Shown here piece after piece: positions 1 to 64,000 of a DNA stretch of 64,000 nucleotides. The DNA is taken from positions 107,944,001-108,008,000 of the forward strand of contig NC_058368.1 of assembly GCF_018350175.1 (NCBI RefSeq), in the 5' to 3' direction. Made by a program: the position numbers and the translations under genes. Below the pieces are notes generated by a model. That model made no database searches. It had not been told where the DNA came from and saw only the letters and a list, made by a program, of their open reading frames with translations. Origin of the DNA: Felis catus (Eukaryota). Numbering within the stretch: the stretch's first letter is position 1; each line of letters begins with the position of its first letter.

Positions 1-59
1 TTGAGCTCAGTATGTGTGTATACATGTGTGTGAAAGAGAGAGATCCTGAGTTTAGGATC

Positions 60-1004
60 CTAAGTTTAGTTATTAATGTTATACTTGTTCCATAAAAGAA
101 GTTTGGGAATTTTCCTTCACTTTCTATCCTCTGGAACAACATTTAATATATCTGTTTTTTAGAAACTTGGTGGCATTTCCCTACAAAATCTTTTGGGCCT
201 TGGCCTTTTTTTTGTTGAGTAGAAGTCTGATACCTTTATTTATTCTGTGGAAACTGATTTACTCAAACTTTCTGTCTTGACTGGAATCAATTTTGGTAAA
301 TTGTGTTTTCCTAAATAATTATCAATGATTTTATATAGATACTGACATTTTTACATTAATCATATAGTCTCTTTATTGTAATTTCTTCTGTTTCGCTGGT
401 CAGTTCTTCCTTATTATTTAAGTAAGTTTATGAATTTGTGGCTTTCAGTTCATTCCATGTATTCTGGTACTATATTTACATTTTCATTACTCCTTAAGAA
501 ACACAGGACTTAAGAGTTCATTTTCCTCTTTCACTCAAGAATTATTTCACACACAGTTTCTTTTTATAAATATTCAGGATCCTTCTGATTTTGTTATTAA
601 TATTTGGTTCTATTGTATTGTCCTCAAAGAATTTTTTCTGTTATTTCTATTTTATGGAACTTGCCTAGGCTGTCTTTACAGCTTGGTATTTGATCAGTAG
701 TTGTGCAAGTTATATTTGTGTTGGAGAAGGAATATTCTCTATTTGGGAGTGATAGAGTACAATACATATTTTAATATTTACCTTATTGGTCCTGTTGTAT
801 AGGTCTTCTATATTCCTATTTGTTTTTTGTCCGCTTGATCTCTTTTGGATTAAGATTGTTATGACGGTGTTTCCCGTTATTAATGGGTTTCTCTCTTTTC
901 CCCTTTCCTTCCTTATGATTTTTGTTTTGTGAAAGTGATTGCTGTTTCTGGTACATAGAGTTTCATTAGTACTGTATCTTCTCTGTGAATTGTGGCTTTT
1001 AACA
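60..1004 (-). mobile_element. Ancient L1 (L1M-type) ORF2 fragment, antisense
   Basis: T-rich sequence with degenerate antisense L1 ORF2 phrases (e.g. gaagtttgggaattttccttc, aaatcttttgggcc); resumes after the LTR at ~1410. Confidence 0.65.
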
Positions 1005-1409
1005 TGTCAAAAGAAAACTCAGAGCTCTACTTGATGTGAATATTTCATTGAGTGAGGAATAAACTGTTGAAGAATTGGGAGACTTGAAACCCGAAAGAGG
1101 TGTGAAGCTCAAAGGGCATGTCCTTGCAGGAGAGCTTCTAAAGTGAGCAAGGGTGAGTTGTTTTTAGAGATTGGTTCTTACAATGGGTATTTCCAGATAG
1201 TGGGGCATTGGTTAAAAGTGATTTTCTTGTATCATTTTAGGAAGGTGACTTAAGTTTCATTCGTGATTATCGAGGTATTTACAAGAAATAACCTGAGTTA
1301 AATTTTGCTCACGTTCATGAAATAAGCTAGATTAAGTTTTGCATATGTGGCTAAACTAGTCTTGTTTGTTTGCAGGATCGTCAAGCCTGGTTTCCATTTT
1401 ATTTTAGCA
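1005..1409 (-). mobile_element. ERV1 (MER4-group/MER34-like) solo LTR inserted in old L1
   Basis: TG...CA bounded block (tgtcaaaagaaaa ... attttagca) interrupting L1; reverse complement ends ttttcttttgaca like MER4-group LTRs; TSD not clear. Confidence 0.55.
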
Positions 1410-1640
1410 AGTACTATAAGCTGTATTTGTTTTTACATTCAGTGCCTTTTTATATGAATTGTAGTCTGCTGAATATCAGGAAACAACTCCTTGTTTTCTT
1501 ATTGTCTTCATTTGTCTGTTATGCCTTTGCTCATCCCTTTACATTTAGTCTTTCTGAATTACTTTATATCTCCTACGTACAACATTGGATTTTGCTCTGC
1601 AAAAAAATCCACATTTTATTAAATAGATATCTAAGCTATT
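1410..1640 (-). mobile_element. Ancient L1 ORF2 fragment (endonuclease region), antisense
   Basis: Antisense L1 phrases such as tttgctcatccctttacatttagtctttctgaa. Confidence 0.55.
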
Positions 1641-2345
1641 GTTATTTTGTCTTAAGGCAATGGGGTGTAAGAATTTACAGGAGGCAAAGGATTATCCATT
1701 ATATGCAGTAGGAAGAACACTGTGTTTTACCACATTGCACAGTTTCTATCCCTAGACAGATGTTCTGTAGTTGGTTTTAATTGAATCATTTTAAGGGCAG
1801 GGCAAATTTTAAGTCTGTATTTTTCAGGAAAATCAGCACTGAAACCAGTGTAAAAAAAGGCTTTGGAACATGTTTCTCTAACTTTTATAAAGAATGTATG
1901 AAGAGCTTAGGATAAGGGTGGGTCTCAAAGGATATAAAGTGCATAAAATGCAGGAGATGAGGCTCTCCTTCCATGTTCTGTATTTACTATCAGCAAATAT
2001 CTGAGCACTGATTTTCACAGCCTAACCCTCAACTCCCTTTGTCGAGAAACTGGAGATAAAATTAGCCCTGCCACCATTCTTTCAAAATTCTTGTACCCAT
2101 CCAAACACCCAGCTCCATAATTCATCCTTTATAAGGTGGCGTTCTCCAGCTGCGTGGGTCATGCTGCTTATCTTACAAATCTCCTGTGATGGCTCTCCTT
2201 TATCTTTAGCCTTTAAATAATTAAAATACTTTTGATATATTAATAAATCTACATACTTTATGCTTGCATTATTCTGCCCTGCACCTCATACAAGCTCCAA
2301 TCCTCTGTCCGTAACTACTCAAATTTTGTTGTTTTTATTAAAAAC

Positions 2346-2553
2346 TTTTTTAATGTTTCTTTACTTTTGAAGGAGAGGGAGACAGAGCGTGAGCAGGGGA
2401 GGAGCGGAGAGAGAGGGAGATACAGAATCTGAAGCAGGCTCCACGCTCTGAGCTGTCAGCAAGAGTCCAGCACAGAGCTCGAACTCATGAACTGTGAGAT
2501 CATGACCTGTGCCAAAGTCAGACACTTAACCGACTGAGCCACCCAGGGACCCA
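2346..2553 (-). mobile_element. Carnivore tRNA-derived SINE (CanSINE/SINEC)
   Basis: polyT, (GA)n, tRNA-like head antisense; TSD caaat(t/g)ttgttgttttt. Confidence 0.95.
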
Positions 2554-3290
2554 TCAAATGTTGTTGTTTTTAATTTTGGGGCCTGAATATTCACCTTCAT
2601 TCCTCTAAGCAATGTAAACACATTACTATTTGTTGCTTTGGCAATTTGAGATGGCACCTATTGCTTCTCCACTATAAAAAATGAGGATTCATTCCAGTTG
2701 AATATCGTCTTTCCTCCCCTTCCCCATATTTGATGGAGATATTATTTTTTCTTTTTCCTACTTGTAATTTTAAATAATGTGTGTATAACTTACCTTAGTG
2801 TTTCATCAGTTCTAGGCACAGCCAGACATTCCTTGCTCCCTGTTAGTCCCTCTCACCAGTCCTTCCTAACTGCATCCTCAACTTCTGTCAGCTCCACCTC
2901 ATGTCTTTGGTCACGGTTGATACAATTCACACTCTCCTCTGTTTCCATAATTACCTGTTTATAGAAAAGTCATAGAAAAAGAATTTTAAAAGATGAGCTC
3001 AAATGAAAGTATTCATATTATTGTCTCATTTTTACATCAGTATCATGATCCACTTACATTCCCTGTTCTGGGTTCTGATATCATCATCCTTGTGCTTCTC
3101 AAAGGAGCATATACGTAGCATCAAAATTAAATAGGCTATTTTCACTTAAAATTCATCTTTGTGGCTTGTTTCCCTTTTGAACCATGTGTTTCTTGCATTT
3201 CTGTTTTCCTGTTGAGATAAGTAATCTTCCAGCTTCTTTTCTGAGTTATTAACTGTTTGACTCAATTTTATTCTTTCTTGGAGATACTGC

Positions 3291-3485
3291 TTTTTTTAAG
3301 TTTATTTATTTTGAGAGAGCACAAGCAAGGGAGGGACAGAGAGAGAGGGAGAGAGAGAATGCCAAGCAGGCTCCACGCTGTCAGCACAGAGACAGACATG
3401 GGGCTCCAACTCACAAACTGTGAGATCATGACCTGAGCCAAAATCAGGAGTTGGATGCTTAACTGACTGAGCCACCCAGGCGCCA
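3291..3485 (-). mobile_element. CanSINE
   Basis: Antisense SINE ending gagccacccaggcgcc; TSD ttggagata(c/t)tg. Confidence 0.95.
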
Positions 3486-4029
3486 CTTTTGGAGATATTG
3501 TTTTAGGAGCTTTACTTTCTCTTCTAACTTGGCCCCATTCAAGGTTGACATGTAACTAGTACATACCAGTACAACTGTTTCCATTTTTAAAGCAATGAAA
3601 TATTTGTGTATCAGAAGGAAAGCACTTTAAATAATATCAGTAATAAGTGATAAAATCAATTATAATGTAACTTTGCATAAAAATGCAGTATTTCAAGTGG
3701 TGTCATAGGATGCTGTGGTGACCGCTGATAATGGACCTTCCTTCTGTCATAACATCAGAGAAGCTACCTGCCAGTTAGGCCAATGAGGCAATATAGCATT
3801 CTTCATAGTGCACTCTGTGATTTAGGTTAATCAGTTCTTTTTTATACTCTAAACAATTCATGCTTCATGTGTTAATATCATAATTCTTACACAAACTTGT
3901 TAGTGAATTGTTTTGATATTTGTAAAATCAAGAATTAATAAAATATTGATGAATAAAAAAGATTAATTTTTTTGCTTCCTGGGTTAGTATCAGCATTTCA
4001 TTTCACTGTCTCATTTTCCTCTTCTTTTT

Positions 4030-4850
4030 ATAGAGTAAACTTCAAGCCTTTTCTTCATTAAAAAAAAAAAGTACAGATGGTAAAATTTGAGTCCTTGCAT
4101 TTCTGAAAATTTTTTGAACATTCAAAGTTAGTTGATAATTGGACTGGCATAGAATCATAGATCAAATATCTTCTTTTCTCACACTCTCAAGGTATCACTT
4201 CATTTTTTAGCATCCATTGTTGCCAGTCTTAACAGATATGGCTTATATACCTGCTATATTTTAGGCGCTATTGCTAATCTGATACTGATTGATTTGTTGA
4301 TGACATTGCTCAGTGGGCCCTTAATGCAAATATTTTTACTCTCAGATAGATACTTATGTTAGTTGTTTGCTAATTTTCTTCCCAATTTTTTCTCACTTCT
4401 TTCTTTTAGAATTCCTAACAGCTGAATGATGAAGTGATGCTGTGTTTTTCATGATGCTATATTTCCTAAAATTTTTGCTTTTTTACAGTTTTTTTCATTC
4501 ACATGCTGAGGAATATCTTCCATGTAATCATCCCTATTTTCTATTGAATTTTCCATTTTGGAAATCATTACTTCCAGTTGATAAGAATTGTTTATTGTCT
4601 CATTGTTCCCTTTCCTTGGCATGCTTACATGGTACCTGAGTTTGATAATAGGCAGCAATCCTACTTACATCCTGGTAAGAATGTTTCACAAGTGTGTTTC
4701 TTATGCAAATTGTCTGCTTTTCATTTAGCTCCTTCATTTACCTTGCTATTCCTTTTTAGTTTTCACTTATTCCTCATCGAAGAGCTTTAGTTTCTTTTCC
4801 ATTCTCTATAGGATTTTCTTACCCATTTTTGTTTTCTTTCACGTTTCCAC
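4030..4850 (-). mobile_element. Ancient L1 (L1ME-like) fragment, antisense
   Basis: Phrases such as ttgcatttctgaaaat and gataattggactggcatagaatc typical of antisense old L1. Confidence 0.5.
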
Positions 4851-5220
4851 TTGGAGGAGTCATATGAAATCTGGAATAGTGGCTGTCGTAAAATGATCTT
4901 ACATTTTGCTTTTTATTTTCTACGCTAACTTGATAATAACTTAATAACCTCTTCCTTTCCCTCTACCTCCTTTCATTTCAAGTGCGAATGAATCTTTGTG
5001 TGGAATGTTAGGCTTCCAGTGTCTCAGTGTTGTTTTGCAAAACCAAAACTTAGCATAATTTTTGTGAAAGATGACTAACGTAAGGATGACTGCATTTATA
5101 ATGTACATAATTCAGGTAGCCCCGTGGAAACCTAGAAGCATTAAAAAATGAATATTGATGGTTTTAAATTAATTGTGGGTCAAGAGGGGCATTTTCTATA
5201 GAAATAACATTTCATTTCTT

Positions 5221-5414
5221 GGGGTGCCTAGCTGGCTCAGTTGGTTGAGCATCAGACTCTTGATCTCGGCTAAGGTCATGATCTCATGGTTCATGGGTTC
5301 AACCCCCACGTCAGGCTCTGCGCTGACAGCCTGGAGCCTGTTTGGGATTCTCTCTCCGCCCCTCCCCTGCTCATGTTTTCTCTCTCAAAATAAATAAATA
5401 AACTTAAGAAAAAA
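5221..5414 (+). mobile_element. CanSINE
   Basis: ggggtgcctagctggctcag head, CT tract, A tail; TSD agaaataacatt. Confidence 0.95.
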
Positions 5415-6696
5415 GAAATAACATTTAATTTCAGAAGTTTGAGATATTTTTAACTCTAACATGATAGCTCTGAAAATCTAAAGGAAAATGTAGAAGCATC
5501 TTTACTAAATTGTTTTTAATAATTCTACACATAAATTTTTATTATTCTGGAAAAGTCATAATTATTTATTAAAATTTTCTCAATTAAGAGTAGTTATCTT
5601 TACCTAATCTTTTTTTTTTCCAGTTCTCTTTACATTAATCAGCATCACTATCTTGCAATAAAGTAAGGTCAGAGAATTACTTGGGGAAAATAATAATCTT
5701 TTCTAATATAAGTTAGTTGAAATTGCTTTAAGTCCAAATTATATACCTAATGTATGTAAAATACAAAATGACAGGTAGTGTACCAGGCCTAGCTGAAGAC
5801 CAAATGCAGTCCACATCTTATTGTTGATTATTACTACTAAATTTTGCCATTCAAGTATCTCCCCTTTCTTCCCACCAAAACCATTGTTCATTTGATGGTC
5901 CTACAGCAATAGGTGGTATAAGTGCATACAAAAAAATCTCTTAGATAAGAAACCAACCTCTTGGCTTCTCTGATTCACAGAGAATGTTAACAGAAAAAGT
6001 CACAAGAAAGTACTACCATCAGGTGTGGCGTGAAGTGCCTCGGGACCCACCGTAGCATGCCAAAGGTTATCCTAAGGAACATACATCATGACGCCATCTG
6101 ATATCTCTTTATAGCCTGTTAAACAGAAGTGGTTCCCTATTTTCAGTTGAGCCACAAATTCAATTCCCTGCAGTAATTTGAGATAAATCTCTTTAGTGCT
6201 CCCTTGTATTTTCCCCAGTCAATTTGTCAATTAGGACCAAGTGAAGAGGAATAGTTTGTGTAGCCGAATGCCTGGACAAATTTAAAGTGAGGCAATGTAT
6301 GTGATTATTCCCCTACCAACTGTGGTATTGTCTGGCCCACAAAGGATAATGCCGTGCTGCTTAGAACCCTGAATTCTGCCCCCAGATGAATATTTCCCTA
6401 ACCAGTGCCAGCACTATCTGTGGAGCTAATCATCCAAAACGCAGAAGAGATGGAAACACTTTTCAACCCCAAAACCTTTGGCATTCAGTAGAGACACTTG
6501 GCTAAAGATACTGGTTCCATTGCATTGTTTCAAGAAAGGTGTCTTTCTTAAGGACAGGGACCTGGCAAGTTTGTGGCACTGTGGTCTTTCACACAGCAAT
6601 TGAAGGACTTACATTGGAACAGGAGAGAGGGGGCCAAGTGACAAACCTCTGATGAGAATCAGCATCTGTGTTTTGAAACTCTAAAAACAACTTGCT

Positions 6697-6911
6697 GGGG
6701 GACCTGGGTGGCTCAGTGGGTTGGGCGGCCGACTTTGGCTGAGGTCATGATCTTGTGGTTTAGCCTTGCCTCCCGGCTCTGTGCTGACAACTCAGAGCCT
6801 GGAGCCTGCTTCATATTCTGTGTCTCTGTCTCTGGCCCTCCCCCACTGACACTCTGTCTCTGTCTGTCTCTCTCAAAAATAAACATTAAAAAATTTAAGT
6901 AAATAAAAAAT
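6697..6911 (+). mobile_element. CanSINE inserted in hAT fossil
   Basis: SINE head/CT/A tail; degenerate TSD aaaacaa(ct/aa)tgc. Confidence 0.95.
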
Positions 6912-7066
6912 AAAACAAAATGCAGGGTCTTTCCTTCAGTGACAAAGTGAGAGATTAAACTCTTCCTGCTCCTTTTCCCACACTTCATTTACATTCAAGA
7001 TAATTCTGCTTTTAGGTCAGATCTGTGATATGATGAACTTAGAATTTTGTCTGCAGAGTCAGATAA

Positions 7067-7097
7067 ACACACATACACATGCACACACACACAACAC
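7067..7097. repeat. Imperfect (CA)n microsatellite
   Basis: acacacatacacatgcacacacacacaacac. Confidence 0.8.
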
Positions 7098-7099
7098 GC

Positions 7100-7351
7100 A
7101 TATCTTTCTTTTATTTTTTTTAGAGTGGGGGTGCAAGTGAGCAAGGGGCAGACAGAGAGTGAGAATCCCAGGAAGGGCAGAGGGAGAGAGAGAGACTCCC
7201 ATGAGGGGCAGACTGAGGGGTGTAGAGAGAGAAGTAGGGCTCACCCAAAGTGGGGCTTGTGCTCACCCATTGTGGGATTTGAACTCACAAACCATAAGAT
7301 CGTGACCTGAGTCCAAGTCAGATACCTAATAACTGAGCCATTCAGGCACCC
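7100..7351 (-). mobile_element. CanSINE variant with internally repeated gctcaccc motif
   Basis: Antisense SINE, longer than typical. Confidence 0.85.
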
Positions 7352-9943
7352 TATAGTTATACCTTTAAAATGATCGGTATACATTCCAAACTTAGAGATT
7401 TTCCCCCCCAAGGTTTTGGTGACCGTGATTCACAGGTAAAACTTCAGCTAATGGTTACCCAGCATCCAAAAATCATATGAAAACCTCACCGCAGGGTCTG
7501 TTCAAACTGATGGTCTGGACACATCGTCAATACAGGCACACTGACTGCCTCAAGGATTTCTACCTCATCCACAGTGACTACTTTTGATACCCAAATGGGC
7601 CTGACCTGCTGGTTCCTACTAAGCATCCAGCCTTAGTATCTCCTTCATCCCCCTGACCAACTCAGCTCCATCTGACCACACTGATACTGGGAAAAAGTTG
7701 AGGCTGAGGTTGGTCACAATTTCCATCTTCTCTCTTCTTGTAGTGATAAGAAAGTATGCTTCTCACTTAATTATTCCAGGCTCTGAACACAAAACCATTC
7801 AGGAACCACATTAAAAACAATGCCCAATTTTCTTTCTTTTTTCTTTTGTCTTTATTTTATTTTGTTTTTTAAATAAAGGCTACTGCTTACGCGACTCTGA
7901 CCAGTAGTGACTGGCTTGAGACATGAATATAATTCAGGGTATTTATGTATTTGATCTTTTAGAAGTCAATCTGGGAAGTTATGCAAAGTAAAGCATCACA
8001 AAGATGTCTCCTGTTTTAAGCTGAACAGTGCCCCCAGTATGCAAACTGTACATTTTAATAGAATCCCCTTCTATAATTTGGTGTTAATAATAGAAAAGTA
8101 TGTGAAACCATGTCAAAATTTTAATGATTGGGCTCAAGTGTGATGTCTTAAAGGAATTTTGTTGCGAGCTGTGTTGATAATGAAATATATTAATGTACTT
8201 GTTTGACTAATAACTGTATTGATCACTAGTATGGTATAATTTCTAGTTAGTATGGGTGGCTCAGGGAAACCAACGTGAGTAACATTTCCCTCTTGTTTTC
8301 TGCATCATCTCTTCATTTCTTTGTTATAGAAGGAATTATAGGATACCCAGTACACCTTTGTCAGCCTCACCTGTGGAACAGTGACTGCTTTTCATGTAAC
8401 ATGTTTGATGTTACGTTTAACAAGTTTGACAAATTTTAGCTGTGACAGTTGTGGCTTTATGATTCTATAAAATGCAAGGTCATTGTAAAAGGAAAGATAA
8501 CCTGCCCTCTCTGACAAAGAACAGGCAAACATTTTTTGTAGAGATTCTCTTTTCCTTTTTCTTTTTCTGAGTGGGAATGAAAAAGAAACCACCTGAACAG
8601 GTACCGTTCATATTATGCCTGCCACCATTAATCTGCTTGCTCTCAAACTGAGGTGTGGGCATGCATATATTGTTTGAGTATAAGAACCAATATCACCTAG
8701 TTGAGTACTACTTTTCACAAAATGCAGAGATAAAATGACTTGTCTCCGTTACTGCTTTCCTAGACAAAAGCATAAACACATGCAATAAATATTCAGTATT
8801 GACCTTCACGAAAAACCTCTATGAATTAATGCCTCATATAGATGCTCTGAATTTAAAGATCCGGTGATTTATGGTAACACAAAAATACTAGACTCTGTTT
8901 AAACATTAGAAAGTCGTTTATCAATTCTATTATACTTATTTTTCTTTCCCATCCTTAGAACAAATAACTTAGTGTCATATTCTTATTCTGGCTTCTCTGT
9001 GATAGGATTTGTAGGGCATCTACTTTTATTTCCACACATAGCAAGACTGTCTCTCACAGGGAATGAGACTTAAGCATGTCAAAAGTATTTTCTTTGAAGT
9101 TTTGGTGACAAACACTGTAATAGAAATTCGGTTACTATGATAAGGATAACAGATGCTTTCTAGTTGACGACTCTGATATATTAATAGGTAAATGAATTGT
9201 GATTTGGAATACATTGACTTAAATCAGCTATAAATTTGACTTCTGCTTGCTCTGCCACAACATATTATTTTCAAATAGTGTAAATGACTAAGAACAACTA
9301 AAAGTTTAAAAGGACTTAATATTATGCAGTGTCAAGAAAAAAAAGAGCATGCTTAATGGCACATTAATTAATGCGGAATTCAGATTGAATTCTATGAGTT
9401 ATAAATGCATCAGGGACTGAGTTTTAATCTTTGCACCCACAAGGAATAACATAAATTAATGATAGAGCAGAGAACGCTGTCAACTGTGTTATTCTATCTT
9501 ATAGGAAAGCAGCTGCTTATGAAAAGATTTCTCTGCAGGCCAAGTGGAACTCATAATTGACAGCAAAAGGTAGAAACGAAGACAGTGTCATAAGCTTTAT
9601 GGAAGCATTCCAGAACTCTAAATTAGAAAAATCTTTCCTTCCACACTTCCACCCCAAGGAAGCCTATTCAACCCTGATTTTTGTGTCTGAAGTTCACTAA
9701 TAGAAGAGTGCTGAAAAAAAAAGATGGAACTTTAGACAGTAAGTCATTTCTTTAGTGGAGAATACACATGTGCATGCACAGGCAAACAGAAACCCTCACG
9801 GAGGTATACCTTTGACAGCTTTCTTTCAGGGCCATTGTGAGAAATTCTGACTTTTAGGACCCACTGTAAGGTCAGGCCCTTTCCACAAAACAAACTCACT
9901 GATATCAGTTGTCCTGACTTCTTGTATAGGGTCCCCTCAACTC

Positions 9944-10159
9944 TTTTCTTTTTTTTAACGTTTTTGTTTATTTTTGAGAGACAGAGACAGAGCATGAGTG
10001 GGGGAGGGGCAGAGAGAGAAAAAGAGACACATTATCTGAAGCAGGCTCCAGGCTCCCAGTTTCAGCACAGAGCCCCACGCGGGGCTGAACCCCCAAACCA
10101 TGAGATCATGACCTGAGCCTAAGTCAGACGCTTAATCGACTGAGCCACCCTGGTGCCCT
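9944..10159 (-). mobile_element. CanSINE
   Basis: Antisense SINE consensus. Confidence 0.95.
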
Positions 10160-10160
10160 C

Positions 10161-10336
10161 TTTTTTTTTATGTTTACTATTTTTGAGAGAGAACTCACAC
10201 ACAAGCAGTGGATGGGCAGAGAGAGAGGGACAGAGGATCCCAAGCAGGCTCTATGCTGACACCTGCCAGCCTGATGTGGGGCTTGAACTTACAAACCATG
10301 AGATCAGACGCTCAATCCACTGAGCCCCCCAGCGCT
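10161..10336 (-). mobile_element. CanSINE (tandem to previous)
   Basis: Antisense SINE with internal deletion. Confidence 0.9.
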
Positions 10337-12424
10337 CATGGTCCCATCAGCAATTAAAGCTTGGTAAACTGGCAAGGCATCTCTTCTATCTGTGCTCAGA
10401 TTTCTGGATTGTAATTTGTCATCCTCTTCTCATTTCTCCACTCTCTTTGTATTTTCTCTGAAAAACTTCCTTGCCCCTGACCTGACATAGGCTCATCCCC
10501 TCTGATTCCTCATTATCATAGAACCTGTGCCTCTGGCCAGGTGTCTGTACTCTGCTCTGTGTGTTTATATCTGATGCGGAGGGCTTCCTGTCCTCTGGAG
10601 TCTCTTGCTCCCTTGAACAAATTTTTCAGGCTTAGTTTGAAGTTAACCCTAATTACCCAAAAGTATATCTAGGAAGGAGAAGCAACTAATGTGACAATGA
10701 ATGCTTGTGGGGGAAGATGTGCAAATTCACTTGGAAATGTTAGGCAAATGTCAGCGTATTATTCCAAGCTAAAATGCAAATATAGCCCATCTTGGTTTTA
10801 CCTTACCAGTTACTAAACCCACGTGAAATTATTGGCACGTGAATGGATTTTCTGTCAGGTATTTCCCTGCTTCCATGAAATAATCTAGGTCATTAAATCT
10901 TTCAATAAATGTTTGTGGGTCACTTACACAGGTTAAATAAGGAGAGTTATAGGCTTTTCTTACACTACACAAACTGCATGCAGATACAGACATGATTGGT
11001 GGTGTAGATGTTCCCAAACGGTTCCCTTATGAATCAGGACAGAGATGGGCATTTGAACTTTGAAATAGAAAAGAACACATCTCACATTCAACCATCATCT
11101 TTCACTGGTTCAAATGTGGGGATTCGTATGTTTAGCACTTTGTAAATATAAAACCAAAGTAAGAGAAAAAAGTCTTAATAGAGAGGAAAATGTATATTCA
11201 ATTTTAAAGAAGTATTTGCCCCCAGTAAGTTGGCTGTTTTTCACTCTGTAACAAATGTATATAGTTTAAGGAGATTTCCCAATTTAAACTCACCACATAA
11301 ACTTGGAAAATATCAGAGAAACTGATTATTCCTGGAACATATCCCAGGATATTACTTACTAACAGCTTCCTAGGAAAATTCATTTTGATTTAGGCCTAAA
11401 CCCTGGATCAGATACTTTCAAAGGCTATGAATATATGCATTATTTACCAGGGTAGGGCTTTTTAGAAGTTTTTCATATATAAAATGGCCCATCCTTCATA
11501 CATAAACCTGGACTAAAACTAAACCTGCAGGGTATTCATGACAATTCATGCAAAGTGAGAATTATGCAGAAAAGTGCACCCTTGCATACTAACAATGGAA
11601 AACACTGTCCTTACCTAAGTCCCTGCTCACTTGTTAAGACAGTCAGCCTTCAGCTTCAAGAAACTCAGCATGCTTATTAAGCATCTGCATCTCCTGTCCC
11701 TGAAAGAAAGCTTTACTTTCCTGGTCGACCTCTCCCTCTTCCCTTCAAAGTCTTCACTCCACTTGATTACCTTCCCTTCTTTTCCTTGGAATGTCACAGT
11801 CTCTTCTGCCTCTACGTTTTTCTCAGACCAGATGGAACGTTTCGTCATGAAAGGACCTGAGTATATTCTCCCTCTACCACAAAGTTTTGGCAGATCATCA
11901 CAGAGCACCCTCCCTCAGCTGCCTGTGTTGGCTCTTGTGGTCTCCATCACTTTCTAGACCTTTACCATGAATGCCTACGTATCATGAGTTTTTGTTTTGG
12001 TTTGGTTTTTTTGTTTTTGTTGTTTTGCATTCGTTTTTCTCTCCATTCAGATGGCAAACTTTATGAAGCAGACAATGACCCTGATTTTTTGGATTCCCCG
12101 CCTTCTGTTGTCGTACTGCTCTAGAGTTCAGCTGACTTTTTTTTTTTAAGCAAGACTTTCTCAATGAAGAAAGGATCAACACACTAACAAATACTGGGAT
12201 AGGGATTCTGTGTATATATGAGGATAACAGATTCCTTCTAATTGACAATTCTCTTGTGTTCATGGGAAAATGAATTGTGATTCATTCGATTTACTTCCCA
12301 GCACAAGCTTCTTACCTCATGTTGAACTGGTAACGAATGGTTCAGATGTGCTATTTGAGCAGCACTGGTCACATCACACGTATTTTGTGCATTGCTCTGT
12401 ATAAACTTTACATTCTTGAAAGTA

Positions 12425-12580
12425 TAATTTCCTTAAGCCCTGGTTTCTTCATCTATAAAATGAGGATAATCATATATTCTGCACTGAAGTTTCATAAGGA
12501 TTAAAATTTTGAAATGCATGAAAAGCTATTTGCCTAAGACCTGGTACATGTTAGCTTCAAGTAAATGGTGATTATTATTT
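12425..12580 (+). mobile_element. MIR fragment
   Basis: MIR core tttcttcatctataaaatgaggataat ... cctggtacatg. Confidence 0.75.
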
Positions 12581-12734
12581 AAGTTGTACCCTATGTACCA
12601 TTTGCCATCATAGCAGAATGGATAGTTCATTATAAAATTTTAACACATTTATTTATTATTACATTTAATTATAAATATAATTAAAAGAAAACATTTAAGT
12701 CCACTGAATAAACCTTTAAGAAATCAATCAACCA

Positions 12735-12911
12735 GGGTGCCTGGGTGGCTCAGTCAGTTAAGCATCCAACTTCAGCTCAGGTCATGATCTTGCAGTTTGT
12801 GAATTTGTGCCCCAACCTAGAGCTCTGTGCTGACAGCTCAGGGCCTGGGAACCTGCTTCAGGTTCTTTGTCTCCCTCTCTCTCTACCCCTCCCCTGCTTG
12901 TGCTCGTGTTC

Positions 12912-12948
<37 letters not shown>

Positions 12949-12973
12949 AACAAAGCCATTAAAAACAATTTTT
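12735..12973 (+). mobile_element. CanSINE
   Basis: Head, (CT)n, A tail; TSD aagaaatcaatcaac. Confidence 0.95.
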
Positions 12974-13049
12974 TTAAAGAAATCAATCAACAGTTTCTCA
13001 CAGCAAGATACAGGCTTCAGAAAACTTCAGCAGGTTCTATCAAGCCTGA

Positions 13050-13390
13050 AAGGTGTCATAAGAAAGAGGGAAATCCTGCCACTGCAACAACATGGATGAA
13101 GCTTGAGTACAATCCACTGAGTGAAATAAGCCAGTCACAGGACAAATACTGAATGAGTCCACTTCTAGGAAGTGTCTAAAGAAGCCACACTCCTGGAAGC
13201 AGAGAGTGCCAAGGACTGAGGGAAGATGGAAATGGGGAGCTGGTATTCAAAGAGCGTAAAGTTTCATTTATGCAAGATGATTAAGGTCTAGAGATCTACT
13301 TTACAACATGGTTGAAAACAGTGTGTGGTACACTTAAAATTTTGTTTAGAGGGAGAATTTCATGTTAAGTGTTCTTACCACAACTTTTTA
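13050..13390 (+). mobile_element. L1 (L1MB-like) 3' end fragment
   Basis: gcaacaacatggatgaagcttgag...gtgaaataagccagtcacag (ORF2 end) followed by 3' UTR. Confidence 0.8.
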
Positions 13391-13490
13391 AAATGGTATA
13401 CACACCTTTATAGGCACGTTTATGTAGTACCTGAGCTTCAAAATAGGTGAAAGTATATTATTCATTGTAGGAGTTCTAAGATTAATTTCT

Positions 13491-15135
13491 CTTTTTAATT
13501 TAATTTAATTTTTATTGAGGTACAATTAACATACATTACATTAGTTTCAAGTGTACATTATTTGATATTTGCAATATGATCAGCATAATAAGTCTGGTTA
13601 ACATCCATCACCATACATACTTAAAAATTTTTTTCTTAGAATGAGAACTCTTAAAATCTATTCTCTTAGCAACTTTCAAATATGCAATACAATATTATTA
13701 ACTATAGTCACCATGCTGCACATTACATCCTCCTAGCTTAATTTTATAACTAGATATTTTTACCCTTTGACTCCTTTCACCCATTTGCCCCGCTATCACT
13801 CCCATTTCTGGCAACCGACAATCTGTTCCTTGTATCTGTGAGCGTGTTTGGTTTTGGTGGGGGTGTGGGGTATTTATTTATTTAAGATTCCACATACAAT
13901 TGAGGGGTGCCTGGGTGGCTCAGTCTGTTGAGCAACCGACTTCGGCTCAGGTCATCATCTCACGGTTTGTGAGTTCAAGCCCCAGGTCGGTCTCTGAGCT
14001 GATAGCTCAGAGCCTGGAGCCTGCTTCTGATTCTGTGTATTCTTTCTCTCTCTGCCCCTCCCCCACTCATGCTCTGTCTCTCTCTGTCTCAGAAATAAAT
14101 AAACATTAAAAAAAATTTAAAAGAGTCCACATACAACTGAGATTTGCAATATTTGTCTTTCTCTGTTTGAGTTCAGTTAGCAAAATTCCCTCAAGGTCCA
14201 TATTCCATTGTGTGTGTGTGTGTGTGTGTGTGTATCACATTTTCCTTATCCATTCATTCATCAGTGGACACTTAGTTTGTTGCATATTTTGTCTATTGTA
14301 AATAATGCTGCAGTGAACAAGAGGGGGAAAACATATATCTTTTTCATTTAGTGTTTCCATTTTCTTTAGATAGATACCCAGAGGTGGGATTGCTGGATCA
14401 TATGGTAGTTCTATTTTTAATTTGGGGGAACCTCCATACAGTTTTCCATAGTGGCTATACCAATTTACATTCATGCCAAGAGTACACGAGAATTCCCTTT
14501 CCTCTACATCCTGGTCAACACTTATTTCTTGTCTTTTTCATACTAGCCATTCGACCAGACTCGAGGTAGTATCTCATTATGGTTTCAATTTGCATTTCCA
14601 TGGCAATTAGTCATGTTGAGCATCTTTTCATGGGTGCTGGCCATCTGTATGTCTTCTTTGCAAAAATGTCTATTCAGATCCTCTGCCCATTTTTTAAGCA
14701 AATTATTCATATTTTTACTATTAAGCTATATGAGTTCTTATATATATTATGGATGTTAACTCCTTGTCAGATATATGATTTCAACTATCTTCTTCCATTC
14801 TGTATGTTACCTTCTCATTTTGTTGATGGTTTTCTTTGCTGTGCAAGAGCTTTTTAGTTTGATGTAGTCCCACTTGTTTATTTTTTGTTTTGTTCTCTTT
14901 AGTTGGGGTGTAAAATCCAAAAAGTCACTGCCAAGACCTCTGTCAAGGAGCTGACTGCCTATGTTTTCTTCTAGGAGTTTTATGGTTTCAGGGCTTACAT
15001 TCTACTCTTTAATCTATTTGGGGTTGATTGTTGTTTATGGAGTAAGATAGAATGGTCCAGTTTCATTCTTTCGCATATGACTGTCCACTTTTCCCCACAC
15101 CATTAATTGAAGAGATTGTCCTTTTCCCATTTGAT
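13491..15135 (-). mobile_element. 5'-truncated L1 (L1MA/carnivore type) with TSD
   Basis: polyT, 3' UTR and ORF2 C-terminal remnant ([14 protein letters not shown]); TSD taagattaatttct at 13477-13490 and 15136-15149. Confidence 0.9.
13904..14121 (+). mobile_element. CanSINE nested in L1
   Basis: TSD aga(t/g)tccacatacaa. Confidence 0.95.
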
Positions 15136-15281
15136 TAAGATTAATTTCTTAAAACAATTAATTAAAGAAACATATGCCTGACAGGTCTATGTGTATGAGA
15201 TTGCTGGGTGATCATCATGTCTCAGATATTTCGTATGTATAGACCAAGTGTGGCCAGACTGGTTATTACGTAGGAAATAGA

Positions 15282-15400
15282 GATTCATTCATCAAATAGT
15301 TACTGAATACCTGTTCTATACCAGACACTATTCTAGGACCTGGAAATTAAGCAGTTAATGAAAGAGTGTTCAATCCCTGCACTCAAGGAGCCATATTCTT
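15282..15400 (-). mobile_element. L2 3' end fragment
   Basis: attcattcatcaaatagttactgaatacc...ccctgcactcaaggag. Confidence 0.7.
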
Positions 15401-18105
15401 GTTGTGTTTATATCTGCGGTGGTTTACTGTCACCACAACAACCCTGTGCTTGGACTCATTGGTGCCCAAAAGGTTTAGTTTGGGTTAGTTGAGGTTTGGC
15501 CATGCCTTTGGATTTCCGCCTGATTTGATACTAGGCTTGGATTAAGGGTCCTTCTCCTTGGCTGGAGAGCATCAACAGTTATTGCTCGGGTGAAGGTGGG
15601 GTGCAAGGTTTCAGGCTCCCACATGGACTTACGTCCATGCCTTCCCTGGCTCAGCCACTCAGCTCAACCCAAAATGGTTCCTCACCCCCAAGTAAAAAAA
15701 CTTTTTTCTAATGAAATTTGGCTTTTTTTTAATATTTCTTTTGGCAATTTCTAGACCATATTGTCCTTCTTAAATATATACATCATACTTAAGGATATAA
15801 CTTAGATGCATTAGGTACCATTTGATTTCATGAAGTGTTAATTAGCTATTTATGGTTATGATTTTGTGCAGAAACTCCTGAACATTATAAGGATTCTGCT
15901 TGGCCATACAGAGACTAACCTTATGGTACGTTCAGTCCATCAGTGAGATTAGACTAGTTATTATGTAAAAAGAAAGACTGCTTTCTTTACTAAACACAGG
16001 ATTTATTTTTAAGCCAATGGAATCTCTTAGATTTTTAAATCTATTCACATGAAATCCCTAGGAAATAATATCTGAGAATATATATTTTTATCTCCATTTT
16101 AAAATTTTGGCAATACGGTACACATACATATACATACAGAATTTCTCCCTCTATGCATATTACATCATTGTCTGAAAATATTGAAAAGTTTACAAAGTCA
16201 ACCATGTATCAAATTCTAGGATGTGAGAGCATTTGAATTTGCCTATGTGGTTTCTACTGGTTTTTAATATTTATAAATACACTTTTTAAAAACATTTAAA
16301 TCAACTGGTGGAATGATTTCCAATGTTTTTCCTTATTAACTAAAGTATTTTGACTTAGATAGATGTCCACTTTGCTAGTTTCCTTTTCTATTGTTATTGG
16401 AACATGTGTCATAAATGCAGGGTTAGAGTCTCATCAAAGAAGATGCTTAAGGGTCTGTGGGATGCATCAAACAGTGTGGCAAAATTAGTATTAATGGACT
16501 TCTTTGGCAACAGTTTAGAGAAACAGAATAAGTAGAATATTATCGTATAGGGTGTTATAATAATAGTGAATACTCTACTGATGATACTTTCAGGATTATG
16601 TGATACCAGATTGAATGTTATAAGTAAGACAGCAGAGAGACAGCAAAGAATGAAGTATTTATTTCCTATATTTTCATTGGTAATTAGAGAAAATCAAATT
16701 CAGTGAGGTTTTGGGCAGTGAATTTTAGGCCAGAGACCCTTAGGACAAGGTTAAAGGAACAGGCTTACTGGTCCTTCTCCTACACTGCACTCTAACAACT
16801 TGCAACCACTAAATGTTAATGTTTTTTTGCTACTAAACAAAACCATAAAGGAAATAGGAGGTTGTTTACACTCCCTATTAAGGAGTCTTTGATGCCTAGA
16901 GATGACTCTAAGTTCAAATGCCAGGCCCTGACTAGTGCTCTAAGTAACGTGAAACATGTGAGAAACCCTGCAGGGGTGCGTGTCCCAGAATCATTGTAGA
17001 AACCTGTTACTCAAGTAAATCATGACATGTGTGACATATATGAAGATAGCTGCAGTGTCCTGTGCTCAAGCATAAACAGGAACAGAGTGAGTCACCCCTG
17101 GAGGATGAGTGACTGAGGGGGCCATTTGAGGGAAGGAGTAAGAGTGTGAATCATTTATGAGTGTCTTGGAAAACGCACAGCTTACTGTATGAGATTCTAA
17201 TTTTGACACCTGGAATTTGACCGCTGCAGGTGTTGTTATCTTTTAGCCTCCACAGTGCACCCCTGCGGTCTATCATAAATCGAGATGATTGTATTCATCA
17301 GTGTTCTAACCTGCGGCTCACACTCATGCACACAAGCTCTAAACCCAGTCTTCCATTGCGTCCTGGGTCCCTTCTTTTTTCCACTTACGGAAAGTGCAGA
17401 GGAAAACCTGAGAAATGTTGGCCTACTGCCAGGAAAGTAGCAGCAAATTTGGAAGAATAATGATTCTTAAACATAGTGTTAGAATGCTAGAATACTGGTC
17501 TAGCTGAATCCAGTTGTAGAGTATATCACAAAATCTAAATGGTGACTCATACACTTAAGCATCTCAGTAATTGCACTTATGGATGAAGTGGTCTGTTATT
17601 ATCCTTGTTCTTCCTGGTGTCTCTAGAGTACTTTCCATATACTCAAAACCAGCAGATCTGTACGTTCCTCTCCATGGCCACCCCTCTACCACCTAAAGAA
17701 ATTTTTCTCAGTTCTCCCATTCCCCAGGTGCCCAGTAATGTGCTACTTTATTGCCTTTCCTCTGTACCTGGAGCTGTCTTGCTTTTGTTTCAGAAATGGG
17801 GGAATAGCTACTCCCAAGATAATGTTAAGCTTGGTCTCAGAGTTTCAGAGCAGCAGGTCTTGGGCCCTAAGACTTTTATGGAAAACCCCCTTCAGCTTCT
17901 GCTTGCTGCCTTCTCCGTAGGAATCAGACCTGGTGCTCATGACCAGGACACCCCGCTGGTTCTCTCCATGGGCCTGGTTTCCCCATCTCATACATAGCAT
18001 CCACACACTAACAGATTCTACCCAGAGGCCCTCTTACCCCATGCTTACCAACTAGAACCCATTTGGACCTAGGTGTGATACCCAGCTGTCAGTCCAATGT
18101 AGTGA

Positions 18106-18117
18106 AGTGACGTCACT
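18106..18117. promoter_or_regulatory. Full palindromic CRE (AGTGACGTCACT) with CCAAT just upstream
   Basis: Motif seen directly (CCAAT at 18094-18098); function unproven. Confidence 0.3.
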
Positions 18118-18569
18118 AAGTTTATACCAAGATGTAACAATGTGTAGAGCCATGTGGACCAACAAACTGTTGATGTGGCTGGGGATTGGGCAGGTGTGGA
18201 ATGAGTGAGTAAAGAAGAATGATAAAACATGAAGTGAGAAAATTAGTTTGGGGCAAAACCATTCAGACCTTTGAACACTATGCTGTATTTGGTATTTGGT
18301 AGATTTAATAGAAATCATTAAAAGTTTTTAATACAAGTAAGTAACATGGTTAGTTCTGTTTTTTGAAAGATGTCCTTGGCAGCAATGTGAGATCAAATAA
18401 CCTAGGGACATGCAGTTAGACTGATGGAATAGCACAAGGAAGAAATAATGAAATCTTGGTAACATTCGTGCACTTGGATTAATAAGAATGCTAGGATATT
18501 TATTATTTACTACCTGGTAGTTACCAAACTGAAACCTAGGGGCCAAAAAAACCCCAAAAAACCTAAGAG

Positions 18570-18772
18570 GTTAAAAGCATGAACTTTCAGTCAGACTGGG
18601 TTTGAATCCTGGTTGAACACTTACTGTGTATGTGACCTTCAACAAGCTGTTTAACCTCTGTTTTTTCAGTTTCCTTATCTATCAAATGAGAGGAATAATA
18701 TGACCTATCTCATTAAGTTGCTGTGGTAATTGAGATGATATATGTGTTTTAGAATAGTGCCTGATACATAGT
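18570..18772 (+). mobile_element. MIR
   Basis: ctgggtttgaatcctgg...tgtgaccttcaacaag...tttccttatctatcaaatg...agtgcctgatacatag. Confidence 0.85.
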
Positions 18773-19615
18773 CTTATTCTTTTTTCTATTCTTATTTTTA
18801 TTAGTATCATTATTTCCCAAGATCATATAGCTTATAAACAGTGGAACTGCTGTTTACATTTTGGTTCAAGTCCCACTGTTAAAATACTCTGCTAGACAGA
18901 AGGGCATATCAGAGTGAGAGCCAACAAAAAAAATATAAAAGATAAGAATGACCGGAGGTTTCTTGTTTGGGTAGCTTTCCAGGAGAGGAGGGAAAATAAA
19001 AAAAAAACCACGGGAAGAAAAACTTCCTTGAAGAAGGGATTGATTAACAATGTCATATGCAGTGCCATATGGCAAGCTCAATTAGTGCTAACAAGTGATT
19101 GAATTTCCAAAAGGGATAGATGGGGAGAGAAGTAGGTATCCTTGATCAAAGAATCATATTCATCTAACTTCTTGGCAGGGCATTGCTTTAGTCAGGGAAG
19201 AAGAGAATTTTTACCTAGAAAACAGAATGGAATGTGATCCCAATGATAATTGGGAGAGATCATTAACAGCTATCCTCTTTGCTTTTAGAGAGAAATATCT
19301 ATCTTCAACCCTGTGAATTCCAATTTTGTGATTCTTATTTTTTTATATAAATACCAGCATTTTAGTATCCTTGGGATCTGCCCAGGCAAATACGTGGAAC
19401 TGAGAAAAACACAGGCCAACACAGAGTTGATGGATTTACTTATAAGGTTTTTAAAAATAAACTTTAGTATCAGTAGCATAAGGATGCAAAACTAGAGTTT
19501 GAGTTTCTCTCATAAAATGAGAAAAATTTTCTTGCATTATTGGTCTACTCCTAATAAGAAGTTGTAAAAGCTTTTTCTTTACCTTTTGAATAATTGACTT
19601 TCAAGACATAACACA

Positions 19616-19830
19616 GGGGCACCGGGGTAGCTCAATCGGTTAAGTATCCGACTCTTGATTTTGACTTGGGTCATGACCTCACGGCTCATGGGTTTGAGCC
19701 CTTTGTCAGGCTCTGCGCTGCCAGTGCAAAGCCTGCTTGGGATTCTCTCTTTCTTCTCTCTCTCTCTCTCTGCCCCTCCCCAGTTCACACTCTCTCTCTC
19801 TCTCAAAATAAATGAACTTAAAAAAAAAAA
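19616..19830 (+). mobile_element. CanSINE
   Basis: TSD caagaca(t/c)aacaca. Confidence 0.95.
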
Positions 19831-20124
19831 CTCACAAGACACAACACAATCTGTATCTTAGAATTATTTCTTGTTCTTTGTGTTGATGTTATCATATCCT
19901 TGATTATTTAAAAGAAACAAATCTTATTTTTTAATGACTTAAAGTGTTTTTTTACCATCAAGTTATATCTTATATTTACTTTTTAAATCTTTTATTTTCA
20001 CTTAGATTACTAAGTAACTAAATATTGCTTCTCCGTGACTCATGATTTTATTTACCAAGTGTTCAAACTTGACAACTTTGGTATATTTTTCTTCATGAAG
20101 TAAAATCCTAAAGGAAATCTTCTT

Positions 20125-20950
20125 TCTTTTTAAACATGCTTTATTGAAGTATGATTGGCATACAAAAAAGCTGTATATTTAATGTATACAACTTGATGAA
20201 TTTGAAGATCAGTACCCATCTATGAAACCAGCACCATAATCAATACCATAAACATATACATTATCCCTAAAAGTTTCCTCTGGCTCTCTTTATTTGTTAT
20301 TATTTTATTTTTTGTGATAAAAACACTTAACATAAGATCTGTTCTCTTAAAAAAATTTTAAGTGTACAATAAAGTATTGTTAACCAAAGACATTATGCTA
20401 TATAGTAGATCTCTAGGATTTATTCATTTTGCATAACTGTAACCTTGTACCCTTTGAGTAATACCTCCCATTTCCTCTCTCCCCTTTCCCCTGCCCCTGC
20501 CCTGCCAAACACTATTCTACTCTCTGCACTATTCTTCTATGAGTGACTATTTTAGATTCTTCATGTAAGTGGTATCATGTAGTATTTATCCTTCTCTATC
20601 TGGCTTATTTCACTTAGCATAATGTCCTCCAGTTCATCCACATTGTTGCAAACGGCAGGATTTCCTTTTTTAGTGGATGAATCTTGTTCTATTCTATGTA
20701 TGTACGTTTTCTTTATCCATTCATCCGTTAATGAACACTTAGGTTGCTTCCATGTCTTGGCTATTGTGAATAATGCTGCAGTGAACATGAGAGTACAGAT
20801 ATCTCTTTGAAATCCTGATTCAGTTATTTTGAACATACACCTAGAAGTAAGAATTCTGGATCATATGGTAGTTCTATTTTTAGTCTTTTTTCAGGAGCCT
20901 CCACATTGTTTTCCTTAGTGGCTGCCCCAGTTTACATTCCCACCAACCAA
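20125..20950 (-). mobile_element. L1 3' end (L1MA/carnivore type)
   Basis: ORF2 C-terminal remnant [18 protein letters not shown] (ORF 20561..20836) plus 3' UTR. Confidence 0.9.
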
Positions 20951-21535
20951 ACTACCTTGCTCAGTTGCATTATTTTTGTAATGAAGTCACATCAGATCTT
21001 TAACCACAGCCATTTGAGGTCTTTTGTTATACACAGATTTGTTTGTTTGTTTTACTCTAATCCTTCTCTGAAAGCACTTGCACTTAGCTATAGATCAGAA
21101 TTCTTTGTCTGCAACATAAAGAGACTATTTCTGAGACCCATGGAAAGGGCTATGCCAGGTACTCTGAGGCACAAACTCCTGAGGACATTGCTTAATAACT
21201 TTAAGATCATTCCACTGGACTGAGTCAGAATGTCTGTAACTCTGGTGGAGATACTGATGGGTTCATGAGACTGCTAACCCATGATCAAGCAGGACAAGAA
21301 TTAATTATATAGTAGTGAAGGAACTGATGAAGGATGATTATAGGTTTTGTTTGGAATATTGCTGATGTTTTAATGTTCTGTTTTCTGGATGTAAGGAACT
21401 CCTTTCTTTTTCTCTTAAGGTTTCTATAACTCATAACAACTTAGTACAGTATGCTTTTGAAAACAGAAATAAAATATTTGTCTTTTTTTCCCTGCCTGAT
21501 TCCTCCAGAATTCCTCCAGAAACTCTTCCTGGGTA

Positions 21536-22761
21536 CAGCAAAACCTTGGATTGTGAGTAACTTGGTCTGCAAGTGTTCCTCAAGACATGCAGACATTTCT
21601 AATAAATTTTAACTAGATAAACGAGCAATGTCTTGCAATGTGACTATTACGTGATCACATGATCACAACTGAGCCAGTGGCTCTTCTCTCTCTCTCTTGC
21701 TCTGGAATTTTGGGTGATCGTCTCCGATGCCCAGATGCTCGGTCTCAGGCCACAGTGTTTGGCAGAAATCAGTGATTTTTCAGAATGTTGGAAGGTGCCC
21801 ATAACTGGCACTAGTGTATTTTTTGTCACTTCAAAGACCTATGGACAGTCCTTTGCTTTTCCATACAAGAGTAAGCTTAGGAATGCTTTGCTTCATTCTA
21901 GGTCAGGCTGCCTGCAGATATAGACCATTTCATCTGCTGCCTTATTGCCAGTTATATGAAATACAGTATATAACAAGAGTTTATTAATACTGTGCTATAG
22001 TCAACATCCATACAAGCATATACAATGGCCCCCATGCAGAAAAAGGTTGAAAAGAAAGGCGGTAAGAAGGAGATGATTACGGTGGAAGTTAAGAAAGAAA
22101 TCATGGAGAACTATAAATGAGGTATGCAAGTGGCCGAAATTGCAAGATTTTATAAGAAATCTATATTTGCATCTTATGTGCAGAGGAGGAGGAGAAAAAG
22201 GCAGAGGAATCCCTCACTTCAAATGAGATTAGGGAGATGTGTAAAATGTGGGAAACTGCAAAATTTTGTAGAAAAGCACCACTCAACTAAGACTATAGCA
22301 GTGTGGGTGATAAATCTATTTTGCGACAATGCAATGTCACATTTCCATGAAATCCTCAAAAGGAGGCAAAAGCAATTGCCATTGGATAGGTTCCTTGTTA
22401 AAGCTGCACTAAATGAAAAAGATTCCATTGAGCCATAGATAGCACTGGTTCCATTGGTTATAGTGAAAGTCATCCTACACAATAACCCTCTTCTCTCTTG
22501 TCTCCCTCATACCAGCCACAAAGGTTTTCAAAGAGAAGTGCAGGTTAATTTGCTTATTTTTCTTTGTATTTTGCATTTTCCTTATTATTTTATATTATAT
22601 TACAGTATTGTAATCATTTTTGTAGGAACATTTTTGGGCTGTGGAATGAATTATCTGAGTTTCCATGATTTCTTATGGGGAAATTCGCTTTGATATACAA
22701 GTGTTTTGGATTACAAGCATGTTTCTGAAACAAATTATGCTCGCCAACCAAAGTTTCACTG
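21536..22761 (+). mobile_element. Tigger/pogo-type Tc1-mariner DNA transposon, internally deleted
   Basis: TA at both flanks (21534-35, 22762-63); imperfect TIRs cagcaaaaccttggattgtgag / ctcgccaaccaaagtttcactg; transposase remnants inside. Confidence 0.9.
22025..22438 (+). pseudogene. Tigger (TIGD1-like) transposase remnant: N-terminal HTH joined to C-terminus, catalytic domain deleted
   Basis: MAPMQKKVEKKGGKKEMITVEVKKEIMENYK*GMQVAEIARFYKKS then LQNFVEKHH...FHEILKRRQKQLPLDRFLVK. Confidence 0.85.
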
Positions 22762-24162
22762 TATATTTATTTTATTGCAATATAATTCTTGTAGGTTCAT
22801 TAAGAATCTGTCCTCCTTATAGCAGGACATAACTGGAAACATTGGCTTTAACTGGAATGTCATATTTGACAGTGATGTGCCTAGAATCAGATATGATCAG
22901 AGAGTTTTAAGGAACTAAGGTTGACTTTATGGCATCAATACTTATAAAGCTCTCTTGGGAAAAGTGGCCTGGCATCTGGCTTATCTCATTCCCAGCTTTA
23001 TAGGTGAGTAAGGAAGATCACTTCCTGGAAGACAAAGGAGTTTTAGGGTCTTGTGGAGACCTCAGGAAGAGAGGAATTCACCTAAGTCCATAAATACTGC
23101 AGGTGAAATCTGATAGCAAATTCTTGGCTTGGATTTTTTTTTTTTTGGCTTGGATTTCTTATGAAAACTTCCTGTAAAGTAAATTTTAAAAGATCTACAT
23201 AATCTATTAATCTTCATGCTGTATGAACATAAATAATCAAACCAGATCTAATGAGACTCGACTTATTTTATGATTGAACATAATCTCAATTTTATTATCT
23301 TCTATTGAAAGAGCATAAACTGTAGAGAGGAATTTAATGTTTCAGTAGAAAACTATAGCTCACCCTTGTAGCTTATCAGATTTGAGTCCTGTTCATTGTC
23401 TTTGAGTGATTATGCACCTCTATATAAATCACATGATTTTGTTACGTACCTATACATTACATTCAATCCTGTCATCTTTCACAAATTGGTAATCCTTACC
23501 AAATTTTAAATGTTTGCAGTTTCCTTCAATATTTGAGTACAACTCTACTAACTTATGCTTCCAACTTTTTCTGGCCCTCCTGACTTTGGCATCACTGAAA
23601 ACTATAAAGTCTGACTGCCCAGATCCTTTTGGGATTCCGTATCATTTCATAGCTGGCCTTTTCCCCCAGGATCTGAAGAAGCCTTGCAAGCTGAAGTTGG
23701 ATTGCTTGAAGCTTATGCCAGAGCTGATCATGTGTGGGCACACTTTGTACCTAGACCTGCTGCTGGGTGGGCCACTCAGAACATTCACTGGAACCTCCAT
23801 TCTCTGCTGCAGGAAATAGCCATGACTATGGGCGATCTTACCAAAATCTTTCTTATGTCACACCAAAAACATTGAGACTGCAAATGAAGAATCTATTGGA
23901 TTACCACTGCCATCCTTACCCCACTGTCTAAACACATTTCAAGCCCATTGTCTAGAGATCTTCTCAACTTGCTGAGCTCTGGTCTTAGAAACTGAGTTTA
24001 AAGTCTGGCCCAACCACTAATCTTTGTTTTTCTTTCTATTTCTATAGGAATCCCCCTCATTAAATGCCCAATTGCTTGTGCCATCCAGCAAAACTTTCTG
24101 TTGCCAAGACTCAGCAGATAGTTCAGTTAGTCCTTCAACAACAGAAATGTTCTTTAAAAAAA

Positions 24163-24376
24163 ATTTTTTTTAATGTTTATTCATCTTTGAGAGAGACAGA
24201 GACAGAGACAGAGAGACAGAGCATGAGTGGGGTAGGGGCAGAGAGAGAGGGAGACACAGAATCCAAGGCAGGGTCCAGGCTCACAGAGCCCAACTTGGGG
24301 CTGAAACTCACAAACCATGAGATCATGACCTGAGTTCGACATCAGATGCATAACCAACTGAGCCACCCAGGCACCC
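24163..24376 (-). mobile_element. CanSINE nested in ERV
   Basis: TSD aacagaa(a/t)tgttctt. Confidence 0.95.
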
Positions 24377-24425
24377 AAGAACAGAATTGTTCTTCAACTG
24401 GTTACCCTTGAATGAAAGAGGGGAG

Positions 24426-24958
24426 TGACCAAGATGATCTTAGCGTTCTCCTCAGCTTGACCAAATGTTAGGCAGGTTCCTTTCTGTCTCTAGGCCTCTG
24501 ACCTGTCTTTCCTTCGAGTGTTTACTTCACTTAAATTATTCTCTGTCCTTTTAAGATGTAATTTTTTTTTTAAGCCTCTTGTCAATCTTGCAGTATAGGA
24601 CTTTCTTAAGGACCTGGGGGCCATCCCTTTTGAAAGGTCATCAAATCATCAGTGATAATAGTGCCCCTATCATTCAATTTCTCTGGGAGAATAGAAGCCT
24701 AACTTCAATGGGTGCCTTGATCCAAGTTGTAAAACTACCTCCTGTCACAAAGATAGGAGAAAGTTTATCCTTCCTTTGAGTAAGTTCCATTGGCAAACAC
24801 AGGGAACATATGTTCTCCTGCTCATCCCAGCTTTGAAAAAACTCTTCTGACCTTTGCTTCAGTAGAGTTCAGACCAGTTTGGGGTTTTTTCTATGTTGGT
24901 AATAACCTTGAATGAAGTTTTCCTTGCCTATTTAACTTTGTCAGTTTTTGCTTTGACA
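24426..24958 (+). mobile_element. 3' LTR of the MER4-group ERV (MER31/MER34-like)
   Basis: Starts TG immediately after the polypurine tract; ends ttttgctttgaca. Confidence 0.75.
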
Positions 24959-25092
24959 AAATGAAACCCGCAAGACCTTTCAGTGGTCCTCAGATGACCT
25001 TGGATGCTATATCAAATATATAAATTATTTTGGACCTACACATCTAAAGTTTAAAATTATACAAACTAAAGGCAATAAACATGTTTAATCCA

Positions 25093-25306
25093 GGGCACCT
25101 GGGTGGCTCAGTTGATTGAGCATCCATCTTTGGCTCAGGTCATGATCTCACAGTTTGCAGGTTTGAGCCCCCATTGGGCTCTGTGCTGACAGCTCAGAGC
25201 CTGGAGCCTGCTTTGGATTTTCTGTCTCCCTCTCTCTCTCTGCCCCTCTCCCACTCATTCTGTCTCCTCTCTCTCTCAAAAATAAATAAAAACACTTTTA
25301 AAAAAC
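25093..25306 (+). mobile_element. CanSINE
   Basis: SINE consensus. Confidence 0.95.
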
Positions 25307-26684
25307 GCTTAATTAATATGGCTCATGATGCAGGTAAATATTTTTTCACTTACCTACGCTCCCATGTTACCGGATAGATTGTTGTTTTACAATCCAAGCA
25401 GAATTCTTTGAAATTTCACCAAAAATATTTGTATTACCCTATTCCCTGAGGTAATGACCTTAGGATTTCTGAAACCCAGAATGTTGCTCTCTCATAAGCA
25501 GCAGCACCCACCTGGGTTCCTGAAAGTCTTATTGACGCTATGGCTTTGATCACCTACCTGGACTCCTATCTTAGCTAGTTACAAAGGCATATATATAAGC
25601 TCTGAGCATTCCTTTTACTCTTTCTTTTAAAGCTTAACCTGAGGAAGATTCATGAAATCAGTTTCATGGTTTACGCCAGCAAAATATAAAGGATGAGGAA
25701 AGGGCAAGTGGAATGATGCAAGAGAGAGAGCAGCAGGGGAACATATATCCTACAAAGGAATATATTTACTTCAAATCAGTTCACTTTACAATTTTTTCCA
25801 CTCCCCGGTAAAAGTTTTATGCCCCCTTCCCTTAACACCTGGGCATAATTTCTTTTCCTTAGGGGTGAACTGATTGTGTAAAATGTGTCATGAACAGTAT
25901 TTGAACAATTTTCCATAAGAAACTGTTTCTAAAACTTCCATGATAACATATTCATTGCCTGTTTTTAGTGTTTTATTGTCTTCTGTAATGCTTAATTTTT
26001 CTACCCTTATACCATATTTTAAATTTTTTACTTTCTCTAGTCCATCTTCTGAATGCAAGCTATTTTACTTTTCTTAGTTATATTAATTGAATCCTAAAAT
26101 TTGAAGTGCATTTTTCATAAATATCTAGTATAAATGTCAATTTAGTATTTCCACATAGTTTCAAAGGAAAGACCACATGATCAAAGCTATGAAAGAATTT
26201 CAGCATAATCAGACCATAAATGCCATTCGAATAAGGCAGAAAGGCAGCTGCAGTGATTTATTCCTCTGAAGCTGAAAGTCTTCGCATAATTCAACAGGTA
26301 TAGAGAGAAATCCTTAAAGGTCTATTTTGTTTCCCTTGTGGCATTATTTCTTAAATTACACAAACTATTTAAGCAATTATTCATTATTTCTTTGCAGCCA
26401 TTTTCATCTTCGCAATTGACTTGTCTCATAATTTCATGACTCAATGCATTTTAATGGCTTTTCATGACCTACGCGCTAAAGAGTAAAACTACATGTTTCC
26501 ATTTTGAAATAAAGGACATGCTTTCAGAAATATTAAAAGGAAAAAGCAAAAACAAATGATTTTTCATTGGTTAGCACATTGCTTTTTCCTAAACATGTTT
26601 GATCTCAGTCTCTCCCTACCTCCTCTCCTATTTTCTTATAATACCTATTTATACTCTGCTGTGATAGTATTCTAAAGAACACAC

Positions 26685-27615
26685 TTCTGGAATGGCTAAA
26701 ATCAGAAACGTAAGAAACGAGTGTTGGCAAGGATGTGAAAGAAAAGAAACCCTCATGCTCTTTTAGTAGGAATGCAAACTGGTGCAATCACTGTACAAGA
26801 TAGTAGGGAGTAGGGTATTTGCCAAAAAATACAAAAACACTAACTTGAAGAGATATATGTATATAGACCTATGTTTATTGCAGCATTATATATAATAGCC
26901 AAACTATGGAAGCAGCCCAAGTGTTCATCAATAAATGAATAGATAAAGGAGATGTGGTATATATATATACAATGGAATATTACTCAGCCGTAAAAAAAAG
27001 AAGGAAATCTTGCCATATGCCACAACATGGACAGGTCTGGAAAGTATAATAGAAGTGAAATAAGCCAATCAGAGAAAAATAAATACCATATGATTTCACT
27101 CATATGTGGAATTTAAGAAACAAAACAAACAAAGGGAGGGGTGCCTGGGTAGCTCAGTCAGTTGAGCATCTGACTGCGGCTCAGGTCATGATCTCATGGC
27201 TTGTGAGTTCAAGCCCCGCGTCGGGCTCTGTGCTGACAGCTCAGAGCCTGGAGCCTGCTTTGGATTCTGTGTCCCTCTCTCGCTCTACCCCTCCCTCGCT
27301 CATGTTCTGTCTCTTTCTCTCTCAAGAATAAATAAAACGTTTAAAAAATTTGTTTTGAAATTTTTTAAAAAACAAAGGGAAAAAGAGAGAGAAACCAAAA
27401 AACAGACTCTTAACCAGAAAACAAACTGATGGTTACCAGAGGGGTGGTGGGTGGGCAGATGGATGAAATAGGTGATCCCAGGATATTAGGAGTGCAATTT
27501 TCTTGATGAACACTGAGTAATGTATGGAACTGTTGGATCACTATATTGTACACCTGAAACTAATACAACATTGTATGTTAATGACCCTGGAATTAAAACT
27601 ACCAAATAGACCCAA
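26685..27615 (+). mobile_element. Carnivore L1 3' end
   Basis: ORF2 end (gcagcccaagtgttcatcaataaatgaa) and 3' UTR; degenerate TSD caca(c/t)ttct(g/a)gaa. Confidence 0.9.
27138..27365 (+). mobile_element. CanSINE nested in L1
   Basis: SINE consensus; aaacaaaggga repeated at flanks. Confidence 0.95.
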
Positions 27616-28119
27616 AAAAACCCCACATTTCTAGAAACAGTGAATGAGATAGACTCAGTGAAAAAATGGAATGGCCTTTAGAAATATGTTAAAAGTATAT
27701 AATTTAAGTTTAAAATTCTGTACTACAGGACAGCATTACAGCCGAGGTGGTAAAGAGACACAAGCACACACTGCATTTGTTCTGAATCCTCAGGGCATCT
27801 GCGCTTTACCAGGTAAGTGGAAGTTCAGAATTAGATCCTCAGCTTTATATGTTCAGTTGTTTAATTTTATCAATTGTAGTCCTGCTCTGTGAAAATGAGT
27901 AATATAACCAAACTAATGTGATATCGATTTATAAGGTGATTTATTCATCTTAACCAATGATATATCTTTCTAGTTCACAGAAGTGTTTTATATAACACAA
28001 CATTTCCCATAATGTTTTTTTTCTATCTTTGACAAAAGAATTTCTTTATTGAAGGATCTGTCAGAGATTTTGATTTCATTTATTGTACTGTGATTTTCCA
28101 GGAGAAAGTTCAAATATTT

Positions 28120-28400
28120 AATGACAGGAGTTTTATGGGATAGACTAGAAAACGTCTTCTGACAACATTCGGGAGTTAGAGAAGGCACCGATGCAGACCT
28201 TTCTTCTGATCTTTAACAGTGGAATTGAACCTGAAATCAGAGACCTAATCAGAAAGCAGAAAACAGAATGGGAATTGGTCCTGCAACACCTGGTGAGACA
28301 TTCTGAAAGGTTCCAGAACAAGACAGGGCCTTAACAAATAAACTTACATAGCCTTACAGATACAAAACGTGCATAGCCCACTTCCTAACAGATCACCTAT
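28120..28400 (+). pseudogene. ERV1 gag (capsid C-terminal region) relic
   Basis: DRLENVF*QHSG ... FNSGIEPEIRDLIRKQKTEWE...LVRHSER, resembling class I ERV Gag capsid end. Confidence 0.6.
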
Positions 28401-28554
28401 TAACAAGAACACTTGTAAATGTTATCAATAAAAAGTACTCTTAAAAAATATTAATGCATCTTACAAAAGAAAACTGAGGCAAAGAAAAATCCCTCACTTC
28501 ATATCAACGAGAATACTCCAAGAATGGCTAAAGCACCCGGTATACTGCCTTCAC

Positions 28555-28830
28555 CTTAAACACTCAAAGCGAATTAACTATAAATATAGATGGTAATCTT
28601 CATCAGTTTATGGTAGATACTACCACTCTTCTTTCTACCTTAAAGCCTGACATCTTTGTTCAATCTCTTCCTTGGAGTAAACATACCACACAGGTGGTAG
28701 GTATTTTAAATAATCCACAGACTCCCTTTTTCCTAGTCCCTCATTATAATTCTTGGGCCCTTGACTGAAAAATATTTCTTCCTGCTCTGTGATACTGCTC
28801 CTTTAATAGGGACAGACTTGCTTTGCAAAA
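28555..28830 (+). pseudogene. Retroviral aspartic protease relic (ERV1)
   Basis: ELTINIDGNLHQFMVDTTTLLSTL...QVVGI.../LGPLTEKYFFLLCDTAPLIGTDLLCK: degenerate DTG (28616-28624) and GRDLL motifs, one frameshift. Confidence 0.85.
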
Positions 28831-28975
28831 AAAAGGATTTGTAACATTCAGCGTTCACCAAACGGACTATTTCTAGAGGTTTCTAAGGACTCTTGTATTC
28901 ATAATCAAGTGTAAGTGCTCTGCATATACCTTTATCTTCTCGATTATATTTAATCACTCTTGTTGTCCATCCATA

Positions 28976-29282
28976 ATGACCCTATTTCTCTTTTCCTCTG
29001 TGTGGTCATTGTTAGGTTAGAAGAAACTTATTTTAATGCCATTTTTAGATTGTCTTAAACAGTAGGCACTACTCTTAATCTTACTGACTGCTGAAAATGC
29101 CATCTATCCCCAGATCTCCATGATAAAAACCTCTGGGTGGGGGGCACCTGGGTGGCTCAGTCGGTTGAGCATCCGACTTTAGCTCAGGTTATGATGTCAA
29201 CAGTTTGTGAGTTGGAGCCCCATGTCAGTTCTGCGCTGGTAACGGAGAGATCCTTCAGATCCTCTGTCCCTCTCTCTGTCTG

Positions 29283-29339
<57 letters not shown>

Positions 29340-30100
29340 AATAAATAAATAAAACAAAAGAAATCTATGTATATTTTAAAACCTCTGGGAAATTCACATC
29401 TCGTCAAATAAGACCACAGGGAATTATAGCCAATGGCATTTCAATGGACAAATTCATTTCAGTGGACAAATGACCTTAAAAATCAACCTGTGACTTTGAT
29501 GGCTCTCTCCTCCCCCCAAAACACTAATTATTACAACTGATCAATTAGAGGTGATTTTAAATATGAATTCAATAGCATTCATTGGATGATGAGCCAAAAA
29601 CTTGCCAATTAGAAGACACTAATAGAGATCCAAATATGTAACCAAGCTAATGTAAGGCCTTGGTTCTGGTCTCATTTTGAAATACCTTTTTTTTCCCATG
29701 CCCTTATGAGCCACTTACTGCTTTTACATCTGGGACTTGTGGTCAATTTTGCCTCTAATATGTCATGTGTTTTAGGAACAGTATTCTGAAATATAATTTT
29801 GTAAATCATTAAATCTGGAAGTTCGAACTTACACATGACCTCCCAAATGTGGCTACTTTTGACTGTTCAGGCACTCTACCTGGAAGAATTACCAACTCAG
29901 TGTTTATACAATCAAAGTGGTGTTCCCAATGGTGAGAATCTCACAAATAAAAGACAAAAGAATCTTATCACCAACCCTGGCAGAAGTTATTAATGATACC
30001 ACCTCTTTTGTAGATGGTCATTCTCAACTTACTGGTATGAGTGGCTTTAAGTTTCTTGTTGGCTAGTCATGGTGGCATCTTTGCCATCGCTAATATTTCT
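28976..30100 (+). pseudogene. Gamma-type ERV env relic (SU plus TM), SINE-interrupted
   Basis: Signal-like MTLFLFSSVWSLLG; NAIFRLS*TVGTTLNLTDC*KCH (CWxC); SCVLGTV; IKVVFPMV...TLAEVINDTT; VALSFLLASHGGIFAIANIS (immunosuppressive-domain-like). Confidence 0.8.
29140..29360 (+). mobile_element. CanSINE with long (CT)n, nested in env relic
   Basis: TSD aaaacctctggg. Confidence 0.95.
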
Positions 30101-30269
30101 CTGAGGGTTGGTAGGTTAGAAGCTTACTCTGCCATACCAAAGGACACTCCTGGAATAGATAGGATATGGATTGGAGAAGTCTAGATAGATTATTTTTCTG
30201 TATCGTTGTCCTTTATATACCTGAAATTCTTTCCACACTGCATAGGAATGACTCTACATGTAGAATAAA

Positions 30270-30620
30270 AACTGTTTATGTGTTTGTCTATATGTCGGTT
30301 TTTTATTTGGCTTCTTACTCTGTTCCATTGATCAATTCATCAATCCTTGTTTAATATCACACTGTCACATTTTCTGCATCCTTGCAACAAGTCTTATATC
30401 TGAAAGCAAAATATCTCAAGTTTCATCCCCCTTCAGAATTATCTTAGTTATATTTGGCCCTTTGCATTTCCATGTACATTTTGGAATGAGCTTTTTAATT
30501 TCTATTTTTAAAACTCTTACCCTGATTTTTATTAGGACTACACTTAATCTATAGATCTAGATGAGGGTTATTGGGAGATTTAAATCTCTCAATTGATACA
30601 CCTGGTTTATTCATCTAAGT
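30270..30620 (-). mobile_element. Old L1 ORF2 fragment, antisense
   Basis: tctgttccattgatc, tatttggccctttgcatttccat, ttaatctatagatc. Confidence 0.7.
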
Positions 30621-30660
30621 CTTACGTCGTTTTTTTGTTTTGTTTTACTACATAATTTCA

Positions 30661-30866
30661 TTTTTTAAAAATTTTTAATGTTTATTTATTTTTGAAAGAG
30701 AGAGAGCAGGGGAGGGGCAGAGAGAGAGGAAGACACAGAATCTGAAGCAGGCTCCGAGCTCCAGCTGTCAGCACAGAGCCAGATATGGGGCTTGAACTCG
30801 CAAACCACGAGATCATGACCTGAGCTGAAGTCAGATGCTTAACTGACTGAGCCACCCAGGTGCCCC
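30661..30866 (-). mobile_element. CanSINE
   Basis: TSD ttactacataa. Confidence 0.95.
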
Positions 30867-31845
30867 TTACTACATAACTTCTGTCTGCAACAGGTTGCCT
30901 TTATTTTCCTTTTTGATTAATTATTTTTATGTCTTTCAATAAGCTTTTAAAAAAACTAATTAGAAGTTCTGAACAAGTGGGTTGACTCATTGAGGTTAAC
31001 TTTTCTGGTAGAGTGATCAGGTAGGTTATTTTCTAAGAAACTCTGATATATGGTATTTTTAGATATTTTCTTTAGCTCATCAGTTTTCTAAATAGAAGGC
31101 TTTTATTTTCTCTTTGGAGGGTAAAGTTTTGTCCACCAGAGGGCTGCAGAGTGAATGAAGGAAGTTGGGGATCTCAATATACAGTCTGCACAAGACCACT
31201 TAACCTATCTACTTTTGTTTCTGCACCCATGCCTTTAACTTTGCCTATGTTCTCCAGGGTAAATGCCCTGGGTTTTATTTTCTCCACTCCTGAATTATCA
31301 TGGGCAGGGTAGAATCTGTTGCCCAGAAACATATAATGGTGAGTGGGTTTAGAAATATCATTTTTATATAGTTTTCATCAAATCAGTATTATTTCATATT
31401 CTCTTTGGCATCCATTTCAGAGGTACTTAGTACTGCCAGTTCCTAAGTCTTTAAATATTCTGCAGTGAAAATCAGATCATGCCTCAGTTTTTGCCAATTA
31501 TTGACTTAGTATTCAGTTCTTTATTCTGCTAAGTTGCTTACCATGTATTCATCTCTTTTCTAGCTTCTAAAATTTCATGTATGTTTTCCTTTTTTTCTGT
31601 TCTCACTGCTCTTGTGGCTTAATGTTTTAAAATCCCTTACTCTAGATTTAGTTACATGTAGAAGGAATGGAATTTGATACCTTTGTTCAATTAGCCATCT
31701 TACTTTGGAATTTGATATCTCTGTTTTCAGGGATGTTCCTAATTCTTACTGAGATGTATTTAACATCCCATTTATACCAACATCATGTTTACAAATAGAC
31801 ATTTAAATTAGCTGTATTCTAATACTGTGTGTTACACATCATCTG

Positions 31846-32070
31846 TATTTTTTTAACATTTTTTAACGTTTTTTATTTATTTTTGAGACAGAGAGAGACA
31901 GAGCGTGAACGGGGGAGGGGCAGAGAGAGAGGGAGACACAGAATCGGAAGCCGGCTGGAGGCTCTGAGCCATCAGCCCAGAGCCCGACGCGGGGCTCGAA
32001 CTCACAGACCGCGAGATCGTGACCTGAGCTGAAGTCAGACACCTAACCGACTGAGCCACTCAGGCGCCCC
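31846..32070 (-). mobile_element. Young felid SINE (SINEC_Fc-like, CpG-rich)
   Basis: CpGs retained (gagcccgacgcggggctcgaactc); TSD acatcatctgtatttt. Confidence 0.95.
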
Positions 32071-32102
32071 ACATCATCTGTATTTTAATGATCCTTATGC
32101 TA

Positions 32103-32319
32103 TTTTATTTTTTAGATTTTTAAAGTTTATTTATTTTTGAGAGGGAGACAGAGAGAGTGAGTGGGGGAGGGGCAGAGAGCGAGGGAGAGGGAGGATCTCA
32201 AGCAGGCTCCCCACTGTCACTATGGAGCCCGAAGTGGGGCTCAAACTCACGAACCATGAGATCATGACCTGAGCTAAAACCAAGAGTCAGACGCTTAACT
32301 AACAGCCACCCAGGAGCCC
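32103..32319 (-). mobile_element. CanSINE
   Basis: TSD tgatccttat. Confidence 0.95.
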
Positions 32320-32404
32320 TGATCCTTATACTATTTTAAGGGGACAATTTCTGATCTTTTTCTAAATTTCAGATATTGTCATTTTGGGCTAGCATTTACT
32401 TCTT

Positions 32405-33465
32405 AGTTTTTATTTGTATTATTACCATTATTTGGATGCTTACCACAAAGTGTAGCTACCGTCTGTCACCATACACCACCATTACAACACCATTGACTAC
32501 ATTCCCTGTGCTGTACTTTTCATCCCCGTGACTTACTCATTTTATAACTGGAAGCCTGTATCTCCCACTGTCTTTCACCCATTTTACCTCCAGCAACCAT
32601 CAATTTTTTCTCTATATTTATAGGTCTGATTCTGCTTTTGTTTGTAAGTTCATTCATTTGTTTTGTTTTTCAGATTCCACATATGAGTGAAATCATATGG
32701 TTTTTGTCTTTCTCTGTCTGACCCATTTCACTTAGTATAATACCCTCTAAGTCCATTCATGTCACAAATGGCACGTTCATGTCCTTGCTATGGCTGTATA
32801 ATGTCCTCGCTATGGCTTTGTAATGTATATATGTATATACATATATATACATATATATGTATATATATGTGTATATCTGTATATATATGTATATTATGAT
32901 ATCCTTATCATAAGGATATATATGTATATATGTATACTATATCATAAGGATATATATGTATATTATGTATATTATGATATCCTTATCATAAGGATATGTA
33001 TATATTCATCTATTGATGAACATTTAAGTTGCTTCCGTTTCTTGGCTATTGTAAATAATGCTGCATTGTACATGGGGGTGCATATATCTTTTTGAATTCA
33101 TGTTTTTATTTTCTTTGGGTAAATACCCAGTAATAGATTTAGTAGATCATATGGTACTTCTATTTTTGATTTTTTGAGAAAACTCTACACTGTTTTTCAT
33201 AGTGGTTGCACCAATTTACATTCCCACCAACAATGTACAAGGGTTCCTTTTTCTCCACATCCTCACCCACATTTGCTATTTCTTGTCTTTTTGATTTTAG
33301 CCATTCTGACAGATGTAAGGTGATATCTCTTCGTAGTTTTGATTTGTATTTCCCTGATGATGAGTGATATTGAGTGAGAGATTTCGTGTGTCTGTTGGCC
33401 AGACAATAGATGTCTTCTTTGGAAAAATGTCTATTTAGGTCCTCTGCCATTTTTTAATTAAATTA
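32405..33465 (-). mobile_element. Carnivore L1 3' end
   Basis: ORF2 remnant [13 protein letters not shown] (ORF 33160..33450) and 3' UTR antisense. Confidence 0.9.
32823..33005. repeat. Complex AT-rich microsatellite with embedded palindromes
   Basis: (TA/TG)n with two copies of atatccttat-c-ataaggatat. Confidence 0.85.
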
Positions 33466-33939
33466 CTTGAAAAACAGATATTATTTTTGAAGTAAACAAG
33501 CAATTGATCAAGCTCTGGTTATTTGTATTATATATACCTAACAAGAGTGTATTTATCACATCGAGCTCTAGTTATCCAATACTAATATTGTCTTATTTAA
33601 TAAGGCAATTTTATTTTTGTTGTAAATTGATGTTATATTTACATAAGTGGAATCCTTTTGTCTTTTAATCAGTAATTCTCTATCTGTATTCTCCACACCC
33701 TCAGCCTACAATCATCCATATCAGCATTATAAAAGTTTTTTTAACAAATGATGATATAGAGGTCCCAACAGGTGCTGTTGATGTTCATTTGCTAAGTAGC
33801 AGGAAGCTGTGACTTTTCTGTCTTACCATTCAGGACTTCTTTTCACTGCACAAATCCACTTCCTCTAAATTAGTTTTGTGAGAGTTTTCAGATTCCCATT
33901 TTTATGGGGAAAGATATGTATAGTATATATAAAGCTTTT

Positions 33940-34200
33940 GGAGCCACTTGGGTGGTTCAGTCAGTTAAGTGTCTGACTCTTGATTTTGACTCAGGTCATG
34001 ATAGCATGATCATGAGATTGAGCCCCTTGTCAGGCTCCACTCTGGGTGTAGAACCTGCTTAAGATTCTCTCTCATCTCTCTCTCTTCCTCTGCCCCTCCC
34101 TCACTCACATGCTCTCCCTCGCTCTCTCTCTCACTCTCAAAAAAAAAAAAAAAAAAAAAAAGGAAGGAATAAAGAAAGAAAGAAAAAGGAAGAAAGAAAA
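33940..34200 (+). mobile_element. CanSINE (older type) with long A/GA tail
   Basis: SINE head and long A-rich tail. Confidence 0.9.
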
Positions 34201-34318
34201 AAGGTTTGCCTGTCTGAGACTGAACTTTTCAAGAAATTTTTCTTTCACATCAATTAGTTGCCCAACTGATACTTTTCTGGGTACTGTGGCATTAGTATTA
34301 AATAAGATAACCAAGGTC

Positions 34319-34530
34319 GGGGCGCCTGGGTGGCTCAGTCAGTTAAGCCTCTGACTTCTACTCAGGTCATGATCTCATAGTTCGTGGCTTTGAGCCTCAC
34401 GTCGGGCTTTGCGCTGACAGCTCAGAGCCTGGAACCTGCTTCAGATTCTGTGTCTCCTTCTGTCTCTGCCCCTCCCCCACTTGTGCTCTGTCTCTCTCTA
34501 TCAAAAATAAATAAATGTAAAAAAAAATTT
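34319..34530 (+). mobile_element. CanSINE
   Basis: TSD taagataaccaaggtc. Confidence 0.95.
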
Positions 34531-34713
34531 TAAGATAACCAAGGTCCCTGTTTTTCTCATGTGGATACCTGTTTGTATAGTATAGTATAGAAAGCACAGA
34601 AGTAACAAATCGGCAAGATAGTTTTAGATGAAGGTAAGAGGTGGGTATTGTCAATTTTAGGATGGTCATGCACATCCTTTTTCAGGAGCTGAAGAAAGTC
34701 TTGAAACTGTAGT

Positions 34714-35409
34714 TGTTGTGATGGAGTACCACCTAGATACCCCCTTCTATCAGGAATGAATCATTAATCTCTCAGCTCCTGAAAGTTTTGCCTGATAACA
34801 GCCCTCACCTGAGTCCCTCTCTAGCGAATATTCACAGCTGAAAAAGACTGTTTCCCTAAGATTATACCCTTTTCCCAGGACAGTTCTTACCCAATGACTG
34901 GTTGATATGAAACTATAGAGATTCAGCCACCTTGGCCCAATTCAGGGCCCAATTCCAGAGCTCTTATATTACAATGTTTTTTAAGTTTATTTATTTATTT
35001 GAGAGAGAGAGTGCACACGCACACGCAAGCACTCAAGTGGGGGAGAGGCAGGAGAGAGAGGGAGAGGGAATCCCAAGCAGGCTCTGTACTGTTACTGGGG
35101 AGCCTTACACGAGATTCAATCTTATGAAGCAGGAGATCATGACCTAATCCAAAATCAAGAGTCTGATGCTTAACTGACTGAGTGTTCCTAGGGCTCTTTT
35201 TTTTTTTTTTTTTTTTTTTACAATTTGGCCAATTTTTTAGAATTGGCTGAGGCCTGCATTGCAACTATATTACAGTTCAACTTCTCCTTCTGCTTAAGCC
35301 TGCTTGTTTTACTCCTCCCACCGGTATGGATCCCAAGTGTTCCCAGTATACTTTGTGCATATAAATCTCCATCTCAGAATCAATATCCCAGGAAACCTGA
35401 TCTCTGACA
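34714..35409 (+). mobile_element. Old ERVL-type solo LTR interrupted by SINE
   Basis: Ends ctccatctcagaatcaatatcccaggaaacctgatctctgaca, typical of ERVL LTR 3' ends. Confidence 0.6.
34976..35193 (-). mobile_element. CanSINE
   Basis: Antisense SINE consensus. Confidence 0.9.
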
Positions 35410-35429
35410 GTGAACCATTGTCCCATCAG

Positions 35430-36070
35430 TAAGAAAGAAAAGCACCTTTAGCAACACAGTCAATATAAAGGCGCTGAGGTGGAAATAAACTTGTCATGGC
35501 TAGAGCATGATGGTGAGGGTTCTGGCAGGACCCAGAACACAGGGCCATTCAGGCCAAGGTACAGAGTCTGGAATTTATCTTAAATAAAATAGGAAATTAG
35601 ATAGTTTTAAGAAAAAAAAGTATAATGATCAAAAGATAAAAGATCACTTTTCTATGTGGAGAATGGATTATATCAAGGGTGAGGTGAAGCGTGGCCTTAA
35701 AATCAGGGAGACCAGTTAGGCAGCTATTGTAGACATCTAGAAAAAAAAAGATGACATAAGTTGGATTATGATGGTAGTTTGGGACAAAGAGGAAAATGGA
35801 CAAATTCAAGAGGCATCTTGGGAGTAGATTCCATAGAAGGTGCTACTGTACTAAATGTGGAGGGTGATAAATGAAGAAAATAAAAGGATGACTACTAGCT
35901 TTTAGTCCTTGCAACTGGGTGGATGGTGCTACCATTTATTATAATGATGGAGCACAGTAGAAAAGTGTAAACTGGAAAGGAAATAAATTAAGAATCTTTT
36001 GTAGACATGTTATATTTGAGGTGATTTTAGACACTTGCATGTATGAATACAGATCTTCAGAGAAAGGGGC
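35430..36070 (-). mobile_element. L2 fragment
   Basis: gggagaccagttaggcagctattg; gcaactgggtggatggtgctaccatt. Confidence 0.8.
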
Positions 36071-38329
36071 TGGACTTTCCGTCGATTTCTTTCTTATATA
36101 TGATTTACTGGTGATTTGTGATTTGCTGACTTGATAAGTATTAACAGAAAGAGAACAGATTTTTCATATTCTGGCACCCAAACTGTGTCTCCTGTTTTTC
36201 CCCAAACCAAAGAAACAGCTTCACAGTTTTGATAAATCAGATGGAATGCTACCCAGAAATGCAAAATCATATGAGCACATAAGCACAAGGAGTTTGGCAA
36301 TAATGTATGACAAGGCAAAGTTAAAAAAAGAAAAGAAGCCCATCACACACTTACTATTTGCCTAAAACCAGTTTTCTATATCCTTTAGTACAGAATCAAT
36401 ATAGAGTTATATGAAAACTCTAGCAGCAAATATCATACTGAGTTTCAGGCAAATCCACTGTCATGAGATCTGGACTTATAAAGTGAGAGTCATTATTTTT
36501 TGTCCTGGAGGAAAAAAAAAAAAAAAGAAAAGTCCCCAAAATCTATATCCATCAGATAAGTTTAGAATTGGTCTTTGCCTTCTTTCTTCCTACCACATTT
36601 ATTTCTTTTAGGAATATGTAAATCATGAAATTTGTGTTAGTAACTTCAAGTTGAAAGCAACTAACTTATGACTAAGACTTAACCTTATAACCCCTGGACC
36701 TTTTAAATAAATCCCAATCTACATTGTGAAAATGCATTTACTCATTCCTCCTATAGATAAAGAACAGAAATGAGTATAGTGGCTTTCCCTACCCTTTTAC
36801 TGTGTAGGATTTTACTGTCTTTATACATCCAGATTTTTGTGGTCACTCACACCAGGCTTTGGCATACACTAAGAGCTAAGCACAGTCCCCGAGCCATAGC
36901 TATAACCGAAGCCCTTCCTCCAGCCTGATTCCAACACATTAGAGGGCTAGGATACTTCTGTGGAGGGCTGCTGATCTAGGTGATAGAGATAAACATATAA
37001 ATAATTATCTTGAAGTGTTAAAAGTTCAAGGACATTGTAACCAAAACCAATAGTGTCTCCCACTCCAGCCTACTAAGGAGTATCTGGCATGTCCCTCCTC
37101 TCCCTGTCATCCCAGTCCTATTATGCAGAAACACATAATAAATGAGGGTGAGGAAGTAAGGCATCTGATAGAGAACTAATGCATGGAATCATCTGTGGGG
37201 CTGTCAGAGTGATAGAGAAGGAAGAGAATGAGAACATGGCTAGTTTAAACAGTGGTCCTGTGAATTTTGAATTGGATCTCCCTTCATGTTCTTTGAGAGC
37301 CATAGGCAAAGGTTCAAATTAATTTTAATTACTTCTGTCTGATTCATCACTTCTTTGAATGTGGCAGCATGCTGAGATTGGTCAACATGGAGCATTTGGA
37401 TTCACTCAGATTATAAGAGTACTCCATATGGAAAGTATAGGACATGATGAGGAGAATTGGTTGAGAGGAAAAGTCCAGAGGTGTAAGGCAGGTTTGCAGG
37501 CATGACCAGTAGCAGAAGCAAAGAACATGAAGATAGGACTCAGCTTCATGGTTCATGGCTCAGGCCAGACACAGAGAAAGAGACGGCAGAATAATGAGTT
37601 TCAAGCCCAGCACGATCAGGCACAGTTCTTTTCCCCACCTTCTCTTTAGAAAATACATATGTGAGTGTACGTGTTCTGAGGACAGTCCAGCCTTAGCAAG
37701 AAGCAAAGCCACCTAGAAAATGGGACAGTGGCACTGTTAAATATAGGCGAGACTAACCTATGCAGATTTGATGACCCTAATGTTTTAACTAAAGCATTTG
37801 TAAGCCTGACAGGATAATGTAAGATTTTATTTTTCTTTTGGAGAAATAACCACCCTCAGTAAAATAACAAAAACTTTTCTTGGTCTCATTGATGAAGTAA
37901 GAAGAAGCAAGAATTCTGTCTCTAGAGGAGTTCTAAAACTGCGAAAACAGGATCCCGGGCGTCTGTCCCAGCTTCATTTTATGGCACTAGGAGACTAAGA
38001 AAATCTTCTTCCTCCTCTCTTTGGCTCATTTCACCAGCGCTGAGCCTTTCTGAAAGCCAACCCTTTCTACTTTTGTCCAATAATACTGCTTTATGCTCAG
38101 CTGACAAATTAAGGCCATTTTTTTCCCCTCCTTGGGATTTTTTTTTTTTGCTGCAGGTTCCCTATAATTTTAAAATTACATTCTTCTGGGTTGCGGGGGG
38201 TGGGGGTGGGAATTATATTATATCCTTCTAACTCACATTTATCTTTCATTTTCATGAGACAACATTTACTCGCACTTTACTCCACACCCATTTACACAAG
38301 CCAAAAACCTTGTCTCTCTCTTCTATTGC

Positions 38330-38960
38330 ACCTTTTCAGTAAGGATGCTGATTTAACCGGCTAAATATCTCAGATTCATCCCCCTGCCACCACAGCCTTG
38401 GGTTAGGCCTTCACCACTTCTGTTGTGAATCGCTGCTACGCATGAGGGAGTGCTCATTCCTGCAGCCTCTGTCATGTCACTGCCCAGATTAAAATTCTGT
38501 AACGCCCCTCCCCTATCCTACAGGATAAAATCTCAGCTCTGAGACAAGGCAGGCAAGGTCTTTTCGGCCTGGTCCCAGTTGACCATTCCTGCATCTTCTC
38601 CCTCTTCTACACACACTCGCCACTGTGAGTCAATAATACGGAAGCTCTGGAAACTTGCCAGACGCACCACATGCCTTCCTAGGGGCCGTGCTATTGTACG
38701 TGTTCTTCCCAATTCCCAAGGTGCCCGACCTCAATTGTCTGCCTCAGATCGCAGTTTGAAATGGCTCCTCATTACCCAGGTAGATATAGGAGTTTCCTCT
38801 TGAACTCCTCTCACCTCTCGTCCACTCTTCTGTTATAGCACTTGTCACCCTGCATTGTCGTGATCCGATTGTGAACCCGAGTTCTTATTACACTGTGACC
38901 TCCTTTGTGGCACAAACGGCCTGATGGTGACATATGTGTAGAATGAGTAAATAAACGAAG
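38330..38960 (+). mobile_element. L2 3' portion (unusually CpG-rich)
   Basis: caggataaaatctcagctc...atagcacttgtcac...gaatgagtaaataaa. Confidence 0.65.
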
Positions 38961-39229
38961 CTGAAAAGGGATCACTTGGAACACAGAAAGGCAGTTTTAT
39001 CACAGGCTCAAAGCCGCAGTTCACAGTCCCCAGAGATGATCAGTAGCTCGTCAGAGTGATGGCTTAAAGTTGTCCTTTGTCTTTCAGGAACAAAATCTAG
39101 GCGGACAGTCTTTGACACGAAGTTCGATTTGGCTCTTTTTCAAGTCTACTATATCATTTTCACACACTCTTGTTCCTTGCTCATATTTTCAAGTCCCATT
39201 TTTTTGAAAACTTTTTTAGGGGGTGCACA

Positions 39230-39507
39230 AAGGTGCTTTTATTATAGGGAGAGCACCCGTGGGCAGAAATAGCTGCACTGGGCTTGTGAGAAGTAACTGA
39301 TTATATAATTTTTAGCGGCAGTTAGGGATAACTTAAATCTCTAAGGAATGTGTGCATGTTAAAAGCAAGGTCTCCAAGCCTTTGGAGGGCTAGCTATTGT
39401 TAAGATAAGATTGCTTTTAGTCTTTAATGAAACATCAATAATAAGGCAGCCGTGATTTAAAAAGCTTCTAATAAAAATATATCTTGTCTCCTGTACCTGC
39501 TGTAGCA
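39230..39507 (-). mobile_element. Carnivore ERV LTR fragment
   Basis: gggcagaaatagctgcactggg...tgattatata...ggagggctagctattg. Confidence 0.5.
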
Positions 39508-39524
39508 ATAAAGATAGATGCTCT

Positions 39525-40240
39525 CGGTCACCAGGATTGGGCAGTTTTTCAGGCTAAACAATTCCCAGGATCTTCTTTCAATTTGTTTTTGGCTTCTGTA
39601 GATTCTTTACCTTCTTGCCATCTCGGCACCTAGTTAATATGATGGTTGTTATGTATTATTAAGAGCTTATTATTTAGCTTTTGTAGTCTTTTCATTAGCT
39701 GAATCCTTCGAATATCTAAGTGACAGGCTTGCCTTCCGTTTATCCCTAAACCAGACCCAGAATTTCCTGATTGTAGGACACACACATGACACAGGCTGAG
39801 GCAATCTTAGTCTCCAGTTTCTCTGGGCCAGTGATTGGTCCAGAAGGAGCATATGCCCCAAGTGGAGACAGAGACTTTCCCTGGGATTTTTCTAACCAGG
39901 GCCAGTAGGGGAGAGAGATTTCTTCCTTTCCTTGGTTTTGAGCAGCGAGGATGTAGGAAATCAGAATTTCCAGCACTGGTTTTTTCCACTGACATGGGAC
40001 AAAAGCCTGTTTGCTATAGGAGAGATTGAAGGCAAGCAGAGATCAGCAAAGATTTGAAATGGGTTGAAAAAGAGTGATAGAAAAGAGAACACTTTTGAAG
40101 TGTCAGGCTTCCAGTTCTAATTGCTAAGATCTTTGGAGCTTCATGAGTTCCTGGACTCCTTCCTTTGATTCTGTGACAAATCTAAATGTCCTTCTAATAA
40201 ATTCCTTGGTATGCTTAATTTAGTTTAAGTTGGATTTCTA
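39525..40240 (+). repeat. Left arm of inverted duplication (LTR33/LTR16-like ERVL LTR plus flank)
   Basis: Reverse-complement match to 48775-49485; 52-bp exact block 39909-39960 = 49067-49118. Confidence 0.9.
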
Positions 40241-40509
40241 GTACATTTAGCCAACTCCTTCTAATAAAGTATCATTTTTTGTTGCTCTGAATATATGTAA
40301 TATTGTAAACACTCAGTATTTTTACTGATACTCACAGAATGTTTTTTGTTCTTTTGTTATCTGAAGACCACTGTCTCTTTCAAATGGAATACTGACTGGC
40401 CACACTGCTATAGCATTACAGCATGGAATGTGGTCACACCATTGAGGTAGCTGAAAATGATATGGGAGTTATTTATTCACCCTGGCCTAAACCAGCACCT
40501 GGCTTTTGT

Positions 40510-40708
40510 TTTTCTTAAAGATTTTTAAAATATTTATTTATTTTTGGTAAAGTGCAAATGGCAGAGGGGCATAGAGAGAGAAACAGAGGATCTGAAGCAG
40601 GCTCTGTGCTGACAGGCTTACAGCAGCGAGCCTAATGTGAAGCTCAAACTCACAAACCATGAGATCCTGACCTGAGCCACTCAACCGACTGAGCCACTCA
40701 GGTGCCCC
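40510..40708 (-). mobile_element. CanSINE
   Basis: Antisense SINE. Confidence 0.9.
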
Positions 40709-40709
40709 T

Positions 40710-40813
40710 AAAGATTTTATCTTTAAGTAATCTCTATACCCAACTTGGGGCTCAAACTTACAACCCTGAGATCAAGAGTCACATGCTCTGACAACTGAGC
40801 CAACCAGGTGCAC
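40710..40813 (-). mobile_element. Short older CanSINE
   Basis: taagtaatctctatacccaacttggggctcaaacttacaaccctgagatcaagagtc. Confidence 0.85.
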
Positions 40814-40885
40814 CAGCACTCTATTTTTTTTAAATGAAAATAATGGGATGGCAAAGTTCCTACAAAATCAATGGTGGTAGAGTTT

Positions 40886-41038
40886 GTATCAGTCAGCATT
40901 CAATCAGTAGACAGAGACCACAGAGTAATTAAATAGGAAATTTTTAATACAATTATTAACTTGTAACAGGAGATTATAGCAACAGGGAATTGCCTACTAA
41001 GGGAGAGAACTTTAAAAATACAGCAGTAGCAGATATAA
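40886..41038. mobile_element. Old ERVL-type LTR terminal fragment
   Basis: tgtatcagtcagcattcaatcag...accacagagtaatt; truncated by L1. Confidence 0.45.
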
Positions 41039-41053
41039 GGATTCAAGACTTGT

Positions 41054-41268
41054 GGAGCGCCTGGGTGTCTCAGTCGGTTAAGATCTAACTCTCGGTTTCG
41101 GCTTAGGTCATGATCTTGCGATTTCATGAGTTCAAGCCCCACATCAGGCTTGTACTAGTAGTGTGGAGCCTACTTGGGATTCTCTCTCTCCCTCTCTCTG
41201 CCCCTCCCCCACTCACAATGTCTCTGTCTCTCTCAAACTAAATAAATAAACTTAAAAAGAAAAAAAAA
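41054..41268 (+). mobile_element. CanSINE
   Basis: TSD aagggattcaagacttg. Confidence 0.95.
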
Positions 41269-41761
41269 GGATTCAAGACTTGAATGTAAGACCTGAAACC
41301 ATAAAACTCCAAGAAGAAAACATAGAGGATAAGCTCCTTGACATTGGACTTGCATTGATGTTTTGGGTTTGACCCCATAGGCAAAAGCAACAAAAACAAA
41401 AATAAGTAAGTAAGACTACATCAAATTTAAAAGTTTCTGCACAGCAAAAAAAAAAAAAATTAACAAAATAAATAGTCTCAAAGAGATATATGCACCTCCT
41501 TGCTCATTGCAGCATTATTTACAATAGCCAACACATGGAAAGAGCCTTAGTGTCCCTTGACAGATGAATGGATGGATAGAAAATGTGGCATATATATATA
41601 CAGTGAAATATTATTCAGCCAAAAAAAAGGGTGTGTGTGTGGGGGGGGAATCCTGTCATTTGCAATTACAGGTTGGACCTTGAGGGCATTATGCTAAGTG
41701 AAACAAGTCAGATTGAGACAGACAGACAAGTACTGTATGATCTCACTCATATGTGTAATCT

Positions 41762-41852
41762 AAAAAAGAAGAAGAAGGAGGAGGAGGAGAAGGAGAAGGA
41801 GAAGAAGAAGGAGGAGGAGGAGGAGGAGGAGGAAGAGGGGGAGGAGGAGGAA
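41762..41852. repeat. Polypurine (GAA/GGA)n tract
   Basis: aagaagaagaaggaggaggag... Confidence 0.9.
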
Positions 41853-41854
41853 AG

Positions 41855-42040
41855 ACTGGGAGGCTCAGTTAAGCATCTGATCTCATGGTTTATGAGATCG
41901 AGCCCCAAGTGGAGCTCTGTGCTGACAGCACAAAGCCTGCTTGAGATTCTCTCTCTCTCCCTCTCTCTCTGCCCCTCCCCTGCACTCTCACTCACTCCCT
42001 CACTTATAAATAAACATTTAATTTAATTTATTTAAAAACA
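41855..42040 (+). mobile_element. CanSINE (degenerate head)
   Basis: SINE body, CT tract, A tail. Confidence 0.85.
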
Positions 42041-42049
42041 AGAAGAAGT

Positions 42050-42280
42050 GGGGCGCCTGGGTGGCTCAGTCAGTTGGGCGGCCGACTTCGGCTCAGGTCA
42101 TGATCTCACGGTCCGTGGGTTCGAGCCCTACGTCGGGCTCTGTGCTGACAGCTCAGAGCCTGGAGCCTGTTTCGGATTCTGTGTCTCCCTCTCTCTGACC
42201 CTGCCCCGTTCATGCTCTGTCTCTCTCTGTCTCAAAAATAAATAAACGTTAGAAAAATTTTTTTGAAAAAAAAATAAAAA
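42050..42280 (+). mobile_element. Young felid SINE
   Basis: CpG-rich; TSD aaaaacaagaagaag. Confidence 0.95.
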
Positions 42281-43249
42281 CAAGAAGAAGGAAAAGAAAA
42301 AGCAATTAGATTTGCAGTTACAAGAGATAGAGGGAAGGGGAGGAAGAATTGGATCAAGATAGTCAAAAGCTACAAACTTCTAGTTGCAAGTAGGAAGAAT
42401 ATAATGTACAATATGAGGAGAGTAAATCCTAGGAGTTCTCATCACATGGGAAAAAAACATGTTCTTTCTTTTCCCCTTTTTTTGTATCTCTATGAGATAA
42501 TGGATGTTAACTAAATTTATTATAATAATCATTTTACAATATAGTCCTATACTGTATGCCTTAAATTATTACAATGTTATATGTCAATTACATCTCAATA
42601 AAACTGGAAAAAAAAGAGTAGTTAAAATGATTTTTTCTAAGACTCAGGGGGACTTGAGGCTACTTAGAAACTTTGTTTGCAATTTCGGGATATATACATA
42701 TATGTCAGGAATGAAAGACAGATTTTTTTTAAAGGCCCAGCCAACCAAAATAAAACTCTAAACTGTAACACAGTATATGCCTAAGATGCCTTTTACTGAG
42801 AAAGTGTCTCCAAGAACATGTGAATATTATTGAATGGAGAGGAACTGGAAGGCCCACAGGATAAGGCAAGCAAGGCAGTATTGACCCAAGAAATAACACA
42901 AGGCTTGATTTGCAGGGGGTTACGCAAGGTTCTCAGTGGGCACCACAGGGAGAAAGGCTGGCTTGATCATCATGATGGAAAGGGGTTGAAATGAAAAAAG
43001 AAAAGAACCACTGAACAATTTGTGAGTGAAACAGTCTGACCATCAGTCTGGAAGGTGTTGGCTCTGTGAAATTGCTAGTTGGGTGAGGAATGGGGTTTTG
43101 CATAAGTCTAGCAACACATTTTGCATAAATGTCTGTATTTTACATAAACTCCTTTACAAGAGAATGCACTTCTGATCCTTGTAGAGAAAGAAAGGAACCG
43201 TAGAGCTGATGATCCTAAACAAGAACCCCAAATTTCCATCACTCTCAAT

Positions 43250-43464
43250 CAGTGGTTCTCATCCGGGGATGATTTTATTCCTGTGAAATTAATGGAAATG
43301 TCTGGAGGTATTTTTGGTTACCACAAATGGAGAAGGAGTGATACTGGCATCTAGTGGGAAGAGGCCAGAGATGCTGCTAAATATCCTATAATTCATAGGA
43401 CACCTGCAACAACATAGCATTATCTGGACCCAGATGTCAATAATGCCAAGCTTGAGAAACCCCA
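43250..43464 (+). mobile_element. MER20 (hAT-Charlie MITE)
   Basis: cagtggttctca...ctggcatctagtggg...gatgctgctaaatatccta...ttgagaaaccc. Confidence 0.9.
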
Positions 43465-43683
43465 CTTCAAATAACCTATTTGAGGAAGTGATTATTTATT
43501 TACTTTTCCTGATAGTTTATATAGCTTAAGCTAATTGCATTGGAACCCAACTGCTTAAACTTGGGAAAGAAATGAAAAATATATTTTATGCTATCCTTCA
43601 AATCTGTGGGAGAGCAAATTGTCCTGTAATAGAATTTTACTGCATTAAGCTTTGTTGCAGTCCATAAAGGCTAACCAACTGGT

Positions 43684-43685
<2 letters not shown>

Positions 43686-43748
<63 letters not shown>
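43686..43748. repeat. Compound (TG)n(AG)n microsatellite
   Basis: Seen directly. Confidence 0.95.
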
Positions 43749-43753
<5 letters not shown>

Positions 43754-44917
43754 TGAGGTTAATAGTACAAAAATATTGCATGAAAAAACAATTTGAGGTT
43801 TCATAATTTGTTGTGGGTAAGTTATGGCTTGGATGATAAATCTGATAATTTTGGTTTGATTGTCTTAACATTTCTTAGAGCCCATGACAGGTCAGGATAA
43901 TATTTCCAAGGAAGCCTAAAATTAATAAAATTTATTCCTTGAATTACAAGGTCTTTGGTTTTTGTTTTCCTTCTTCTTTTCAAGTATGGAACTAGGATAT
44001 TTTTTTCCCAGTGCACATGCTCAAGTCTCCTTCTTTGATGGGTAATTTTCACCTCAAAAACATCAAAAGGTTTTCCCACCCCGTCTACAACCAGAAAATT
44101 TGTAACCTATGTTTTCAGAGACTTTGAAATATAAACTACATCCAGCTGTAAGAGCAGCATAGAAATGGGTTGATTACAGTTTGAAAAATCAAGCTAGACC
44201 AACACAATCTCTGGCCAAGAAATTTATTTGATTCAACCATCCCATTGGTATCATGAGCTATTAAAAAATGAAGAGTCTCCCTGGCTGCAGAGTAAGTATA
44301 CTGATTCCCCACTTCCTTCAATTTCTGGAGACTTCTCAGAAATGTAAATGCACAGAGGAAGAAAATATAATAAATGTGTTCCCTTGGTGAGAGTGAAGGA
44401 AAAGTTCAGCAATAAATAACTCAGTGAGTTCATTGTAAATTCTTGAAACCTCTCTTCCAGCATCATATTCTTTTAAATGCAAACTCAAAGCAAAAAAAAA
44501 AAAAGAAAAAAGTTCATCTCAGGTTTGTCTTTTATGACAGCACTGTGGGAGGATTAATAAATGTTGTGAGATTTTTCCTGAAGAATAAAGGCACTTTACA
44601 CAGTGAATAAAAATAGTTTAAAAGATACAAATACCATTTGGTCAACATAAGTTTTGAATTTCCCCTAAGGTGAGTAGAGAGATAAAGGAGACAGCTAGGG
44701 TGACTAGTTAGTTGTTTAATTGTATTATTCCCCAAACATGAATGGCAGTTCAAGGGATCAGTTTTCACTATTAACTGACACTATACTTTCTCAATCTTCA
44801 CCCTCCCCATTTCTAATATCTTCTCCCCTCTAACGAACTTGATGCTTGAGAAGTAAACCTGGGAAAGCTTGCCACAGCTATTCACATATATTCTGCACCT
44901 AGATTTTTGAGGTGTAC

Positions 44918-45685
44918 TGTCGTGGACTCTGGGTCTGGAGTTCTCTCTTGTCCAGTAAGAGAGCGGGATGCAGGATTAAAAATGTGAGGGAGGCTAATGT
45001 CCGGGGGGAGACAAGAGCCCCGAGTAAAGGTCCTTGCTCTGTTTTCGTTAGGATCAGAAGGCTTACAAATGTGGTGATGGGCATGCACAAAGAGACAATG
45101 AAATCATGAACATTAACTCATGGGCGTGAGGAAAAGGGGGTTTTGAGGATATGCAGTGTTAGGGGTTTGGGTTAATACAAAACAAAATCCTGGCACCAGG
45201 CAGAAGGTTGTTTACAGCAGATGGAGGCACAACCTCTATTTACCTAAACTGGTCTAGGGAACAAAGACAGAGCATGCTACCTCAGGTTCAACAAGGCACC
45301 TTTCTTTTGCTAATTAGCTCCTCTCTGGACAGCTTCACCCCACAGCCCTATTTACCTGTTTACCCAATTTGGTCCTTCCTTGCTGTGAAAGCAGTTTTCT
45401 GCTATTGTACTAAGTTGGGGGCTGTTTCCTTCCTGAATACCTAATCTTATTTACCTCATCTTGGATGTTTTCATCCTGAGATTCCATATTCCTATACCTT
45501 TGTCCTATACAGGGACCTTGCCCCACTTTGCCTATAACTGGGGGACTTTGCCCCATTTACCTAATCTTATTTACCTACTCTTGTTTACCAAAACTTGGGT
45601 GTGTGCATCCTATGGTTTTCTAATTCTTTATGCCTTGTTAACCCATCTGTGCAAGCTCAGGGAATTCCTAAGCTTATTCCCCACA
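44918..45685 (-). mobile_element. Class II (betaretrovirus-like, ERV2) solo LTR
   Basis: TG...CA ends; minus strand starts TGTGGGGAATAAG; perfect 6-bp TSD gtgtac at 44912-44917 and 45686-45691. Confidence 0.85.
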
Positions 45686-46469
45686 GTGTACAGCACAGAG
45701 AAGGTTTCAGAACCACTGGTCCACATGATGGTTGTGCCCTGTGCTCTGTGTCCTGGGATCCTTGTGAACATTACCATCTCTACTGAACCTCTGTGTCAGA
45801 TAGAATAAGGCTTACTAGTTGATACTGTGTGATTTAAGCCTGTAGTCTTAAATGAAGGACCCCTGGAGCTGTTTTCTTCTTTTATTTTCTTTATCATTTT
45901 TTGTCATTAAAACCTACCTAAAACTCTCTTTGGCCTCAGGGAACTTGTACTTACTTATCTTGGGATGCAGCTGCAGCTGATCTCTAATTGTCTATATTTT
46001 CTCCTTCAGAATATTTACTAACATGTACCATTTAAACTTCTATATAAACCTTCCCAGGATATTTTTAAGCACATACCTCATTTACTTGGGAATTATTCCA
46101 AATTCTATAGAACCCAGTAAGATCTGCTAGTGTATGACTTAGGTTGGTCTTAGAGCTGAAAGCCTCAATTATCTAAAACATCTTTGAAGCTCCAATATAC
46201 TGTTTTATTGTATATCTGTCTCTTCTTTAATCTTTCTTGAAATTGATATATCTGGATTCATTAACTTTTTCCCACTCAGGAGAAAAATGAATTAGATAAA
46301 GTTGGAGAAGGAGTGACTGAGTGATATAAGCAAGGTGAATAGAACCCATATAGACAACTGAGACTTTTTTATATACATATATATATTTTTTCTTTCCATT
46401 GAGATTATTTTTAATGAGCAAACACTTGACAAGCATATAGTGAGTCCACAGGGTATGTAGACATATTTT

Positions 46470-46820
46470 TTCTTTCAATATAATCCATATGCCATAAAAT
46501 CCACCTTTTTAAAGTATACTGTTCAGGGGCACCTGAATGGCTCGGTAGGTTAAACTTCTGACTTCAGCTCAGGTCATGATTTCACAGTTCATGAGTTCAA
46601 GGCCTGTGTCGGGGTCTGTGCTGACAGCTCAGAGCTGCTTCGGATTCTGTGTCTCCCTCTCTCTCTTCCCCTCACCTGCTCACACTCTGTCTCTCTCAAA
46701 AATAAATAAACATTAAAATTTTTTTTTAAATAAAGTATACCATTCAGTAGTTTTCTAGCATATTTGCAAGGATGTGCACCATCACAACTATTTAATTCTG
46801 AAACATTTCATCATCTTAGA
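46470..46820 (-). mobile_element. L1MB-like 3' end fragment with nested SINE
   Basis: ccataaaatccaccttttt...cattcagtagttttctagcatatt... Confidence 0.7.
46527..46730 (+). mobile_element. CanSINE
   Basis: TSD aaagtatac. Confidence 0.95.
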
Positions 46821-46876
46821 TCTATTTTTGACCTTAAAAACTACTTTTGATTTGTAATGGCTTAAGAGGGACATAG

Positions 46877-47637
46877 TGTGGTAGGCAAAATAATACACAC
46901 ATACACACCCCCAAAGTCTACATCCTAATCCCCAGAGCCTGTGAATATGTTAGGTTGTGTGGAAAAGGAAGATTATGATTGCAAATGAAATTGAGGTTGA
47001 TAATCAGCTGACCTTGAAATGGGGAGATTATTCCAGATTATCTATGTGGGCCCATTGTAAATCACAAGTGTCCTTAAAAGTGAAACAAGGAAGGGGCGGC
47101 TGGGTGGCGCAGTCGGTTGAGCGTCCGACTTCAGCCAGGTCATGATCTCGCGGTCCGTGAGTTCGAGCCCCGCGTCGGGCTCTGGGCTGATGGCTCGGAG
47201 CCTGGAGCCTGTTTCCGATTCTGTGTCTCCCTCTCTCTCTGCCCCTCCCTCGTTCATGCTCTGTCTCTCTCTGTCCCAAAAATAAATTAAAAAAAAAAAA
47301 AAAAAACGTTGAAAAAAAAAGTGAAACAAGGAATCAGAAGAGTCTTTGTCAAAGTCAGAGAAGGAGATTTGATGAGGGAAGCAGAGGTCAAAATATTGCA
47401 GTTGCTGATATGCAGGTGACTAGAGATGTCAGGAGCCAAGGAATGCAGGTGACCTGTAGAAGGTGGAAAAGGCAGGCTCCCTTAGAGCCTCTAGAAGGAA
47501 TGCAGCCTTGTTAACATGTTGATTTTAGTACAGGAAAACCCATTTTCAACTTCTGACCTGTAAGATAAAGCTTTTGTGTTGTTTTAAGCCACTATATATG
47601 TGCTAATTTCTTACATCATCAATGGGAAACTAATACA
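46877..47637 (+). mobile_element. MaLR LTR (MLT1D-like) with nested SINE
   Basis: tgtggtaggc...atcctaatccccagagcctgtgaatatg...aatcagctgacctt...ggaaactaataca. Confidence 0.85.
47093..47320 (+). mobile_element. Young felid SINE
   Basis: CpG-rich, long A tail; TSD aaaagtgaaacaaggaa. Confidence 0.95.
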
Positions 47638-48166
47638 AATGGGGAAGGACAGTAGCTGGGAGAGTGAAGGAAGGAGGAAGAGAAAAAGACAGAGAGGCAC
47701 CATTAGGTACTGTTTCCATGTCCGATCCTTTTGATAATGCCCCAGGCTGATCAAGTGTCATCTCACTTGATCCTGTTGGTCCTTGAAAGAATGATTGAGA
47801 GTAGAGGCACTTTCCTCATATGCTCATAGATCCTTTGATGTGTTTTGCTTGGTTAGAGTTCGGGAGCTCCGTTAATGGTGATGTAAATGGACTTGAATCT
47901 TGACTGGTCTTGAGAGTTTACTGAGTCTTTCAGGGAGCTGTTGGGAAGTTGAGCTTGTTCATGATGAAGAACAAAGAGCCGCACATCTCCACTCCCCACC
48001 TGTCAACTTCAGTTCAGGTAAAGCTAACTTCGCAAGAGAAACCCCTTGACATCAAGTGGTAAGTAACTTGATTATAGTGCTGACTCTGTTTTGCCTATCA
48101 GCTGTTTAAAACTTCAAATCTGACAGACTTTAAAAGTGGAACACGTATACTAATGTATGTAATGTG

Positions 48167-48167
<1 letters not shown>

Positions 48168-48216
<49 letters not shown>
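48168..48216. repeat. (CT)n microsatellite
   Basis: Seen directly. Confidence 0.95.
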
Positions 48217-48217
<1 letters not shown>

Positions 48218-48774
48218 TTTTTTCGAGACAATGTTAAAAGGTTTTATAAAATCTGGTGTTAGTTTTTTTTCTAAAAGAAAAAATTAAATTATTCTTGAAA
48301 TTAATTTTTCACATTCACTTTCTAAAATATGTTAAATATTCAATCATGCTTCAAGATATCAAGTCTGCCAGAATTTTGCCAATGACTGGAAATGCAACAG
48401 AAAATGTAAGAAAGCAAATTCCTCCTAAATGTTAATTTGAATTTATAGCTGGTGAAGGCTCTGGATCGACAGGTTAGGGGCTGCAGGTTTAATTTTGTCT
48501 TTGATGTCATGGGAAAGATAGCCTCATCTCAGCTACCTTTGATTTAGCTTCTGAATCATGTGCCCTGTGCAGAGTTCATAACTAGATACTCTGATCCTGA
48601 ATCTCTAGCCCGAGAGCTATGCTGCTGAGTAGTTTTGCTTTGATATTAGAAGAGGTAACACATGATTGTTTTCAAAAACTGCCAGTCTCCAACAAGGTCA
48701 CACTGATAAAAATGTGGCTATAAAGCTGTCTCCTGAGTATCCCACAGTGCCTAGGCCCTGAGTCCCATAGGATA

Positions 48775-49485
48775 TCCACCCAACTGAATTAAGGAATTTG
48801 TAGGAAGGGTATTGAAATTCGTCACAGAATCAAAGGGAGGGTTATGGGGATTCATACAGCTCCAAGGATCTCAGCAATGGGAACTGGAAACCTGATACTT
48901 CCAAAGTAGTCTTCCACCCCGCACCTCCCACCCCCACCCCCACCCCCTGTCACTCTTTTTCAACCCATCTCTAATGCTTGCTGATCTCTGCTTGCCTTCA
49001 ACCTCTCCTATAGCAGACATACCTTTGCCCCATGGCAGGGGTAAAAATGAGTGCTGGAAATTCTGGTTTCCTACATCCTCGCTGCTCAAAACCAAGGAAA
49101 GGAAGAAATCTCTCTCCCATATTGGCTTTGGTTAGAAAAATCCCGGGGAATGTCTCTGATTGTCTCCACTTGGGGCACATGCTCCGCCTGAACCAATCAC
49201 TGACCCAGAGAAATTGGAAACTAAGATTGCCTCAGCCTGTGTCATGTGTCCATCCCATGATCAGGAGATTCTGTGTCTATCACAAGGATAAATGGAGAGT
49301 AACCATGTTGGTTAGATGTTCTAAGACTCTCCCAATGAATTTACTAAAAAAGCTAAATAATACTAACAGTCACCATATTGAATGAGTTGCTGAGACTGCA
49401 AGAAAGTAAGGAATCTGTAGAAGCCAAAAAGAAAGATAGAATCCTGGAGGTGATTAACCCTGAAAGACTCTGTGCAACCCTGGAC
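48775..49485 (-). repeat. Right arm of inverted duplication
   Basis: Reverse complement of 39525-40240; carries an extra C-rich insert at ~48915-48946. Confidence 0.9.
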
Positions 49486-49539
49486 AGAACTAGAACTTCA
49501 AGGTGTATCTTCAAACAAGCATACAAAGTGAAGGAAACA

Positions 49540-49878
49540 GAAGATTGAAGCAATCTAGGCTAGCAGCATCAGAGCTGTTATCAAACCTCAAAAGGGTGAG
49601 GGGAGGGAAAGAACCCCAGAGAAGAAACAGTCATAAAAGAGTAGGCCACATCAAGAGAAGCAAGGGTCTTCATTGAGGAACATAGGTCTTACAGGAAAGA
49701 ATCCAAGTGAATAATTAGCCTAACCTCACTCTCTTTCTCTGGTGTTCAGCTGAGTGTTGGTCAAACCCTGTTGAAGACACAGGGCATGGGAACCCTGTTG
49801 AAGTAATCCATTCAGATTAGCCATCTAGGATAGAGTATAAGGTGAATATGTATGAGCAAACAGAAGACATCCGGCACA
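49540..49878. mobile_element. Old ERVL/MaLR-type LTR fragment
   Basis: Ends gcaaacagaagacatccggcaca. Confidence 0.45.
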
Positions 49879-49884
49879 TGTACA

Positions 49885-50447
49885 TTCCCAGTGAACTTCT
49901 AACCTTTCCTCCATTCCCACCTCTTCACAGTAGCCAGAATGATCTTTCAAAGTAAAATCCACTTCCTACCATAACCCAGATTAAAACCCTCTAGGTCTTC
50001 CCATTCTTTTCTACCTTCTCCTTCAGGGTTCTCTCAACAAAATTTGGATCCCACCTTTCTCTCCAACCTGGCTAGTTTCACTTTTTCCCTTAAGATCTTT
50101 ACACTAACTGTTTGATCTGTTGGAGAATCTCTTCTTTGATTCTTCATATGTCTGGCTTCTTTACAGCCCTCAAGTCTCAGCCCAAATGTCACCTCCTCAG
50201 GGAAGTCTTCCATGACCACCCTACTGCAATGCTTGGTTATTTCCTTAAATAACACATAAAACAGTGTGCAATTATTTTACTTATCCACTTGTCTACTTGC
50301 CTATAATCTGTCTTACCTGCTAGAACATAAGATCATTGAAGATAAGGAATGTTCTTACCTTGTTCACTATTTTATTCCCAGTTAATACCATGGTGCTTAG
50401 CATGAAGTAGGTGCTCAGGAATTATTTTTTGAATGAATGAATGAATG
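49885..50447 (+). mobile_element. L2 3' end
   Basis: cacagtagccagaatgatcttt...aatgtcacctcctcaggg...tgaatgaatgaatgaatg. Confidence 0.85.
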
Positions 50448-51909
50448 GTTCTTGGTCAAAAGAGTCATCTTCAGTATCTCATACTGTGTGTCAATCATTT
50501 TTTGGTGATGTGCTCAGCGATGTGCTCTGTCACCATGGTGGTGCTGATATTAAGTAAATATCCATTTAAAACTGATGAAAAGTCACTCAAAATCACTATA
50601 CCCTAGAGATCCTTAAAGACTAGGAAATGTACACTAGTTCTTAAGAGAATAATTTGGAGGGGGGGCAACTATCTGAGCAAACACAATACTTTTGTTTGGG
50701 CTTTAAAGAAGAAACAGAGGCTCACATACGGTGGTCTCCAGTGAACTTCCTAGGAAAAGGAAAATAGAGGAATATTTGCAGACTCAGAATACCTGCTGTT
50801 GAGAACATGGAAATTGTATATGTATTCTTTGATTATCATGAAAGCTCGGCTTCACAGTAAATCAATATCACAGCGTCAGTAAAGGACTCCTTTCCTTCCC
50901 AAACAAGTATGTGAAAGAGGAGAGCAAGGAAACCAATAGAAAAGTGGCATAATTAGAACTTCTACAAGTCAACTTCTTTGGTCAACAACATCATAGATCC
51001 AAAGCAGTGATGTCATGGAAATTGAGCCAAGGGGATATATCTGAATCATGTACTCAGATAATTGATTGGTGATATAATGAAAATGTTAAGTCAGATTCTT
51101 CTTTTCACTTTTGAACCACAACACAATAAAACAATCTCAAAATAAAACAATCTCAATAAAATAAAATAATAAAATAAAACTTCTTAATATTTCATCATAA
51201 TTACTCCATACAAATTCACAAGCCTAAATGGTACATAATGTTGTCAGTAAAGAAGACACAGAGTGGATTAATCATTTTCCCTCTTAGTCCCATTACCCAT
51301 AGGAAGCTATTCAGTAGCCCTTTAACTGTTCTGTGGACTTGTATATGTGATAATCTGGGCAGATAAACTCTTAAATCTTTAGCCTTAAATCTTAAGGTAA
51401 TTCTAATCAGGCCAGACCCTTGGACATCTATCTCTTGGGATAGAAGTTGACAGCTCTTATGGTGAGTATCCAACAGAGATCAGTAGATATTTGTCAAAAC
51501 CTCTCGACCTAATGCAGAGGGATGGTTGGTGCCTTCTTGGCAGAAGCATTTTCCAGAAGTCTGGGAAGAAGATCAGGGATATGAATTTGTGGTTTCAATC
51601 CATTCTGGACAGAATAAAAGCAAATCTTAAACTCATTTCTCTGCAAATGCCCTACACTCCTCACAGAATATTCGAAGACTTGAGGCTCAAAAGGAGGTAG
51701 GACTACAAGAGCCCTTTGGGCACTCCAGCAGAAACTTCTGACTGACTACCCAAGCCTATAATCTTCTCCAGAAGGACAGATGATATCTTCTTCCTGACTT
51801 TATTATGGTCCATTCAAGGCATTGGGGAAGAACATAATGCCAGTCTTAAAGTGTTCAGTAGTCAAAATCATATGTAAGGCTTTTAGGTCAAGTCAGCTGG
51901 GCCTAACTT

Positions 51910-52870
51910 TTCATTCATTCTGTATTTACTGAATCATTCATTCAGTTGGCTGACTGACAAATGAGTTTGAGAGCTGCTTTATCTGCATTGGGGATATAGA
52001 GAATAATGGATAGCCTCTATTTCAAAGGAAGAATTATAAACATCAGACACAGACAACTGCACCATATATGAGCATAGACATTGCTTTTGATTCAGCCATG
52101 GAGAAATCACTTCAAATAGAGCAGTCAGGGAAGATTCAATTTTTAAAAATGATACCAGGGCTCAATTTGGACAGGTGATTAACATGGGAATATAGAGAAA
52201 AAACAGCAGATAAAGAAGGTGTGAAAAAGTACCAAGGCATGAATGTGTTGCCAAACCTGCTGTAGAGGATCGTGATATTAGTGTAATAGAGGACATCATT
52301 GGAAATGTGTTGGAATGAGACTGAAATGCTTGAACTCCAACTTGGGCTTCATCTTCTAAATAACAGGAACATCCTAAATGTTCTTGAGTAATGGAATTAG
52401 AATATCTTTGAACTGGAAATGCTGTTAGAGATCTAAGCAGTACTCTCAGAAGTTTATTATGAAAATGGTGACTGGTTAGATTAGAGGACAGAGAGCCTGG
52501 AGGTGAAAAGATAAGAGATAGAAGATAAGGATATATACTATAGTGATGACTGCAGAAGTCAAATTAAGGAGTCTAATATGAAAGAAGCTATGGAGGAAGA
52601 ACTGAGAGGCTTTAGTGACTGATTATGACATAGAAGGAAGAAGGAATCTAAGATGACTCCAAAGTTTCAACACTAGGTAAACTCACCATAAAAAGAAGTC
52701 GAAAAAGGATGGGGGCCAGTCAATGATGACTCTTACGATTAAGTTCAACTGAGGTGAGCAGGATATCCAAATGTATTTCCACTAAGTGGTTGGAGTTTTA
52801 TGACTGAAATTCAGAAGTGTTCAAAGTTAGGGATGTGGATTTGGAAGTCATCTGTGTCAAGGGTTCTGCC
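51910..52870 (-). mobile_element. L2 fragment
   Basis: tcattcattc start; aagatgactccaaagtttc; gatttggaagtcatc. Confidence 0.7.
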
Positions 52871-53223
52871 AATATTGAAATTATAGTCTGAGAATAGCCA
52901 CTGACTTCTGAAAATCCACAGATATTGTGGCTCTTTTCTGTGGACACACAAAATCATTCCCTATGTTTTTTATTATCCCAAGAGAGAGAAGAGCAGGCAG
53001 ACTATATTCTATTATTACTACCTTTTTTTAAGAAATCACAATAAATATAATAAAGGCAGTATATATAATGCAGAACAATAAAGCCTATTCTTATTTGTAT
53101 TTCCTGTGTCTTGCACACAGTAGGTGGCCCTGAAATACCTGTGGATTAAATTAAAATTACAGATACAATTTGAGATGATTAACACACCTTAAAAAGGCAT
53201 TGAGTAGGATGTACAGTGTTCAG

Positions 53224-53438
53224 TTTTTTGTTTATTTTGAGAGAGAAAGAGAGAGAGCACGTATGCATGCACAAGAGCAGGGAATGGGCAGAGAGACAGG
53301 GAGAGAGAAAGAATCCTAAGCAGGCTCTAAGCTGTCAGCACAGAGCCCAACGTGGGACTAAAACTCATGAACCATGAGATCATGACCTGAGCCAGAATCA
53401 AGAGCCAGATGCTTAAATGACTAAGCCATCCAGGCACC
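53224..53438 (-). mobile_element. CanSINE
   Basis: Antisense SINE. Confidence 0.95.
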
Positions 53439-53947
53439 ATTACACTGTACAATTTTTATCATAGGTACCTGTTGTTGAGAAGATAGAAACAGCCCACAGC
53501 AAGTGGAAAAACTCTGGTCATGTCTTTTTCCAAAAGGAATGAAAAAATACGAATTCTTCCTTTGGTACCTTAATCATTAGTAACAGTTTGGGGGTCAAAA
53601 AAAATCAACCCTAAATCATTATCATCATCATTAATCTTCTGAGGCAGTGCTTAGAGCTATGCCATAAAATTTAGTATCTGCTTATATATATTCCTTTCCT
53701 TTTTTCTCTAAATCATAGAATCAAAATTTTACAACTGGGAAAACCTTAGTGCTTATCCATTTTCAATGGCACAAATTTAAAATGTTAACAGTTATTAATA
53801 TCTAAGGGCTTATCCATCAGCCTCAAACTGTACTTTTGTAAAGTCTATATTCTTTACTTGATTGAAATCCCCCATTTTAGCAGTGTTCTATACATGGTAT
53901 TTAACAAATACTTGTTGATTTGTATGTGAGTCTATCAAATAAGCCCT

Positions 53948-53948
<1 letters not shown>

Positions 53949-53983
<35 letters not shown>
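53949..53983. repeat. (CA)n microsatellite
   Basis: Seen directly. Confidence 0.95.
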
Positions 53984-53985
<2 letters not shown>

Positions 53986-54013
53986 CACTGTAACTTGCTC
54001 AAAACAGGGATTA

Positions 54014-54758
54014 AACAAAATCACACTCAGATATCACCTCACGCCAGTCAGAGTGGCCAAAGTGAACAAATCAGGAGACTATAGATGCTGGAGAGGATGT
54101 GGAGAAACGGGAACCCTCTTGCACTGTTGGTGGGAATGCAAACTGGTGCAGCCACTCTGGAAAACAGTGTGGAGGCTCCTCAAAAAATTCAAAATAGACC
54201 TACCCTATGACCCAGCAGTAGCACTGCTAGGAATTTATCCAAGGGATACAGGAGTACTGATGCATAGGGGCACTTGTACCCCAATGTTTATAGCAGCACT
54301 CTCAACAATAGCCAAATTGTGGAAAAAGCCTAAATGTCCATCAACTGATGAATGGATAAAGAAATTGTGGTTTATATACACGATGAAGTACTATGTGGCA
54401 ATGAGAAAGAATGAAATATGGCCCTTTGTAGCAACGTGGATGGAACTGGAGAGTGTGATGCTAAGTGAAATAAGCCATACAGAGAAAGACAGATACCATA
54501 TGTTTTCACTCTTATGTGGATCCTGAGAAACTTAACGGAAACCCATAGGGGAAGGGAAGAAAAAAAAAAAAGAGGTTAGAGTGGGAGAGAGCCAAAGCAT
54601 AAGAGACTCTTAAAAACTGAGAACAAACTGAGGGTTGATGGGGGGTGGGAGGGAGAGGAGGGTAGGTGATGGGCTTTGAAGAGGGCATCTTTTGGGATGA
54701 GCACTGGGTGTTGTATGGAAACTAATTTGGCAATAAATTTCATATAATAAAAAAAAAC
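54014..54758 (+). mobile_element. Young 5'-truncated felid L1 (L1_Fc-like)
   Basis: Open ORF2 C-terminus with Cys/His motif [18 protein letters not shown] to stop at 54526; 3' UTR; polyA; TSD aaaacagggatta at 54001-54013 and 54759-54771. Confidence 0.95.
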
Positions 54759-55699
54759 AAAACAGGGATTAGAAAGTCGGGGGGGGGGCAGGGGAGGCGG
54801 GAGGAGGGGGGCATTAATTAAATCATAGAAAAATACTGGTGGTATCAGGAAGGTCCTCGGCTTTATGAAGAACAAGATAGCTAAGTAAATGTTTTCTTTT
54901 ATCGGTGCTTTTCTGAAAGATTGCCAAGATGGAAAAGAAGAGTTAATAGTGAGTGATTAGGTTTACATTCAAATAGCCATTGTAATATTGCACCCATATA
55001 TGGTCATTTGCTATATTTTTTAATTTTTTTAATTTATCCATGTCCACCTCAGAGACCTATCTACAGATTACTCTAGAATTCAAGCTGTAGGGAGAGCCTC
55101 AACAAAATGTCTGGATCCCCGGGTAAGTGTTAAACAATGGCTGTGGAAACAACATGTAAGCCTCAGATGCAGCCTTTTATAATTTCTCTTCTACCTGTAA
55201 GGAGTGAAAAAAAACAACAGCAGCATCAACCTGATGGTTTCTCAAGGGATTGCTCTCAGGCACAAAAGCAACATCAGTGGTTGTCTCAACCGCAAGGCTA
55301 GGTTTCTCTTCCCTTCCACAGAGGAAAGCATCAAACTAAATGAAGGGCAGTTATACAGAGTAAACATTAAATTGTTGCCCTTCTGATTATACTAAACATA
55401 TACGCACACAAAATGCTCAGAGAGCATGAAAGTGCTTCAGGAAGGAGCCGTTAAATTTAATAAGCACGACTGCAAACAAAGAGTTCACAGGGTTTCATTA
55501 TTAGGTTGCAGATTCCAGCAAGGTGAAGGCCAGCAGACCTAGCATTCTAATAGCTCAGCTTGACTAGTGTTCATTTCACAGTGCTGCTCTGCCCTGCTGT
55601 GGGAACACTGAGAAGTGCATGAAAAGACTCAGAATCAACTAATAGAAATGCCTTAAGTCAGATAAACAGGCAAAGCACAAATGAAAAAGAGGGTTCTCT

Positions 55700-55759
55700 T
55701 TTTCTTTTTAAGTTTATTATTTATTTTGAGAGAGACAGAGAGAGTGTGAGTGCCAGGAG

Positions 55760-55809
<50 letters not shown>

Positions 55810-55937
55810 CTCAAACAGGCTCCATGCTGTCAGTGGGGAGTCTGCCGTGGGGCTCAAACTCAGGAAACTGTGAGATCACGACCTGAGCCGAGATCAAGAT
55901 TTGAATGCTCAATCGACTGAACCACCCAGGTGTCCCC
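55700..55937 (-). mobile_element. CanSINE with long (GA)n
   Basis: TSD agagg(g/c)ttctctttt. Confidence 0.95.
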
Positions 55938-56179
55938 AGAGGCTTCTCTTTTAAGAAGAAATCCGCACTAAATATTCATATTTCTGAGCATAGTATTATT
56001 GGACATAAAAGGAGAATATGTAAATGACTTAGAGGGAAAGTGGCAAATATCAAATTGTTTTTAATTCATTCACTTATAAGGTGGAATTTAATGTTCCTAC
56101 ATGCTTCTAATTTTTCCAAGGTAAGATCTTTGAAGCTGTGTAAAACATAATATGGTTTAAATGTGAGAGGCAGGGATAA

Positions 56180-56465
56180 CAATAATAATTAACATTAGTT
56201 GAGCCATTACTATCTATCAGATACCAGACAAATATTTATTTGATCTTCACAACCAACTCATGACACGGAGCACCAGCTCTTGATACTTTTCAAAGTGCTT
56301 TTCCATAAGTGTTTTCTGTTGCTCCCTACACAGTGCTGTGAGGGAGACAGGAAACCTCATGGTATGCAAGACACCTAAAGACCTTGAGCTGAACAGATAG
56401 ACCTCAGGTGATGCTCAGCACCAGAGTCCAGGTATCCTAACTCCCAGGGCAGTATTCATTTTACT
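56180..56465 (-). mobile_element. MIR fragments
   Basis: aataataattaacattagttgagc...tttgatcttcacaac...ccaggtatcctaactcc. Confidence 0.6.
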
Positions 56466-57100
56466 TGCACAAAGATGTTGGGTTTACAGCCTAAAGAAAA
56501 ACTATCAACCCAACTCATCTTGGCTCAGAAATGCCTATCAAAACTGAATAAGCAGAAAGCATTATGACTGCATCTTACAATGACAGGTTTTCTCTTTACT
56601 GTTTTTAACATTGGAAGAAAAGAATGCTGACTAATTAGGCATAATGGTTCATTCTGTTATACACTAAGCAGACTCAGTTTAAGGTAAGATAATTAGCATT
56701 AAGCCCCATCTGAAGACCCAAAATTAAGCTGAACTTTTCCATTTTTTCTCCATTGATATGATCTACTTAATTATGTCCAGTTCCTAACATCTAGACATTC
56801 ATATGAGACTTCCCAAGGAGCTGATATGACTTGGTCTTGACAAGCTGTCCACTTTCAGTCTGGTTTTTGTTTGCCTTTGTTTTTGTTTTTTTTTATGTTT
56901 ACATTTTGTTGTTCGGGTTTGGTTTCCTTTCTGTCTGTTTGGAGCAAACAACGGCCATCATTTAGATCTTTAACTTTTAATCTTGTGGTGAATTGTACTT
57001 GAAAACTGCATTCTAAATTTAGCTAGATTTCCCCAACAAGCTCCTCCAGATCAAGACATTTTATATATTTTATATTTTCAAAAATAAAATTCGCAGCTTC

Positions 57101-57307
57101 AGGGCGCCTGGTGGCTCAGTCGGTTAATCTTCTGAACTCGGCTCCGGTCATGATCTCACATTTGGTGAGTCAGAGCGCCGCATGGGCCTCTGTGCTGACA
57201 GCTCAGAGCCCGGAGCCTGCTTCGATTATGTGTCTCCCTCCCTCTCTGCCCATCTCCCACTCGCACTCTCTCTCTCTCTCTCAAAAATAAATAAACATTA
57301 AAAAAAA
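57101..57307 (+). mobile_element. CanSINE
   Basis: SINE consensus. Confidence 0.95.
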
Positions 57308-57498
57308 TTTTTTTTTCATTCCCAGCTTCAGGCTGACCATTCTCATGTGAGTTTGCAACTACAAACATAAATTAACAAATGCAAGGTCTAGGATAAAATT
57401 AACATGGACTTGGCAGAACACTCTTCCAAACTGATAGGTGGGTTACAAAAGTTGATTTCCAAGTGAGTTGTATGGAAATTGTGATGGGTTTTCCCAAA

Positions 57499-57698
57499 TT
57501 TTTTTTTTAACGTTTTATTTATTTTTGAGACAGGGAGAGACAGAGCATGAACAGGGGAGGGGCAGAGAGAGGGAGACACAGAATCTGAAACAGGCTCCAG
57601 GCTCTGAGCTGTCAGCACAGAGCCCGAACTCACGGACCGAGAGATCATGACCTGAGCTGAAGTCGGACGCTTAACCGACTGAGCCACCCAGGCGCCCC
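57499..57698 (-). mobile_element. CanSINE
   Basis: TSD gggttttcccaaatt. Confidence 0.95.
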
Positions 57699-57776
57699 GG
57701 GTTTTCCCAAATTAAAGTTGGTACTAATAGCATTTATTTTTAGTAGAGCTTATTTATTTAAAAAAAAAATTGTGTA

Positions 57777-57917
57777 GGGGTGCATGGGTGGTTCAGTCGG
57801 TTAAGTGTCCAACTTCAGCTCAGGTCATGATCTCACGGTTTGTGAGTTCAGGCCCCACGTGGGACTCTGTGCTGACAGCTCAGAGCCTGGAGCCTGCTTT
57901 GGATTCTGTGCTCTCTG

Positions 57918-57948
<31 letters not shown>

Positions 57949-58004
57949 GCCCCTCCCCCCACTCACACTCTGTCTCTCAAAAACAAATGAACATTAAAAA
58001 AAAA
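57777..58004 (+). mobile_element. CanSINE
   Basis: SINE consensus. Confidence 0.95.
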
Positions 58005-58565
58005 GTATTTTTTTTTTTTTAATTTTGTATCATTCAGCTCCTGCAAGAAGGGTCCCTATGCCGGCTATGAACCTTCACTGGGCTCACCCCTCTGCCTGGG
58101 GCATGGAGCCAGGAGTCTGCAGAGCAATGGGGATGTGCCCACCCAGAGTCTGCCCCCTTCCACTGGCACCTGGGCTCCCTGGTTCAGCAGGGGTGGGGGT
58201 CACAAGTCCTTTACAGGGAGATAGAAGAGGAGAGTGCTTGTGAGAGCCAGGGTATAAACACCCTGTGTATTGCCTCAGGGGAAAAGCAGGAAAAAATGGG
58301 GTGGCCCTAGAGCTGGGTTGAGGACCAGCCCTCCCGGCAATCCCACATTCTAGGGAAACCTGCTAAGAGTCTGAAAAATTCAAATCTAGTCTTCCTTACA
58401 AAGGTGTATCTGCAAAGAAGGAGGCTAGAACAGAATATTTTATTCAAATTTTTGTGAGCTAGATTTTTTTAAACAAAAGGAGCAAACAAAACTTGGCAAA
58501 TTACAGAACCAGGCAACCTATATAAGAAGCACTAATAAAAACTAGTAAGTATATAAAAATGAGTT

Positions 58566-58655
58566 GGGGCACCTGGCTGGCTCCATCAGTGGTGCGTGCA
58601 ACTCTTGATCTTGGGGTTGTGAGTTCAAGCCCCACATTAGGTGTAGAGAGTACTT
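58566..58655 (+). mobile_element. Short older CanSINE
   Basis: ggggcacctggctggctc...gagttcaagccccac. Confidence 0.85.
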
Positions 58656-58675
58656 AAAGAATCTTTTTAAAAAAA

Positions 58676-58888
58676 ATTTTTTTTTCAACGTTTGTTTATT
58701 TTTGGGACAGAGAGAGACAGAGCATGAACGGGGGAGGGGCAGAGAGAGAGGGAGACACAGAATCGGAAACAGGCTCCAGGCTCTGAGCCATCGGCCCAGA
58801 GCCTGACGCAGGGCTCGAACTCACGGACCGCGAGATCGTGACCTGGTTGAAGTCGGACGCTTAACCGACTGCGCCATCCAGGCGCCCC
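58676..58888 (-). mobile_element. Young felid SINE inserted in tail of previous SINE
   Basis: CpG-rich; TSD taaagaatctttt. Confidence 0.95.
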
Positions 58889-59012
58889 GTAAAGAATCTT
58901 TTTTTAAAAAATGAGTTCAACCTGGAGAAAATGATACAAATTGGTCAGTGAGTCACCTTTTCTGCCTATAAGATTGCCAGTAGTTAAAAGATTGATAAAA
59001 TGCAATGTTGGA

Positions 59013-59136
59013 GGGGCACCTGGGTGGCTCAGTCAGTTAAGCATCCAACTCTTGATTTTGGCTCAGGTCATGATCTCATTGTTTGTGGGATCAAGCCCTG
59101 TGTTGGGCTCTGTCCTGGCAGCACAGATCCTGCTTA

Positions 59137-59184
<48 letters not shown>

Positions 59185-59240
59185 TGTCCCTCCTCCACTT
59201 GTTCTCTCTCTGTCTCTCTCAAAATAAACAAACATTTTTT
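59013..59240 (+). mobile_element. CanSINE
   Basis: TSD aatgcaatgtt. Confidence 0.95.
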
Positions 59241-59259
59241 TAATGCAATGTTAGAGTGA

Positions 59260-60232
59260 AAATACCACACACAGAATAGGAAAAGTTATTTGCAAACTAT
59301 ACATCTGATAAGGGACTTATATATGCAGAATATATAAAGAACTCCTACGACTCAACAGTAAAAAGATTACCCAGTTAAGATGAGTAAAAGATCTAAATAG
59401 ACATTTCCCCAAAGAAGGTATGTAAATGGCCTCAATGCACATAGTGAAAAGTTGCTTAACTTCATTATTCATTAGGGAAGTGCAAATCAAAATCACAAGG
59501 AAATACCACCTTTACCCATTGTGATAGCTAGACTCAAAGACAGACAGTCACTGGTGAGGATGTGGAAAACTCAGAACCCTCATTTATCACTGATGGGAAT
59601 GTAAAATGGTACAGGCACATTTGACAGCAGTTCTGCAGTTTCTTTAGCAAGTTAAACATAAAGTTACCATATGCCCCAGCAATTCCACTCCTAGGGATAC
59701 CCCCAAGAGAAACAAAAACATGTCTCCTCAGAAAAACTTGCACCCAAATGTTGACAGCAGCATTACATGCATAATAACCAAAAAGTGGAAGCAACCCAAA
59801 TGTCTACCAACTGATACATAGATATACTAAATGGGTTATATCCATTTAATGGAATATTATTCAAACATAAAGAGAAGTGAAGTACTGATACACACTACAA
59901 CATGGATGAACTTTGAAGACATTAGTCTCAGTTAAAACAGCCAGACACAAAAGATCATATATTTTATGATTCCATTTATGTGAAATATGCAGACTAGCAA
60001 ATCTATAGAGACAGAGAATCGGTGGCTGTCTAGGGCTGAAAGATCAGGAGAAAGGGGTAATTAGGGAGTGGCTCCAAATGGGGAGTTTCTTTTGGTAGTG
60101 AAGACAATGCTCTCAAATTATATTGTGATGATGGTTATACAGCTCTGTGAATACATGAAGAACCATTGAATTATACATTTTAAATTGGTGCATTTTTCAG
60201 TATGTGATTTATATTTCAATAAAGCTACCTTT
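59260..60232 (+). mobile_element. L1MB-like 3' portion
   Basis: atctgataagggactta...gttaccatatgccccagcaattccactcc...atatttcaataaagct. Confidence 0.9.
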
Positions 60233-60272
60233 TAAAATACAGTGCTGGTAATTATACTGCATAAAAGATACT

Positions 60273-60479
60273 CTTTTTTTAATTTTTGTAAATATTTATT
60301 TTTGAGAGACAGAGAGAGAGAATGAGCAGGGGAGGGGCAGAGAGAGAGGGAGACAGGGGATCCAAAGTGGGCTCTACACTGTAAGCAGAGAGCCCAATGC
60401 GGGGCTCAAACTTACCAGCCATGAGATCATGACCTGAGCTGAAGTTGGACACATAACTGACTAAACCTCCTAGGTGCCT
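60273..60479 (-). mobile_element. CanSINE
   Basis: Antisense SINE; TSD-like tgcataaa. Confidence 0.9.
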
Positions 60480-60544
60480 GCATAAATGATATTCTTATAT
60501 ACTGCTACAAACATACAACCTTTTTCTATTTTTTAAAGTCACGG

Positions 60545-60763
60545 TTTATTTCTTCTTAATGTTTATTTATTTTGAGAGAGAGAGAGAGAGACAGAGCACA
60601 AGGAGGGAAGGGTCAGAGAGGGAGGGACACACAGAATCTGAAGCAGGCTCCAGGCTCTAAGCTGTCAGCACAGAACCCGACACAGGGCTTGAACTCACAA
60701 ACCGTGAGATTATGACCTGAGCCGAAGTCAGATGCTCAACTGACTGAACCACCAAGTTGACCC
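60545..60763 (-). mobile_element. CanSINE
   Basis: Antisense SINE. Confidence 0.9.
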
Positions 60764-60942
60764 AAAATATATTGCCTTTAAATCAGATAATTTCTTTCAA
60801 AACATAATGTGCACATGTTTTGACCTAGAAATTCCGATTCTAGACATTTCTCCTATTTGCACATATTTGTACACATTTACGAAAGCTTATACAAAGATGT
60901 TTGCCACGAATGTTATAACAGTTAAATATAGAAATCAACCTA

Positions 60943-61127
60943 GGGGCTCCTGGGTGGCTCAGTTGGTTAAGTGCCCAACTCTTAATTTTGGCTCAGGTTA
61001 TGATCTCACAGTTTGTGAGTTTAAGTCCACATTGGGCTCTGCTGACCATGCAGAGCCTGCTTGGGATTCTCTGTCTCCTTCTCTCTGCCCCTCTCCCACT
61101 TGCTCTCTATCTCTCTCTCTCTCAAAA

Positions 61128-61170
<43 letters not shown>

Positions 61171-61195
61171 ATATTAAAAAAAAAACAACAAAAAA
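60943..61195 (+). mobile_element. CanSINE with (TAAA)n tail
   Basis: SINE consensus with tetranucleotide tail. Confidence 0.95.
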
Positions 61196-61415
61196 ACTTT
61201 GTCTTAGCTTCAAGTTTTATCTGTTGTGTTTTTGAGATAACCACCTCTAACCACATGTCCTGATAAACAGCTTTATCCTCTTTTTGTCCCCTCAAGACTT
61301 CTTTTACCATTAAGATTTAGAAACTGTCTCTTTTTTTCTCATTTTAAACAATGCTGAACTTTTAGTGTATAATTTATTTTATGTCTGCCTAATGTGATAC
61401 CATGCAACAATTTCG

Positions 61416-61617
61416 GTTTTTTTAATGTTTATTTATTTATTTTGAGAGAGAAAGAGCAAGTAGGGGAGGGGCAGGGAGAGGGAGACAGAATCCCAGACAG
61501 TCTCTACACTGTCAGCGCAGAGCCTGATGTGGGGCTTGAACCCACAAACTGCGAGATCATGACCTGAGCTGCAACCAAGAGTTGGACGCTTAACTGACTC
61601 AGCCACCTAGAAGCCCC
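61416..61617 (-). mobile_element. CanSINE
   Basis: Antisense SINE. Confidence 0.95.
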
Positions 61618-61626
61618 TTTAAAAAA

Positions 61627-61833
61627 TTTTTTTAACATTTATTTACTTCTAAGTGACAGAGAGAGACAGAGCATGAGCTGGGGAAAGGCAGAGAGAGGGA
61701 GACACAGAATCTGAAACAGGCTCCAGGCTCTGAGCTGTCAGCACAGAGCCTGACATGGGGCTCAAATCCATGCACCCTGAAATCATGATTTGAGCCAGTC
61801 TGGTGCTTAACCAACTGAGCCACCCAGGGGCCT
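61627..61833 (-). mobile_element. CanSINE (tandem to previous)
   Basis: Antisense SINE. Confidence 0.95.
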
Positions 61834-62612
61834 CTAAATTTTAACTAATCATGGTACTCTGATATGGAAAGATCTTTAAGACATATTGTTCAGTGAAAAA
61901 CATATTTGTATCTATGTATATATATACGCTTATAACTAGGAGGCAAGAAGGAATTGAGATAAAAAAGTGGATTGTGTTTTTTCTGTATATACCCAAATTG
62001 TTTGACATTTTTCTAATGTGCATTAACTCATGCATTTCTTATATAATCTCTGATGTGGCCAAATAGATTATCCCAGGAGCAGAGTCCCATGCACCTCAAG
62101 AAGAATACACAAAAGGACTCACCCTAACTATAAATGAGTAGTTTATTCAACCCTCTAGATTTTTCATGTTTTTAATGATATTCATTAACTCAAGTTAATT
62201 TTCATTTTGTCGAATTTCATGCAGTTAAAAAAAATGAAATAAAACATGGAGGAAAATGGGGCATTTGAGGGGGTGCAGTGTAAGAGTATGTAGAGGTATG
62301 GATAAGGCCAGGAGCATCTCTCAAGAATTACCTCCCTCAATTTTTTTTCTGCTTTACCCAGCTGCTACTCTTCACTTAAGAACCCATAGATTAGCTAGAT
62401 TCCAATTCTATCAGAGGTGATAACGTTCTTATAACCAAAGTAGAGGGTGTGTGCTTGTGCACACACATCTTCATAAAACATTTATAAAATAATTAGAATC
62501 AATACTTTCCTCCAAAAGTTAAGGTAATAAATTTTAGAGCCACCTGAAAAGGAAAAACACATCCTATCCTTAACCCAGCTCTATTCACCATTCAGCTAAG
62601 CAAGTTTTCATA

Positions 62613-63106
62613 TGTTAAAGGAAAAGCAAATATGCAGTGACCTTTTCAAGATGGTAAGGGAACTTATTCAAAGGGAGCCGCTACAATGAAGTTTTGTAGG
62701 TGGGGAGAGAAATCAGGCTCAACTCCAAATATGGCAGGGAAAAGTGGAAATTTATTGCCAATAAACCAGGTTGGAGTGGGAGAAAGTGGGCTTGGTGAAT
62801 GGAGTGTCATTAAGAGGAAACATCAAGGGTAAGAGAAGATTGTGGCTAAGCCCATCCAACAGGATTCTTGCTAAAAGCAGACCAGAGTGATCAGACACTG
62901 GAGAATCATGGGGAATGAGGAACCCACTCAGATATTGAAGGTGATCAGATATGGAAGGTGGGAGGTTCTGGTTAAACCAACTTGACAGGATTCTTGTTAA
63001 AATGTGGCAAAGCAGAGAAAGACACAGAAGTTCAAGTCGAGACCAGTTGAGAAAAAAAGTTCCAATGAGCCTGACTAAAGTGTGGTCAAGGGGAGACTCT
63101 TTGTCA
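62613..63106 (-). mobile_element. MER31-like ERV1 solo LTR
   Basis: Minus strand starts tgacaaagagtctccccttgacc...tttagtcaggctc; TG...CA; 4-bp TSD cata at 62609-62612 and 63107-63110. Confidence 0.85.
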
Positions 63107-64000
63107 CATATAATCTGAAGAGAGAGTGAGATTCCTAAAATCCTTGCATTCCATGATAAACCAAGAATAATTGGCACACCCTGGTTTCCTTTACCAAAAC
63201 ACAGACACATCTTTTTTTTTAATCAAACCTGAGCTAAATGCCATCTAATTAGAGTTGTTGACTGTCATATACACTGAGTTATAACCATAGTTCTCTTAAC
63301 TTAGTGAGTCATTGCTTCTGAAAACTGGACTCACTTGCAAACAGTGCAAGGAAAAAACAAAAAATAAATAAATAAAAACAACCCTTTACTTATTGCTGAA
63401 ATATGTCTCCAAGGTTTTTATCTAATATACGTAGATGATATTCTTGCATGTAGGACTTCCTGCCCAAGACCTAATCGATGCTTATTGAACAGGAAACTAT
63501 GTCCATTCCCTAAAGAGAAATAACATGTGGCCGACTAAGTGGTAGGAATTTGAGATAAATTTATGACATAAATAAATGGTCATATATCATGGGGTAGTAC
63601 ATGCTGTGTAATCAGCAAAAATAATAGCACAGGAACACAAATCTTGTAATTCTTACTAAATAACTGACAGAAATACCATGTCATAACCAATACCTAAAGG
63701 GAGAAAGAAGTTCCCTAGTGCCAAAACTGGCACGTAGCCCCTGGAGAAGAGATGGAAGAAAGTGAACATGTCCAGCTGGCTGTGTGGACACCCTCCTCTG
63801 AGCCTCTGCAAGTTGGTCTGTGCGGTTTATCTCCCCAGTGTCCTGGGTCACGTAGGCTGGCCATCTAGGCTTGTATGCCTGCCTCCCTCGGGCTTACCCC
63901 TCCTACTTAGTCTCTCAGTTCTACTTCATCAGATGCAGCTACATTTCTCAGCTTCTTCCCTGAAGAGAAACAGAGATTAATTACAATTTCCTATCAGATC

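What the first reader, a model, noticed from the sequence alone, without database searches (positions are those of the whole stretch)
39525..49485. ~0.7 kb inverted duplication with a homogenised core flanking an ~8.5 kb segment (candidate gene-conversion or recurrent-inversion locus)
Seen: 39525-40240 is the reverse complement of ~48775-49485. The core (~39780-40080) is close to identical by eye and includes an exact 52-bp block (39909-39960 = 49067-49118), while the edges are visibly more diverged. Homology continues ~100 bp past the apparent start of the LTR33/16-like element (gcaagaaggtaaagaatctacagaagccaaaaa vs gcaagaaagtaaggaatctgtagaagccaaaaa), which favours a duplication over two independent LTR insertions. 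Established: inverted repeats can undergo arm-to-arm gene conversion and mediate recurrent inversion, as at FLNA-EMD. Inference: the identity gradient reflects conversion, and the enclosed segment (ERV2 LTR, MER20, candidate enhancer at 47.7-48.0 kb) may flip orientation. A transcript spanning both arms could also fold into long dsRNA.
Basis: partly seen in the sequence, partly recalled or inferred. Interest (0 to 1): 0.72.

Follow-up and report, generated by a model that had tools for sequence, protein, structure and literature searches.

The report
Old inverted duplicate with converted core
Two back-to-front copies of a 0.7-kb stretch of old retrovirus-like DNA lie 8.5 kb apart in a cat-family genome and are more alike in their middle 300 bases (90%) than at their edges (75%), likely the trace of an ancient copying accident followed by one old bout of copy-correction, an ordinary kind of event.

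Summary
The inverted pair is real (39531-40240 vs 48770-49484; 81.6% over 678 aligned columns). The middle is more alike than the edges (264/294 = 89.8% vs 289/385 = 75.1%; 0 of 500 permutations), but it is not near-identical, and the 52-bp run is not special within it (p = 0.05). Best reading: an old local inverted duplication of an LTR-like element plus about 115 bp of flank, then one old gene-conversion episode over about 300 bp. Two independent insertions, or selection on the core, remain possible: no repeat library, orthologue or read evidence was obtained. The FLNA-EMD-type recurrent-inversion claim is not supported. The arms fall short of the >90% identity over 654 bp or more of human NAHR inversions and of the ~200-bp perfect tract that efficient recombination needs. 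An ordinary inverted SINE pair in the same window is a better match (94.7%, also a 52-bp exact run). G-U asymmetry gives no sign of selection for dsRNA. Orientation polymorphism and editing are untested. Ordinary; interest 0.2.

The parts
39531..40240 (+). Left arm: ~115-bp shared extension followed by a decayed ERV3-class (MaLR/ERVL-type) LTR-like element; family name recalled, not tested
48770..49484 (-). Right arm, inverted copy of the left arm
39531..39649 (+). Shared outer extension (pairs with about 49366-49484), 89/115 = 77.4% identical; flank or a longer element end, unresolved
39782..40077 (+). High-identity core of the left arm (about 90%); start 95% interval 39754-39857, end 39956-40142
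48950..49249 (-). High-identity core of the right arm
39909..39960 (+). 52-bp exact block, reverse complement of 49067-49118
48917..48947 (-). G-rich run matching a G-quadruplex pattern; overlaps the 29 nt present only in the right arm, at the most likely inner edge of the core
39783..39805 (+). Decayed E-box plus CCAAT-like module, starts 18 nt apart, in the same decayed state in both arms (49248/49230 on the - strand)
   Evidence: module geometry from PMC12065363 passages
40241..48769 (.). Spacer of ~8.5 kb: SINEs, L1-like pieces, a solo LTR, a MITE-like element, microsatellites; no Rfam family in the spacer and no protein family above cut-off in the frames tested
44918..45685 (.). Solo LTR with TGT...ACA ends and a perfect 6-bp target-site duplication (6 bp fits ERV2; class rule recalled)

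Best explanation
The two arms are likely an old local inverted duplication of a decayed LTR-like element plus about 115 bp of its flank, whose middle ~300 bp was probably overwritten later from one arm onto the other by non-allelic gene conversion and has drifted apart again since. Shown: the pair, its orientation in this assembly, a flat plateau of ~90% between edges of ~75%, and no further homology outside the arms. Inferred: the duplication (a templated copy placed 8.5 kb away in reverse during repair or replication), its age (K 0.31, roughly 60-95 million years at a recalled 2e-9 per site per year per lineage), the conversion episode (K 0.11, roughly 20-40 million years), and that exchange has since largely stopped, so the spacer is unlikely to flip recurrently today. 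Which arm was the donor is unresolved.
For: One-tract model beats uniform divergence (permutations 0/500 and 0/2000; BF about 68). Divergence inside the tract is even: no nested tract, transitions and transversions both reduced. Tract length ~295 bp and 9.1-kb distance fit reported conversion tracts of a few hundred bp (PMC3961182, PMC4921805 passages) and raised conversion between copies within 10 kb (PMC6598467 passage). None of the 36 other repeat pairs with 100 or more aligned columns exceeds 0.85 in any 100-column window or 28 exact bases, against 0.94 and 52 for the arms. Pairs that I read as older-family remnants align at only 58-69%. Both arms carry the same decayed E-box/CCAAT module, as shared history after decay would give. 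The 115-column extension aligns far above shuffles.
Against: No outgroup sequence, so non-reciprocal transfer is not shown. Edge identity (75%) lies within the 66-81% range of independent L1-like fragments in this window, so it does not prove duplication by itself. The inner end of homology falls close to the apparent 3' end of the LTR (recalled architecture), as two independent insertions would give. Conversion is reported to be rare below ~80% identity (PMC3924818 passage), and by the edge and core distances the arms would already have been about 80-85% alike at the inferred time. The tract starts at the E-box module, which selection could also explain.
Confidence: 0.55

Rival explanations
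1. Two independent insertions of one ~0.7-kb LTR family landed in opposite orientation 8.5 kb apart, the 'flank' being part of the element, and one copy later converted the other's middle.
For: Homology ends near the apparent LTR 3' end in both arms (architecture recalled). Independent old L1-like pairs reach 66-81%. Earlier unchecked notes report converted tracts between independently inserted inverted L1s 10-11 kb apart in this genome.
Against: The element looks like an ancient ERV3-class LTR (recalled); pairs read as remnants of old families in this window align at only 58-69% or not at all. The same decayed motif state is in both arms, though this motif lies at the start of the core and so could come from the conversion.
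Confidence: 0.2
2. After duplication both cores were kept by purifying selection, as a pair of LTR-derived regulatory elements or an RNA duplex, with no conversion.
For: The plateau starts at the E-box/CCAAT module; MLT1K-type LTRs bind NF-Y and USF1/2 in human cells (PMC12065363 passages). An intact CCAAT box lies in both cores (39834, 49193).
Against: The forward E-box and CCAAT positions are decayed in both arms. Differences are spread evenly rather than around motif islands. No G-U strand asymmetry in the core (9 vs 11, p 0.82). A 4-bp indel lies inside the core.
Confidence: 0.12
3. The arms still exchange sequence and mediate recurrent flipping of the 8.5-kb spacer, as at FLNA-EMD.
For: Inverted arms 9 kb apart with a 52-bp exact block. 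Alu-mediated inversions do occur between copies of median 81.7% similarity (PMC9675761 passage), so a rare flip is possible.
Against: Human NAHR inversions have >90% identical repeats of 654 bp to 24.2 kb (PMC6748972); here it is 81.6% over 678 columns. The efficient segment is about 200 bp of perfect identity (PMC3924818); here it is 52. Palindromes kept by ongoing conversion diverge by <0.2% (PMC8327919); the core diverges by ~10%. A routine SINE pair in the window is 94.7% alike with the same 52-bp run.
Confidence: 0.07
4. A single duplication with uneven mutation rate or chance gives the apparent plateau; no conversion and no selection.
For: The Bayes factor is about 68, not overwhelming, and the tract end is loosely placed (39956-40142). 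The core is more G+C-rich than the edges (46-47% vs 37-40%).
Against: A 2.8-fold difference in distance (0.11 vs 0.31, bootstrap intervals 0.07-0.16 vs 0.25-0.39); 0 of 500 permutations reach the observed two-breakpoint statistic.
Confidence: 0.06

Closest known systems
Non-allelic gene conversion between transposable-element copies (review PMC6598467; LTR-LTR conversion PMC4921805; passages read)
   Same: A tract of a few hundred bases with reduced divergence between nearby repeat copies, less than 10 kb apart.
   Different: Here the event is old (10% re-diverged), the copies may come from a local duplication rather than two insertions, and no donor or outgroup is shown.
FLNA-EMD (HsInv0389, X palindrome P24) and other human NAHR inversions (PMC3961182, PMC6748972, PMC8327919; passages read)
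   Same: Inverted repeats flanking a spacer; likely arm-to-arm exchange at some time.
   Different: Those arms are >90% identical over 654 bp to 24 kb (X palindrome arms 8-140 kb, <0.2% divergent where conserved), with both orientations observed and often genes inside. Here the arms are 0.7 kb at 82%, no gene was found, and no second orientation is known.
TE-mediated inversions (Alu/L1 TEMRs, PMC9675761; passages read)
   Same: Oppositely oriented repeat copies of ~80% similarity a few kb apart can be inversion substrates.
   Different: No inversion has been shown here.
Local inverted (dispersed) duplications made by template switching (FoSTeS/MMBIR; mentioned in PMC6748972 passage, otherwise recalled)
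   Same: A sub-kilobase segment copied in reverse a few kb away.
   Different: The junctions are too old to show microhomology, and the direction of copying is unresolved.

Membership tests
NAHR-mediated recurrent inversion locus (FLNA-EMD/InvFEST type) | Inverted repeats >90% identical over 654 bp or more (range in PMC6748972) | tested here: not met
   81.6% over 678 columns; only a 294-column core at 89.8%
NAHR-mediated recurrent inversion locus (FLNA-EMD/InvFEST type) | Perfect identity near the ~200-bp minimal efficient segment (PMC3924818) | tested here: not met
   longest exact run 52 bp, next 30 bp
NAHR-mediated recurrent inversion locus (FLNA-EMD/InvFEST type) | Both spacer orientations seen within or between species | not tested
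   no reads or contigs were laid (one search gave none); no related genome held
Palindrome under ongoing concerted evolution | Arm-to-arm divergence far below between-species divergence (<0.2% in PMC8327919) | tested here: not met
   core K2P 0.11, edges 0.31; the youngest SINE pair in the window is closer, 0.056
Non-allelic gene-conversion tract | Contiguous tract with significantly lower divergence than its flanks | tested here: met
Non-allelic gene-conversion tract | Tract of a few hundred bp between nearby copies | tested here: met
   ~295 bp, 9.1 kb apart; literature
Non-allelic gene-conversion tract | Non-reciprocal transfer: arms cluster by species against an outgroup | not testable with these tools
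   no orthologue obtained
   no Dfam/Repbase library; PMC5753468 lists the names only
   E-box-like and CCAAT-like words start 18 nt apart in both arms, both off-consensus
   no clean ends or duplication seen by eye at the candidate boundaries printed
Long-range RNA duplex (editing or back-splicing substrate) | Substitutions biased towards G-U-compatible changes on one strand | tested here: not met
   core 9 vs 11 (p 0.82), edges 35 vs 25 (p 0.25); low power
Long-range RNA duplex (editing or back-splicing substrate) | One transcript spanning both arms, with A-to-I edits or back-splice joints | not tested
   no RNA reads were laid (one search gave none)

The most novel reading that the evidence does not exclude
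A 0.7-kb pair of arms built from a dead LTR has survived for 60-95 million years with its core held together in several mammalian lineages, by repeated conversion or by selection on a paired regulatory element, and lets the 8.5-kb spacer flip: a miniature, gene-free, probably autosomal counterpart of FLNA-EMD working far below the accepted identity and length thresholds.
Probability: 0.08. Interest if true: 0.6.

Novelty: new member of a known kind. Interest (0 to 1): 0.2.

Why it matters
On the best reading it is one more fossil of ectopic gene conversion, useful at most as a data point on how diverged two copies can be and still exchange sequence. If orthologues showed independent homogenisation or flipping in several lineages, it would lower the accepted length and identity limits for long-lived recurrent-inversion loci and give a small, testable model.

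Tried and rejected
Whole genome: none held. Earlier notes on this locus or look-alikes: none. Orthologues or other family copies in public contig sets: 0 hits in metagenome contigs, 0 in genome contigs, 1 in viral contigs, a chance 18-mer that aligns over no more than 32 columns; these sets are not mammalian, so the blanks mean nothing. No reads were laid. Homology beyond the arms: none in 4 of 5 outer and inner flank tests, the fifth marginal (142 vs shuffle maximum 137) between what I read as L2-like remnants. Assembly artefact: rejected, since the arms differ at 18% of sites plus indels. The two LTRs of one provirus: rejected, since they are inverted and share upstream sequence. Coding or structured RNA at 47.7-48.06 kb: folding z 0.29 and 0.59; 0 of 23 frames from the window reach a Pfam cut-off; no PDB match below E 0.25 for 2 frames. 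Rfam: only 2 tRNA-like SINE heads, outside the locus. GC-biased conversion: cannot be judged from two sequences. The G-rich insertion as the stop of the tract: fits the best boundary (40077) but the interval is wide, so it is a lead only.
Full report
Observation. A self-comparison of the window gives 39543-40207 against 49469-48791 as the best non-self hit (75.5% with gaps, E 2e-142). Looser scoring stretches it to 39508/49508 and finds no third copy of either arm. From the alignments I place the arms at 39531-40240 (+) and 48770-49484 (-), 81.6% identical over 678 aligned columns. The block 39909-39960 is the exact reverse complement of 49067-49118 and cannot be extended. The abundant SINEs are of the cat type (recalled). 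No genome is held. Earlier unchecked notes place RNF17, STOML3, COMMD6, LMO7 and TMED9 on the same piece, 15-107 Mb upstream, which points to an autosome, cat A1 (synteny recalled).

Shape of the similarity. The core (39785-40078) matches at 264 of 294 columns (89.8%, K2P 0.11, bootstrap 0.07-0.16), the edges at 289 of 385 (75.1%, K2P 0.31, 0.25-0.39). The step survives permutation: 0 of 500 for a two-breakpoint chi-square, 0 of 2000 for a Sawyer-type statistic and for the best 300-column window, with identical counts under three scoring schemes. A one-tract model is favoured over uniform divergence by a Bayes factor of about 68, with best boundaries 39782 and 40077; the end is loosely placed (39956-40142). 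The core is a plateau and is not 'close to identical': the 52-bp run has p = 0.053 within it and a nested younger tract is not favoured (log10 BF -0.45).

Controls from the same window. After masking SINEs, 39 other repeat pairs were found at E up to 1e-3; 3 had fewer than 100 aligned columns and were set aside. The other 36, which I read mostly as independent L1 fragments, are 66-81% identical, never exceed 0.85 in a 100-column window and share at most 28 exact bases; the arms reach 0.94 and 52. So the core is exceptional among old repeats, but the 75% of the edges is not. Pairs I read as MIR- or L2-like remnants align at 58-69%. Of 21 exact inverted matches of 30 bp or more in the window, 2 belong to the arms and 19 fall in SINE intervals. 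One young SINE pair (47093-47298 and 58677-58888, 11.5 kb apart) is 94.7% identical over 206 columns and has its own 52-bp exact run. As a substrate for recombination or RNA pairing, the arms are no better than routine SINE pairs.

What the arms are. They read as a decayed ERV3-class solo LTR whose 3' ends point inward, preceded by about 115 shared bases. I would call it MLT1K-like rather than LTR33/16, but both labels are recalled; no repeat library is held and PMC5753468 (one passage) lists names only. One feature can be tied to print: NF-Y/USF-bound MLT1K copies carry an E-box and a CCAAT box 16-18 bp apart (PMC12065363, passages). Both arms have an E-box-like and a CCAAT-like word starting 18 nt apart, off-consensus in the same way. 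The extension aligns at 89 of 115 columns (score 276 against a shuffle maximum of 90). No homology continues beyond the arms in 4 of 5 flank tests, and the fifth is marginal and lies in other old repeats. Whether the extension is flank or part of a longer element is the open point between duplication and two insertions. The inner end of homology falls near the apparent LTR end, which counts for two insertions.

Mechanism. The likeliest history is a local inverted duplication, then one conversion episode over about 300 bp, then renewed drift. At a recalled rate of 2e-9 per site per year per lineage the edges date to roughly 60-95 and the core to roughly 20-40 million years; these are rough. Reported tracts run to a few hundred bp (PMC3961182 and PMC4921805, passages) and conversion is raised between copies within 10 kb (PMC6598467, passage citing Aleshin and Zhi 2010); the cores are 9.1 kb apart. 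Against this, conversion is reported as rare below about 80% identity (PMC3924818, passages), and the arms would have been only about 80-85% alike by then. A G-quadruplex-type run (48917-48947) overlaps the 29 nt found only in the right arm, at the best inner boundary; it could have stopped or started the tract, but the boundary interval is too wide to say. Selection on the core is not excluded without orthologues, though the forward motif module is decayed and a 4-bp indel lies inside the core. Selection for an RNA duplex would skew transitions towards G-U pairs on one strand; the counts are 9 and 11 (p 0.82; low power).

Recurrent inversion. Human inversions made by NAHR have repeats more than 90% identical over 654 bp to 24.2 kb (PMC6748972, passages). 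Conserved X palindromes diverge by less than 0.2% between arms, and the FLNA-EMD repeats are reported in 15 more mammals (PMC8327919, passages citing Caceres 2007). The efficient segment in rodents is about 200 bp of perfect identity. This locus meets none of these. A rare flip is still possible, since Alu-mediated inversions form at a median 81.7% similarity (PMC9675761, passages). Orientation was not tested. One search listed 24 runs, 14 of them DNA or unlabelled contig sets of one organism from 6 studies holding 0.88-0.91 of the sampled words, which shows the sequence exists in other samples but not its arrangement. laid nothing, so orientation, transcription, editing and between-species differences stay open.

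Spacer. The solo LTR at 44918-45685 has TGT...ACA ends and a perfect 6-bp target duplication. At 47.7-48.06 kb there is no folding signal (z 0.29 and 0.59) and no protein match; enhancer activity cannot be judged with these tools. Rfam finds only two tRNA-like SINE heads elsewhere in the window.

Novelty. Eight literature searches (listings and abstract starts seen) showed no description of this locus, but it has no name to search by and subscription papers and supplements were not seen. The kind of event is well described. Earlier unchecked notes list cleaner cases in this genome: converted tracts of 1.55 and 5 kb between inverted L1s 10-11 kb apart, and a 370-bp inverted copy from 8 kb away. 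These are leads, not support. Verdict: real, old and ordinary; a new member of a known kind; interest 0.2.

Noticed in passing
window 47093-47298 and 58677-58888: Young inverted SINE pair 11.5 kb apart, 94.7% identical with a 52-bp exact run; the closest of 28 SINE pairs compared (K 0.056). Same young subfamily or a small conversion.
   Followed up: partly
window 9106-9220 and 12185-12296: Old direct duplication of ~110 bp, 3.1 kb apart, 75% identical (score 273 vs shuffle maximum 118); no third copy seen in the window.
   Followed up: partly
window 39200-39530: An LTR-like element (class recalled) abuts the outer end of the left arm; no homology resumes beyond it and no target duplication was found.
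   Followed up: partly
window 49500-49880: Another old LTR-like remnant (LTR16-type by recall) lies directly outside the right arm on the - strand; the shared extension may belong to it, which would make the right arm the source.
   Followed up: no
window 47740-48020: Non-repetitive stretch with a 9-bp perfect hairpin (about 47749-47772) and a splice-donor-like site at 48018 on the + strand, seen by eye; possible non-coding exon. No folding or protein signal.
   Followed up: partly
window 37880-38150: Non-repetitive stretch that looks by eye like a conserved non-coding element; its 101-aa frame has no Pfam match.
   Followed up: partly
window 41030-41282: SINE with a clean 14-bp target duplication inserted at the edge of an L1-like fragment (family D14).
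   Followed up: no
   Followed up: partly
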